Origin: Paraphysomonas bandaiensis
Lineage: Eukaryota > Protista > Chrysophyceae
Direction: 5' to 3'
Assembly (NCBI GenBank): GCA_965644295.1
Contig: CBFFRP010000123.1
Location: 124,001-188,000 of the forward strand
DNA length: 64,000 bases
Part shown: positions 1 to 64,000 of the stretch, piece after piece
How positions within the stretch are numbered: position 1 is the stretch's first letter
How the letters are laid out: every line of letters starts with the position of its first letter
Made by a program: the position numbers and the translations under genes
The notes under the pieces: generated by a model
What the model was told of the DNA's origin: nothing
Databases searched by the model: none
Seen by the model: the letters and a program-made list of their open reading frames with translations, nothing else

Positions 1-46
1 ATAAAATAGCCAACATTTTCCCCGATTTTCTATTAATGTTATGCAG

Positions 47-160
47 GAATTCAATGCTACAAATATTGCGCTGCAGGTATGGCGATGTGCTGACATGATG
101 GAGAAGACACTGGTGGACTTGAAATTTTCCCTGGCAGAAGCTCACGCTATCCAGCTCTAA
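47..160 (+). CDS. Probable terminal exon of a gene starting left of the window
   Basis: Acceptor-like atgcag at 41-46 followed by an open frame EFNATNIALQVWRCADMMEKTLVDLKFSLAEAHAIQL-TAA; no recognisable motif. Confidence 0.4.
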   Translation, partial: EFNATNIALQVWRCADMMEKTLVDLKFSLAEAHAIQL

Positions 161-790
161 CCAATGTACGTAATATTACTACTACATAGTCCAGTACTGT
201 GCAATGTGCGTTAAAGAATATACTTACCTATAACGATTAATTAGGCCTGTACGAAGAGACAGAATGTAATCAATTCTTTTTTTGTAGGCTGGACTCCAGG
301 ACATGTATTATGCATTTCGACCTCTCGCTTTTTGGCTTTTCGACTTCTTGTTAGAGAAATATTATAGTTTGTGTGCATATGTTTATTACTCTATGGTCCG
401 CGTTAACGTTTTAGTATATGCGCATTTATATTGCCTTCGATACTATATAATCAGCATTCTGCGTGTTAAACTACTCAACACATCCTTCTTACTACGAGGT
501 TCAACGAAGAGTAGAATATTAATGAAAGTTTCAGTACATTATATTTTTCCATTATCCATTTTATTTATTGTGTTGCTCTCACAAACTCACTTTGCTACGA
601 GTTACGACATATAGATCACAATTCTTGTCCACACCACGTTATTAATTGTGCTCACTGACTCACTTTACAACGAGTAACGACATATAGATCACAATTGTCC
701 AAACCACAGGTTCGGACATATATCTTGTGATATATACAATGTACATATTGGCGCACTCCAATATGATTCTTTTCAAATTGATGACGATAA

Positions 791-1554
791 CTACATCGTT
801 TCTTCTGTGGAAACTTCTGCTTTTATACCAGCTTGTGCTTCTGCATCCGCCTCTCGTAAAACTTTCCGAATAAATCCCGAATTTGCTACATCTAGTGGAG
901 TATTTCCATCCTATACCGACGACGTAAAACAAGATATTCATAAGACAAGCGAAACTCTTTCTTGGTCAAACGTGATGCAAAGAGAAATGTGCCAGAAATA
1001 CCTGATTTGTTGCATCTATTGATGCCCCAAAGGCTACTAGAAATTGAATACACTCCCAGTGACCCTTCTGTGAGGCATAGTGAACTGCAGTATTACCATC
1101 CTATTCGTATAAACTATAAAGAGATCTCAGAATCAGGGGATATATATATATTTACTTTTGCCGCGATCGTAGGATCTGCATCAGCAGCAAGGAGCAGTTT
1201 CAAGCAACCCAGTTCGCCTTCCATTGCTGCCATGATGAGAGGTGTCATACCAGCCTATGATATAAAAATCCATTAAACGTATAGGACAGAAACCATACGT
1301 GTACCCGGGTCTTTGTGTCCGCGAAAGCACCAGCAACAAGTAACTCTTTAACACATAATTCATTCCCATACTTCGCAGCATAATGCAACGCCGAAATGCC
1401 AATCTAAACGTATAAAATATTCATATAAGTTTTATATACTGTAGCATGCGACAACCTCATCTTTGGCAGTAATAGCATCCGTGTGTGCTTGTTCCCTGCA
1501 TACTTCAACGACTTTATCCCAGCTAAACTGTCTTGCAAGGACTGCTAGGCTCAT
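791..1554 (-). CDS. Ankyrin-repeat protein, 171 aa, 5 exons (1554-1456, 1403-1305, 1254-1156, 1100-1002, 910-791)
   Basis: Manual splicing at GT-AG introns gives GISALHYAAKYGN, GMTPLIMAAMEGE, GNTAVHYASQKGH and GNTPLDVA ankyrin motifs; missed by the ORF track. Confidence 0.88.
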
Positions 1555-2744
1555 TTCTGTTAATTGAAAGAATACAAACACAGCTAATGAATAAATACTT
1601 CAAAAGCAAGTAAGTTGTGGATACTCTGCATATGGAATGTGTATCATTAGGGCTTATGCAGGGACGTTAATGCGACCTTCTGCCTCCTGTCGATAACGAA
1701 CATTGTATTATAGAAATACTGCTGTATATATCGTACACAATACGTACATAAGGAATTGACAGTTACGTATATATACATTGGAATACGCTGGAATACGTAG
1801 TGCTGAAAGAGGAGAGTAGCGAGCGATATGATGAAGATCACATGCTGCACGAGTGCGTATCATAACATACAATTTCGTTACTGAAGTCACAGCTAGAGAT
1901 AAGTGAAGTCACGAAGTGAGAATTGATCCTCCAATCATCTGCATCTATCATATATTGATATGGTATAGCATACAGCAGTTCACTTATCTTGACTCGTATA
2001 GTTCGATCACAGTACAATGAACACACAAGTATTGTACTTGTTAAAGTCATGTATGAAGTTGTATAGCTAAGGCAAAAAACAATACGGCATAGATTGTTAT
2101 TGTTATTAGCTGTATACTTGTATACTTGTATTATATGTATTCTATTCTATTGTTAATATTGTAAACTAGTGTACCTTAAAGCATATCGTGATCGCCATAT
2201 TACCGTAAAAGCTAATCGCGAAAGAGTAATTTTGAAGAGTATTGTTATTTAAATTCTGTATTATGTATATATAGAACTTCTCAAAATTTTATTTATTTTA
2301 TAGCTTGAGGAGGCTCTCTGTAAAGAGGGCGTATAAGTCGAATATAAAATATAATCCTCTGGTCGAATAGAAATGAAATTTTCCAGTGCTAGGGTACAAT
2401 AAATAATAAATTACAGTAGCATTGAAATGCATCTTAGCGTGTCTGATGATCTGTCTTTGAAACTTGATTCTTAAATATTCTTTGCTTAACATTGTGTAAC
2501 ATAGTCAGAGCCAGGAAAAAATATATTGGATTGCAATCATAAAGAAATTAGAATTTTGTGATTAATTAGAGAAAGCGCAAGTTAGTGTTACGACCAAATT
2601 TTAATAGCGCGTATTACACTTGCACACTACACTAATCTGCACTACTCACATCAACTTTATGACATAAATACTTTATGACTTTTGATCGTACCTGCATTAT
2701 AGAGATATCGCCTTGCCATCAACCGAACTAGCTAGCTCAATATC

Positions 2745-4683
2745 TTAGATGCCTTCGTGCGATCTCGTTGATCGTGAAATCCTCGATGGTAATAAAACGG
2801 CGTTGTAGAATCTTTCGAACTCCTCGAAATCTGAAATACTTAGTAGGGTGAAACTAAACCAAAAATATTAAAATACCGATGGATCCGTTCTGCTTCCAGT
2901 TAATGTGCTCGAATAAAGCTTCAATATTTAGTACCGTAACATCACAGTCACTTGTTACCAACAACGGACCGGCGCCATCATGAAGCAGGCAACGCATGAC
3001 GAGCTGGGCAACAGTTATACACACAAGTGATTGTACAACTTTCGCACCTCTAGCTCTTCTTTGCTTATACTTCCGTCTTCATCTACATCGAACACTTTAA
3101 AATAAAGTTTAGCCGCTTCTAGCTCCTCGTGTTCTGTTTTAGAGGGTTGCAAAGCAAGTAAATTTAATAAAAACTCTTTCATGTCAACCGTCCCATCCCC
3201 GTTGGTGTCGAAGATATCGAATATGTCCTCTCTGGCAAGAATATCCAATCCGGCACATTTAACCAGATTGCAAAAGGCGGAATAATTAATCTCCTTATCG
3301 CAAGTCAGCCGACGACGCTTGTGGGAAGGAGCTTCCTCTTCGCTATTGTTATCAGAATTTTCGGGGTAGTTATTTATGGCTTCTACAAGCTTCAGTTTTA
3401 GCTGTCGAATTTTGGCTCCTAAATTTTGCGAAGTGCTCGGCCCATCGTCCTCCGACTCAGATTGCTTCTTTAGAAAAGGGAGAACTTCCTCAAAGCATTC
3501 TCGTCGTAACTTGTGACTATCCTCAATTCGAAGGGCGAGAAAAGCGCGCTTGATCTTATTTCGCAATGCCAGGTTCTTAATACGTTGAGTGTAGTCGTCT
3601 CCAAAGTCTCGTTCAACGTCAGCACTTGTGTTATTAATCCAAGGGTGGGCAAGAATATCATCAATATCAAGCCTTTCCTGTGGATTTTTGTTTAGCATTT
3701 TAGAAACCAGGTCTTTAGCCTCCGACGAAATTCCATTCCAAGCCGCTCCCGTCATAGGGCTATACGTCAAACGTGTTATCTGGTATCGGTGCTGAGGATT
3801 ACTGTGAAAAGGTGGATGACCAGCAAGCATTGTGTATAGAATACATCCCGCTTGCCATATATCAGTCTTGGGGGAGTATTCAAAGTGCAAAATTGACTCA
3901 GGAGCAAGCATTCCTTCCGTGCCTACCAGGGGAGGACAGCGAAGAACATTATTATTGCCGGGGAGATGCAACATGAGCCCAAAGTCAATAAGCTTGATGG
4001 CAGATGGTTCGGAGTGGGAAACGTAAACCATATTATCTATCTTTAAATCTCTATTCATTTGTCAAATTAACAACGGTATCATATATGAGTCGTACCTGTG
4101 AATATATCCGTTTTGATGCAGGGTTCGTAAAGCCAACATCGCGGTCTTGAATGAGTATGCCAGGTAGCGTTCCGTAATATGATTACGTTGTATTATTCGT
4201 TCATACAAATCACCACCACACAGCTTCTCCATGACGATTACTGGGTAGGACTTAAGAAACTTTTTATCTGGAACTACAACGGGTTATATGACACAAATAA
4301 AGCGTCTAACGTACTCAATCCTTCAGGGGTATCATCAAACACTCCAATAAGTTGTACAGAACCCTCAACACCGCGAAGCGAAACCATTAACTCAATTTCT
4401 CTAGCAATACTTTCCGGGTGTGGCGTCTGGCGAGTATAACCAAAAAACTTCATTGCAACTTCACTGCCATCCGACAATCGTTTAGCAGAGTACACCTATA
4501 GATAAAAAACTTCATAGTTAATCGATAATCAAGTAGATGTAGTGTAGTAGTAACCTTCCCCCATCCACCTTCCTGTAATACACTATACTTTAGTTCGATG
4601 TAATTAGATGCATATACAGTCACCTGAAATTGAGGAAACTGAATTTCATAATCGGAATATTGAACAACTGGAGCAAGTGACAT
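2745..4683 (-). CDS. CDPK-like Ser/Thr kinase with C-terminal EF-hands (paralog A)
   Basis: EGGWGKV loop, VAMK, HRDLK (split by an intron), DFG, APE, DIWQAG; EF-hand loops DTNGDGTVDMKEF, DVDEDGSISKEEL, NWKQNGSIDFEEF; GT-AG introns; TAA at 2747-2745. Confidence 0.9.
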
Positions 4684-5290
4684 TCTTTGAATGAAGATCT
4701 TGAAAAGAAATGACTGTAAGGCTTAATGACTTGTTTGAAGATTGCAGTTTATTCGAGTAACTCAAAATGTATGCATATCTGCAGATGTGAGGACAGATGC
4801 CTCCATCTTTTGGACACATTTGGAAATATGATCCTGATGATTGTCTGTGAATGCGTCAGTTCATTGGACGGGCTACATCAACGACCTACATAGATACGGG
4901 CTACATACACAACAGAATCCTATCTAGTTTGTAGATATGGATATTGGGATGATTGGTGGTCCATGTACGGGCTACATCTCCACATCTCCGGCCATTGGAG
5001 TGGTGATGATGGTTCCCATCTTTTCATTCTCATCATATCAACGAAGGGACGTCAAAGTCAGAAGATCATGCATTGACTTCGTCTCTTCTTTCTTCTAGAG
5101 ACTGTACAGAGATACATACACACCCACCAGTCGCATAATCGTTGAGCTGACTCAGTCATAACTATAATCGAAGACGCTTGTCGCTGACAGCACAATCCTT
5201 CAATTCGACAAGTTAATCAGTATATTTCTTCCGTCTTTTTGGCTACTCACTTGATTTCATTGTCTCTTCCTCGCTATCAACTGTAGAAGT
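4684..5290. promoter_or_regulatory. Bidirectional promoter region shared by kinase A and ACC; three copies of ACGGGCTACAT
   Basis: 607 bp between divergent start codons; exact 11-mer at 4868, 4896 and 4967. Confidence 0.55.
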
Positions 5291-8200
5291 ATGTATGAGC
5301 AAGAGTTTTTTAATAGTGTGGAGGATTTTGTTACATGGTCTAATGGAGATCATGTTATTAAGAAAGTGCTGATTGCAAATAATGGTAAGCTGATATTATC
5401 CTACAGAGGGCTCGTAACTGTATTATAGGAATAGGAGCTGTGAAAGCCATTCGATCCATACGAAAGTGGGCATATCAAACATTCGGCAATGAGAGAATGG
5501 TAACTATTTTAAAGTACATGATTTGGTGTAGCTAACGTGTGAATATAGATTAAGTTTGTTGTAATGTGCACTCCTGATGATTTAAGGGCCAATGCGGAGT
5601 TCATACGACTCGCAGATGAAGTAGTAAACGTTCCAGGTGGAAGCAACAACAACAACTATGCTAATGTCAACTTGATATGCGAAATTGCGGAGCAGCTACA
5701 AGTAGATGCAGTTATGCCACTTTGGGGGCATGCGAGTGAAAAACCCAGCTTTCCGAGCTCTCTCGCTGCGTGCAAACGCAAGGTATGCATATTCACTGCA
5801 CACTTTTGCTGCTCATACAACAATATTAGATTGTATTTGTCGGACCTCCTGCAGCCCCAATGCATGCTTTGGGAGATAAAATTGGGTCGACTATCATTGC
5901 ACAGTCTGCTGGTGTACCAACTGCAGGGTGGAATGGAGGAGACATCAAGGTAGACTACGCGCTGGAAGGCCTCTCTCCCGAGGTTTATGATAAAGCAAAT
6001 GTCAAGACTGCACATCAAGCTGTTGAAAGTGCGGTCGCTATTGGTTTTCCTGTAATGATCAAGGCCAGTGAAGGAGGTGGTGGGAAGGGCATAAGACGGG
6101 TAGTATTATTGCGCGCTATCTATCAAGTGCTAAGGTGGACATTTAGGTGACTTGTCGAGAGGAAGTCGAAACTGCCTTCAGACAAGTTCAAGGAGAGGTT
6201 CCAGGATCTCCCATATTTATCATGAAATTAGCAGCTAACTCGCGGCATCTCGAAGTGCAGTTAATTGCGGATAAACACGGTCAAGTGATTGCATTAAGCG
6301 GGAGAGATTGTTCAGTTCAACGTCGACACCAGAAGATTATTGAGGAGGGTCCTCCTTTATCTGCCCCTCCTGAAGTATTTAGACGAATGGAGCAATCTGC
6401 AATTGCTCTAGCCAAAGCGGTATGTTTTAATAACAATTGCGATATATGCAGTGTGTTAAGCGAATGATACAGGTCAGATATGAGAGTGCTGGTACTCTGG
6501 AGTTTCTATTTCACGAGGACACTCACGAGTACTTATTTCTAGAACTTAATCCCCGCTTGCAGGTGAGATTATCCCCTCAAAGTATTCTTTTTGATCCCTG
6601 GGTATTTAGGTGGAGCATCCTGTTACGGAAAATATCCTTGACATCAATTTACCTGCATGTCAACTACAAGTAGCGATGGGTGTGCCACTTCACCGCATTG
6701 GAGACATTCGCAAAATATATGGGCGCCCTATTCGTGGCCGAGATACTATTGATTTTGAAGTGTCTGAGCGTCTCCCTGAATCTGGTTATTGTATTGCAGT
6801 GAGAATCACAGCTGAGAACCCAGATGCATCTTTTCAGCCTACATCTGGAAAAATTACAGACCTTCAGTTCAGATCCGCTATTGACGTTTGGGGATACTTC
6901 TCAGTGAATAACAGTGGGCTTATCCATGAATTCTCAGACTCTCAATTTGGTCATATATTTGCCCATGGAAAGAGTCGCGAGTCAGCCCGACGTGCAATGG
7001 TAGTTGCCCTTAAGGAACTCGAAATCAGAGGTGATATGCGTACTACAGTGGAGTACATTATCCGAATGATGGAATCTGATGACTACGTAAATAATCGCAT
7101 ATCCACGGAGTGGTTAGATCAAAGAATTGCTCACCAAAAGGAGCTTAGAACTGTGGAGTATAGGAATGCTCCACCGAGCTGTCTCATAGCTGTATGTGGT
7201 GCAGCCGTTTTAGGGTTCAGACACTTCGAAGATTCACGAAATTCATTCTTGGACAACTTGAGGGTAGGCCAAGTTCCACCCAAAGATGCAATAGTTAAGA
7301 GCAAAACAATTGAACTTATTTACGACAATATTAAATACAGAATTGGCTGTAGTCGCAGTGGGCCTACCAGTGTCATTATTAGTAGTTGTTCTAAGTCTGA
7401 AGAGGTCAGTGTACAGGAGCTAGCGGATGGAGGATATCTGCTCAATGTGCGAGGGCAAAGTAGGCTGGTGTACATACAGAGTGAAGGAAGCGGATCCCTG
7501 AGAATTATTCTAGATGGATACACTTGTATATTTACACCTGAGTATGATCCAACTAATTTGAAAGCCACTGTAGCCGGTAAGATCGCGCGCCTTCTTGTTC
7601 CAGATGGATCACATGTTAATGCCGGCGACGCTTTTGTGGAGATCGAAGTGATGAAGATGTACATGCCTTTGAGAGCCGATGAGGCTGGTACTGTTCACTT
7701 TCTGCTGAGTGAAGGGGCAGTCATATCTCCAGGTGATATTATTGCAACTATCGAGTTAGACCATCCAGAACTTGTTGTCAAATCACAAGAATTTTCCGGT
7801 GATTTGTTCGGCTACGACACATCGGAAACATTGTCAGAAGAGTCTGTTTTATTGCCACACTTGGCTCTGAAGAGAGCCAGGGGACAATTGGAGAAAGTGC
7901 TTGATGGATTTCCGCTCACCGAAGACGACATGGATAATGCATTAGATACATGTATAAAGTCTTTAATGAATCGACTCCTTCCCGCCTACTGGTTGAGGGA
8001 AGCTATGTCTGTTCTAGGCGGGAGAATAGATAGCGCACTGTACAATCGAATAAACACCCTCAACGATAAATACATAGAGGAATGCTCTAAAGAAGAAACT
8101 TTGACGCCGACGAATACTATCAAATTTCCATCATCAAAAATTATTACTGCTATCTGGGAGGTAGTACAGCAGACCCCTGCAGATGGACGTAGCGCGTTCA

Positions 8201-11200
8201 TGGCTCAAATGGCAGCTGTTTGGGAGATATGCGAAGTGAATTTCCATTCTCCAGAGGTGCAAGTTCTGGTTATGTTAATTCGTTTCATGGAAAAGTTTGT
8301 ACAAGTTGAGAATTTGTTTGACGACATGTCGTATACGGATGTTGTGAACCGTCTCCGTAAAGAGCACGCTGGTGATACAAGCGTTGTATGGGAGTTGTGT
8401 TCATCCCACGTAAATCTAGATGATAAAAACTTGCTCATGCGCAAAGTAATAGACATTGTGGTTACTATTCCCGTTTCTGTGGCTAATCAGCGACCAAAGT
8501 TTCCACCTGGTATTCCATTGGTTCATGAGATCAATACGAGGAACCTGAAGATTAAACTCACTGAACTAAGCCAACTGCGCCAGGCTGTATACAGTCGAAC
8601 ATCTTTTGCTGCTAATTTGGCGTTAATGAAGCAGAATACTCTCACGCTCGATCAGCGCCGCACACGGCTTCATGAAGCACTTGTTGAAGCGCTCAGCACA
8701 GGGGACCGCATCGGATGTGGAGAACGAGTGAACATAATGAAAAAATTTGTTGAAGGAAATATGTCGATTCGGGATTTGTTTGTTGAGTCCATGCAAGAAG
8801 ATTATGAGTATCAGATCGCCTATATCGAGCTTTACCTCAGAAAGATATACCAGAAGACTCATGACATGTCAAATTTTGATGCTGGATACTCTCTTACAGA
8901 TGATGTTGGCACACAGAGTCCCTGGATAACGTTCGAATTTCGAACCCGTAGTTTTGGAGCCGTATCTTCCAGTGTATCTGTTGACGGGTCTGGCACATCG
9001 CCACGCTATAATTACAGTCAGCTTGCCGCGTTGTCACAGCGAGATTCTTACACGAATATGGTTTCTGATTCTGAAGCGGAGAATGAGACATCCTCTGCAG
9101 TGGAAGTAATGCAAACCACAAGATTCGGGGCTTTCGCCACTTTTTCATCGCCTGGTGAATTTGTAAAACTATTTCCGCTGCTTTTGCAAAAAATTCCGCA
9201 AAGCCGTGCAATTACTCCGCTGAAAAAGGGCCCAGTAAATGCCGTACATGCGTGTGTAATGAACGGTAGTTTTTCTTCAGATGGTGAGGCATCCACTTTC
9301 ATATCGAAATACCTCGCAACAATAAAATCTGAACTTCGAGAACGTGGTATTCGGCGTGTTACAGTTCTGATGGGTCAAGCCGAGCAAGAGCACCCTCATG
9401 CACACAAATCACGTGTAGACACGACGGAGAATAATAGTATGTCCATTTTTACATTCCGGTCGAGAACTGACTTTCAGGAGGACATCTTGTATCGGTACAT
9501 CGAAGCTCCTCATGCTTTTCATCTGGATTTGCCACGGCTTGCCAATTTCTCAATATCTTTAGAAGAGGGTCTGCAAACATCATCCGGAAATGTGCAACTG
9601 TATCGTGCTATTCCAGTTGGAGAGAATGGTCCTGTCAGTTATTTTGCTAGACTTGTGAGTTTCACAGTAGACGTTAAAAGTAGTGAAGCTGAGTCTCTGT
9701 TTGTTGAGGCTTTGGACTCCATCGCTCTTGCGATGGGGAGAGATAACAGTGAGGCTGGTAAAGCACGCCGTCCTAATAGAGCCTTTAACCACGTTTTCCT
9801 AAATATAGTTGCCCCGGATATGGTGATTCAACCCCACTTTTACGAAAACAAAATGCGCAAAATATGCACGAAGTACTCCGAAAAGATGGTGAAGCTGGCC
9901 GTTTCGACTGTAGAGCTGAAACTCACATGTCGCCTTCATAGCGACGCGGACCCCATGTTTATTCGACTAAATGTTACGAACCCCACGGGATTTGTAGTTA
10001 AGGTAGAGCAGTATTACGAAGAGTTGGTTGGTCAAACTCCTGTGTTCCGCAGCATAAATTCTTCTTCGGGAGAGTGGGACGGCCTTCCTACCAGCACTCC
10101 TTACCCTACCACAAGCAAGTTCGGTTCCCAGCGCGCGGAAGCACTGGCAGCGTCTGACACTCTCTACGTATACGATTGGCCTGAGTTATTCGAGCAGGGC
10201 GTGAAAGATCAATGGAGCTCTTTTTTCCGTGCGAGACCATCAGTAAGCAAAGACACTATTCCTGAAGATATATTTACTTGTCAAGAACTCGTATTGTGCG
10301 ACAGAAATGACATGACTCCGCTACAGCGGGGTTGGACCGCGATACTCTCCCAGGATGCAGTTATTGCTCCTTGTACAAGGGAGCCTGGTCTAAATGACAT
10401 GGGAATGGTTGGGTGGCTCATGACTATCAAAGCCCCAGAGTGCCGGCAAGGGAGGCAGCTTGTTGTCATTGCGAATGATATTACTCACAAGGCAGGAAGT
10501 TTTGGAACCAAGGAGGATTACTTTTTCTTCAAGGCCTCGGAATTTGCACGGATGATGGAAATTCCCCGCCTTTATCTCGCAGCTAACTCGGGTGCACGTA
10601 TCGGCATGGCTCAAAGTCTGAAAGAAAAGTTCGAAGTCTGTTGGACAGATGAATCTGACCCGTCTAAGGGGTTTCAGTACTTGTATCTAACGAAGAGAGT
10701 ATATGACGAATTTTTAGCTGAGGTTAACGGCGATATCAACTCATTGCCAGTTATATGCAATCTCATTACGGGGCCACATGGTGAAGAGCGATACATGATT
10801 TCCGATATTATTGGTGAAGAGGCTGATCTTGGGGTGGAGAATCTCATGGGGTCTGGTCTAATTGCCGGGGAGACCTCAAAGGCGTATGATAAGATATTCA
10901 CACTAACTCTTGTTGTTGGACGAACTGTTGGTATCGGAGCATACTTAGTTCGTCTGGGACAAAGAACTATCCAGAAGACTCGAATGAGCCCCATCATATT
11001 GACAGGATATCAAGCTCTTAATAAACTAATGGGTAGAGAGATATACACGACAAATGATCAACTAGGTATGTTGACGTTTTAGTATGTGTATTTTAACATT
11101 GCAGTGTAGGTGGGCCAATGATAATGTTTCCCAATGGTGTGACACATTTACTGGCTGAGACACATATGGATTCTATAAAAAAAGCCCTCAACTGGATATC

Positions 11201-12594
11201 TTTTGTTCCATCGTCAAACAAATCCCATCTCCCGGTCCAAGACATTACTGGTCAAGATATTGTAGACCGCCCAGTGGCATTTTGTCCCAAGAAAGGTGAG
11301 ACGTATGACCCTCGCCACTTGATATCCGGCTGTACAACATCAGAAAATGGCACTGAGGTATGGGAATCCGGTTTCTTTGATCGCGATAGTTTTGTAGAAG
11401 TGCTTGAAGGGTGGGCCAAGACGGTGGTTGTTGGACGGGCGCGCCTTGGTGGTATCCCCATGGGTGTTATCATCACCGAGAACAGGACTTCAGAGGCCTT
11501 TATTCCTGCCGATCCTGCGGACAGTACATCTCAGGAAAAGATAATGCAACAGGCAGGTGGGGTGTGGTTTCCAGACTCTGCATACAAGACTGCTCAGGTA
11601 TTTTACTGAAATTGGGCATTGCATAAACTTATAGCTAGTTATACAGGCCTTGAAAGATTTCAACCGCGAAAAACTGCCATGCATCGTGTTTGCTAATTGG
11701 CGGGGATTTTCGGGTGGACAAAGAGACATGTTCGATGAAGTACTAAAATTTGGAAGCATGATTGTGGATGCCTTTGTTGCCTACAACCAACCGCTATTTG
11801 TCTACATTCCCCCACATGCTGAGTTGCGTGGTGGAGCGTGGGTCGTGGTTGATCACACAATCAATGCAGATGTTATGGAATTCTACGCGGCAGAGGATGC
11901 TCGCGGAGGTGTTTTGGAAGCAGCCGGTGCGGCGAGTATTAAATTCCGAGACCGAGAAATTCGCTCCACTGCCAATCGACTGGATCCTGTTCTCGTCCAC
12001 TTAAAACGTGACCTTGATGACTGCGGAGATGCCTCCTCACGGAGAGAAATTGAAAAGAAAATTGCGGAACGTGAAAGGCTTGTGATTGGTGTTTTTAGAC
12101 AAATCGCAGTTCACTTTGCTGATTTGCACGACACTCCTGGACGTATGAGAGCAAAAGGAGTGATTAGGAAGCAAGTAACGTGGGCTCAATCTCGAAAGTT
12201 TTTCTTCTGGAGGCTGCGCCGAAGGTTAGCCGAGTTCGAGGTGGCACAAACTATGATGGATATTGACAATCAAATTACAACTCGTTCTGCCGCCATCGAA
12301 ATTGTAAAAGGGTGGTTTATGGAGCATACAGGTTCTGATTACGATTTGTGGAATTGTGATCGCAAAGCAATGGCTTGGCTTCAGGAGAACACTAGTTATA
12401 TGCGAAAACGATTGGCGGATATGACTAGCACAGTTCAGTCACGCCAACTTGCTAGCCAATTAAGAGATATGCTGAAAACTTCGGTGGAAGAGTCTGGCGA
12501 GCCTGATATTGGTAGAATGATATCTCAAGCTCTTGCCTCATTGCCTGAGGACGACAGGGAAAAGGTTAGGGATGCTTTTGCAAAAGCGAAATAA
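5291..12594 (+). CDS. ACC1: Homomeric acetyl-CoA carboxylase (BC-BCCP-central-CT), probably cytosolic; 9 exons
   Basis: KKVLIANNG start, [24 protein letters not shown], biotin motif EVMKM, CT motifs NSGARIG and [13 protein letters not shown]; introns 5385-5428, 5500-5548, 5783-5829, 6100-6146, 6420-6472, 6563-6609, 11066-11109, 11598-11646; no N-terminal presequence. Confidence 0.97.
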
Positions 12595-12918
12595 ATTTCA
12601 GTATATGGAGTACTGTCTGCCCCATATTGACAGCGTAACTAATTACTGCGTGCGGCCCTCTAGTGGGTGCTGCCGAGTGCTGCGATTGCTCGCCTCTACC
12701 TATGTACACATTGCTTAGTTCAGCAGTTCCCCACTCTGGGTTCTCACTGTATATTCAGCGCTGAATACCGTGTGATTAATTGGCAAAAAATTGGCAACAA
12801 TTTCCAATAATAATAATTGGAATTATCACTATTAAAACCAATTAATTTAATTGGCAATCCATTTAATTGGCTATTATTGCCAATAAATTGAAAACCAATT
12901 AATTGTTACGCAAGCCTG

Positions 12919-14233
12919 CTTTTGTAATTAAAATCAAGGGTACCTATTAGGTACCTCTGTCTACCTAGGTACATTTTTGAGCAATAGATGGTACCTATAG
13001 CTTTTCGAATAGGTGCCACCTATATTATATTGAAGGTCTTTTTATTTAGCAATAGGCGTTAAAAACTCGTTCCAATATAGTGGCTAGTTGAATGCAGGTG
13101 GCACCTATAGCTACCCAGTATACCTAAAGGTACTCCCTAATACACGTACCTATTGAACTACAACCAATATATATTATATTGAAAGTCTTATTATTAGCAA
13201 TAGGCGTTCAAAACCTGCACCAACTTAGTAGCTAGATGAATGCTAGACAAACTAGTTAGACCTCTACCTGTTGCCCCATTCTGACAGCGTAACTAATCAC
13301 TGCGTGCGGCCCCCCAGTGGGTGCTGCTGAGTGTTGCGACCGCGCACTTCTATCTATGTACACATTGCTCAGTTCAGCGGTTCCCCATTCGGGGTCTCAC
13401 TGCATATTCAGCGCTGCTGGATACCGTGTGATAATGATGTAGCTAGTTGGGTTCAGTAGGTAGCTAGCAAATAACGTATGGGACTTAAATCAAGTATTAG
13501 TTAGGTACCCACCCGGCCCCCACCCGGCTCTACCTAAGTACGCGCTCAGAATGGGGCACCTGTAACTAGTCAGTACACACTTTTTTATCCTACTATTGAA
13601 CTACAACCAACTCCTAAGTGCGTAATTGAAGCTTGTGAAGCTTATCGCTAGTATCTATCCTGTATTCTATGTAGCAATTACAGAATATACAGGACTACAC
13701 TATAGGAGTTACGTAGCTATTACAAGTATACAAGTAAACTGAAAATGTAGTAGCTGTTAAAGATACGATTTGTACAACAGAATAATGATGTTGGTATTAA
13801 TTTACGCTTATAGTAGTATTGTATTGGTTGAATTACGTCTTTTTATATAGTAAAATTATGATGTTGTAGCACTGTGACTTAGGAACCACGTCAATCACCA
13901 ACACCAACATTCTGTTCTACAAATCGTATCTTTAACAGCTACTACATTTTCAGTTTCTTTGTATACTTTTAATAGCTACTCCTATAGTGTAGTCCTGTAT
14001 ATTCTGTATTTCATTGCTACATAGAATACAGGATAGATACTAGCGATAAGCTTCACAAGCTTCAATTACGCACTTAGGAGTTGGTTGTAGTTCAATAGGT
14101 ACGTGTATTAGGGAGTACCTTTAGGTATACTGGGTAGCTATAGGTGGCACCTATTCGAAAAGCTATAGGTACCATCTATTGCTCAAAAATGTACCTAGGT
14201 AGACAGAGGTACCCTTGATTTTAATTACAAAAG
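12919..14233. mobile_element. Foldback (long inverted repeat) element; left arm interrupted by insertions
   Basis: About 13890-14233 is the reverse complement of 12919-13023 + 13100-13167 + 13594-13795; spacer about 100 bp. Confidence 0.75.
13272..13558. mobile_element. 287-bp MITE or solo-LTR-like element, perfect 13-bp TIR TGCCCCATTCTGA, 5-bp TSD CCTGT
   Basis: TIRs at 13272-13284 and 13546-13558; CCTGT at 13267-13271 and 13559-13563; homologous to the copies at 12618 and 18657. Confidence 0.85.
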
Positions 14234-14572
14234 TACCTATAGGTACTCAGAGCGGGAGTCTCACTGATGCTGGGAACCCAATTGTTATGAATCTTCAGAA
14301 GATTTATCAAATAATTGCGATTTATCAAGTAATTAACACTAGACCCCCTGTAGCAGTGAAATTTCTTAATTAAAACTGACGCTTTGCAGCACAGAATCAA
14401 TATCAAGGTGTGGTGGTATACAACTGTTCACCTGGTGTATGTTTTGAGTTATCAACAAATAAATAATGTGAGTTGGATGATTGTTGATTACCCACTGATG
14501 TCATCTTATATAATATATAGAATATTTTCCAGAGATATTTGTCTCTGTGCCCAGGCACAGTGGTTACAACTC

Positions 14573-16527
14573 TTAACAAAAGACTTTAACATATGAAAAT
14601 CGAAAACTTTTATTCGTCAATAAACCATATTGAGAGAGCTTATGCTTCACTACAAATTCACGCAGCCTTGGGGACCAATAGCTCAGCATATTTCTTTTAT
14701 CAATAAATAATGCACAATTAAGTTGATCTTTAAACACGAGTTGAGCTGGATTTGTGTAATTTTGAGCCATCCAAAATATATTACAAGTTCTTGTATCAGG
14801 AGAATCTTGGCAGAGTATATTACGCATCTTCTCCGAGAAATTTTTCATTTTCCCAACCCATTTCTCAGCTGTTGTGCCGCTGATCTTTTCTTCAAACGAC
14901 ATTTTAACTTGTGTCCGCAACAAAACTTGATATTCAGACGCTCGACAAATACTAAGATTTAGTCCATCAGAACCATACTCATCGGGGAACTCCTTGTAAA
15001 AAGCGTGTCTTGCGCTCCCAATCAAATCCGTAAGCACCAAATTGTCATATGCATCCTGACAAAGACAAAAGTTTTTTTCTTCGTTTAGCACCAAGTCGCG
15101 CAAAACAATGCCACCGTTCAGGACTAATCCATCTATTGTTGGGATTTCCACGCCAGAGATTCAAAAACGAGCCACTCATTTACCTCATCAGCTGATGCAT
15201 AAACTGAACGTAGCAAAGATAGTTTTTCTGCGTTTGATAAAATTGCTGTTCCCACAGCCGTTTCAAATTGCAAAACACATGCACCAATATCACTTGGATG
15301 GAGAAATCCCACTTTACGTGGGATTACTGTGTCGTCAAAATATATCACACCCTGGTCCATCAGCTCATAGCTTTGTGCAATATCGCGGGGAGCAGTTCTG
15401 AAATTCGACAGAGAGGTCGAAGTAAAGTCACTGGCAGCAATAGCAATGTCTGTCCCTGCGGTTTGCGTGGTTTGCATCCACGCGTCAAACATATATTTCA
15501 TGTAGTCGATGCGAGTTTGATCACCAAATAATCGATTGAAGTGATGTGTCCTTTCAAGCCGACCAAGATAAATGTCTTCGATCCAGCTCGCCAGTCCCCG
15601 AGACTTCACAAACATTTCCTCAATGCTGCTCACGGAAGAAGGAAGAAGAAAAGCCTCCGAACCAATTGCTTCTGTCGTCGCTCGAATGTATCGCTTGGCA
15701 ATGCAGTTCATCGCATCTTCCATTTCGCGGAGAGTCCTAATCGGCTTTAAGTGTAGATCCTTGTATTTCCTGTTGTTCAAACTGTGAAATCTCAGATAAG
15801 ATGGGTATTTGTCTCCGATATGTGGGGCACCAGGGATACAGAAAATGAGAGATCGAAGCACTGCTGCGCTTCCGCTCAAAATTACTAACACAGGCCGAGG
15901 ACCATCTAATTCACCTAGGAAGTGCAGTTCACCTAATATTTGTACGGCCAACTCATCGTCTGGGGATTTGCTATACAAGCACTCCACTTCGTCAACAACA
16001 AGAAGCACGTTGATTTTATGAGCAAGCAAGAAATCCACTAAATCATCACCTCCAATATCATTTAAATCTTCATAATCATATTTTTCGGCAACCGCGCTGG
16101 AAATCAAGGTGAATATACTTTTCTTCGACTTGTCGTCTTTCATATTGAAATAAATTGTTAGCGAACTAGAGGAAGAGTTTAAAACATATGCACATAGAAT
16201 CGATTTGATAAAGAAGGATTTCCCAACTCCACGGGGACCCAAAATTATAAAACAATTTTTCTGACCTCTTCAGCACGACGTATCAAGCTGAGTAAGTCTT
16301 GGAGCCAATTCTAACAATATTTCGCGACGGGATGTATCAAAAAATGTTCGCTCACGACAAACAGTTTCAACGCACACCAAGCTAGAATCGTCGGGATGTG
16401 ACTTTCGGAAATAACGTAGCCAATACCTGGTCAGCTCAAAATTATCATTCAGCAATTCTTTACAATCCCCTAGACCTGATCCTTGTCCCTTTGTGCATAT
16501 ACTCTGTTTAAATAAAAATCTCTTCAT
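14573..16527 (-). pseudogene. P-loop NTPase (STAND/CDC6-like AAA+) + putative PD-(D/E)xK nuclease, Crinkler/CR-effector-like; disrupted
   Basis: Three ORFs join through one in-frame TGA (16272-16270) and one frameshift (~15150); Walker A GPRGVGKS, Walker B LLVVDEVE, sensor strand LVILSGS, C-terminal KEFPDEYGSDG...RTQVK. Confidence 0.7.
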
Positions 16528-18345
16528 ATTTACAATCTTCTTTGTGTAATAAAGAATTAAAGCGTATCGGCAGTCAGCATCTTCTGTTTTCGGAAATGAA
16601 TTGAAGCAAAAATAGTCTCTATTACTGATATACAACTACAGCAGAAATACAGATAATTGTTGTCTCAATATTAGAGGCATCTTGGAACAAAAATATACAA
16701 AGGAGGCCGATACGAGAATTATCTGCTGTGTTCAGTTCTGACAATTCTCAGTTGTTCAGATACTGTATACCAGGTATAGCAATAGACTACCAGTAGATGA
16801 GTTCCAGTTGTGTGAATGAATTTCGTTGTTGAGGCCGTTTCTGACGGTGGTCAAAAAAAAAATTATTTTGGATCATGGTAAAAATTTCTTTCCAACATTC
16901 ACATTCATGGTATGGTAATGCGGCCTATATTAGGAACCTCGAGTCATAATATTGTTATCACGAGTTTTACCAAGCCTATGTCGAGTAGGCTGAGCGCTTG
17001 TTGTGATTCAAACGGTGTCCTGGAACCAGCATATTGCATCCAATATATCTACATATAACTTTTCAATATATATGGCATGAAACCCCCTTTTCTTTACAAA
17101 ACACTGGTTTTTGACAGATTGCAATTGTTATCCTGCATCAAAATTCACAGTTTATGGAGAGCTCCTGAAATCACTGTGAGGTACATAGCAGAGACCAGTT
17201 GCTGAAAACAATGTTGTGATAGCAAAGATGAGATTATGAGTTCTGATTCTGGATTCATTGATAAACGGTTAAGAAATATGCACAGGTCACTGTAGGAGGA
17301 TCTGTCCCTAATTGCGCCTTCCTTGTTGCACTTAATGATCCCACATGTCCCCAAATTCAAAGAATCGTATTATTCTTACTATTTGAGTGATATGAAATCA
17401 TGATATTGACATTCATCTTATTTTGTTGGAATTATGTGCATTCATTGACTGAGCTCTATAAGCGGTATTGACACTCATGGTCCCCTACCCCTTCCAACCA
17501 CGGGTGTAGTTGTCCTATTTTGCAGTGAATTTAATCTCAATGACTGTTTATGATACTGTTATAATGGTTTGATTCATGTAAGTATGCTTTGATGAAATAT
17601 TTAGGCCATATTGGATGAGTTGCTACTTTGCGAAGCAATGTAGTACGCACTTATGTCACTTGTGACGCAAAGTCGTATGATATGATATCAACCCTTCCCA
17701 ATCAAATTGGATGTTTATAATGAGTTATTATAAATAATTTAACTTCATTTTCTTGTTTAGGTTGTTATGTCTTTCACTGTTGGTCTGGAAATGCGATTAT
17801 ATGTAGATAACTTATGCTAGTTGTAATAAACAGCTATCAGACGTTTCACCTATCTATGGTCTCTATTGTATATTCTTCAAGTGTACATATTATATGTGCA
17901 TTTTAGGGTACTGATTATTATTATTATTACGTTTCATTCTGACTCCTATTAAGACGTCATGACTATGATTATATATTGATAACTGATATATATATATTGC
18001 TATTAAACGGACAAAAGACAAAGAAAAGACAACATGATGACTAATAATAAGCATAATAATAAATATATCAACTATGATAACTATATGAGATTATGAGATT
18101 AAGGCTGGAGAAGTTTACTAGGGTATTCCGGGTTTGATATCCACGCTGATAAGGCCGTTCCTTATGACAATCCCAAATTCCATTCCCAAATTTTCAGTTT
18201 CCCAAACTATTGGAGTTTTTTTCTCTAAAATCAAGAATGGGCAATTCATTCCTAGAGACATGCCCAATCCAAATGAAACACTTAATTGTGTTGTCTGTGT
18301 ATATATATTCATATAGATTATACATTTCAATACATATATAGTAGT

Positions 18346-18656
18346 ATGGTGAGAATATACTCTACTAGGCCTAAAGCTCTTCTTGAGAACTATGGTTGTG
18401 TCAAATGCGCTTTGCTCGTTGTTGAACAGAAGACTGAGAAGATTTGACCACTATCAGTTACTTATATGGCATACTGCTATCCCATGTATATGGCCAAGCT
18501 CACTGAGGATGAGAAGGACTCCCTCCGAAGTGATTCGTTGCAGTATATAAAAGTTAAAGGAGAAAGCCGTGAAGACAATGATGTAGACAGTACACGGGGA
18601 CATCTCATCTGGAAGAAGTATGGTCGTCTCAAGGGCGTCACTATGAATGAGCTGAT
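18346..18656 (+). pseudogene. Truncated gene fragment cut by the right-hand repeat of the composite element
   Basis: Frame MVRIYSTRPK...KI*PLSVTYMAYC...GVTMNELI has one internal TGA (18445) and runs straight into TGCCCC at 18657. Confidence 0.45.
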
Positions 18657-18933
18657 TGCCCCATATTGACAGCGTAACTAATTACTGCGTGCGGCCCTCT
18701 AGTGGGTGCTGCCGAGTGCTGCGATTGCTCGCCTCTACCTATGTACACATTGCTTAGTTCAGCAGTTCCCCACTCTGGGTTCTCACTGCATATTCAGCGC
18801 TGCTGGATACCGTGTGATAATGATGTAGCTAGTTGGGTTCAGTAGGTAGCTAGCAAATAACGTATGGGACTTAAATCAAGTATTAGTTAGGTACCCACCC
18901 GGACCCCACCTGGATCTACCTCAGAATGAGGCA
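18657..18933. repeat. Full-length copy of the TG...CA element forming the right end of the composite insertion
   Basis: Starts TGCCCCATATTGA and ends TCAGAATGAGGCA; colinear with 13272-13558. Confidence 0.85.
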
Positions 18934-20112
18934 CTGTCTATTTGCTTGGAGTAATAGCTACAAGGAACTGTGGGTTAAATGTATGTGTCGAGTGACTATT
19001 AGCTAGGTGACCTTTTCGATAAATATTCCTTTTGCTTGAGGAATAAGAATTCTTTCGAAATAAGCATAACAGAAAATAAGAGCCAGCACATTTCTACAAT
19101 ACGTTTGATATATTGTTAACTTCAATAGACCTACTGTTTTATAACAATTAAAGAATAGAACTTCGCTTCCGTATGTCACAATATATCATACGCGTATATA
19201 CAGTTCCTGCGAAAAAATGAGTAATATAATAGTAACAATACAGCCTGCATTCATTAGTTTGTAGCTATAGAGCTATAGTACGCGTAAGTCACATGTTGAG
19301 TTGTGAAATTTTATGAATTCAACGCACTGAATATAAATATATTGAATAGAAGAGATGTTAAAGTGCTTGATTTAGTAACTAGAATTCTTTGTACGTCGTA
19401 TTTTCGGATTACTATGAACTATGAACTCTATAAACTATACACAAGAGTATGACTGATGAATGACATGTGAAATTCAAAATGCAACTCCTAAATAGTGTAA
19501 ATCAGTATACTATACTTACAAACGTGGTACGTGATTTATTTTATATTGAAACTGTAAAATAGATAAGTATGCTGGTGTTCTTAGCTGTGCCTTTACAGCT
19601 TTACAGTTGCCAATATATTCGAAATTGACAATTTAGAATTCTTTTAGCTGAAAGGAAAGTACACACACATTGTGATCAATACCCCTTATCAGACTTCCAT
19701 CCGATTCACTAAATTTATATCGTCACAACTACCACTCAATATAGAAAGATCAGATAATATAGTGACGATCGTGTATGGTCAATATATTTCAGTTTCACTC
19801 ACATAGTTCATATCATATCTTAGTTTATGTAATGCTGTTTGTAACTACTATATTCGTATGTAATGGTCATATTCAAACACTGCTTTTAACTGCATATAGA
19901 CAAGCGAAACAAAATACTCGATGTACATTATTATTACGGCGATATACTACAATACAATTATAGAATAGATACACTGCATCTATTGTTTCAATGTTGCTGC
20001 TATTTTGATATGCCGGACAGTTTTCGCTGTTGGGCAATCATGTTGTGTACTGGCATCGAAAAGCATAGAAAATACACTCTGATCGTAAACTACAACATCC
20101 ACAAATCAAAAC

Positions 20113-21531
20113 TCATAGAATGCCTTCCATTTTCAGAAGCGTTTCTTTCCGAATCTTTGCAGTGAATTGAAGAGGAAGACACCAGTTCGGACTGTCGTCA
20201 TCAATCTAAAATGTATATACGTTACGCAAGTAGGTAGTACCTACTATTCATTTACCTTCCTGAGTCCAAGGTGAAAGAAATCGTCTGTCAGTCTTACACC
20301 AGTGACGCCGAGCTCGAAACCCGGAAATTTTACACTGCGTAACCTGAACACGTCTCCCGCTCTGAGAACCCCCTCTGTATCTCTTTCCTTGTGTCGGATC
20401 TTACCCTTAATAGACTCCAGTCCCTTCTCCAGGGTATTGAGCGAAGCTTTCTCGATTATTTCTACACGGAAGGCCCCGCTTCGTCGAGGGACAGATGAAG
20501 ACCAGGCTATCCACCACCCTCGCACCACCGACATAAACCTATATAAAGCAATGTGACCATTTAGAGTCATACAACGTGTATAAATTTCTCAATACTCACT
20601 TTCCATGATTTTCAATGACGATGCAATCTCCGTCCTGTAACTTCTGTCCACTCAATTGCGACTCGAACTTAGTGCGAGAATTATCCGCTTCTCCATCTGA
20701 ACTCTCACGCCATCCAACAAAGTGTACAGTGTCCGGCATTTTCGCCGGGGCAGCCGCAGCGTACATGTCAACAGACCGAACCTCAAAAGCCTTTGCATCA
20801 TTGGCTGCATTTGGAATTTTCCCGGAAAGTGTGATATCCAAGCCATATCTAATCGCACCCCGGTGATCCATAATAGTTGGAATCATGCTGGAAAGCGTAT
20901 GAGCTTTCTTGTGTTGAATTTCCTCTTGCGTCAGAGGATTGAATTCATCAAGTATTGCAATGTAACAATGTACGGTGGAAAACCCGAAGAGATCTTTGTT
21001 TGCAAAGTCATTAGATATTAGGGGTACAAGAGCAGCATCAGGCTTATCAAGGAACTTTCCCTTCCCAGACTCTATGGAAACTCTGCTGGCAGGATGAACG
21101 TGGTATGCATCTGCAATCATATTCCGCACCTCCAATAGTGTTACATCAGAATTTTTTAACCAAACTTCTTTCTCGTTATCACTATCTATCAAATGTACTC
21201 GCAATCGAATAGTTTCTGCACCAGAATTTTTTTTTGATAATCTTACTAATACACCAATCATAAAACAAAATGATGCCCAATCTGCTACCACAGGATAACA
21301 AATACCAATAGATGATGCAATAGTTAATAGAATATATACTGTGATGGGTGATATAATGGGAACATATGACAGATGCATCTTATTAATAGACTTGACTTTA
21401 CATAACTCACGCAGATTAGTTATAAGCATCCATCCAAAGTATCCGAATAATGAACATGTTATGATAAATATAAATGGTTGATTCCATGTATATAACATGT
21501 GTTGAATGTGTGATATAGTGTTATTCAGCAT
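20113..21531 (-). CDS. Uncharacterised protein with about 3 N-terminal TM segments and a soluble C-terminal region; 3 exons
   Basis: 311-aa ORF plus two exons joined by GT-AG introns, ending ...LKMEGIL-TGA; hydrophobic N-terminal stretches. Confidence 0.75.
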
Positions 21532-22278
21532 ATCTCTGTATGTATGTATGTGTATACGTATAGTGAGAGAGGGAGTTAATGAGAGATCATTGAATAGAGA
21601 GGGATTGATCAGAGATGTGGTTGTTCAAATGATTAATGAGAATTGTTTTCTTATTGAGTGATGTGATACTGACTTCTATGTGATTGTTAGATACATACAT
21701 GTGTATATATATGTATATGTATATGTATGTACATGTAGAGGATGCTAACGCACAGTGTTACGTATATATATAGAGAGAGTGTACAGCAGTACTGTACTGT
21801 ACGTTTATGTGTGTGTTACCTTCTATTTGTTGTTTGTATAGTTTCTAGCGAAAATTGACCAACTTTTCATAAAATCAGTGAGGATTCTTATCTATATCCT
21901 GGGTATCCATAATTATATTATAAAAACTCCATAAATTTGTTCTCTAAAATCCAAATGCCAGTATACCCCTACACAACACTATCGAAATATTCAAGAAAAT
22001 GCTGTTGAAAAACGGGCATCATGCAACTATATCATACATACATGTCGTAGTGTATGGTATGTACATATGTACATATAGACTGTATACAGCAGTACAAGTA
22101 GTGTACATGTATATATATATATACACACATAGATGTCTGCTCAAGTTTAAATAGTTTCATGATAACAGAACTATTAAACCAACTGTATACTACTCTCATT
22201 ATATCCATCAATATCACTATCAGCTAGTACACTATAGATTGAAAAGACTGAAACTAGATCGGATAGTAACTGTATATA

Positions 22279-25200
22279 ATGTCTAATCCAAGAGAGAGTG
22301 TATCATCACGTGTATCACGTCGTCAAAGTGTATCTTATATTGAACAAGTATCATTTCGACCATTTTGTGTCACTTGTTATGATCATTATGTTGCTGCATA
22401 TTTGTGTTCAACATCAAGGGGGAATTATTTGGCATTATGGGGCCCTGAGGAGCACATGTCGGTCACTGGAGATCTCGATGTCACCTCAGCTAAAGTAAGA
22501 TTACTATATATATATGTCACGATTTATATATAGCAATGTAATACAAAAGTTGTTATGTAGTTCTGTAAGAATCTGTGTAATGGGACAGTTATTGCTCTCT
22601 GTCTTCGAGTACTTCGTGTTCATGGAAGCATTCGACTAATATTTTACGCCACAAGTCGTGAGTATATAGAGCGCTGGGAATTGAATGAGTTCGGTGATGT
22701 ATTGACCTACAATAGTGTGAGACTGCAAACCGGCATTGAGACCTTTATTGTTAGTAGAAATGGGGATTCGATAATAAGCTTCGAATCTAACTTCATCGTA
22801 CTACGAAACAGTGGTTTACGTGTGTATGGCATGTACAAGTTAGGCAAGGAAGTGGCCTGTGACGGTGTACTTATAGACCACAACGATAAGAGGTACCTTA
22901 TTGCATGTTACGAAAGTGGTCTGGTCGTGGTGAGTCAGTAATATACTATCGCTTAAGGTATATGACGTATATTGTAGGGTTGGGAAGTTCTGGACGATGA
23001 GGACGAAGATCTACAGCCAATGCCAGTGTTTGAGCTACATTTGCTGACACGGGACGCGCTGTGTGCTGTAGTGGAGGTGAAGAATGACGAAACATTGTAC
23101 AACCGCAGACTTTGCGTTGCAAGTAGAGATGGACATGTGTGGCTACTTGAGTGGGTAGGTGCCGATACTCTGATCATCTAGAATTCTGTTAGGAGTGACG
23201 AATCATATGCAGTCAATGAAAAATCTATCCGTATGCAACGAAGTACGACGAGTTGATCTCAGAAAGAAGCTGCGATATAAGACAGGAAAGTCTGGTACTG
23301 ACCCCTCTGGCCAACATGATGGGGTTGGGGTTAGTGGCGGAGGACTTGTGGTTCAGACCATGGCTACTGCTCCAGATGTAGGTGGAGGATATATACCTCT
23401 GGGGTGCCGCGCGTCTTCCGAAGAAAAGTATCCCCAAGATGCTTTATACAAACCTGTTCTGTGCGTGGTAACCTCTACAGGGGGCACTGTGGTGATTGAC
23501 GTCGAGGTATGGAATAAATGATTACTAGAGGTGTCGCTTACACGCTGTGCAGAACTTTAAGGTGGTGTTAAGTCTCTCCGCCAGGGATCAGCGCAATGAG
23601 CTTAGTGATTTATTCCATGGCGCCCCGGTTGTTTCCTCCTGCATAACTTCTGTATTCTTGGGCGATAATGAGAGACAGCAGGCTGCTTTTCCCGACAACT
23701 ACTCCGACGACAGTAGTGAGGGATCGGTGGATCGAGCCGAAGTTGCTGCCAGGGCGGCAGCTATACTTCGGCGGGGTTCAGTTACTGACTCTTCCAATAG
23801 GCGTAGTAGTAATGCAAGGAGACGTAGCAGTGTAATGCAGACAGACGCGAAGAAATTACGTTCCCAGCTGTTTGCTGTAGAGGCTGCTCGCATGCGACCA
23901 AGCAGCGAAGAATATGTCCTCATTACTTTGTCCGTGATCCTAAGCGGGTTCGACCGGAAGATAACCCTTCGACCGACCTACATTAAGCGTATAAATTCGA
24001 AAGCGAACAATAGGAATAATTATGTTCCTTGCACGGTATAACCTATTTTGTCAAACCTATAAATTGGGAATTATATCTATGGAGTAGGGTGATAAAAGAG
24101 AAACTGAGCAAAAGGAGCATGTAAGATTTGCGAGTAGAGATAGTAGGCCCCCTGCGTCCGAGCAGCAACAGCAGGCCGAGAAGGAGGTACGCAGACTGCC
24201 GCGATGGGCACAGACGGATAGTGCTGACAGTCTCCTGGAAGATGGTGTAGGATCTCTTCACCTTGCCACTGAAGAGTGCAAGGACAATGATTCCTTACAA
24301 GACCAGCCGCTATCTTTTTTCACCCCACCTCCAGCCTGTCTACCTGAAAAATCACCTTTACACGCCCTTTCACCCACTCCTTCTGGATTACCGACCACAG
24401 GAAAGTACCAAGACTCTGCGCGTAGTAGTGTTTCACGGGCGCGGTCCACGGGAGGAAGAGGGGATTGGGAAAAGCCTGGAAAGACTAAAACCGGGGAGTT
24501 AGTGGACCTTCCGGTCACTTTTCATTGCCGGGTGAAGTCATCAGGATATGGGAGCGCTGATGTTGCATCCAATAGATGGAAGCAGCGCCGTCAACCGAAC
24601 ATGAAGCGACGCTCTCTTTCAGCTTCCAGGGCGGCGAACAAGGATCGTACTACTGATGGGGCGAGATTAAGAATGTACCCCAAAGATTGTTCTCTTCTTA
24701 CTGTTAGACAGGAGCATAATGTGAGCGACGTCTTGTAGAGACATCTTTTTCTAACTGTATACTTGTCATCTATAGGATTACCCGCCTCGGGTATCATCAA
24801 TCCAAATGACTCCCATTATGCGAATGAGTTTTTCCGCTGACGGCAGTAACATAGGCATTGTCAGTGCAGGGAATGATGTGGGGACGCTGAAGACTCCTCT
24901 TGGGCGATATAAAGGAGAGGGTAGGTGCACTTGCCTCCTACTGCATCGGGGTCATTTTTTTCTTATTGCAGGTTTGTTTTATCTTGGTCATGATGGTCAA
25001 GTGAACACTGTTGAGTTTTCACATAGCAGCAATCTCCTCATATCTTCATCTGCTGACCACACTGCGCGTATTTGGCGGATGGGGAAGGTGGACTCAGCAG
25101 CCGTAGTCCTCTCTCACAAGCACAATAACCCCAAGGTTGGAGGTCCAGGACCATCTCCGCACAAACCGCCGCGGCCCTTGTCACAGACTAGGAACAAACC

Positions 25201-26000
25201 CTTTGCTGGGCCTATTTCCAGCGCATCCTTCTTCTATATGGATAAGTTTGCTCTTCTGGTACATGCTACCAATAGTCTATTGAGTACTGTTAATTGTGAA
25301 TGTATATAGTCATCTCGAGCCTCTGTGTATATGTACTCTTATGATCTTGGAGAGCTGGATGCGGCAAATGATCTTAAGCGTCTACAGGCGGTTGGAAAAT
25401 ACAAGCTTGTGAATGAGTGGAGTTGCGGGGCAGCGCAGAGCATCACTGCAATGGCTTGTATGAACAGTGTATGTTCAACTATGATCCTCGCCGCTGGATC
25501 AGACAGGTAGAATTATGCTATTTACGAGCAGCATGTTTAATTGCTGGTGCAGATCTATCTGCATATTAGATGCTGTTACCGGCCAAACCGCGAGGACGGT
25601 TGAGTCTGCTCACGAACGCCCTATCAACTGGATTGCTCTACCACAACCGTCTGTGCATGTTCCTCTACCGCAACATGCTTTCAATGTGTTTGCCACCAGT
25701 GCCTCCGATAACCTGATCGTTTTGTGGGATGTACGATCACCTCGATGTGTTGCCCGATATGCGGATCACATCAACAGACGAGAAAAGATTCAATGTGCGT
25801 TCAGCCCTTGTATGAGGTACCTTGCGACTGGGTCAGAAGATAGGAGCGCTCGTATCCTAGACGTGACTAGCGGAAGAGAAGTTGCGAAACTATCTGTCGC
25901 GCATAGAGATGTCGTTAGTGGTGTTAGCTTTCATCCCATACACCCGCAACTTGCGACGTGCTCATATGACGGTGCCATTAGATGCTACACAAGTGAATAG
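22279..26000 (+). CDS. WDR27: WD40-repeat protein, WDR27-like; multi-exon
   Basis: DLPVTFHCRVKSSGY motif and C-terminus FSPCMRYLATGSEDRSA...HRDVVSGVSFHPIHPQLATCSYDG match WDR27 as I recall it. Confidence 0.82.
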
Positions 26001-26492
26001 AAGTAGTGGTTATCAATGTATATATGTTACACAGGGATTTCTGTACAAGGCTAGCTTAGAACGATTTTACTATTCTGTATAAATTTTCTTGCAGCGCTAC
26101 ATTTTTACTTTTGTTGGCTCTTTTGTAGCCCAAATAATTGGTGCGGATGTGACGCGAGCTGGCTATTACACATTACACGGATATGGGACATTATATTTGA
26201 AAATGACAATGTGCTAACATTTGGACTCATTCATCAATCTGTGTGGCTGATTCACTCTTTATCGACTCGTTCAGCTGACTACCAGTTATTATATTATTAA
26301 TCTTACTTATTATATACGCCATGCAAGAAATAGTGCTTTTCTTCAAAGAAAGTCCGGACTATAAAATCTTCTGTTATAATATTATTTATGCATCTAAATT
26401 CGGGCCTTGGAGCTTGGAAGGGCTTCTATGGATTCTCATATTAGATCTTGATGTTGGAATTGCTCGTTCTTAACTAGACCTCAGAGAGAATT

Positions 26493-28050
26493 TGTCGCTA
26501 GACTAGGTAGATTTATTATTAATATCGTTTACACGAAGTTGTGACCAACACAAACTCATTCTGTTCCACGCACAATCTCCTACATATATGAACCTCTCGT
26601 TACTAAACATATCTTTAAAGATCAAACTATTTCAGTTTCTCAATATATCATCACAGCATTTGTACATCACTATATTTCACTATATTCTCGTACATTGTTT
26701 TCAAGTGACATACTGAATAATGAATAATATACTAGAATAAAATCCATATTCTAATACTCCCACTCAATGTAGAATGCAGTGAGACAAAACAACAGGGAGC
26801 AGAGTAATCTTTATGCTATCTATAACTATCTAGTCCCATAGGTAAAATAGATGTGAAAGCTTTTAATGATACATGTTTACCTAGCAGTCAACTAGATATA
26901 TACAGTTATGTGGGATTTTCACCCACTAAAACACACCTTTAACCTCTTCGGGGTTGTTTCTTCTGCTGCCCCTTCACTCTGGTTGACACGCTTTTCTCTT
27001 AACCCCGGTAATCGTTTTCTCATGACAGCTAAAAAGCTTCGTGGACAATGCCTTCGTAAAAATATCGGCCGCCATATCATCCGTACACATATGAATCAAC
27101 TTTGCTGTATGAAATTTTCTCTATTAACATGTTCTCTTATCCAGTGATACTTGATGTCAATATGCTTCGACCTCTTATGATACGCTGGACGCTAGATTCT
27201 CGAAAAGATCCTTTGCACTCTTACTGTCCATAAAGAATGAGTCGGCTTCGCTACCGAAAGAGTCGAACTTCTTAAGAACACCCCCCGAAGCCACAACAAT
27301 TCTTGCATAGCCGCATACTCCGCCATATACTCAGATTCCATGCTTGAAGTCTGAAGCTTGGACTGCAAGGCCAATGCGCCCACACATGAAAACACTATGT
27401 ATCCCATTGTAGTCCAGTCTGAGTCACTGAATACATGTAAATCAAACTCACTTCCACTGAATCTGATGCCCTCATCAACTGTAACACGTAAATATTTCAA
27501 CAAATGAATAGCTTCTCTGCAAGCTGCATATGTTGGACACTACTAAATTGAGCTAATAACCCCACAGCATAGGCCAGATCAGGCCTAGTATGAATTGCCA
27601 AATGAAACACTGCTCCAATAATTCGCCTCCTCTGTAAAATTTGGTCTAATTGAATTCTCATCCTTCGGCCGAAAACTGACTTTAGTTACTTTTGCCCTGG
27701 CACACACATCACACAGACACTGATTTTTGGCTACCCTTGTCGAAAGGTGCTTGCGTTGCAATCCAGTGTTAATGATTAGCATCCTCTTGTGCGCTTCAAC
27801 TAACGCATGCTTGTTAAAGTGACCCGCTCTCCGATGCAGCAATTCCAGCTCGTCTTTACCCGTTCTGTCGCATAGATTTAATTAATACGCAGCCCCAGAT
27901 TTCTACTATACGAGTTTCATAGTTACTTGAATGAGTTGAGCTGCTACAAACAAATAAAACTTTAAATTGTCTGTGAACGAAATGGTTAACGGTTAATTTC
28001 ATTCGCTAGCAAATATAAATTATTCTTGCGACAGCATTTATTGAATAAGA
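26493..28050 (-). mobile_element. Degenerate, internally deleted Ty1/Copia retrotransposon with 3' LTR (26493-26756)
   Basis: GAG-pre-integrase LHRRAGH...CDVCARAK; RNase H FSDSDW...SSMESEYMA and HKRSKHIDIKYHWIRE; PPT GAGTGGGAG (26765-26757) abuts the LTR; left boundary approximate. Confidence 0.85.
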
Positions 28051-28280
28051 TACAATTCTACTCACACTAACCATCCCAGTTTGCTAAATATCACTTCACG
28101 TCTATTCAGATTCTCGACTTGACATTACATATGCCTCACTACAAGAGCAAAATTCACACCTTCCTAACTGGAGAGTACTGACATATACTTCAGCAAAAAC
28201 GAGTCGGTATAATTTTCTCCTGACTCTTACGATTTAAAGCATCTCAATAATATAATCTTGTAACCATGCGCACAAATATA

Positions 28281-29273
28281 TTACGACTCCGTAGGTTTGG
28301 ATTTTGGCCGTTTTCTTCTATACAATGGACCTCTGGGGCGAAACACAGGTGTTCTAATCCCCCCACCTTCGCTGTCTCTTGAATTCATTGTATCCTGTGA
28401 ATCATACCAAAATTGGTTCTGCAGAGTATTGAAATCCTGAGGTAACGATTGAGCATGCAATGACTTGATTTCATCAGATATATCAGTATTATCCTATTAC
28501 ACTGATTAGAAGAAAAATAAATAACTAGAGTTACATACATGCTGAATACTGTCAATTTCTGCATTCAAAACATGTTGGCGACGTTTGAGCCATCTTACAG
28601 CCAAAATCCCAACAGCCACAATAATATATATGGAGTTCTTTCCAAATATTAATTTTATGCCAACATGGGCTATAAGGGCAAAGCTAAGGCCAAAGATAAT
28701 TGTTTTGATATCTAGATCCCGACTACCAGTTATTTCACAAACAGACTCCACAATCCAATTTGAATGGACTATCGTATTGTCTAATGAAGTAATGCCACAT
28801 TGGGCTGCAAACATTTCAAAATAGGAGTACAGAGTGTCAAGAAAGTTAGTTTCAGCTTTAAAAACAATATCAGCAGATTTTCTGCTCAATTCTGCTCCTA
28901 TAGACCTTGAATTTTTGCTCGAATTGCGTGACGTTTCCATCTGTTCATTAGTTTGGCAAGGGAGTGGTTTACCAACATGCGAACGACATGCTTTCACTTG
29001 AATATGAACATTCCAACATGTTGAACAAAAATATGACTCTGATGTCTCACATTGATTGCATTGCATTGATGCAACTCTTGTATCACAGTTTGTACATAGA
29101 GGAGTAGTGTGTTCCTCTGATATATCAACACATACATGATGTTTAAAGGCTTTGACTTGAGTATGTATATCCCAACAGTTATTACAGAAGAGTTGATCTG
29201 TAGTACATGATGTACATCGATGATCTGCTGTGTTTATCTCACAATTGTTACATATATTATGAATACAGTTCAT
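28281..29273 (-). CDS. Double B-box zinc-finger protein with two predicted TM helices; 2 exons
   Basis: Two CxxC...CxxC...CxxC-W-xx-H...H units; hydrophobic segments IIFGLSFALIAHVGI and SIYIIVAVGILAV; last exon ends KPTES-TAA. Confidence 0.78.
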
Positions 29274-29444
29274 TGATATGTATAATTTTATATAGAGACA
29301 GTTATGGATGATGAGATCTTAGTGTTCACTATGAGTTGGATAGAGATGTCTCTTATTCGACACACGGGTAGACATTGAACGCTAGAGTGTAATAAGAATA
29401 ACCAGAGAGATTGTGGTGAAGATAATGATGATATATGGCAGCTC

Positions 29445-29572
29445 CATACATACATACATACATACATACATACATACATACATACATACATACATACGTA
29501 CATACATACATACATACATACATACATACATACATACCTACATACATACATACATACATACATACATACATA
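29445..29572. repeat. (CATA)n tetranucleotide microsatellite, about 32 units
   Basis: Read directly; two interrupted units. Confidence 0.95.
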
Positions 29573-30029
29573 GCTATATACACTGCTGTACATATGTACA
29601 TATATATGTACTACAACACACAAGACTTTTTGTAATTGGCACTGCTGTAGTACACACATACAGCAGTACTATAAACACACGCAGTGCACACACATGTACA
29701 GCAGTACATATACATTCGTACAGCAGCACTTATATAAATACAAACATACGAAGTACACACAACCCCACTGTGACACACATGTATTCTCTGATATACTAGA
29801 CAACATCATAGCAAATGGACAGTGAGTTGTTTTTTCAGTTTTTGACTGTTGAAGATCTCTGGCTAATGAGTGATTGTGTCTAATAGACAAAGTCATAAGA
29901 CAGCATCAAACTCCGAGTTGCATATATATACTCACTCACTTATAGTTCCCATTGTGTGTACTCGCCATTGTTTGAAAGGTTTGTGAATGTGTTTATTTTA
30001 TGCATGTATTTTAACAATCAGATATACAG

Positions 30030-30527
30030 ATGACGAAAATGTCTGTGCTTGCGGATTGCCTCAAAAAAATGTCCAACGCTGAGAAGCGTGGCAAGAGGCA
30101 GGTTATCATCAGACCCTCTTCTAAGGTCGTTGTTAAGTTTCTTCAAGTGATGCAGAAAAATGGTTAGTGATTTTAATGGTATTCTATTAATAGTTTAATG
30201 GAATTAATTAGGTTACATTGGAGAGTTTGAGGTACTTGATGACCACCGCTCTGGCAAGATCGTTGTGAACCTCATTGGTCGCATTAATAAGTGTGGAGTT
30301 ATTTCCCCACGATTTGATTGCAGCGTTAGGGTATGTATAGTCGTTATTTTTGCAGTATATAGCACTTGACATGTGATTTACTATAGGAAGTTGAGCAGTG
30401 GGTGCAGAATGTCCTTCCTTCTCGTGGATTCGGTCACATTGTGCTGACCACGACATTTGGTATCATGGACCACGAGGAAGCTCGTGCAAAGAAGACTGGT
30501 GGTAAGATTCTAGGCTTCTTTTATTAG
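30030..30527 (+). CDS. RPS15A: 40S ribosomal protein uS8 (S15a); 3 coding exons
   Basis: [30 protein letters not shown]...[19 protein letters not shown]...[26 protein letters not shown]; introns 30163-30211 and 30331-30386. Confidence 0.97.
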
Positions 30528-31388
30528 ATGAATACCACTGTACACATTGATACTTGGATAATAATGGGAACTTGTGGATGAATATTAGCTTTTTCGAAAG
30601 CACTTTTTCTGATTTAGGTGGCTGTATTAACTTAGAATTCACCGCTTAGAATATTGAGTTTTCCAAGTTTGTCATGTAGATCAAAGATGTGCTGGTTAGT
30701 ACTGACTTTCGATCAGAAAACGTGTCACTGCTCTAGCCTTGGATCGTTTTACGCTCACTAGATTTACAAAAAAATGAACACTTTAGAATGTTAGAATGCA
30801 AACTTCTCTAACATTCACAGACAGTAATCATTCTAACTACTTATTCTCCGTTGTACTACATAGTCTAATAAATTGTACATAGAATACAGAATGTGCTATA
30901 TGCTATATATATGATATATGGCAGGGCTACGTATCCATTATATGGTATGATACGATTTGGACTGTCGGTGACGGTTCAATTGCATAGTGAATAGTAGAAT
31001 ATAGAGTAGTACATTACAATGATTGAAGTGGGCACGTCACATAGGAATATAGGCTAGCTGAACATATAAATTGCACATAATATATGGGTCATTAATATGT
31101 CTTGGGTCTTGGTGAGTCAGCACAGTCGCAAAGAATAGATGTTTCTCTATCCATACTGTTCATCTGTTTTGGTAGTCAGCTGCATATTCCAATATCTATT
31201 ATATTGTCAAGTTGCAAAAAAATACTCTGCATGAATTCTGATATTCAACATCAGAAAATGGGAATTGAATTTTTAAACTATATTTCGAACCAGGGAGCAG
31301 CTTCTATTCTCTACCCTTTCAAGTAAACGACACCACTACCACCCTACAACTTTCATTCATTCACACATGCGCCGAAAACAGAAATGGT

Positions 31389-32989
31389 CTAAGGGAACCT
31401 TCGCTTTCCAATGAAGATTCCAACTCCGACGCATAGAAGTCCAAGTATTACCTTTGGTAGAATACAGTTTCCACTTTTAAAAGGACACCCAAGCGATTCA
31501 GACCTTGGAGGGTTAGCATCCACGATTTGAAGTTGTTTATGTCCAGGCCCTGGCGGGACAGGGAGACCAGTCTCTTTATCAAGAAGACAATGCTCCTCAC
31601 CTACATCAATAGGGCCTGGACCAGACCTAGTAACGAATATGTACTTTACATCCCCGGCCTTGGGTTGACGTCCTGTCTTCTCCAGTTTTGAAAGCAAATC
31701 TGCCGGTAAAAATTTCTGTTTCGAAACTCCATCAGCGTACGCATCGGCGTCATTGCAATAACTCTGCGGAGTTCCCGCAGCAGGAAAGTATTTACTCATC
31801 ACTGCCAACAGCATCGACACATCCTGAATATGCATTGTAAGATACACACGAAATTTCAGTGAAAAAGTACCTTATCTAACGTATATATCACAGCATTAGG
31901 ACCCGCATCAAACGTATATGCAGCCTTGATACAACCAAAATGTTCATTGATAATATGTACTAGACGAATTATCATTCGGCTTGTGTCATTCATATAAAAT
32001 ATTGGTGGATATGTGTCCAAGCATGTGGAATGGAACTGGTTCGAGTCCTGCATCGTTATGCGTCCAAAAGTTTCAAAATCACGACTCAAAAATGCAGCCT
32101 CTATCTCTTTCAATCTTGGCTCCACAACATTTTCTGCTCTATAGCTAAGAAATGGACTAGTCTTTTTACTCGTCTCCATCCCAACAGTTGAGGAAGTGTC
32201 CTTCTCTTTGTCACTGACAACCATAATTACTGCCCGCAATTCAGGCCAATGCTGTATCACAATTACACCAGATCTATTCTTAAAGTCGACCACTTACTTT
32301 ATGATCCGCAACTTGAACGGCAATAGAGTCAGTGGCATCCGCTCTCTCACCTTTTTGCCAACGCACAAAGCCACCATACATACTGCGAGAGGCGCTCCCT
32401 GAGCCTTGTCTGGCGATAGCAGTGAGCTGGCCGGGGTATTGCTCCACCACAGCAAAGAGCTTCGACAATGCAGATACTAAGCACGCATATCCCGCAGCCG
32501 ATGATGCCAACCCTGCCCCAGTTGGAAAAGTATTCACTGTAGAAATATGCACTCCATATTGCGGCCATTCGTCAGCTCGCACGAGTAGCTCCCCCGTCTT
32601 TGGGCAATACTTGTCTCCTGCGATGGCACGAATTTCACGCAAACAGGCATGTGCACGGTTATTCATAGCAGTTTCGACACCATTTAGCCATAGCTTATCG
32701 GATTTAAACTCTTTGCTTGCAGCCACTGTAGTGAGAGTATGTAAATCTCCCTATGAACATGTTAAAACTATATACGATACATATAATTAATACCTGATCT
32801 AGAGTCACGCTTACAGAAGAATTCATTGGTGTGTTCAATACACGGTCATTCTTTCCCCAGTACTTAATGACTGCAACTGTTATATGATATAAATAGTCAG
32901 GATCTGTTAAGGTATATGAGATATAGCTTACTGTTCGTTGGAGAGGTGAATGTTTCACACAATGCAGGGTTCATAGCATTCGTTGTCAT
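31389..32989 (-). CDS. MVD: Diphosphomevalonate decarboxylase with a C-terminal hydrophobic tail
   Basis: PTNIAVIKYWGK, NTFPTGAGLASSAAG, ARQGSGSASRS, DSNQFH, AAYTFDAGPNAV. Confidence 0.95.
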
Positions 32990-33591
32990 TATCAAATTAG
33001 ATTGGACTGATATATCACTGTTATGATTATATGAGTGTTTGATATGATGTCATACAATGGTACTGGTAACCATCAATATGCACCACAAGAGCAGAGATGA
33101 GATACACTGCTGTACACCTACACACATATAGTGTCTGTATATGCATAGACATACATAGTGTTTCTATGCATCAAACCACCATATGTGGATACAAAAACTG
33201 ATATATATATAAATATCCATTGCTCTCAAGGGATTTTCACATATGAGATCGCCAAAATTCACTGAATTTTCCAACAAAATGCGAAAATACGCAGGTGGGT
33301 TTATTGTGTGGGTATGTGGTATTATGATACAGTTGTATAGGAGGGTGTGGAATGATATATATGGTTCTGGTTGTGTGGTGTATCTATCCAAGTCATACAG
33401 CATACAGTGGTATATATACGTAACATGCCTTCCATACACAGACAGCAGCATACACATATATATATATATATATATATATCAACCATCACTCTAACTACTC
33501 TACATAACCATAATATAAAATCGTCATAAAGGTGAATATTAGAATATATACATTACTATATCTACTTAGCTAAATATACTGGTCACAGAGT

Positions 33592-34995
33592 ATGGCCAAT
33601 CCCATGCCATGGCGGTTCTTAATAGTCGTCTTACTTGCTCACATGTCACAAGTTCAGTCATATGATATAAGTGATCATGATAAATTAAATCAACTACATT
33701 CATTATCTATAAAATTATTAGAAAATGAAGAATATCGTAGAGATTTAACGGAACAAATGTCAAATGGTTGTTTGGATAGGATGTGTTTGATGCTTCAATC
33801 CTTTACATCTTGTAAGGTATATACATGCAATTAAATTAATGTTAAGTGCTGATTAGATGGATATATAGGCATTTCCGATTCAATGGGAGAAGATATGCTC
33901 GAAATACTTCATGGGTTATTTGTTTGAATGTCCTGTATTTCCCTCGAAAGATGCTATAACAGATGCACCGTCTGTTTGCTTAGAAGATCTGGCGTCTCTC
34001 GCTGCAGGTATGCCAGATATATCTGAAATTGCTACATCTGGAAATCGAAGCGACGATTGTCAGATGGACTGCTATCAAACTTATTTGGAACGTGCGATGG
34101 ACTTCTTCAATACATGCAATAGTGAAGTTCAAAACAGTCCGTATCAAAAAGTCGCACAGCTAAGCATATTTCAGGTGTATCGAGGGCAAGTTTGCGGTAA
34201 GGATTTCGTGATTTTTTTGTTTTTTACATAATATTTATTGATGTAGCATTTAATGGAAAGGATGACAATTGCGTTGACTTGCTTACGGATTTGGTACCCA
34301 ACATTTCTGATCCCAGCCAAAGTCCTCTATTTGACTATTCGTGCTCCTTTCCCGATGAAGCCTACGTATTGCTTTGTAATGAATTTGAATCCATGAAGTG
34401 CTGTTTTGGAAATCAATTGACTATTTTGGAGCAAACTTTTAATATGATGTATGCGCCGTGTGCTATGGATCGCTTGTCAAAGTGCCCCATGATGGATGTT
34501 TCAAGCTTCTGTTCTGAAGGGACACTAACTGATTTGGGAAATGTGCAAACAACTATTGCTATGAACATATCATATTCACAGGGCCTGCCGGATATGTCCA
34601 ATGAAACGTCTGTATTAATATTTCGCTCGGTACTCGGGGGAGCGGTTGGGCTGCTTCCCACAGAGGTTGCAATTCTTAGCTACCAATACTACAACAACAC
34701 ATTGCTGCCTACTAGCAATATCGAGTCAGCTGTGTCGGGAACATTCACATACATGGTTATTATGGCCTCGACAACAAATAGCTCATGGAATTCCGTTGTA
34801 GAACAGTTGGATACGCCAGAGTATGAAGGCGCCATTGCGCAAACGTACAACACGGATCCCAGTAATGTTGTAGTTACTGTCGGAGATTATGACTACTATA
34901 CAGCAGATCCCATAGACACAAGCCGCGGTTTCCGATCATTGCCGGGGTTATATTGGGCCGTTCTTTCAGCGATTCTTGTAATCTTGATAGTTTAA
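33592..34995 (+). CDS. Secreted Cys-rich surface protein, probably GPI- or TM-anchored; 3 exons
   Basis: Signal-peptide-like MANPMPWRFLIVVLLAHMSQVQS, many Cys and N-glycosylation sequons, terminal hydrophobic GLYWAVLSAILVILIV. Confidence 0.75.
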
Positions 34996-35264
34996 CCTTA
35001 TGAATCAAGAAACAAGACTGTTGGCCCTCAGTTTCGACACGCATGGTGTAATGTTATATGTGCGCTCGGATGAGTTTTGGCAATTTCTAATTGAAAATAA
35101 TAGCCGAAGGGCTTGCTTTATTTGAATTGGGCCCTAAATGCTTAAGTAATATGTATTTAATAACGTTGTTCTAGTTTCAACCACATGTTTTAATAAGCTT
35201 AACAAAACGAAGTTTTAGGTTTCTTTCTAGTTTCTATTATACCTTTTTCTTTGGGTTACTCATC

Positions 35265-36517
35265 ATGGCGTTTCGAAATCTTAAGGCCGTTCTAATTAAA
35301 GACTGTGATGACGTCCGGGTACAGTTAAACACACTTTTTATTGATTATTATAATTAATACAGTAGTGGTAATTTACATACCCCGTGTGTGTGAATACAGA
35401 ACATCGAAAAGAGGGCACGACTTATGGGGAAAATTTTTAATGTTGAATCACATGTGACTATCTTAAAAGAGCATTTTCTATCTGACGCCTTCTGTAGTAC
35501 TCAAATAACATATCTGCCACTATTACATATATATTAAGTTATAAATATACTTATGGGATATCTATTAGTGATTAGACGGTATAGTGTTATATAGTGATAT
35601 GGTAGAGTGAGATGTGAGATGGTATAGTGCTGCATTGTAACGTGGTATATGGGTGTATATAGTGAGATTATATAGTGGTGTTATATGGGTGTATAGTGAG
35701 ATAATTATAGTTCATACTTGTGAACTGTATGTAATATATATATGTGTAGTCGGTGATTTTAATAGCTGTAAAACTAAAGTAATATGGAAGTATTTAGTAA
35801 AAAATATTATAAATATTACTTTTCACGCTGTTAATATCTTCATAGTTACTTATTGTGCATAGTTATACCCTTTTATGTAAAAGCCCTTACATACTGTTCT
35901 CGTATTAACAGGGCAGTCAAAAATATATTGAATTACAATATATTGCAATTATTTATTCTTGCTTGCTACAATGTATTCGTTATTACTTTAGCGAAATTTG
36001 CCAAACTATTCGGTCGAACTATTTATGACGTATAATATGAATGTGAACAGGTGAATAAACTGTATGCTATTATTCTCCATCTCTGTTCATGATATGTTTT
36101 GATGGATTCATTCCTCTGATTTCATTGTTTTATTGCACATACAGTATGTTTGCAACGAATCAAATCATAGAATCTTTTTTCAAATGAATGCAGAAGAAGC
36201 TGATTTACTAAATAGGTCAAACGTAAGAAACACTGCTGCTGCATTTGAAAGCTACAGAGCTACCAAGAAGTTACGACGATAACTTGACACCCAGTCTCGA
36301 TCGAACAAGCACATATTGTGGAGCGCTTGTTCTGCAGACCCAAGATTATCGTGACACACTTGAGACAAGGAATGACCCCACGACGCCTCGAACTGCTGTT
36401 GTTCCTTTTCGCTTCAACAAGCGCTTGTGGACCGCAAAGACAGTGCAACAGGTCATCGATAATGGATTGTCCGATTATAGAATGAGGTCGATAGTGACGA
36501 AGGGTTGGAACATGTAG
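35265..36517 (+). CDS. Small hypothetical gene; exon structure uncertain
   Basis: Plausible exons MAFRNLKAVLIKDCDDVR / NIEKRARLMGKIFNVESH and terminal ...RSIVTKGWNM, but the frame cannot be joined cleanly near 36245. Confidence 0.35.
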
Positions 36518-36969
36518 ATTACTAGTTGCTGCATTGTTATTGGGTTTTCATCATTTTGTTGTAACCTCTACTAACTAGTTATCAGGGCTGCATAATAATG
36601 AATGGAATTACAATTAAATTGCATGGAACATACATAATAATTGCAATTGTAATTGCTCGCTGGAAGGTTGCTTTTAAATTGCAATTAATTAGGAATTCGC
36701 AATATATTGACTGGCCCTGTGCATTAAGTTCATGCATCACTGTACGCACATATTGGTAAGAAAGAGAAATTATATCCAAATTAGTGATTGAATTATAGTT
36801 TGCATATTATAACTATTTTTCCTCAAAGTTGAATTACATACATGCAGAAACGATATTGCAATGTACAAAAGGTTAACTGCACCATAATATCGGACTCGTA
36901 CGATGAAGTGCGCCACGCGAAATCATGGACGTACGTAATCACGTAAACAAGCATTGCACAAACCTTTAT

Positions 36970-38709
36970 TCATGAATACCACTGAGATTGTTTCAAAGGT
37001 CTGGATGTACGGGCTACACCTCCTTGCTCAGAAAGTTTCTTCATGTGCAGCTCTTCCATTCGAAGCATATGCTTATAAGCCAAATATTCTTCTTGTTTCT
37101 CCTTCTCTTCTTTCTCCTGACGATACTTAATTTGATCTTTCAGGAGATTGTTGTTGTTAATAGCAACACGTCGTCGAGCTTCTGCTTCTAGCTGCTCTTG
37201 GCGAATTCCTTCTTCCGCCTCCTTGATAAACTTCTCACTCCATAACTTTTCCTCGTTACGTTGTCTTTCCTGTTACACAGATGAGCAAGCACTAGATGTA
37301 AAAAAAAGACAGACCTCAGCTTCATATTTTTGATGTATTTGCTGCTGTCGACCTTCGTCAACCATCTTCATTAATTGGTCCCTAGCTGCTTGTCGCGCAT
37401 TCAGAGCATCATCTCGTGCTTTCCAAACTTTTTCTTCTTCGGCCCGTCGCATTTCATCTAAATGTGCAGTATCCTCTGCATCTCGAACCATCTGTTCCTC
37501 TAAGTAGCGCTTGTACTCGCGCGCGGCTTGGCGGTTGGCATTCTTCTTTGCCTCTTCGGCGGCCTGTGCCTCCTTCTCTTTCGCAAGAGCAAAACGCAAC
37601 AGGGCTAAGTCTTGAGCCTTACGTCTCTGGTTTTCGGCCTCTTCGATCTCCTTCACCTGCATACGATTGTCAACGGAATACACGACATTGAAATTAGTGA
37701 ATTACCGCGGCATTAGAGGCCAATATTTCTTTCCTTCGACGATTCGCTTCCTCCTGACGTTCTCTTTGAATACGCTCCTCCTCAGCCAAAGCGTCTCGTA
37801 TCTTAGGAATACATATGTCACTATAAGACACCGTTTAAATTACTGGACTCAAACCTGTGCGATTTCAGCCTCATCCTCTTGTTTAGTAATATTTCTCAGA
37901 TGCTCTTTTCTTTGGCGATTATATTCAATCTACATTGTATTTAAAGAAATTCTACTATATACCATGTACACTAACTACCTGTTCTTTGATCCTTATTGCT
38001 GTTTCTTCTTCAACACGACGTCTCCGATCTTCTTTTTCCTTCTCCGCACGTTCCATTTCCTCCACGTGTTTCTTCCAGTCTTCGTTAAACTTCTTTTCTT
38101 CTTCAGATAAACGCTCGCGTTTTCTGATCTTTTCATCTATCTGTGCCTTCCGTTCCTTACTCACCAAAGCCAGCAATGCTTCTGAATCTAACGTTCTTGC
38201 ATCGTCGCACGCATCTCTCCACTGTTTGTCCAGTGAATTTTTCACATGTTCTTGGCGAACTCTTTCTCTCTCATCTCGCAATGCATACGCTCTCTCCATT
38301 ATTCTACATAGGCAAGTCATAAACATTTACTTCTACCCAATTGACCTCACCTCTGCTTTCTATCCTCTTGTGTTTCAACGTTTGCCAATACTTCTGCTTG
38401 CCACTGTTCCATCTCATCATTGTACAAATCAGCTAGTTGCCTGCGTCTCTGATGTAAACTTATGTTGTTTTCTCTCTCCAAGCTGGACATACGATCCTAC
38501 AGTACAGAGCATTAGACACACAGCACTGCATATATAAGAACTCATAGCACCTGTTTCATCCTTCTCTCAATTTTTTTCTGTGTTGTAATTTCAAAGTTTG
38601 CAATATGCATTTTTCTTTTTTCTTCAGCAATTACAGAATCCATATAATCATATTCTGCATTCGCCTTTTTACGAGCTTCAATCACTCTCTTTACGTTAGA
38701 TTTAGACAT
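36970..38709 (-). CDS. CFAP53: Ciliary coiled-coil (TPH-domain) protein, CFAP53/CCDC11-like
   Basis: ERAYALRDERERVRQEHV...DKQWRDACDDAR and EEEKVWKAR...ARDQLMKMVDEGRQQQI; E/K/R-rich throughout; GT-AG introns. Confidence 0.78.
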
Positions 38710-39403
38710 TGTAATATAAATGAGTAATGGATTCTATCAATATCAACACCTGGTGCCTTACAACTTAAGGATATATTATCTGAGCAGTAAACAAATCTTT
38801 GTATATGTGCTCTATATAACTATGAAGGTTTGAAGTGGTGTGTAACCAGTATGTATGTATGTATAGAGTGAGATGATAGATGTGGGGGTGGTATGGTACT
38901 GTACGTATATATATATATATGGATATGTATGTGTATGTATGTATGTGTATGTATATGTAGAGGAAAAGGGAAACGAATTTATTGAGCAGTTATACATTCC
39001 TTCACTTCATTTGAATTATGTATTCCTATATATATAATACGGACCTGTATTCCACATGCCTCTAGAGGAGGGTTCCAAAAAAAAACACATGGTGAAGGGA
39101 ATTTTATATGGATCTTACAGAAAACCAGAAAATTTTCTCTATTGCAACAACAAAATACAACATATATATTAAAATCATACAAAAATTTCGGATTTTTAAT
39201 GCAGTGTTGCAGGGCAATGTAGGAATATATAGAACGATATACTGTATGATGTACCCATATATACATATGTACAGATAGCAGTGCAGAGCAGTCCAGATAG
39301 GATTTGATTGACTATCCCTATACTTACACTCTCTTGTGATATCCTGTCATTTAATATCACTATAGCAAAGTAAAAGTTAACAAAGTATTCATTAAAATTA
39401 AAC

Positions 39404-42400
39404 ATGAGTAATCATATCACTCATATGGAATTTTATACTCAACGTATCAAACGATTACAGAGTTTATGTACAAGTGCAGGAACTAATGCTCTTGTATTCA
39501 TTCCTGGGCCAGGTATACATGTATATATTAATCAGTATATCTCTAATATATAGAAATTAGATGGAAGACATAATAAAGGAAGTATGTCTCTGTTAAAGTA
39601 TATATTTCAAGGGTCTGTGGGAAAAGATATATATGATGGGGTACTTGATGATAAAAGCGATTGTCTTGAAGAGGTTATATTGATTATTCAAGAGCACACT
39701 GTCTCTATATTTTGGGGGTGCGTTTAAATCATTTATCAGTACAAGGTTGATGCGTATATATATATAGATCTACAGCCAAATCGATTGGTTTCCCTTCATT
39801 ATCTGGTGTCCAGGGCCTGGTTGAATATATTCCAACTCCAGCTGAAGTGGAGAATGTAAATCGTCAATTTGGAATATTTTTGCTTTAACTTTTTAATTAG
39901 GTTGATTTGTATGAGCTCAGAAAATGTAAGGACTTCAAGCGAATGGTTCTTGAGTCTATTCCAGAGGGTGGCGTTGTTGGTATTCCAGTTCCTTTTGGCT
40001 ACGATGATGTTCTGGTATAGTGTAGATATTATGGTGATATCCTTTATATTTGGTACTAGGATATTGAGAGCTGGCCTTTAATTCAAGCCTTTGCGAATGA
40101 CACAGTGCTGTTCCCAACCGGCTTTTTTACGGAACGATATGCTGTTGTAGATATCACTGATTCCTTAGATGTATGTGGGTTCTCAATGTAATAGTCAGCA
40201 CTTTCTTATGATGTACAGGTTATATTTCAAACAGTGGATGGTTTTTACCTTGAAAAGGCAATAGACGTAATAGAGCGTAATATTTTGCCTCAGCATCAGC
40301 AGTGTCTCTCTGTTTTACAAACTTCCTATGGCGAGACCAAAAAATGTCTAACCGCCGATGATATTATAGCACCGTTGGAAATGTTGTTTGAGTTTGGTGA
40401 GATAGATTCTGTGTATCCTGTCGACCCTCAGGTACGACCACAGCTCTATATGAATTATCACTCGGATTATCCGTTTGGAGAATTTGATCCGCTCAGTCGA
40501 TGGAAAAAAGAAACTGTGAGAGACAATTCGTCTGTTATTATTGAGGGTACCGAACCTAGTACGGGAATGAGGTTGGGTACCAAAATGTATATGTTGTGTT
40601 GGCTCACGTACGGTGTTGTATACAGGTGGTGTCGAACGTACTTCCTTCAGCGCGGAAAATTTGTGAATTTAATTCGCGATCCAGATGCGTTGGTCTCATC
40701 CGAAGTGACCGCATCATCCGTATCTGCGGCAAGGACTGATGTTCATGACAATGAACACCTTAAAGCGATAGCAACGCTTGAGTATTTATACTTTAAAGCA
40801 TGGGTGGCATTGAGATGGGCTGTACGAACCGCTTTTAGTGTATGTCATGACGTTCTGGATGCTGGCGATGCTGTACAAGTACGGTATTCTATGCAGCAGG
40901 TTACAATTTTAATTCGTTGTTGCAGAAATACTTGCACGATATTTTGCACTCCAATGGAAGTGCTAACTGCTCGCATTGCACTGACGTTGTCGATGGTTAT
41001 TTTAATGGTAATATTCGAGTCCACATGGACTGTATGAACGCTATTGGACAAGTAGTAAAAATAGAAGATGTAGATGATATGGGTGGACAGGTGCGCTAGA
41101 TTCTAGTCGTCTTTGAATTTTTTATTATTGTTTTCCACAGTGCTGGACCTATATTCGAGTAACCTTAGATGCTCTTAATGGGCCAGGTTCTTCAAAAGCT
41201 ATAGTCGCATTCGGGGATACATTTTTGTTTACCCCTTGTGTCTCGAATCTGTTGTCGTCGGATGCACCGCAGTCGTTGTCGTGTCGCGAAATGTTGTTAA
41301 ACGCACATGTGCACGATGCTTATTGTGTTACGCACTCTATTCCACAATATAACTCCATGCTTTCACATGGTACTGAGGAGAATATGGGAAGACGTATGGC
41401 TGCCTATGCGAAAAGCATGCACACGTATGTACTTGAGAAGATGGTAACCGCCATTTGATATTTTATACAGGTCGCATCCATTCAGTCTTGGATCTTCCAT
41501 TGGCCATGATGCCGGGCTTCTTGAGTTGATATTACTCACAGACCATCATATTAGCCCTGTTGTTGTTGCTAATGCTCGAATGTTTGAGAACGGTTTTGCT
41601 GTTGAACGCATAGATAGCAGCTTTTCGCCATTCATTGTTGTAATGGGATTACATGTTAGCAATGTGTGGACTCTAGATACTAAAGAATGTCTTTCCCATG
41701 CCCGATCTCTCCTTCCAAGTGACGAACAACCACGGCAAGGTATTCTTAGTACATGTGAAGAAGGTCTCGTAGTTATTTTGAAGTTGAAGAGTACCGAAGA
41801 GTTGGAGGCTAATCCAGGTGTTCAGACGGGAATTGAGTGCAACATGGCAGAAAGTGTTTTGTCGAGCTCTTTTTCTTGCGGCCATATTGCCTTTGTCGTT
41901 CCGTCTTCATCAAGATATGCAAAAACATTCACCGAGGCCTACCGGTCCTGGGGAAACTCTATTCGACAGTATGACATTCCACATATTCGTGGTTTCAGCG
42001 ACACTCACTGCTCTCCTCCTTCAGCTGTCCTCTTGTCTTTTATTGTAGCTTGCGATCGTCAGCATACTATCGATAGTGATAGCGAAAAGGTGTATATTCA
42101 TGACGCTGTAGTGGGGGACAATATACGTAGCAGGGTTTCAACAACTCCTGGATCTGGGTATCTTGCCTTAAGGTACAGCAATACACGATATTGTAATATT
42201 CTGCAATGTTCATAGTTTATTATGTAGGGAAAATATTATTCAAAAGGAAGGACTACAACAAGCTGGCGACTTGTCCAGTGTGACGAGGAAAGCGGTAGTT
42301 GTTGCTGGACATTCAGGAAGTGGCGTTTTAAATTTAGCTGCGCAAGTATATGAAAGGCTTAATGGTGAAGATGGCATTGATACTTCGCAATGCACTGTGT

Positions 42401-43767
42401 CGGATATCGTTGTGGTTGAATTGTCGAGCGATGAAGTGAAAAGTGTGCTGGATAATGCAATACAGAAAATTTCTTCGAAGTCTAAGTCGAGATGTGTAGT
42501 ATTTGCTGTTATCGCATCTACGATTGACCAACCGTTGGATGATGTCAAGTGTTATTTTTGTCAACATGACATACAAGTGGTGGCTTCTATCGCAGTGCTC
42601 TCGGTTGATGCGTTACAGTACCCGGCAGAACGGAACGATAAGTTAATTTTGTTGTCTAATTTTTTCATTGTTTAATGTAATCTTTGTAGTTTTTGCGACT
42701 TCGGTAGAGAAAGTTGGATTGCAGGTGCAAAGGCTGCAGTGAATTTCGGTACAGTTAGTACTTTAAGCTTCGTTGTATTGATGGAAACAGCGAAGAACGA
42801 TGAATACCGAGGATATTCTGTTGACTCTGACATATTTCTCATGCTCAAAACTGCAGGCTCGAATGCGACAACAGTAAAAGTTCGACCGAACAGCATGTGG
42901 CTTGACAGCGAAATTATAAGTTCCATATTGGATTCCGTTCATGGGTTAAAAGGTGCTTCTTGTCACCGTAGTAAGTCGTCTGAAGATATTTTGTTCCGTA
43001 AGAATCAAGTTTATCAGTCCCCGGGGCGAAATCTTTCCGATATTACTGTAAAAGTTGAGGCATGGGATTTGCCTGGTTTATGTGCGGTACTTCGTAAACT
43101 TTTTCCTTCGGCACTTTTCAGTAATACTTGTACGAACAATGATTGGGTGGTACCCAGATCGACGGGTAGCCTATCTGGGATTCAGCTTTCCTTTCTCCTT
43201 GCGAAAATAAAGGTATTCTCGAGTCGGCAAAAGCAAGTGTCTTACAGTAAAGTCATGGACACTGTAAGCTCTCTTGAATCTGCCAAGCGCGAGGCTATTT
43301 CTTGTGGGTTACTGAGTTGTCATGCTATTATTGAAATTCCAAACGACTCAGCCCCTCAGCATGCTTTCATTGAGGCATGTGCTGGGTCAATCATTGTAAG
43401 ACCTGTTGGCTCGGTTCCGGTAGGCAGAAAGAATATTCTTTCTGTCACGGGATGTTTTACAGACGATGAAGTGGAGTTCGTTCGTTGCTTGTTTAGCTCC
43501 TGCCGGGTACACGAACTTGAGTTTAAACAACCTGTTACAAGAAAAGATATTGACCCTTCATCCTATGCGCAGATTGAAAAGAGGTTTTCAAACATGCCTG
43601 TACCTTCGGGGTGGTGGTTCGATGGATCTGTTTATGTTGATATGCATGGGACGAGACTGCCACATCGACCAGATATGGCGAATTTGTTGGAGGCACATGC
43701 GGCTGAAATGAATTCGGAGATAGTGAAGTATAACGATATGTTGGCAGATGTTAAGCCTTACTTGTGA
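39404..43767 (+). CDS. DNAAF9: Dynein axonemal assembly factor 9 (Shulin/C20orf194)-like; many exons
   Basis: N-terminal RIKRLQ...LVFIPGPDGRHNKGS...LEEVILII, degenerate P-loop VAGHSGSG, C-terminal PVPSGWWFDGSVYVDMHG...HRPDM...NSEIVKYN. Confidence 0.78.
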
Positions 43768-44462
43768 GATTAGTAGTGAAATATTTGACTGGTACGGCAA
43801 TTGTTCGCCATTTCAACGTGCAACGAAATATTACATGAAGGACAGTTTTCTCAATCATATATGAGTTATTCGGACGACAACTTATTTTAATAATAAGATT
43901 AGTATGAATTTTCGTGAACCTTATTTTTACCCATCGTCTCTTGACCATGGTCGTGTTACACATATATTGAAAAGTAGAAATTAATTTGATATTTATCAAT
44001 GTAATACACAAATAATTATAAAAAACAATGTCTTATTATTTGCAATATGATATGAGGTTGAACCCTATTATGGTAATAAAAACTCTTTTTGAAACAGAAT
44101 ATGTTCAGTATATAGCTATTTTGAAACACACTTTTGTGTCATATGCTTTTCAAGTAATACATATCATGAGTTTACTGAATACAACGCTCTCTGCCCCTTT
44201 TATAACTGCAAGACTATTTTGAAAAATGCTGCTTCATCTGGCGTACATAGGTAGACAAAAACTTCAGAATCTAAGATCAATAAGTATACACAATGCAATC
44301 CTGTTGTGAATCCATACCACATCTGTAATGTGATTAAATCATTATCCGCTAAAAATAAGTGCATGGTTGTCTAATTATTACATTCTACGATATTCAGAAA
44401 GGGTGACAATGTTGAGGATAAGAATAGTCTAGTTAAGAGTTTGTACGATATGTACAGCACGT

Positions 44463-45301
44463 TCAACCTTCTTCTGCGCTGCCTCCTTTCGTGCAAACAT
44501 ACACGTAGTGTACACCGCTTGCATCTTCGGAAGAAGGGACAGCTGCCGCACTTACTGTAGGTTTAGGTACAGTGTGAACGGTTACGTTCCACGAGTAGAC
44601 ATCCTCTTTCTCTAAATAGTTCAGTCTGTTATCTGGTACACCATAGGAAACAATGAAAAAACACCCAGTCGGTTTAAGAACTCTGGACACTTCACCACAC
44701 ATTTTCGCAACATTAGCTGTGGAGCCTTCACCACATAATATTGAATCCATGGTTCCTTTGTCAATAACCACATCGAATGTTTCATCAGGAAAATCCAAGG
44801 AGCATGCATTCATTTGTTGCCATTGTAGTGTTGGCTTATCGCGATATCGTTCAAGCATTTGGTCAATACATACTCTCGAAACATCAATGTTAGTAATTGA
44901 AGTATATCCTAAAAGAAATTATAATAACATAACTGAATAAAGTATAAATGTACCATCTTCGAACATATCTTCAGTGAGACGTGAATTACCACATCCAGAC
45001 ATAAGTATGACGTCCTCCCTCTTCACATACTGAATCAACAAGAGTCAGTGATAGTGTGATATATGATACGATATAAGGAACCTGGTTTATAAGATCACGT
45101 ACACCGGAGTATCTTTGATACCAATCGAATGGTTCTGGGTCTCTGATAGGGACATATGGTTATATATGACATGCAGGCATACACATGCATCACATGCATA
45201 TGTATGTATATATATATAGATGTGATGATATGTAATGACAGTGAGGGGTCTTACTTGGTGTAACGTTCATCCCAATAGTTCGTTTTGCCATACTGTGCCA
45301 T
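44463..45301 (-). CDS. Class I SAM methyltransferase, EEF1AKMT4/METTL13-N-like
   Basis: MAQYGKTNYWDERY..EPFDWYQ, GCGNSRL, TNIDVS, FDVVIDKGTMDSILCG. Confidence 0.9.
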
Positions 45302-45946
45302 GATTTAAAGATAAGTCATACATAAACTGACTGACTGACTGTGTGTCTGACTGAGAACAGGGAATACCACCATCTCTAGAATCAAGATCTAGAATGTACT
45401 GTATATACACAGACAGACATATACATACAGTATACAGCAGTATATACATAAAGTACATACATTGCTACATGTACATACTTCCTTCCTGTGCACCTACGTA
45501 TGTACCTACGTACGTACCACCTACCCACACGTACACAGTACATACATTACATACAGCAGTCTAATTCAGCAGTACTACTTTCAAAATATGCCGTATATTT
45601 CGAAAAAAATGGGTTAGCTATACATATTTCTGACAATAAAGGACTTTCTTTTTCAAAATATCTCGATATTAATGTATGTATGTAAAAATACACAGTATAC
45701 ATAGTCTTGTATCCGTTGATCCTTTCCATTCAAAAAAATAATGCTTTTCATTCAAAAAAAACTGGCATCATATATCCACTGATGGACGTAATAATACATA
45801 CATACACATACACATACACATACATGATGCATCGCTCTGGTGGTGTTTGAACAACTCAAGTTTAAATAGCATACATACTCCCAGTGTATGGTCTTATAGT
45901 GAAACCTCATACACACTATCGTGTTAATTAAACACATAAAATTACA

Positions 45947-47420
45947 ATGAGTTTTGTTATGGAATCAAAACAAGGATTTGGTAGTAAGAACTCCTTTACT
46001 ATGCCTCCACGACAAGTCTACTCTTTCCCTATACTGAAATCATCTGAGATTATGTTATGCTTAAACGAATTAGGAATTACTATATCTGAAGAGGATATTG
46101 CCCATCCAGAGAAAAATAAGGATCAAGTCCGTAGAATATACGAATATCTAACTGAGTTATGCACTGGTATTACACGTGAGGAAATATCACAGCCAGTGTT
46201 TGCTGGATTAAAGCATCTTTCTTTCCCTGATTTACATGAGGATAGTGTTCCTTATATAAATTCGTTTAGAGCATGCCAGAAAATGATGGAAGTTTGTGGG
46301 ATTCATGATTTTACTATAAAGGATTTGATGAGCCCGACTGCGAAGCGTTTTCGTCGCCAATTGTCTGGCATCTTGAATTTTGCTAAGTTTCGTGAGGAGC
46401 GCTTTGCACTGTTGAATGATTTAACTGGGCGCCGTGAAAGTATATTATCAGCTTACAACAAGTCTAAGAATAAATCAGACGAACTTACCCGTAAACTGGC
46501 ACATTTACATGAGCAAACGAAAGAAGAGGTTGATGTGATGGCAGAATTGGAAGCCGACTGCAAAAGAGTTGAAGCCACCATTGGAGAGCTTAATCATAAG
46601 CAGGCTGAGATGCGGGAAGATATTGCTTGTTTGAAATCTGATAACACGAAGCTTAAAGATGCTCTTGCAGCTCGAAACGTATACTTAGAGGAGTTGTACC
46701 ACGGTCGCCGAAAACTGCAGTCACAAATTGTTAGCAGTCCCGCCCGTTTCAGAAAACAAATAACAGATGTCGCAACATGTCTACAAGAAGAGCAACAAAG
46801 TGTTCGCTCATCAGAGAGAAAACACCGGGAGCTACTCGCTTGGTCGCTGTACTTGGATGAATGCTTGGGCGTGGTCAGCGCAGCACAGGACAGTCTTAAT
46901 GACCTCCACGTCGCTGCCAGCAAATACAAAACGGCAATGCAGGAATTGGATGAGTATGATCATCAAGTTGAGCTGAAGCGGGGCAATTTACAAAATTTAG
47001 AGCTGAGTATTCATCAATTGCAACGACAAGGTTCCAGATCTGAAGAAAAAGTCGGTCATATAAGAACACAAGCACAAAACCGAACTCGGGAATCTAGACA
47101 TGCAATTGATCTACTTCACTCCCAAATTGTGAAAGCGGAAAGATTTCGTCAAGAAACGATTGAAAAAGCAGAGAAAATGGAGGCTGATGTCAGACAACTT
47201 CAGAGAGAAATGGGCATGGAGAAGCAATTTCATGATCAGGTACCACTTGTGTAATTGCTATTGCGTTAGTCTAATATTCTCCTAGGAAATTGGTGATATG
47301 ATATCTGCATATCGTAAAGCAGAGAAGCTTGTGTATTCCCATTTAAATGGAATTCATGAGAAGCTTTACCCTGAATCTGATATGAATCTTTCTGCGAATT
47401 TAGATGAACACATTGTGTAA
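45947..47420 (+). CDS. NUF2: Kinetochore protein Nuf2; 2 exons
   Basis: YSFPILKSSEI...DFTIKDLMSPTAKRFRRQLSGILNFAKFREE CH domain, then coiled coil with QIVSSP; last exon 47286-47420. Confidence 0.92.
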
Positions 47421-48078
47421 GTGGATCATCAGTCGAAAGAATTGTGTATTTTAAGTATACATTGGTTGTAACCGATGTCAATATTCCAGAAGTAGTTGCT
47501 GGATATAGTAGCATGCACTCCGATAATAAAACTAGTAATATTTTGTGTCGACCTCATACTACAGCATTTGTTCGAATTATCCATCGTCAAGAATAATAAT
47601 TCTGGATATAGATGTAACGAAATGTCACGCCAAGTACGTAAAATCACAAATATTGTGACAAGGTGGCTAACACTTACAAGCTCTTTCGCCTATTTACGTC
47701 ATTGTTCTACAAAGATTAAGGTAAAGTTTCTCCTATAGATACAATATTCAGGTTGTTGTTGCTAATTGCTAACACTTTCGTGTATTTTATTTTATGGAAA
47801 CATTAGCTCTTAGCCATCAGAACGCGGCTTGTTACTAAAATAAATCAGTATAAATGATACATGCGATTCTTAATTCTCGATTATTCTGGGCGTGGTTTTC
47901 TAATAATTATCGAACTGTTATGAAATAGAATATCAACACTAACATTGTATTCTGTATAAAATACTACGTCTCTGGAAGTAAATAAACTGTGAGAAGCATA
48001 CAATGAATATTAAATAAATATTTTATTTCTGCAGTTTGCTGGAGGGTTATAACACGCAAAACACGAAATGTAACTACA

Positions 48079-49529
48079 TTATTTCAAGACAGAGGTCGCG
48101 AAATTGCATATTCTTTCATCTGGAGGGACTTTTGCTTTTTTGCTCTTTAGAACTCTTTGAAATATATGAGAGGTGTGAAATAACCACAAAATTTCAATTA
48201 TGGCATCGCTCTCTTCCATTTTTCTGATGGCTAACGCCTGCGACGATGCAGACGATGCAGGTGATGAATTTAAAATGTCATCACCGGGCGATGGCTGTGT
48301 ATACTTGACAGAGTATCGCCTTGCAGAGTGGGAAGACCGCCGTTTAGCGGTGCGAGGAACTTCTTCACCAGAAGTTGGGCTGATATCACGCATTTGTGGG
48401 GGCTTTAGAACGTTGCTAAATAGGAGGCTATGGCGAGTGGAATACGAATTGATCGCACGAAGACACTATAAAAAACAGGTGATATATCAACAAGAATTCG
48501 ATCATAAAATACCTTTACGAGAGCGAGTTCTATCTCAGGAGCAAAGTGTATAAAGTACTGTACTATCACAGGCTCAACTTCAGTTGCGTACATGATATTT
48601 CTGATGAGCATAAGGACACGGTATCTGTAGTCGTTCAGTGAAATATTAATCAAATATTGATAAAACTACCTTTCTTCGCCACCATCTGCTTCTTCTGTTA
48701 TTAACTCAATCAAATCCTGAAAAAAATTGCTCTCCATTGTGCCAATACCATGGCAAAGCTTCGCAGTATTCGGGCAATGGTAGGTAAGATCCTCTAGTAA
48801 GCGCAGTACAGTCAACTTGACGTTGGCAAACGGCAAGCTCATTGACTTAAGAAGAATATGTACCATTGCATTCTTGTCCAGGATGTCGCTTTCAGAAATA
48901 ATAGGCTGAACAAAGCAGCGTGACACAATGCTTGCAGTCAAACGCTGAGTCATTACTGAATCGGAACGAAGATACTTCTCAAGGGTGGCAGTAAAGTTGG
49001 GATGATTAGCAATATTAAGAGAACATTCAGGAGAAAGGACAAGTAAATCAATACCATGCAGGGCCATGCCTACTATTTGCCAATGACTGAGTGGGTCCAA
49101 ATTCAACAAATCAATTAATGCCGAACAAACGCCGACATCGTTCATAATCCCAGCATTCTGAGGTGCTTGAACCAAATTCATAATCTTCATCAGTGATATT
49201 TTTACTAGTTGTTTATCATGACTTCGTAATAAAGCGACTAATTTCAGTAAAGAAATCACACTCTTAACGGCGCGTTGAAATACAGTCACTTCCCTATATG
49301 GGTTTTGTCTATCAACCACCACACTCATTCTCCTCACACCCACACCTAATGTATAACGATTTTGACTACTAATATTAGCTGCAAGTGATGATTTTGTACG
49401 ACTTCTTCTACTTTCTAATCCAAGTGTTTGTTTCTCTGTTGTCTCTGTAGAGTAACGCGCATCTTTAGTTACATTCTTCTTTTTTTGACCAGGTTGATTT
49501 AAAGGACGCATAAATGTATCGGTATTCAT
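48079..49529 (-). CDS. ARM/HEAT-like helical repeat protein; 3 exons
   Basis: LVALLRSHDKQLVKISL, GVCSALIDLL, LEKYLRSDSVMTQRLTA; GT-AG introns join three ORFs in frame. Confidence 0.7.
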
Positions 49530-49794
49530 ATTGTGATCTCGTTGTATGGGTATTTAAGATGTTATGTGATGATCATAAGGGGGAGTATAACATCATTTGG
49601 TGTTGTATGTATCTAGCTCTCTCTATATATAGATATCCCTGTAGATGTTATACAAACATACAAACACCTCCTACAGCTGCATATATATATACCTATACCT
49701 ACCTACATACCTACCCATATACGGTATACCCACTACTGCACATACATATCCTACCTAGACTACATACAGAGTACATCCTGCATACAAATGCCAC

Positions 49795-49995
49795 CACCTA
49801 CAGTACAGTACCTACCTACCTACATTACAGAGTACAGTATACGCACCTACCTACAGTACAGTACCTACCTACCTACAGTACAGTACCTACCTACCTACAG
49901 AGTAGAGTATACCTACCTACAGTACAGTACCTACCTACCTAGAGAACAGTATACCGGTATACCTACCTACAGAGTACAGTACCTACCTACCTCCA
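49795..49995. repeat. Compound CTAC / TACAG minisatellite-like tract
   Basis: Repeated ACAGTACAGTACCTACCTACCT units read directly. Confidence 0.85.
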
Positions 49996-50181
49996 TACGT
50001 ACATATAGATAATTTGAAATCAACACACAACTGAACCTTTATTGTTATCTCAGATATCTCCACACATAGAAAGTTATTTCATTAAAGTTATATATCTTCA
50101 TCAACAAGTGTGAGTATTTGTATTATCATCACGACTATAGAATAGATTATTTATCGTGTTACTGGACACGTATTAATAGTG

Positions 50182-50836
50182 ATGCAACAACACTCCAGCG
50201 TTAGTAAAGTATTTGTGTTATTTATACTCCTATGTGCAGATTTAGGGATGAATTGTAGCTTTGATTTTGATGATTATAATCTGGAAGGAAGAGATCTTAT
50301 AGCAGTGCCACTGGCCATTCAATTAGTCATAGAAATATCAGTGTTTCTTATTCTTTTTTTGTCTATGGCAGACACATATTTATTCAGGGTGGGGTTACTT
50401 GGAATACTATTGAAAAAATTCCGATTTGTGTTGTTACTGCATCCATTATACATGGCTTTAACTCTCTTCACGGGAGCATATCGCGTGCAGAAATTGGGAA
50501 GTGATTATGATATCGTGGGATTGTGGAGAGATGATGGTTTCGTAGCACTGTCAGTAATACATAAATTAGGTAAGCTTGCTCAGTGAAATAGATATCTCAA
50601 TGCATTAGCGAAGCATGCAAGTCGTTGTTGTCATGTATCGCGTGTATAATTTTACGAATTGTGTTGACAGTGAGCGTCTTTTACTATGTCATCAATCTTC
50701 GCGCAACTATCCAACTTGGGAGTAATATATATTTTGATCGAACTGTATGGGTCAATTTAGTTAAACAGGTGATGTTTGTATTATCTGTTCGCTGCATTAC
50801 TGTTGACTATTTTTATAGCATAAAGTTGAGGTATAG
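50182..50836 (+). CDS. TMEM138: Ciliary membrane protein TMEM138; 3 exons
   Basis: LCADLGMN, TYLFRVGLLGILLKKF, LWRDDGFVALSVIHKLVSVFYY...ATIQLG. Confidence 0.85.
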
Positions 50837-51401
50837 TGACTGTAATTCTGCCGAGGAGAATGGCAAGTGCTCGCTTGTGTATAAGAGAAGTGTATATTCT
50901 TAATTTGTGGGTGGTTCAGTTTGGTATGTGTGGTGAGAAAGTATTATTGTTGTGCTGTAAGTAAACAAATGTATTTAACTTCTTCATACGACTGCTTTAT
51001 TTTTAGTATGATGAGCAAATACAGTAAGAACTATGGTGTGAGAACTTGATTTCGTAGCTCATTTCTATCAATGCAATTCTGTGAAAAATAATGATAGCAA
51101 CTGAGTTTGTTGTTTAAGGATCCAGTGAAGCTGCCATCAAAGGAGCATACATACATTCAAGTTTGAAACTGAATATGTTTACTGATTTAGTGCACATAGC
51201 AATGGGCAGAAATTGCCACCAGGAATTCGATAAAACGGAGCCTAGATATACACGAAAATCAACTATTATTGTAAGAATACCTAAGTGTGTACTTTATACT
51301 AGTGGAGCTTAGACCCCTGAATAAGAAATGATATTTTGCTATGCTCGCGTTGTTCTGTTCTCAATAAACAAACATCTACCTCACAGCAAGTTCTAGTCCG
51401 T

Positions 51402-52835
51402 TTACATACTGTTCGTCCTGTTCATATCCGTACTACTACGAAACTTTGAGGAATTTGACGATATTGCGCTGCCTCCACCTCCACGTCTTAGTCCCGGTTT
51501 GGGTATGTGAATAAAGTTCACAACGTCGCGTATTGCAAGTGCCCATTGATCCCTCTTTGTACGGGATTCGACCTCCATTACATACGTTGTATCAGCAGTT
51601 TTCATTGTGAAGAAAGCACTGCAGAAAATATCAAGTTATATCGCACTGAATAAGGCTCATGTCATACAAACAAGGGTATGCTATTTTGATAAATACCATA
51701 CAGTATAACATACCTGTCCGGCCCCATATCTTTTGTTTTAAATACATTCTCCGTGGTCCCCTTTGTAATACTGCTGATATCTTGGAAGAGAACCTCGAGT
51801 CCATCAAATTTCTTCGCGGTAGTATTTTTTGCATTCGTAGAAGTAGCAGACGCTCGTCTTGCCTTTACGGATGGTGCAGACATGCCATCTGGAGAAATGA
51901 AGAAGACGAGACCCATACTGTTACTCATCGCCTGTAGCCAAATTCTGAATAGATGAGTGATGCCGGCCGCATCTATATAATGAAGCTTGAATACATGACC
52001 AAATTCGAGTACTTTCATGGCCTCATCATAGCACCAATGCTCTTCCATATACCACTGCACAACCTGTGGCACACGCTGTCCCATCGAAAGGGAGTGTATA
52101 TTACCCGCCCGAATTGCGTCGGATAAAGCCATTCGCCACTCAGTCGCCTCTTGGGCAGTTTCGGCTTCAATCAACAGACCCTTTTCTTCAACTTGCGTGA
52201 GGATCTAAGACATTACATTAGTCAATTATGTACCAGGAGCTAGAGATAAAAATAGAACACGCACCAGTAGTCTGCAAGAGTTGTCTGAAAATTCTTCTAT
52301 TTTAGCGCCCTCTAATGTCACGTATCCTTTCTTTCCCTGACTACTGTATGTCACTGCATGTAACAAGAAATACTACACAGACTTACCCATCTTGATTTTC
52401 TGTACCCCTTTTCGATGCGGGTGCCGCAGATGCATAATACGTCAATACACCATCTGAAAATAAGTTATCAAAAAACTTGCACAATGAGGTATATCATGCA
52501 GCACCTTTCAATACTAAATATCTCCTCTTCCAATTTTTAACAAGATGCCCTTTTTTCTTGACATAACCCATTTTCTGAATATGATTTCCTGCACTGGTAA
52601 GTGTCTTAGCAGTAATAACATTAGCCTCCTTTTGAGCAGGCGCTGTAGGCAATGAGAGCCGTAACTCTGATGGCTCTATAGGGGGCTCGTATTGCGAAAT
52701 ACGGTCAGTTTCATTACTGGAATGTCTATCAGATTTCGTTCTTGATGCAATGATCTTGCTTTCACTTCTCTTTGGATCTATAACAAGAGGGTCCGTATCT
52801 TTATTTCGTCTGCAACAACAGCACAGTATGCTCAT
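51402..52835 (-). CDS. Multi-PH-domain protein with an N-terminal Cys cluster (possible palmitoylation)
   Basis: KMGYVKKKGHLVKNWKRRYLVL, IEAETAQEATEWRMAL, MEVESRTKRDQWALAI; starts MSILCCCCRR. Confidence 0.82.
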
Positions 52836-53397
52836 GATGCAAGATAGATTGATCCCTATGAAATATTGCAGCTATACACCTCACGATGCAAGCAATAATT
52901 AAAGAGAAGCCAATGGCTGGTCCCTTAGATACAAGGGCTCTAATATCCCGATAGCTCTATGCGTCTTCTGGTTATATAGAGCTGTGTATATATATGTATG
53001 TATATGACATATAGAGGCTCTTATTCGATGGTAGACTACAGCTTATACGGTCAATACGCTGTATGGCCTCTGTATGGTGTTGATGGTATGTATGGGGGGG
53101 CTAAGTGGTGATGGTGATGTCTATACACAAAATTCCTGTCAGTACATTCTTCTCGAATACTGCTCTGTATATACGGCTCTAGGATACAGATATCTGTATA
53201 TACGAGTCGTAATGTATGTATGTATGTCTATACTGCATCTGTATGTATATGTATACTCCTGTACATCCATCAGTACATACATGTACAGCAGTATATGCGT
53301 ATATATCATGCAAGAATTCTCGTTAAGGTGATTTATTATCACTATCGACTTATATATACAGAAATACTTGCATCTAACCTGTCTAACATCGATCGAT

Positions 53398-55694
53398 ATG
53401 TACAGTGTAGTAGTTCTTGCAGCGGGATATGGTTCCCGGTTCCAAGAGGGTATAATCAGCTCTGATAATACTGATTTAAAATCTTATTTACATCTTCCTA
53501 AAACACTCTATCCTCTATGCGGAATACCACTATTAGATTACTGGCATACTAAAATATGTCAATCTGATGCATGTGATCTTATTAAAGATGTGTTTATAGT
53601 AACCAATCAGCGATATTATGCAACAATAACGCAGTGGGCTCAAACACGTGGTATCAATATATCGAATGTAGTTAATAATAAGAAACATCAATCTGATGAT
53701 GAACAAACTGAATTATCAGATTTGAAGTTATTGTTATCAGTAAAAGCGAGTGAGTTGGATGAATGCAATTTAATCGTAGTTGCTGGAGACACTATTGTGG
53801 ACGAACATTTTACTTTTTCAGATCTCTTGCGTGAAAATTCTGGAGATAATTGCTCGCTTGTGTGTCACGTTAGTTCAGAACTAGTCGGCGCTGACTACGT
53901 GCATACCTCTGGTGCATCGGTTTTAAAAATTTCGAAGGAGAAAAGTTTGGATAATATTCCTGATCTAGTTCTCAACACGATATACACCTTGCCTACTAAA
54001 TCTCGAGGCCACCTCGATGCTTATCTTAGTGGTGTATCATTGAACGAACTGTCCCAGCGCAGTCATGGGGATTTTATTCAGTGGCTTATATCATCTAAAC
54101 GTGTTGCTTTTATGCCTCTGTCAGTACAGCACTGTTTCGATATCGATACTGTTGATACTTATTTCGCTGCAGAAAGATATTTTGCGGAGTACTACTCGAC
54201 TTTGTTGTCAGATCTACCATCTCAAGTAACTGAGTCTTGCCCAGCTCGTGTCGGACTAATGGGAAATCCATCAGATGGGTTTAATGGTAAAACCGTCAGC
54301 TTTACTGTCAATAACTTCCATGCGCAAGTTTTCATCACTGCCAATGCTGACTCACGAAATCGGGATGTTGACATTGTCCCTCATTCGGAATTTGACCAGA
54401 CAAGATACAGCTCTATGGACCATTTGTACCAACAAACTTTATTAAATGTAGGTGAATAGTACTGTCGTTTCTATGTTGATGAGCGCTTGGTAGGGTTATT
54501 ACGGCGGACAGAGGCTGTTACAAGCGACATGTAAAGCATTTGCCCAACGCTGTTCGATGAAAGGCCTTACTATTCATATGCAAAGAGGATTTCGAATGAG
54601 CTATGATTCTAATATTCCACGCAGGGTAAATATTTCCTGTTTGTCTGTTTACTAGTTGTCTACGTTAGCACTCCTTGATGATATTAACGAAAACATATTT
54701 CTAGGTGGGCTTATCAGGTTCTAGTGCCATAATTGTCGCCGCCTATCGAGCTCTAATGAAGTTCTACGGAGTTCAGCTAGATCATCTTGGAATAGCTGTA
54801 GATGGTAATCCCAATGTTTGTAAAATACTAAAGCTTTATGAATATATTGTTGTGTAGAGTTCCCTCAGGTTATTCTAGATATTGAGAATGAGGAACTCGG
54901 TATTACAGCAGGTCTTCAGGATCGTGTTATTCAGACCTACGGGGGACTCGTTCACATGGATTTTACTCAGCTTCCATTGAATAAGAAAGGAGTATATACG
55001 TCATTGGACCCTGTGTTGCTACCAGAGTTTTATTTGGCTTACAATATAGAAGCCGGTATGTATGTAGCGTTACTGTAGTTTATCTCACTTTATCTTTGTA
55101 CCAGGAGGTGACTCTGGTAAAGTTCACTCTTCTGTTCGTGAACGCTGGAATATGAAGGATCGGGACGTTTGCGAAGGTAGGTTTTCGTAATATTAATATT
55201 AAAATTTGCTAATGTTTCTTTTAATCTCGCATGTATCAGGATTTTCTACGCTGGGCGACCTGGCAGACCAAGCCCGAGACTGCTTGCAATCAGGAGACAG
55301 GTCTACACTTGCTTCGTTGATGGACAAGAATTTTTCATTACGTAGACGAATATATGGAGATGAGGTATACCTTTCGCATACGGTTGCTGTCGTCGCAGTT
55401 GCGAGCCTTTTTATATTTCGAGTTGTTGGTGTTAAGGGCTGAATATACAGGTTGTTGGGGAACATAATATCCGGGTGGTTCAGCTTGCTAATGATCTCGG
55501 TTTTGCGGCCAAATTTACTGGAAGTGGAGGGGCGATTCTGTGCTTGCTTCGTGATGGATCTGGATGGTTAGTTATGCTTTAGAGGTTATGAGTGTTTCGT
55601 AATTTTTTCTTGTAGGATGCTGGAAGAATCTGAGCGTCATGCCGTGGATGCATTCCGTCGTGAGGGATTTAAACTTGTTCGAATTATACAATAA
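53398..55694 (+). CDS. Bifunctional nucleotidyltransferase-glucuronokinase (GHMP kinase) fusion
   Basis: VVVLAAGYGSR..LPK and VAGD (NTP transferase); ARVGLMGNPSDGFNGKT, NIPRRVGLSGSSA, AGLQDRVIQ, AKFTGSGGA (glucuronokinase). Confidence 0.9.
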
Positions 55695-56162
55695 TCTATT
55701 ATAGACAGTTTTCTATTTCACGTTCTATCATCAAGTATAATGTATTTTTGTTGTATTGAAAATTTCGTATATTTAGTTTTCGTTCAGTTATCTGTAACGA
55801 TCAAAGTAAGGAGTGATAGAATCCGTCGCCACTGTAGAGTAGAAAACAAGTCTCATTGATTTCCGCGAAATAAAGTTATTTTTCACATCCCGACGGCGTA
55901 AAATCCGGTAAGTGGTATACCACCATATTGTCCACGAAAAAGGCTCGCCTCTTCTCTCCTCCTTTTTCACCCATGCTACTATAAACTATTTTCATGTAGC
56001 TATCCCTGTGCGGATAGGGTGGATTAGGTGTGGTGCAGTGAGATATATACTTCTCAAGCGAGAACTAATATATAAGTCTTAAAATGTAGCTATGTCCTAA
56101 CTAGAATAATGTATACCATGTTGGGAAATGCTCATTTTACTTAGATCAAAGAGAGATTAAGT

Positions 56163-56411
56163 TGTTAGACTAGATAGATTTATTAATATCGTTTACACGA
56201 ATTGTGTTAAACAACACAAGCTCGTTTTGTGCCATGCATAAATCACTACTTCTGTAGACCTTTCGCTACTAAACATATCTTGAAAGAGCAAACTATTTCA
56301 GTTTTCTCAATATCATAACAGCATCTACACATCACCATACTTCACTGTATTCTCGTACATTGTCTTCAAGTACCACATTGAATATACTAGGATACAGTCC
56401 ATATTCTAATA
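56163..56411 (-). mobile_element. Solo LTR of the Copia family seen at 26.5 kb
   Basis: Colinear with 26493-26756 over its length; ends TGTTAG...TTCTAATA on the + strand; no TSD recognised. Confidence 0.75.
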
Positions 56412-56576
56412 TACCACAACATGAAGAAGGGTTTTCGGTGTATTACTGGCTACAATTAGTCGCAGTTTTTTATAATAAGTAGTTGCACCAATATCATAAT
56501 AAATAGAAATGACTAGATTTATAGCTCTTCGATCAAGATCGGAAAGCTTGATCGATTAGGGGTATATATCATATAT

Positions 56577-57351
56577 CAGGGATAGGGAACAATATATTGT
56601 ATTGCAATACATTGTACAATATATTGCAATATATTGTAAAATATATTGATTGGTGGACTGGTCAAATATTTCATCAATAGTGTTTCTGTTAAAAGAGCTC
56701 ACAATACTATTGCAATATATTGCAATCAATATTATGATAGTCATATAAGAGAAGATTCTCAACTGTAGGGTGCAAAATGGATATATATATCCGAGAAATT
56801 GATTACAACATTACAGAGGATAATGAAGCTGATGTTGACTATGCGAGACTAAAAATCCTCAGTCAGCTCAAAAAAGTAAGAAACGTACAGATCCACGAGT
56901 CATTAACGGTTGCCTGGCCCTGGTATGTACTTCCAATACATATGGGAACGTCTGTTCAGCACAGCTAGACATATTATATCAGTGTTGCGCAAAAGTATCC
57001 ATCCTACTTAATATGCTGTTGTTTCTAGCATATTTCAATTAATTCTGTGGATAAATATGGTGATGTTGACGTCACCAATGATGGCTCAAAGGATGAGAAC
57101 GAGGTGGATTTTTAGTAGCTATAAGCAGCAGTTGGTTTGGTTGTCATGTGATCTTAATGACTAATACTAAAAATGAAATCTACGGATGTGTTTACCTACT
57201 GATTAGTCATACTAATATATTGCAATACATTGACAATATATTGCAATATATTGTAATTGTATTGTAGGACCGGTTTAAAAAATCCATCAATACTATTGAT
57301 GGAACGCTATCTAACAATAGTATTGCAATATATTGTTGTTCCCTATCCCTG
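56577..57351. mobile_element. 775-bp non-autonomous TIR element (hAT-like)
   Basis: 16-bp TIR CAGGGATAGGGAACAA / TTGTTCCCTATCCCTG; subterminal TATTGCAATA palindromes at both ends; imperfect 8-bp flanks TCATATAT / GTATATAT. Confidence 0.8.
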
Positions 57352-57791
57352 GTATATATATATATCAAACCGAAATACTACATCTGAACTATTTGCTGGC
57401 TACACCTTTACTCATCCTCTGAGCCATTATTAGTGACGTTGTTGTCATCATTACCACATAGAGAAAGATGAGATCTATTATTGGACCTCGCTAGTCAACA
57501 ACTGGTTGTAGTTCCTATGAAAATTGGTGTAAATACCTAGTGAAGTAGTTGAAAAACTTAGTCATTTCTTAATTTATATATAGTATTTCCATCATTTAAA
57601 TAACAATACTATTCGAAATTACTCTTTCGCGATAAGTTTTTACGGTAATATGGCGATCACGATATGTTTTTGGGTACATTAGTTTTTCATATATTTGAAA
57701 TACGTTAGAATATTAACAATAGAATAGAATATATATATAATATATAATACAAGTATACAAGTATACAGGCAAATAACAATAACAATCTTTG

Positions 57792-59481
57792 TCGATATGA
57801 AAGTGGATGCCTCACCATCTGAAGAAAAACTACCGTTTATTACACACGCATGTACGTCATTTACTGGGCCCTTTTTCAGCGAAGTAATTGCACGGCTTGG
57901 CAGAGGTTTTAGTAAAAGCAGCGGGAAGAGTTTTACAAATTCACCCGACGATGAAAAAGTGGCGAAAGCCCCGAATCTTCTGACAATGTATGTTTCTGAT
58001 GTGTCGTAGCCGAACAAATCACCGGGAAATTCTTGTGATTTGACAACAAGTTCTGGATGGTCTAACTCGAGATATCACCTCGAGATTTGAGGATATTATC
58101 ACCTGGAGATATGACCGCCCCTTCACTCAGCAGAAAGTGAACAGTACCAACCGCAACGGCCCTCAAAGGTATGTACATCTCCATCACTTCGATCTACACA
58201 AAAGCGTCGCCGGCATCTGGAACAAGAAGGCGCGCGATCTTACCAGCTAAAGTGGCTTTCAAATTAGTTGGATCATACTCAGGTGAAAATATACATGTGT
58301 ATCCATCTAGAATAATTCTCAGGGATCCGCTTCCTTCACTCTGTATGTACACCAGCCTACTTTGCCCTCGCTCATTGAGCAGATACCCTCCATCCGTTAG
58401 CTGCCGTACACTGACCTCTTCAGACTTAGAACAACTACTAATAATGACACTGGTAGGCCCACTGCGACAACAGCCAATTCTGTATTTAATATTGTTTTAA
58501 ATGAGTTCAATAGTTTTGCTCTTAATATCTTTGGGTGGCATTTGGTGTCCAAGTTGTCCAAGAATGAATTTCGTGAATCTTCGAAGTGTCTGAACCCTAA
58601 AACGGTTGCACCACATACAGCTATGAGACAGCTCGGTGGAGCATTCCTATAATCCACAGTTCTAAACTCCTTTTGGTGAGCAATTCTTTGATCTAACCAC
58701 TCCGTGGATATTCGATTATTTACGTAGTCATCAGATTCCATTATTCGGATAATGAACTCCACTGTAGTACACATATCACCTCTGATTTCGAGTTCCTTAA
58801 GGGCAACTACCATCGCACGTTTGGCTGCCTCGCGATTCTTTCCATGGGCAAATATATGACCAAAAATTCATGGATAAGGTCACTGTTATTCACTGAGAAG
58901 TATTCCCAAACGTCAATGGCGGACCGACTTCCTTTCGACAAGTCACCTGAATGGCCACTTGATAGAAAACGCGCAATAATACTACCTATCTTATGCCCTT
59001 CCCATCACCTCCTTCACTGGGCTTGATCATAAGAGGAAAACCAATAGCGACCGCACTTTCAACAGCTTGATGTGCAGTCTTGACATTTGCTTTATCATAA
59101 ACCTCGAGAGATAGGCCTTCCAGAGCGGAGTCCACCTGGAACGTTTACTACTTCATCTGCGAGTCGTATGAACTCCGCATTGGCCCTTAAATCATCAGGA
59201 GTGCACATTACAACAAACTTAATCTATATTCACACGTTAGCTTCACCAAATCATGCACTTTAAAATAGTTACCATTCTCTCATTGCCGAATGTTAGATAT
59301 GCCCACTTTCGTATGGATCGAATGGCTTTCACAGCTCCTATTCCTATAATACAGTTACGAGCCCTCCGTAGGATAATGTCAGCTTACCATTATTTGCAAT
59401 CAGCACTTTCTTAATAACATGATCTCCATTAGACCATGTAACAAAATCCTCCACACTATTAAAAAACTCTTGCTCATACAT
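57792..59481 (-). pseudogene. ACC pseudogene: 5' half only, three large deletions, frameshifts
   Basis: Matches 5291-5641, ~5954-6168, ~6873-7839 and ~9120-9307; biotin motif mutated to EVMEM; TGA after about 97 codons. Confidence 0.93.
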
Positions 59482-60057
59482 ACTTCTACAGTTGATAGCG
59501 AGGAAGAGACAATGAAATCAAGTGAGTAGCCAAAAAGACGGAAGAAATATACTGATTAACTTGTCGAATTGAAGGATTGTGCTGTCAGCGACAAGCGTCT
59601 TCGATTATAGTTATGACTGAGTCAGCTCAACGATTATGCGACTGGTGGGTGTGTATGTATCTCTGTACAGTCTCTAGAAGAAAGAAGAGACGAAGTCAAT
59701 GCATGATCTTCTGACTTTGACGTCCCTTCGTTGATATGATGAGAATGAAAAGATGGGAACCATCATCACCACTCCAATGGCCGGAGATGTGGAGATGTAG
59801 CCCGTACATGGACCACCAATCATCCCAATATCCATACTGTATCTACACACTTGTTGTGTATGTAGCCCGTATCAATGTAGGTCGTTGATGTAGCCCGTCC
59901 ATTGAACTGACGCAAATGTGTCCAAAACATGGAGGCATGAGATGCTGTCCTCACAGCTGCAGATATGCATACATTTTGAGTTACTCGAATAAACTGCAAT
60001 CTTCAAACAAGTCATTAAGCCTTACAGTCATTTCTTTTCAAGATCTTCATTCAAAGA

Positions 60058-62037
60058 ATGTCACTTGCTCCTGTTGTTCAATATTCCGATTATGAAATTC
60101 AGTTTCCTCAAATTCAGGTGACTGTATATGCATCTAATTACATCGAACTAAAGTATAGTGTATTACAGGAAGGTGGATGGGGGAAGGTTACTACTACACT
60201 ACATCTACTTGATTATCGATTAACTATGAAGTTTTTTATCTATAGGTGTACTCTGCTAAACGATTGTCGGATGGCAGTGAAGTTGCAATGAAGTTTTTTG
60301 GTTATACTCGCCAGCCGCCACACCCGGAAAGTATTGCTAGAGAAATTGAGTTAATGGTTTTGCTTCGCGGTGTTGAGGGTTCTGTACAACTTATTGGAGT
60401 GTTTGATGATACCCCTGAAGGATTGAGTACGTTAGACGCTTTATTTGTGTCATATAACCCGTTGTAGTTCCAGATAAAAAGTTTCTTAAGTCTTACCCAG
60501 TAATCGTCATGGAGAAGCTGTGTGGTGGTGATTTGTATGAACGAATAATACAACGTACTCATATTACGGAACGCTACCTGGCATACTCATTCAAGACCGC
60601 GATGTTGGCTTTACGAACCTTGCATCAAAACGGATATATTCACAGGTACGACTCATATATGATACCATTGTTATTATGACAAATGAATAGAGATTTAAAG
60701 GCAGATAATATGGTTTACGTTTCCCACTCCGAACCATCTGCCATCAAGCTTATTGACTTTGGGCTCATGGTGCATCTCCCCGGCAATAATAAAGTGCTTC
60801 GCTGTAATTCCCTGGTAGGCACGGAAGGAATGCTTGCTCCTGAGTCAATTTTGCACCTTGAATACTCCCCCAAGACTGATATATGGCAGGCGGGATGTAT
60901 TCTATACTCAATGCTTTCTGGTCGGTCACCTTTTCACAGTAATTCAAAGGACCAAGACCAGAAAACATATTTCACGTATAGGCCTATGGCGGGAACGGCT
61001 TGGAATGGAATTTCATCGGAAGCCAAAGACCTGGTTTCTAAAATGCTAAACAAAAATCCGCAGGAAAGACTCGATATTGATGCTATTCTTGCCCACCCTT
61101 GGATTAATAACCCAAGTGTTGGCGTTGAACGAGACTTTGGAGACGACTACACTCAACGTATTAAGACACTGGCATTGCGAAATAAGATCAAGTGCGCTTT
61201 TCTCGCCCTTCGAATTGAGGATAGTCACAAGTTACGACGAGAAAGCTTTGAGGAAGTTCTCCCTTTTTTAAAGAAGCAATCTGAGTCGGGAGACGATGGG
61301 CCGACCACGGACGGCGATAACACCTGGCAAAATTTAGGAGCCAAAATTCAACAGCTAAAACTGAAGCTTGTAGAAGCCATATATGACCACCCCGAAAATT
61401 CTGATAACAATAGCGAAGAGGAAGCTCCTTCCCACAAGCGTCGTCGGCTGACTTGCAATAAGGAGATTAATTATTCCGCCTTTTGCAATCTGGTTAGATG
61501 TGCCGGATTGGATATTCTTGCCAGAGAGGACATATTCGATATCTTCGACACCAACGGGGATGGGACGGTTGACATGAAAGAGTTTTTATTAAATTTACTT
61601 GCTTTGCAACCCTCTAATAAAACAGAACACGAGGATTTAGAAGCGGCTAAACTTTATTTTAAAATGTTCGATGTAGATGAAAACGGCAGTATAAGCAAAG
61701 AAGAGCTAGAGGTGCGAAAGTTGCACAATCACTTGTGTGTATAACTGTTTCCCAGCTCGTCATGTGTTGCCTGCTTTATGATGGCGCCGGTCCGTTGTTG
61801 GTAACAAGTGACTGTGATGTTACGGTACTGAATATTGAAGCTTTATTCGATCACATTAACTGGAAGCAGAACGGATCCATCGGTATTTTATAGTTTTGGT
61901 TTTGTTTCAACCTACTAAGTATTTCAGATTTCGAGGAGTTCGAAAGATTCTACAACGCCGTTTTATTACCATCGAGGATTTCACGATCAAAGAGATCGCT
62001 AGCAAGTTCGGTTGATGGCAGGGCGATATCTCTATAA
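60058..62037 (+). CDS. CDPK-like kinase with EF-hands (paralog B), intact
   Basis: Same exon structure and catalytic motifs as paralog A; C-terminus ...SRSKRSLASSVDGRAISL-TAA. Confidence 0.9.
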
Positions 62038-63405
62038 GGCAGGTACCTGTGCTACCGCTCCTACTCCTTTGTGGGGAATTTATGTGTCAGGAATACGCAC
62101 TCTGAGGTTAGCATTGATGTTTTATGTTTGTAGCCTTAATGTTGTAATCTCAGGTGCACAGCTGTGATCAAATGTATTATTGCATTGCAAGTCCTAAAGT
62201 ATTTAAGTAATAAGGGTTGATGTCAGTAGCGCAGATTAATGTAATGCGCGAGTGTAATGTGCACTATTAAAGTTTGGTCGTAACAATAACTTGTGTTTTC
62301 ATTTTTTGCTACAGCTCGGAGACATTTCACAAAACGCTAATTTCTTTATTAGTATGTTACACAATGTTAAGCAAAGAATATTTATGAATCAAGTTTTAAT
62401 GGCAGATCATCAGACACGCCAAAAAGACACATTTCAATGATACTGCAATTTATTTCTATTCGGCAAAAGGATTATATTTTGTATTTGACATATACCCTCT
62501 TTACAGAGGGCTTCCTCGAGCTATAAAACAAATATAAAATAACTAAGATTTTGAGAAGTTATAAAATGAATTTAAATAACAATAGTCTTCAAAATTACTC
62601 TTTCGCGATTAGCTTTTACGGTAATATGGCGATCACACCAATATACTTTAGGGTGAATTAGTTTTTTATATATTTGAAATAATTTAAATATGAACAATAG
62701 AATATTATATACAATATAAATACAATATTTAATATTTGAGAAGTTATAAAATGAATTTAATGTTGAGTTCTGCTATTTGAGAGCAAGCTGTAGTTCAAAG
62801 ATATTTCACTTATGACTGTTAATGGAGGAATACAGAAATGGTTAACTGTATTATGAGAACTAGTGTGATGATAGCAATAATCATAGTAGTGAAACTGAAA
62901 TATATGGACCATATAAAATGGTGACATCTAATATTGTGTGCAATTGATTAGTAGTTGAGACAATATGAATTTGGCGATTGACAAAGTGATATTGATCATA
63001 AGTTTCTTCTATCTTACTATATCTAAGCAAAAAGAGTGAAAGTATTGTTCAGTTATGTCAATTCAGGTTACAATGACTAGTAGGTAACTATGACGATATG
63101 TTAACAGTGTGTGTGAAGAATATTTTTTACTACTTTCTCACATATAATAATATATTATTATATATTACTTCAGTTTTACCATATAACTGCCATTTTCCGC
63201 CCACCCGGACGCCATCTTCATGTGAGACACGCGCCAGTGAGTCCTCAGACACACGAGCAGGGCGAACTCACACACAACATCAAGAACGGAAGTGGTTGCA
63301 CCTTGGTGCTTGCGGCGACGCACAAGCAGCTTCTGTAGCGTTAAATAGTAGGATAATAGAATTTGTGCTGATTAGTTATGGGTAGAGGCTTACTAGTAGA
63401 CTAGT

Positions 63406-63474
63406 ATTCAACTAGCCGCTATATCGGAACGAGTTTTTAACGCCTATTGCTAAATAAAAAGACATTCAATATAT
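63406..63474 (-). repeat. Dispersed repeat fragment, inverted copy of about 13026-13093
   Basis: Reverse complement TATTGAATGTCTTTTTATTTAGCAATAGGCGTTAAAAACTCGTTCC... matches 13026-13093 with about 3 mismatches. Confidence 0.75.
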
Positions 63475-64000
63475 ATATGTGAGACTTCGCGGCACAGCAC
63501 CCACACCGACTATACTCATTATCTACTCAAAACACCACCACTCTACAAACACATCCACTCGGCGTGCCCCAGCGCGGCCACGCTCTCTACCCCCGTTAAG
63601 AGACGACACGTACTCTTACATATCCGAATACTCTCCCTTTCAGGTGGTGTGAATCCATTCAACCTACTATCCTACACCTGCATGCCTCCCGGACGGACAC
63701 CTTCACCATCAAGAAGTGCCACCGAGGTGTTATCTAATGGACTACCCCCTGACAACTAAGTACCATCTTCGGGACACGGTTACACCATGGTACTTGAATC
63801 AATAATGCACAAGTAGTTCCGGAGAACGGTACAACGCAGCAAATCATTGTACTGTGCTCATAATATCGAAACAACAGTAGAATCAAAAGTTTGAATACCT
63901 TGTTACTTGTTACTAATAATAGTAGTTCACTATAACTTAGTACATCCATCAACAAAGTCGGGCTCACACCTTTTCGTGGTGTTCTGGGGGATAAGTACAG

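What the first reader, a model, noticed from the sequence alone, without database searches (positions are those of the whole stretch)
12618..18933. Composite cargo element: direct copies of a small TG...CA element enclose about 5.9 kb of foreign DNA within one 5-bp TSD
Seen: CTGTC lies immediately left of copy 1 and immediately right of copy 2. The two copies differ by one substitution over the first ~145 bp and share a variant left end (TGCCCCATATTGA) absent from the independent copy at 13272. Between them are a foldback element, an intronless NTPase-nuclease gene and a truncated gene fragment. No transposase, gag/pol or PPT is visible. The insertion sits 23 bp after the ACC stop codon. Inference: this is a eukaryotic composite transposon, a non-autonomous LTR (LARD/TRIM-like) carrier, or a DNA circle or repair template integrated into a resident MITE. 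Each would be a vehicle for spreading Crinkler-type conflict genes.
Basis: partly seen in the sequence, partly recalled or inferred. Interest (0 to 1): 0.8.

Follow-up and report, generated by a model that had tools for sequence, protein, structure and literature searches.

The report
Repeat-bounded cargo insertion behind ACC gene
A 6.3-kb block just after the acetyl-CoA carboxylase gene is a single insertion, bounded by two copies of a 285-bp repeat that in this alga also flanks an integrase-carrying virus-like element and several other cargo-carrying units, but this copy is decayed and its NTPase gene is broken.

Summary
CTGTC lies at 12613-12617 and 18934-18938, directly outside two direct copies of a TG...CA element ("E"). 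Corrections:
- Copy 1 is only the outer 159 bp (12618-12776).
- The ATATTGA left end is the family norm, not a shared variant.
- The NTPase gene is frameshifted.

E has about 190 copies (380 end hits) and makes 5-bp target-site duplications. Seven direct E pairs, this one included, share one perfect outer 5-mer (chance about 1.3e-3 each). So does one inverted pair. The two repeats of a unit are usually each other's closest relatives.

One 13.1-kb unit (contig C69) carries an intact retroviral-type integrase and an A32-type packaging ATPase, with no reverse transcriptase. Other units carry an ankyrin protein, an FG-GAP protein or a G6PD fragment.

In the window, copy 2 truncates a gene whose remainder is absent from the locus, so two independent in-place insertions are excluded.

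Best reading (0.5): an E-bounded unit inserted at DNA level by that integrase family, in an LTR-like or composite layout. Rivals are recombination or repair capture into a resident solo E, RNA-mediated LARD-like movement, chance and misassembly.

The "vehicle for Crinkler genes" idea is not supported. The scan had noted what is probably the partner element before (s1-436753).

The parts
11650..12594 (+). Last exon-like ORF of the acetyl-CoA carboxylase gene (context). Its stop codon ends 23 bp before the insertion.
   Evidence: Pfam Carboxyl_trans 4.9e-52 here; ACC_central 8e-91 on the upstream ORF 6610-11082.
12613..12617 (.). Left copy of the 5-bp target-site duplication, CTGTC.
   Evidence: Read directly. 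The same 5-mer lies at 18934-18938. Chance of a match is 1.3e-3.
12618..12776 (+). Copy 1 of element E. It is fractured: only the outer 159 bp remain, with the TGCCCCATATTGA terminus intact.
   Evidence: Alignments. The junction to the next repeat is unique in the genome.
12777..12918 (.). Short AT-rich 'ATTGGCAA' dispersed repeat (~130-146 bp family) plus a 14-bp spacer. It abuts the break in copy 1.
   Evidence: Other copies at 90-93% identity on C199, C138, C123, C164 and C216.
12919..14246 (.). Foldback element with long nested inverted repeats. Its ends belong to a high-copy family.
   Evidence: Inverted repeats I1-I6, 27-86 nt at 92-100%. The last ~100 bp before 13272 have at least 40 copies at 95-99%.
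13272..13558 (+). Independent full-length solo copy of E (287 bp), nested in the foldback and flanked by its own duplication CCTGT (13267-13271 and 13559-13563).
   Evidence: (I12). It shares the GCTGCTGG variant with copy 2 and with no other copy in the genome.
14573..16635 (-). P-loop NTPase gene (AAA_22/NACHT-like) with an unassigned C-terminal part. It is a pseudogene.
   Evidence: Pfam AAA_22 2.6e-7. 1-bp deletion at about 15140-15150 relative to the C29 paralog. Stop codon immediately upstream of the P-loop frame. The paralog at C29:21170-22845 is 90% identical and more broken.
16563..17822 (.). Three dispersed repeat families: 16563-16715, 16835-17120 (~290-bp family) and 17116-17822 (~707-bp family).
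   Evidence: Many genomic copies at 74-95% identity.
18369..18656 (+). 5' fragment of a gene of the 'GHLIWKKY...FLIFGPPAAP' family, cut off exactly at the first base of copy 2. The remaining ~300 codons are nowhere in the window.
   Evidence: 65% identity to a 354-aa ORF on C275. 97% identity over 64 bp to C525, which continues past the junction. tblastn of the C275 protein finds only this fragment in the window.
18657..18933 (+). Copy 2 of element E. It is complete at both termini, is 277 bp long, lacks 10 bp near the right end, and ends ...GAGGCA.
18934..18938 (.). Right copy of the 5-bp target-site duplication, CTGTC.

Best explanation
Window 12618-18933 is one insertion unit of an integrase-type mobile family.

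**Element E.** E is about 285 bp, with TG...CA ends and a 13-20-bp terminal inverted repeat. It serves as the terminal repeat of the family. Units have the layout E-interior-E, usually with the two E in direct orientation.

**Insertion.** A unit goes into the chromosome as a single piece by a retroviral-type DDE (rve) integrase. The integrase acts on the two outermost TGCCCCAT... termini and makes a 5-bp staggered cut. That gives one CTGTC on each side here.

**Candidate enzyme source.** A 13.1-kb unit on contig C69 (with a second copy of its interior on C603) is bounded by direct E copies. It encodes an intact 427-aa rve integrase and an A32-type packaging ATPase. No reverse transcriptase, polymerase or capsid gene was recognised.

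**Interiors.** The interior is exchangeable. Other units hold an ankyrin protein, an FG-GAP protein, a G6PD fragment or lectin-like genes.

**This unit.** It brought in 5.9 kb of repeat-rich DNA, including an NTPase gene and the 5' stump of another gene. It has since decayed or was already defective: the inner part of copy 1 is lost, the NTPase is frameshifted, and copy 2 has exchanged a short tract with the nested solo copy.

**Shown:**
- the structure of the unit;
- the family's 5-bp duplication;
- recurrence of single-duplication pairs;
- the physical link between E and the integrase.

**Inferred:**
- that this integrase moves the units;
- whether the substrate is a cut-out composite or a replicated linear DNA with direct terminal repeats.
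For: 1. **Family and target-site duplication.** There are 380 terminal matches and none for the reversed control pattern. Solo copies carry perfect 5-bp duplications:
   - CCTGT, ATATT, ACAAC, CATTT;
   - CTGAT, and ATAAT around a copy that itself holds a 1.5-kb insert.
   A second family of 514-529 bp has the same termini and duplications GTTGC and GAGAT.

2. **Direct pairs with one perfect outer 5-mer:**
   - window, CTGTC;
   - C77, TCACG;
   - C103, CGCTC;
   - C362, CCCCA;
   - C263, CTCAC; C419, ATCTC; C430, CCTAT.
   The inverted pair on C358 has CAGTG. C72 and C617 match at 4 of 5 positions. Chance per pair is 1.3e-3.

3. **Within-unit similarity.** The two E copies of a unit differ by 0-2.5%, against 6.6% between units at the same position. 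They are mutual nearest neighbours in that comparison set, and they share private indels on C77 and C103.

4. **Link to an integrase.**
   - C69:333501-346634 is bounded by direct E copies.
   - Inside are rve (34.5 bits, over the Pfam cut-off) and Pox_A32 (51 bits).
   - The closest solved structure is foamy-virus integrase, with the second D and the E of the catalytic triad aligned.
   - The same interior-to-E junctions recur at 7 and 3 other loci.
   - Interior homology ties C77, C430, C6, C103, C291 and C419 to this element.

5. **Not two in-place insertions.** Copy 2's left junction truncates a gene whose remainder is absent from the window. Copy 2's own two flanks differ, CTGAT against CTGTC.

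6. **Precedent for a fractured repeat.** The C419 unit also has one repeat reduced to its outer 76 bp inside a perfect duplication.
Against: - **No sequence proof that copies 1 and 2 share a template.** They are as close to the C358 copy as to each other.
- **No canonical interior ends here.** Neither interior end of the integrase element is present in the window, and the interior shares no homology with it.
- **No empty site or second copy.** Neither exists in the assembly, so mobility of this particular unit is not shown.
- **Excision not established.** Retroviral-type integrases are not known to excise DNA, and the source of a linear E-X-E molecule is unexplained.
- **Few integrase genes.** Only two intact copies exist. 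The link between this integrase and E termini rests on physical association only.
- **Some pairs do not match.** The pairs on C29 and C295 and three inverted pairs have no matching flanks.
- **Gene conversion is active at this locus**. It could mimic similarity derived from a single template.
Confidence: 0.5

Rival explanations
1. Capture into a resident solo E by host recombination or repair. A solo E already sat at the CTGTC site. Either a circle carrying one E plus cargo recombined with it (Campbell-type, like an IS26 translocatable unit), or a break in the resident E was repaired by copying from another E and its flank, with the other side sealed by end joining. The outer duplication is then simply that of the resident copy.
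For: - This route keeps the outer CTGTC without needing excision by an integrase.
- It explains a fractured copy 1 joined to unrelated DNA, and a copy 2 whose left end abuts the flank of some other E insertion, namely the truncated gene.
- The C362 pair has the same 5-mer, GTTAT, on both inner sides as well as CCCCA outside. That is what a circle carrying one inserted E would give.
- Local exchange between E copies is demonstrated here.
- Tandem 'left fragment plus full copy' arrangements exist on C146 and C297.
- IS26 units behave this way in bacteria (PMC4196232, abstract seen).
Against: - No donor locus holding the interior next to an E exists in the assembly.
- Recombination between unrelated E copies should give reciprocal chimeras that differ by about 6%. 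The two repeats of a unit differ by only 0-2.5% and share private indels.
- It needs resident and incoming copies from the same young subfamily.
- It does not explain the inverted pair with a perfect duplication on C358.
Confidence: 0.2
2. Non-autonomous LTR retrotransposon (LARD/TRIM-like). E is a true LTR. The unit was transcribed, reverse-transcribed by an enzyme supplied in trans, and integrated. Solo E copies are solo LTRs.
For: - The structure is LTR-like: direct 285-bp repeats with TG...CA ends and a 5-bp duplication.
- Within-unit identity is high and solos are abundant.
- A purine run lies immediately before the downstream repeat in two unrelated interior types: GGGTGGGGGG in the C69/C77/C430 group and GGAGGAGGGG in C263.
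- The genome holds hundreds of LTR retrotransposons that could supply enzymes.
Against: - No primer-binding site was seen. The bases after the upstream repeat differ between units and none starts with TGG. This was judged by eye only.
- No tRNA-like or Rfam match was found in the window.
- No element with reverse transcriptase and E as LTR was found. The one RT element near an E-type copy has its own unrelated 293-bp LTRs.
- The only coding unit has an integrase and a packaging ATPase but no RT.
- A 13-20-bp terminal inverted repeat is long for an LTR.
- Inverted pairs inside one duplication cannot come from reverse transcription (C358; C617 at 4 of 5).
- The window has no purine tract before either copy.
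Confidence: 0.12
3. Coincidence: two unrelated E insertions into resident DNA, followed by rearrangement, that happen to have the same outer 5-mer.
For: - Copies 1 and 2 are not uniquely similar to each other.
- E seems to favour CTG-containing targets (CTGTC, CCTGT, CTGAT, CAGTG), which raises the chance of a match somewhat.
Against: - P is about 1.3e-3 for one pair, and the same pattern recurs in six other direct pairs.
- Copy 2's own flanks differ (CTGAT against CTGTC), so it has no duplication of its own.
- The gene it interrupts does not continue on its other side.
Confidence: 0.05
4. Assembly artefact: reads from different E-containing loci were joined through the repeat.
For: E is a family of about 190 copies with members more than 96% identical. 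No read data were available.
Against: - The junctions that matter are not inside shared repeat sequence. Copy 1 breaks at a unique junction.
- Both outer flanks are unique and continuous with the ACC gene region.
- E is only 285 bp, which is short for misjoining a long-read contig.
Confidence: 0.05

Closest known systems
Polinton/Maverick elements and polinton-like viruses (PLVs) integrated in protist genomes
   Same: - The unit that encodes proteins has a retroviral-type rve integrase and an A32-type packaging ATPase.
- Insertions carry short duplications. PLVs with rve integrases give 5-6 bp (PMC12220804).
- Terminal repeats are a few hundred bp long.
   Different: - Described PLVs and Polintons are recognised by terminal inverted repeats, and published pipelines filter on them (PMC10120064 and PMC12220804). 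Here the repeats of most units, including the integrase-bearing one, are direct.
- No capsid, protease or polymerase gene was recognised.
- The repeat also exists as about 190 solo copies.
Non-autonomous LTR retrotransposons (LARD, TRIM) and solo LTRs
   Same: - Direct terminal repeats with TG...CA ends and a 5-bp duplication.
- The repeats of one unit are near-identical.
- Many solo repeats, and interiors without enzymes.
   Different: - No primer-binding site and no partner with reverse transcriptase were found.
- The repeat has a long terminal inverted repeat.
- Inverted pairs occur inside one duplication.
- Interiors are unrelated between units rather than a conserved LARD body.
Ginger2/Tdd DNA transposons (TDD-4, TDD-5 of Dictyostelium)
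   Same: Integrase-like DDE transposase, 5-bp duplications and terminal repeats of 260-297 bp (PMC2836005).
   Different: - Ginger termini follow TGTNR and the repeats are inverted. E begins TGCCC and is mostly direct.
- Ginger elements encode a single transposase, with no packaging ATPase.
Composite transposons: maize Ac/Ds macrotransposons and composite insertions; bacterial IS-flanked transposons and IS26 translocatable units
   Same: - Two copies of a small element, sometimes one fractured, move or are joined with the DNA between them inside one duplication of the family's length (PMC4270019, PMC9910405 and PMC4196232; only titles and abstracts seen).
- Cargo is arbitrary host DNA.
   Different: - Those systems use hAT or IS transposases.
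- Their two flanking copies are independent copies. Here the two repeats of a unit look as if copied from one template.
Pack-MULE / Pack-type gene-fragment carriers
   Same: Terminal repeats enclose captured host gene fragments, such as the G6PD_N fragment in the C77 unit and the truncated gene and NTPase pseudogene here.
   Different: - The superfamily differs. MULEs give 9-11-bp duplications (own knowledge).
- Here whole ORFs such as the ankyrin and FG-GAP proteins are also carried.

Membership tests
MITE / short non-autonomous TIR element (for E itself) | Short (<600 bp), non-coding, with terminal inverted repeats, a fixed-length target-site duplication and high copy number | tested here: met
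   E is 277-287 bp with a 13-20-bp terminal inverted repeat (I12). Solos carry 5-bp duplications. There are 380 terminal hits.
LTR retrotransposon, non-autonomous (LARD/TRIM) | Direct terminal repeats with TG...CA ends inside a 4-6-bp duplication | tested here: met
   Found in the window and in six other direct pairs.
LTR retrotransposon, non-autonomous (LARD/TRIM) | Primer-binding site complementary to a tRNA 3' end next to the upstream LTR | tested here: not met
   The bases after the upstream repeat differ between units and none begins with TGG. This was inspected by eye only, not with a tRNA library.
LTR retrotransposon, non-autonomous (LARD/TRIM) | Polypurine tract immediately before the downstream LTR | tested here: inconclusive
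   Absent in the window. Purine runs are present in the C69/C77/C430 group and in C263, and absent in C103, C362 and C419.
LTR retrotransposon, non-autonomous (LARD/TRIM) | Autonomous partner with gag-pol (reverse transcriptase) sharing the same LTRs | tested here: not met
   None was found among the sampled pairs. The only coding unit has rve and A32 but no RT. An LTR element near an E-type copy has unrelated LTRs. The census is incomplete.
Composite transposon / macrotransposon | Two copies of one element flank foreign DNA. There is a single duplication of the family's length at the outer ends and none around the individual copies. | tested here: met
   CTGTC lies outside both copies. Copy 2's own flanks are CTGAT and CTGTC. 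The pattern recurs in the genome.
Composite transposon / macrotransposon | Demonstrated movement of the unit (empty site or further copies) | not testable with these tools
   There is no second copy of the interior and no empty allele in this assembly.
Polinton/Maverick or polinton-like virus (for the C69 partner element) | rve integrase and FtsK/A32-type packaging ATPase | tested here: met
   rve scores 34.5 bits against a cut-off of 32.6. Pox_A32 scores 51.3 bits against a cut-off of 22.8. The integrase aligns to foamy-virus integrase.
Polinton/Maverick or polinton-like virus (for the C69 partner element) | Double jelly-roll major capsid protein, penton, maturation protease, and a polymerase or primase-helicase | tested here: not met
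   No Pfam, PHROG or PDB sequence match was found for any other ORF. The 543-aa ORF looks like a coiled-coil or fibre protein. No structure prediction was run.
Polinton/Maverick or polinton-like virus (for the C69 partner element) | Terminal inverted repeats of hundreds of bp | tested here: not met
   The two E copies of the C69 unit are direct, co-linear over 232 bp with 1-2 mismatches and one gap. Inverted arrangements do exist in other units (C358, C210, C617).
Ginger2/Tdd | TGTNR termini, inverted terminal repeats and a single integrase-like transposase gene | tested here: not met
   E starts TGCCC. The repeats are mostly direct. The coding unit holds several genes. The features were taken from PMC2836005.

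The most novel reading that the evidence does not exclude
E-bounded units are the integrated form of a DNA-only, virus-derived element: a polinton-like lineage that has lost its capsid and polymerase genes. It carries LTR-like direct terminal repeats and regenerates both repeats from one template each cycle, for example from a one-repeat circle or a concatemer. It integrates with a retroviral-type integrase. It readily swaps its interior for host DNA, so it acts as a eukaryotic gene-transducing vehicle, a DNA analogue of an LTR provirus.
Probability: 0.22. Interest if true: 0.8.

Novelty: new variant of a known kind. Interest (0 to 1): 0.55.

Why it matters
If the family reading holds, an alga carries an integrase-driven element whose ends look like LTRs, direct and kept near-identical within each unit. 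Its only coding member is virus-like and has no reverse transcriptase.

That layout lies between LTR retroelements, Ginger/Tdd transposons and polinton-like viruses. In the two PLV surveys checked, complete elements were recognised by terminal inverted repeats, so direct-repeat forms could be missed by such screens.

The units demonstrably hold whole host-type genes (ankyrin, FG-GAP) and gene fragments (G6PD). They are therefore a concrete system for studying gene capture and shuffling in a protist genome.

For this window alone the consequence is modest. It is an old or defective unit parked 23 bp behind an essential gene, and its NTPase cargo is dead.

Tried and rejected
- **Partner among retrotransposons.** A Pfam rve scan of the genome gave at least 150 hits.
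  - The LTR element next to an E-type copy on C65 has its own 293-bp LTRs.
  - The rve-only ORFs on C2 and C288 have no E termini nearby.
- **Capsid in the C69 unit.** Pfam, PHROGs, PDB sequence search, the ESM Atlas and the word-based homology search gave only coiled-coil or fibre-like hints for the 543-aa ORF. The 760-aa ORF looks like a Crypton-type tyrosine recombinase. It is absent from the C603 copy, so it is probably a nested insertion.
- **Organism identification and empty-site search.**
  - The integrase has only three distant relatives, unnamed, at 29% identity.
  - The insertion flanks are unique in the assembly.
- **Abutted E ends, as a circle-junction footprint.** None with 0-6 bp spacing.
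- **C169 'pair'.** It is a 2.9-kb segmental duplication, not an E unit.
- **RNA families and tRNAs in 12.0-19.5 kb.** None.
- **Intron test on the captured G6PD fragment.** Uninformative. The only other match is an ORF of similar size.
- **Adenain-like protease.** My reading of ORF L031:3312-3755 as an adenain-like protease was not supported by Pfam.

Full report
**1. The observation**

The window is G000:C123:124001-188000. The acetyl-CoA carboxylase gene ends with a stop codon at 12592-12594; Pfam finds ACC_central and Carboxyl_trans. Twenty-three bases later the element starts.
- CTGTC (12613-12617) is followed by TGCCCCATATTGA... at 12618.
- ...CAGAATGAGGCA ends at 18933 and is followed by CTGTC (18934-18938).

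Alignment of the three local copies shows the following:
- **Copy 1** follows the family only to 12776, that is 159 bp. It then runs into a short AT-rich repeat.
- **Copy 2** (18657-18933) has both termini. It lacks 10 bp near its right end.
- **The nested copy** (13272-13558) is complete and has its own duplication, CCTGT.

Copies 1 and 2 differ by one substitution at element position 133, a 3-bp indel and one A/G change. Two random 5-mers drawn from this window are identical with probability 1.3e-3.

**2. The element family**

I call the repeat E. A 20-mer pattern for its ends hits 380 places in the 62.6-Mb assembly. The reversed control pattern hits none. That suggests about 190 copies.
- Solo copies carry perfect 5-bp duplications: CCTGT, ATATT, ACAAC and CATTT, and CTGAT.
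- ATAAT flanks a copy that itself holds a 1.5-kb insert.
- A second family of 514-529 bp has the same termini and also makes 5-bp duplications.

E is therefore moved by an enzyme that makes a 5-bp staggered cut and recognises TG...CA ends.

**3. Pairs of E**

I checked the flanks of every pair I could reach.

*Direct pairs sharing one perfect outer 5-mer:*

| Locus | Outer 5-mer | Size / notes |
|---|---|---|
| window | CTGTC | about 5.9-kb interior |
| C77 | TCACG | 4.8-kb spacing; the two repeats are 100% identical |
| C103 | CGCTC | |
| C362 | CCCCA | |
| C263 | CTCAC | |
| C419 | ATCTC | |
| C430 | CCTAT | 12.4 kb |

- C72 matches at 4 of 5 positions.
- The pairs on C29 and C295 do not match.

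*Inverted pairs:*
- C358 has a perfect CAGTG and terminal inverted repeats of at least 1.2 kb with E at the tips.
- C617 matches at 4 of 5 positions.
- C210, C620 and C525 do not match.

*Similarity within units:*
- The two repeats of a unit differ by 0-2.5%, against 6.6% between units at the same position.
- They were mutual nearest neighbours in all five units compared, within that comparison set.
- The pairs on C77 and C103 share private deletions.
- The exception is the window. Copies 1 and 2 are no closer to each other than to the C358 copy.

**4. The coding member**

C69:333501-346634 is bounded by two co-linear (direct) E copies. The downstream copy has lost its last ~53 bp. ORFs between them:

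| ORF | Assignment |
|---|---|
| 427 aa, intact | rve integrase above the Pfam cut-off; closest solved relative is foamy-virus integrase, with the second aspartate and the glutamate of the catalytic triad aligned |
| 187 aa | A32-type packaging ATPase |
| 143 aa | tyrosine-recombinase fragment |
| 760 aa | Crypton-like recombinase; absent from the second copy of the interior on C603, so probably nested |
| 543 aa | coiled-coil ORF |
| 231 aa | no Pfam match of its own; its counterpart in the C77 unit matches F5/8 type C |

- No reverse transcriptase, polymerase or capsid gene was recognised.
- The exact junctions between this interior and E recur elsewhere. The downstream junction occurs at seven loci and the upstream one at three.
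- Interior homology links C77, C430, C6, C103, C291 and C419 to it.
- E is therefore an integral end of this element, not a chance neighbour.
- The integrase has two identical intact copies (C69, C603) and two degraded relatives.
I reached the annotation independently but could not confirm that it is the same place.

**5. Cargo**

Interiors differ widely between units:
- an intact 559-aa ankyrin-repeat ORF in C263, with relatives in C72 and beside the C148 copy;
- an 883-aa FG-GAP repeat membrane protein in C358;
- a G6PD_N fragment and an F5/8 type C ORF in C77.

The idea of a cargo carrier therefore holds for the family.

**6. The window's interior**

It is a mosaic:

| Coordinates | Content |
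|---|---|
| 12777-12918 | AT-rich short repeat |
| 12919-~14246 | foldback element holding the nested solo E |
| 14573-16635 (minus strand) | NTPase gene region |
| 16563-17822 | three dispersed repeat families |
| 18369-18656 | gene stump |

*The NTPase:*
- It matches AAA_22/NACHT weakly.
- It has a 1-bp deletion where its paralog on C29 reads through.
- There is a stop codon just upstream of the P-loop frame.
- The C29 copy is more broken.
- That copy does not lie between E copies within the 16 kb examined.

*The gene stump:*
- It belongs to a family with a 354-aa ORF on C275 (65% identity).
- It is 97% identical over 64 bp to a copy on C525 that continues straight past the point where the window switches to E.
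- The remaining ~300 codons are nowhere in the window.

The junction between the interior and copy 2 was therefore made at another place. It arrived here without the rest of that gene, and two independent in-place insertions are excluded.

*Exchange between copies:* the GCTGCTGG variant occurs in the whole genome only in copy 2 and the nested solo copy, 5.4 kb apart. A short tract has been exchanged between them.

**7. Mechanism**

- The family signature points to integration of a unit through its two outermost E termini by a DDE integrase: TG...CA ends, a 5-bp duplication around pairs in either orientation, and an associated rve integrase.
- Reverse transcription cannot make inverted pairs. 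No primer-binding site or RT partner was found. A purine run before the downstream repeat in two interior types keeps that option alive.
- Near-identity of the two repeats within units suggests copying from one template, as in viruses with direct terminal repeats or in LTR elements. Gene conversion is shown to act here and could give the same result.
- A recombination route also remains possible for this window: a circle or repair template captured at a resident solo E, analogous to IS26 translocatable units (PMC4196232).
  - It would explain the fractured copy 1.
  - It would also explain the puzzling C362 pair, which has GTTAT on both inner sides.
  - No donor locus exists in the assembly.
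  - No abutted E ends were found.
- The C419 unit shows the same 'one fractured repeat plus one full repeat' layout inside a perfect duplication. The window's shape is therefore a recurrent state of these units.

**8. Comparison with known elements**

- Polinton-like viruses with rve integrases give 5-6-bp duplications. Published screens recognise them by terminal inverted repeats (PMC12220804, PMC10120064).
- Tdd-4/5 (Ginger2) have 5-bp duplications and 260-297-bp inverted repeats with TGTNR ends (PMC2836005).
- Maize Ac/Ds pairs move intervening DNA as macrotransposons or composite insertions (PMC9910405, PMC4270019; titles and abstracts seen).

The present family combines features of these: direct LTR-like repeats, an integrase without RT, and exchangeable cargo. 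I file it under none of them. I rate it a new variant of a known kind.

**9. Limits**

- No related genomes or reads were available.
- The organism was not identified. Earlier notes of the scan call it a marine alga.

Noticed in passing
L032 (G000:C362:229800-233300), E copies at 548-832 and 2667-2951: This direct pair has CCCCA on both outer sides and also GTTAT on both inner sides of its 1.8-kb non-coding interior. That is the pattern expected if a circle or tandem unit carrying one inserted E was the precursor.
   Followed up: partly
L038/L049 (G000:C69:333501-346634); second copy of the interior on C603:3580-11266: A 13.1-kb unit bounded by direct E copies. It holds an intact 427-aa rve integrase, an A32-type ATPase, a tyrosine-recombinase fragment and a 543-aa coiled-coil ORF. 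No capsid, polymerase or RT gene was recognised.
   Followed up: partly
L049:708-2990 (G000:C69:340207-342489): A 760-aa ORF that the protein atlas places with Crypton-type recombinases (NDC10_II/GCR1_C clusters, score 0.98). The 3.8-kb block holding it is missing from the C603 copy, so it looks like a Crypton nested in the virus-like unit.
   Followed up: partly
L034/L044 (G000:C358:82975-92405): A 9.4-kb unit with inverted terminal repeats of at least 1.2 kb tipped by E, flanked by CAGTG on both sides. It carries an 883-aa FG-GAP repeat membrane protein whose N-terminus is a long CMYV repeat.
   Followed up: partly
L082 (G000:C263:485174-490579); related interiors in L043 (C72) and L020 (C148): A direct E pair with duplication CTCAC carrying an intact 559-aa ankyrin-repeat ORF. 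A purine run (GGAGGAGGGG) lies directly before the downstream repeat.
   Followed up: partly
L031:2867-3253 (G000:C77:228866-229249) and G000:C411:3396-3779: A 128-aa fragment of glucose-6-phosphate dehydrogenase (G6PD_N, 3.9e-13) sits inside the C77 unit. An 85% identical ORF of similar size lies on C411.
   Followed up: partly
L054 (G000:C146:84707-85143); L033:570-985 (G000:C297); window 12618-12776: Recurrent arrangement of a left fragment of E (131, 154 or 159 bp) followed by a full copy. The break points lie near a perfect 16-bp palindrome (TATTCAGCGCTGAATA) in the middle of E.
   Followed up: no
window 13406-13432 and 18792-18818: A 3-bp insertion plus an A-to-G change (GCTGCTGG) found genome-wide only in these two E copies, 5.4 kb apart. 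This indicates local gene conversion between dispersed repeats.
   Followed up: yes
L034:2557-3070 (C358) and L037:1070-1598 (C65): A second non-coding family of 514-529 bp with the same TGCCCCATTCTGAG termini and 5-bp duplications (GTTGC, GAGAT).
   Followed up: no
L050/L051 (G000:C169:173500-176500 and 186300-189300): Two stretches 12.8 kb apart are 99.7% identical over at least 2.9 kb, each containing an E left end preceded by GGGTGGAGGG. This is a recent segmental duplication or a tandem of large units.
   Followed up: no
L053:225-1289 (G000:C275), L052 (C525), window 18369-18656: A multi-copy gene family (354-aa ORF with motifs GHLIWKKY and FLIFGPPAAP) with no Pfam match. Copies are truncated at different points and it may itself be element-borne.
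   Followed up: no
L037:2567-7860 (G000:C65): An ordinary young LTR retrotransposon with 100% identical 293-bp LTRs and long pol-type ORFs, unrelated to E.
   Followed up: yes
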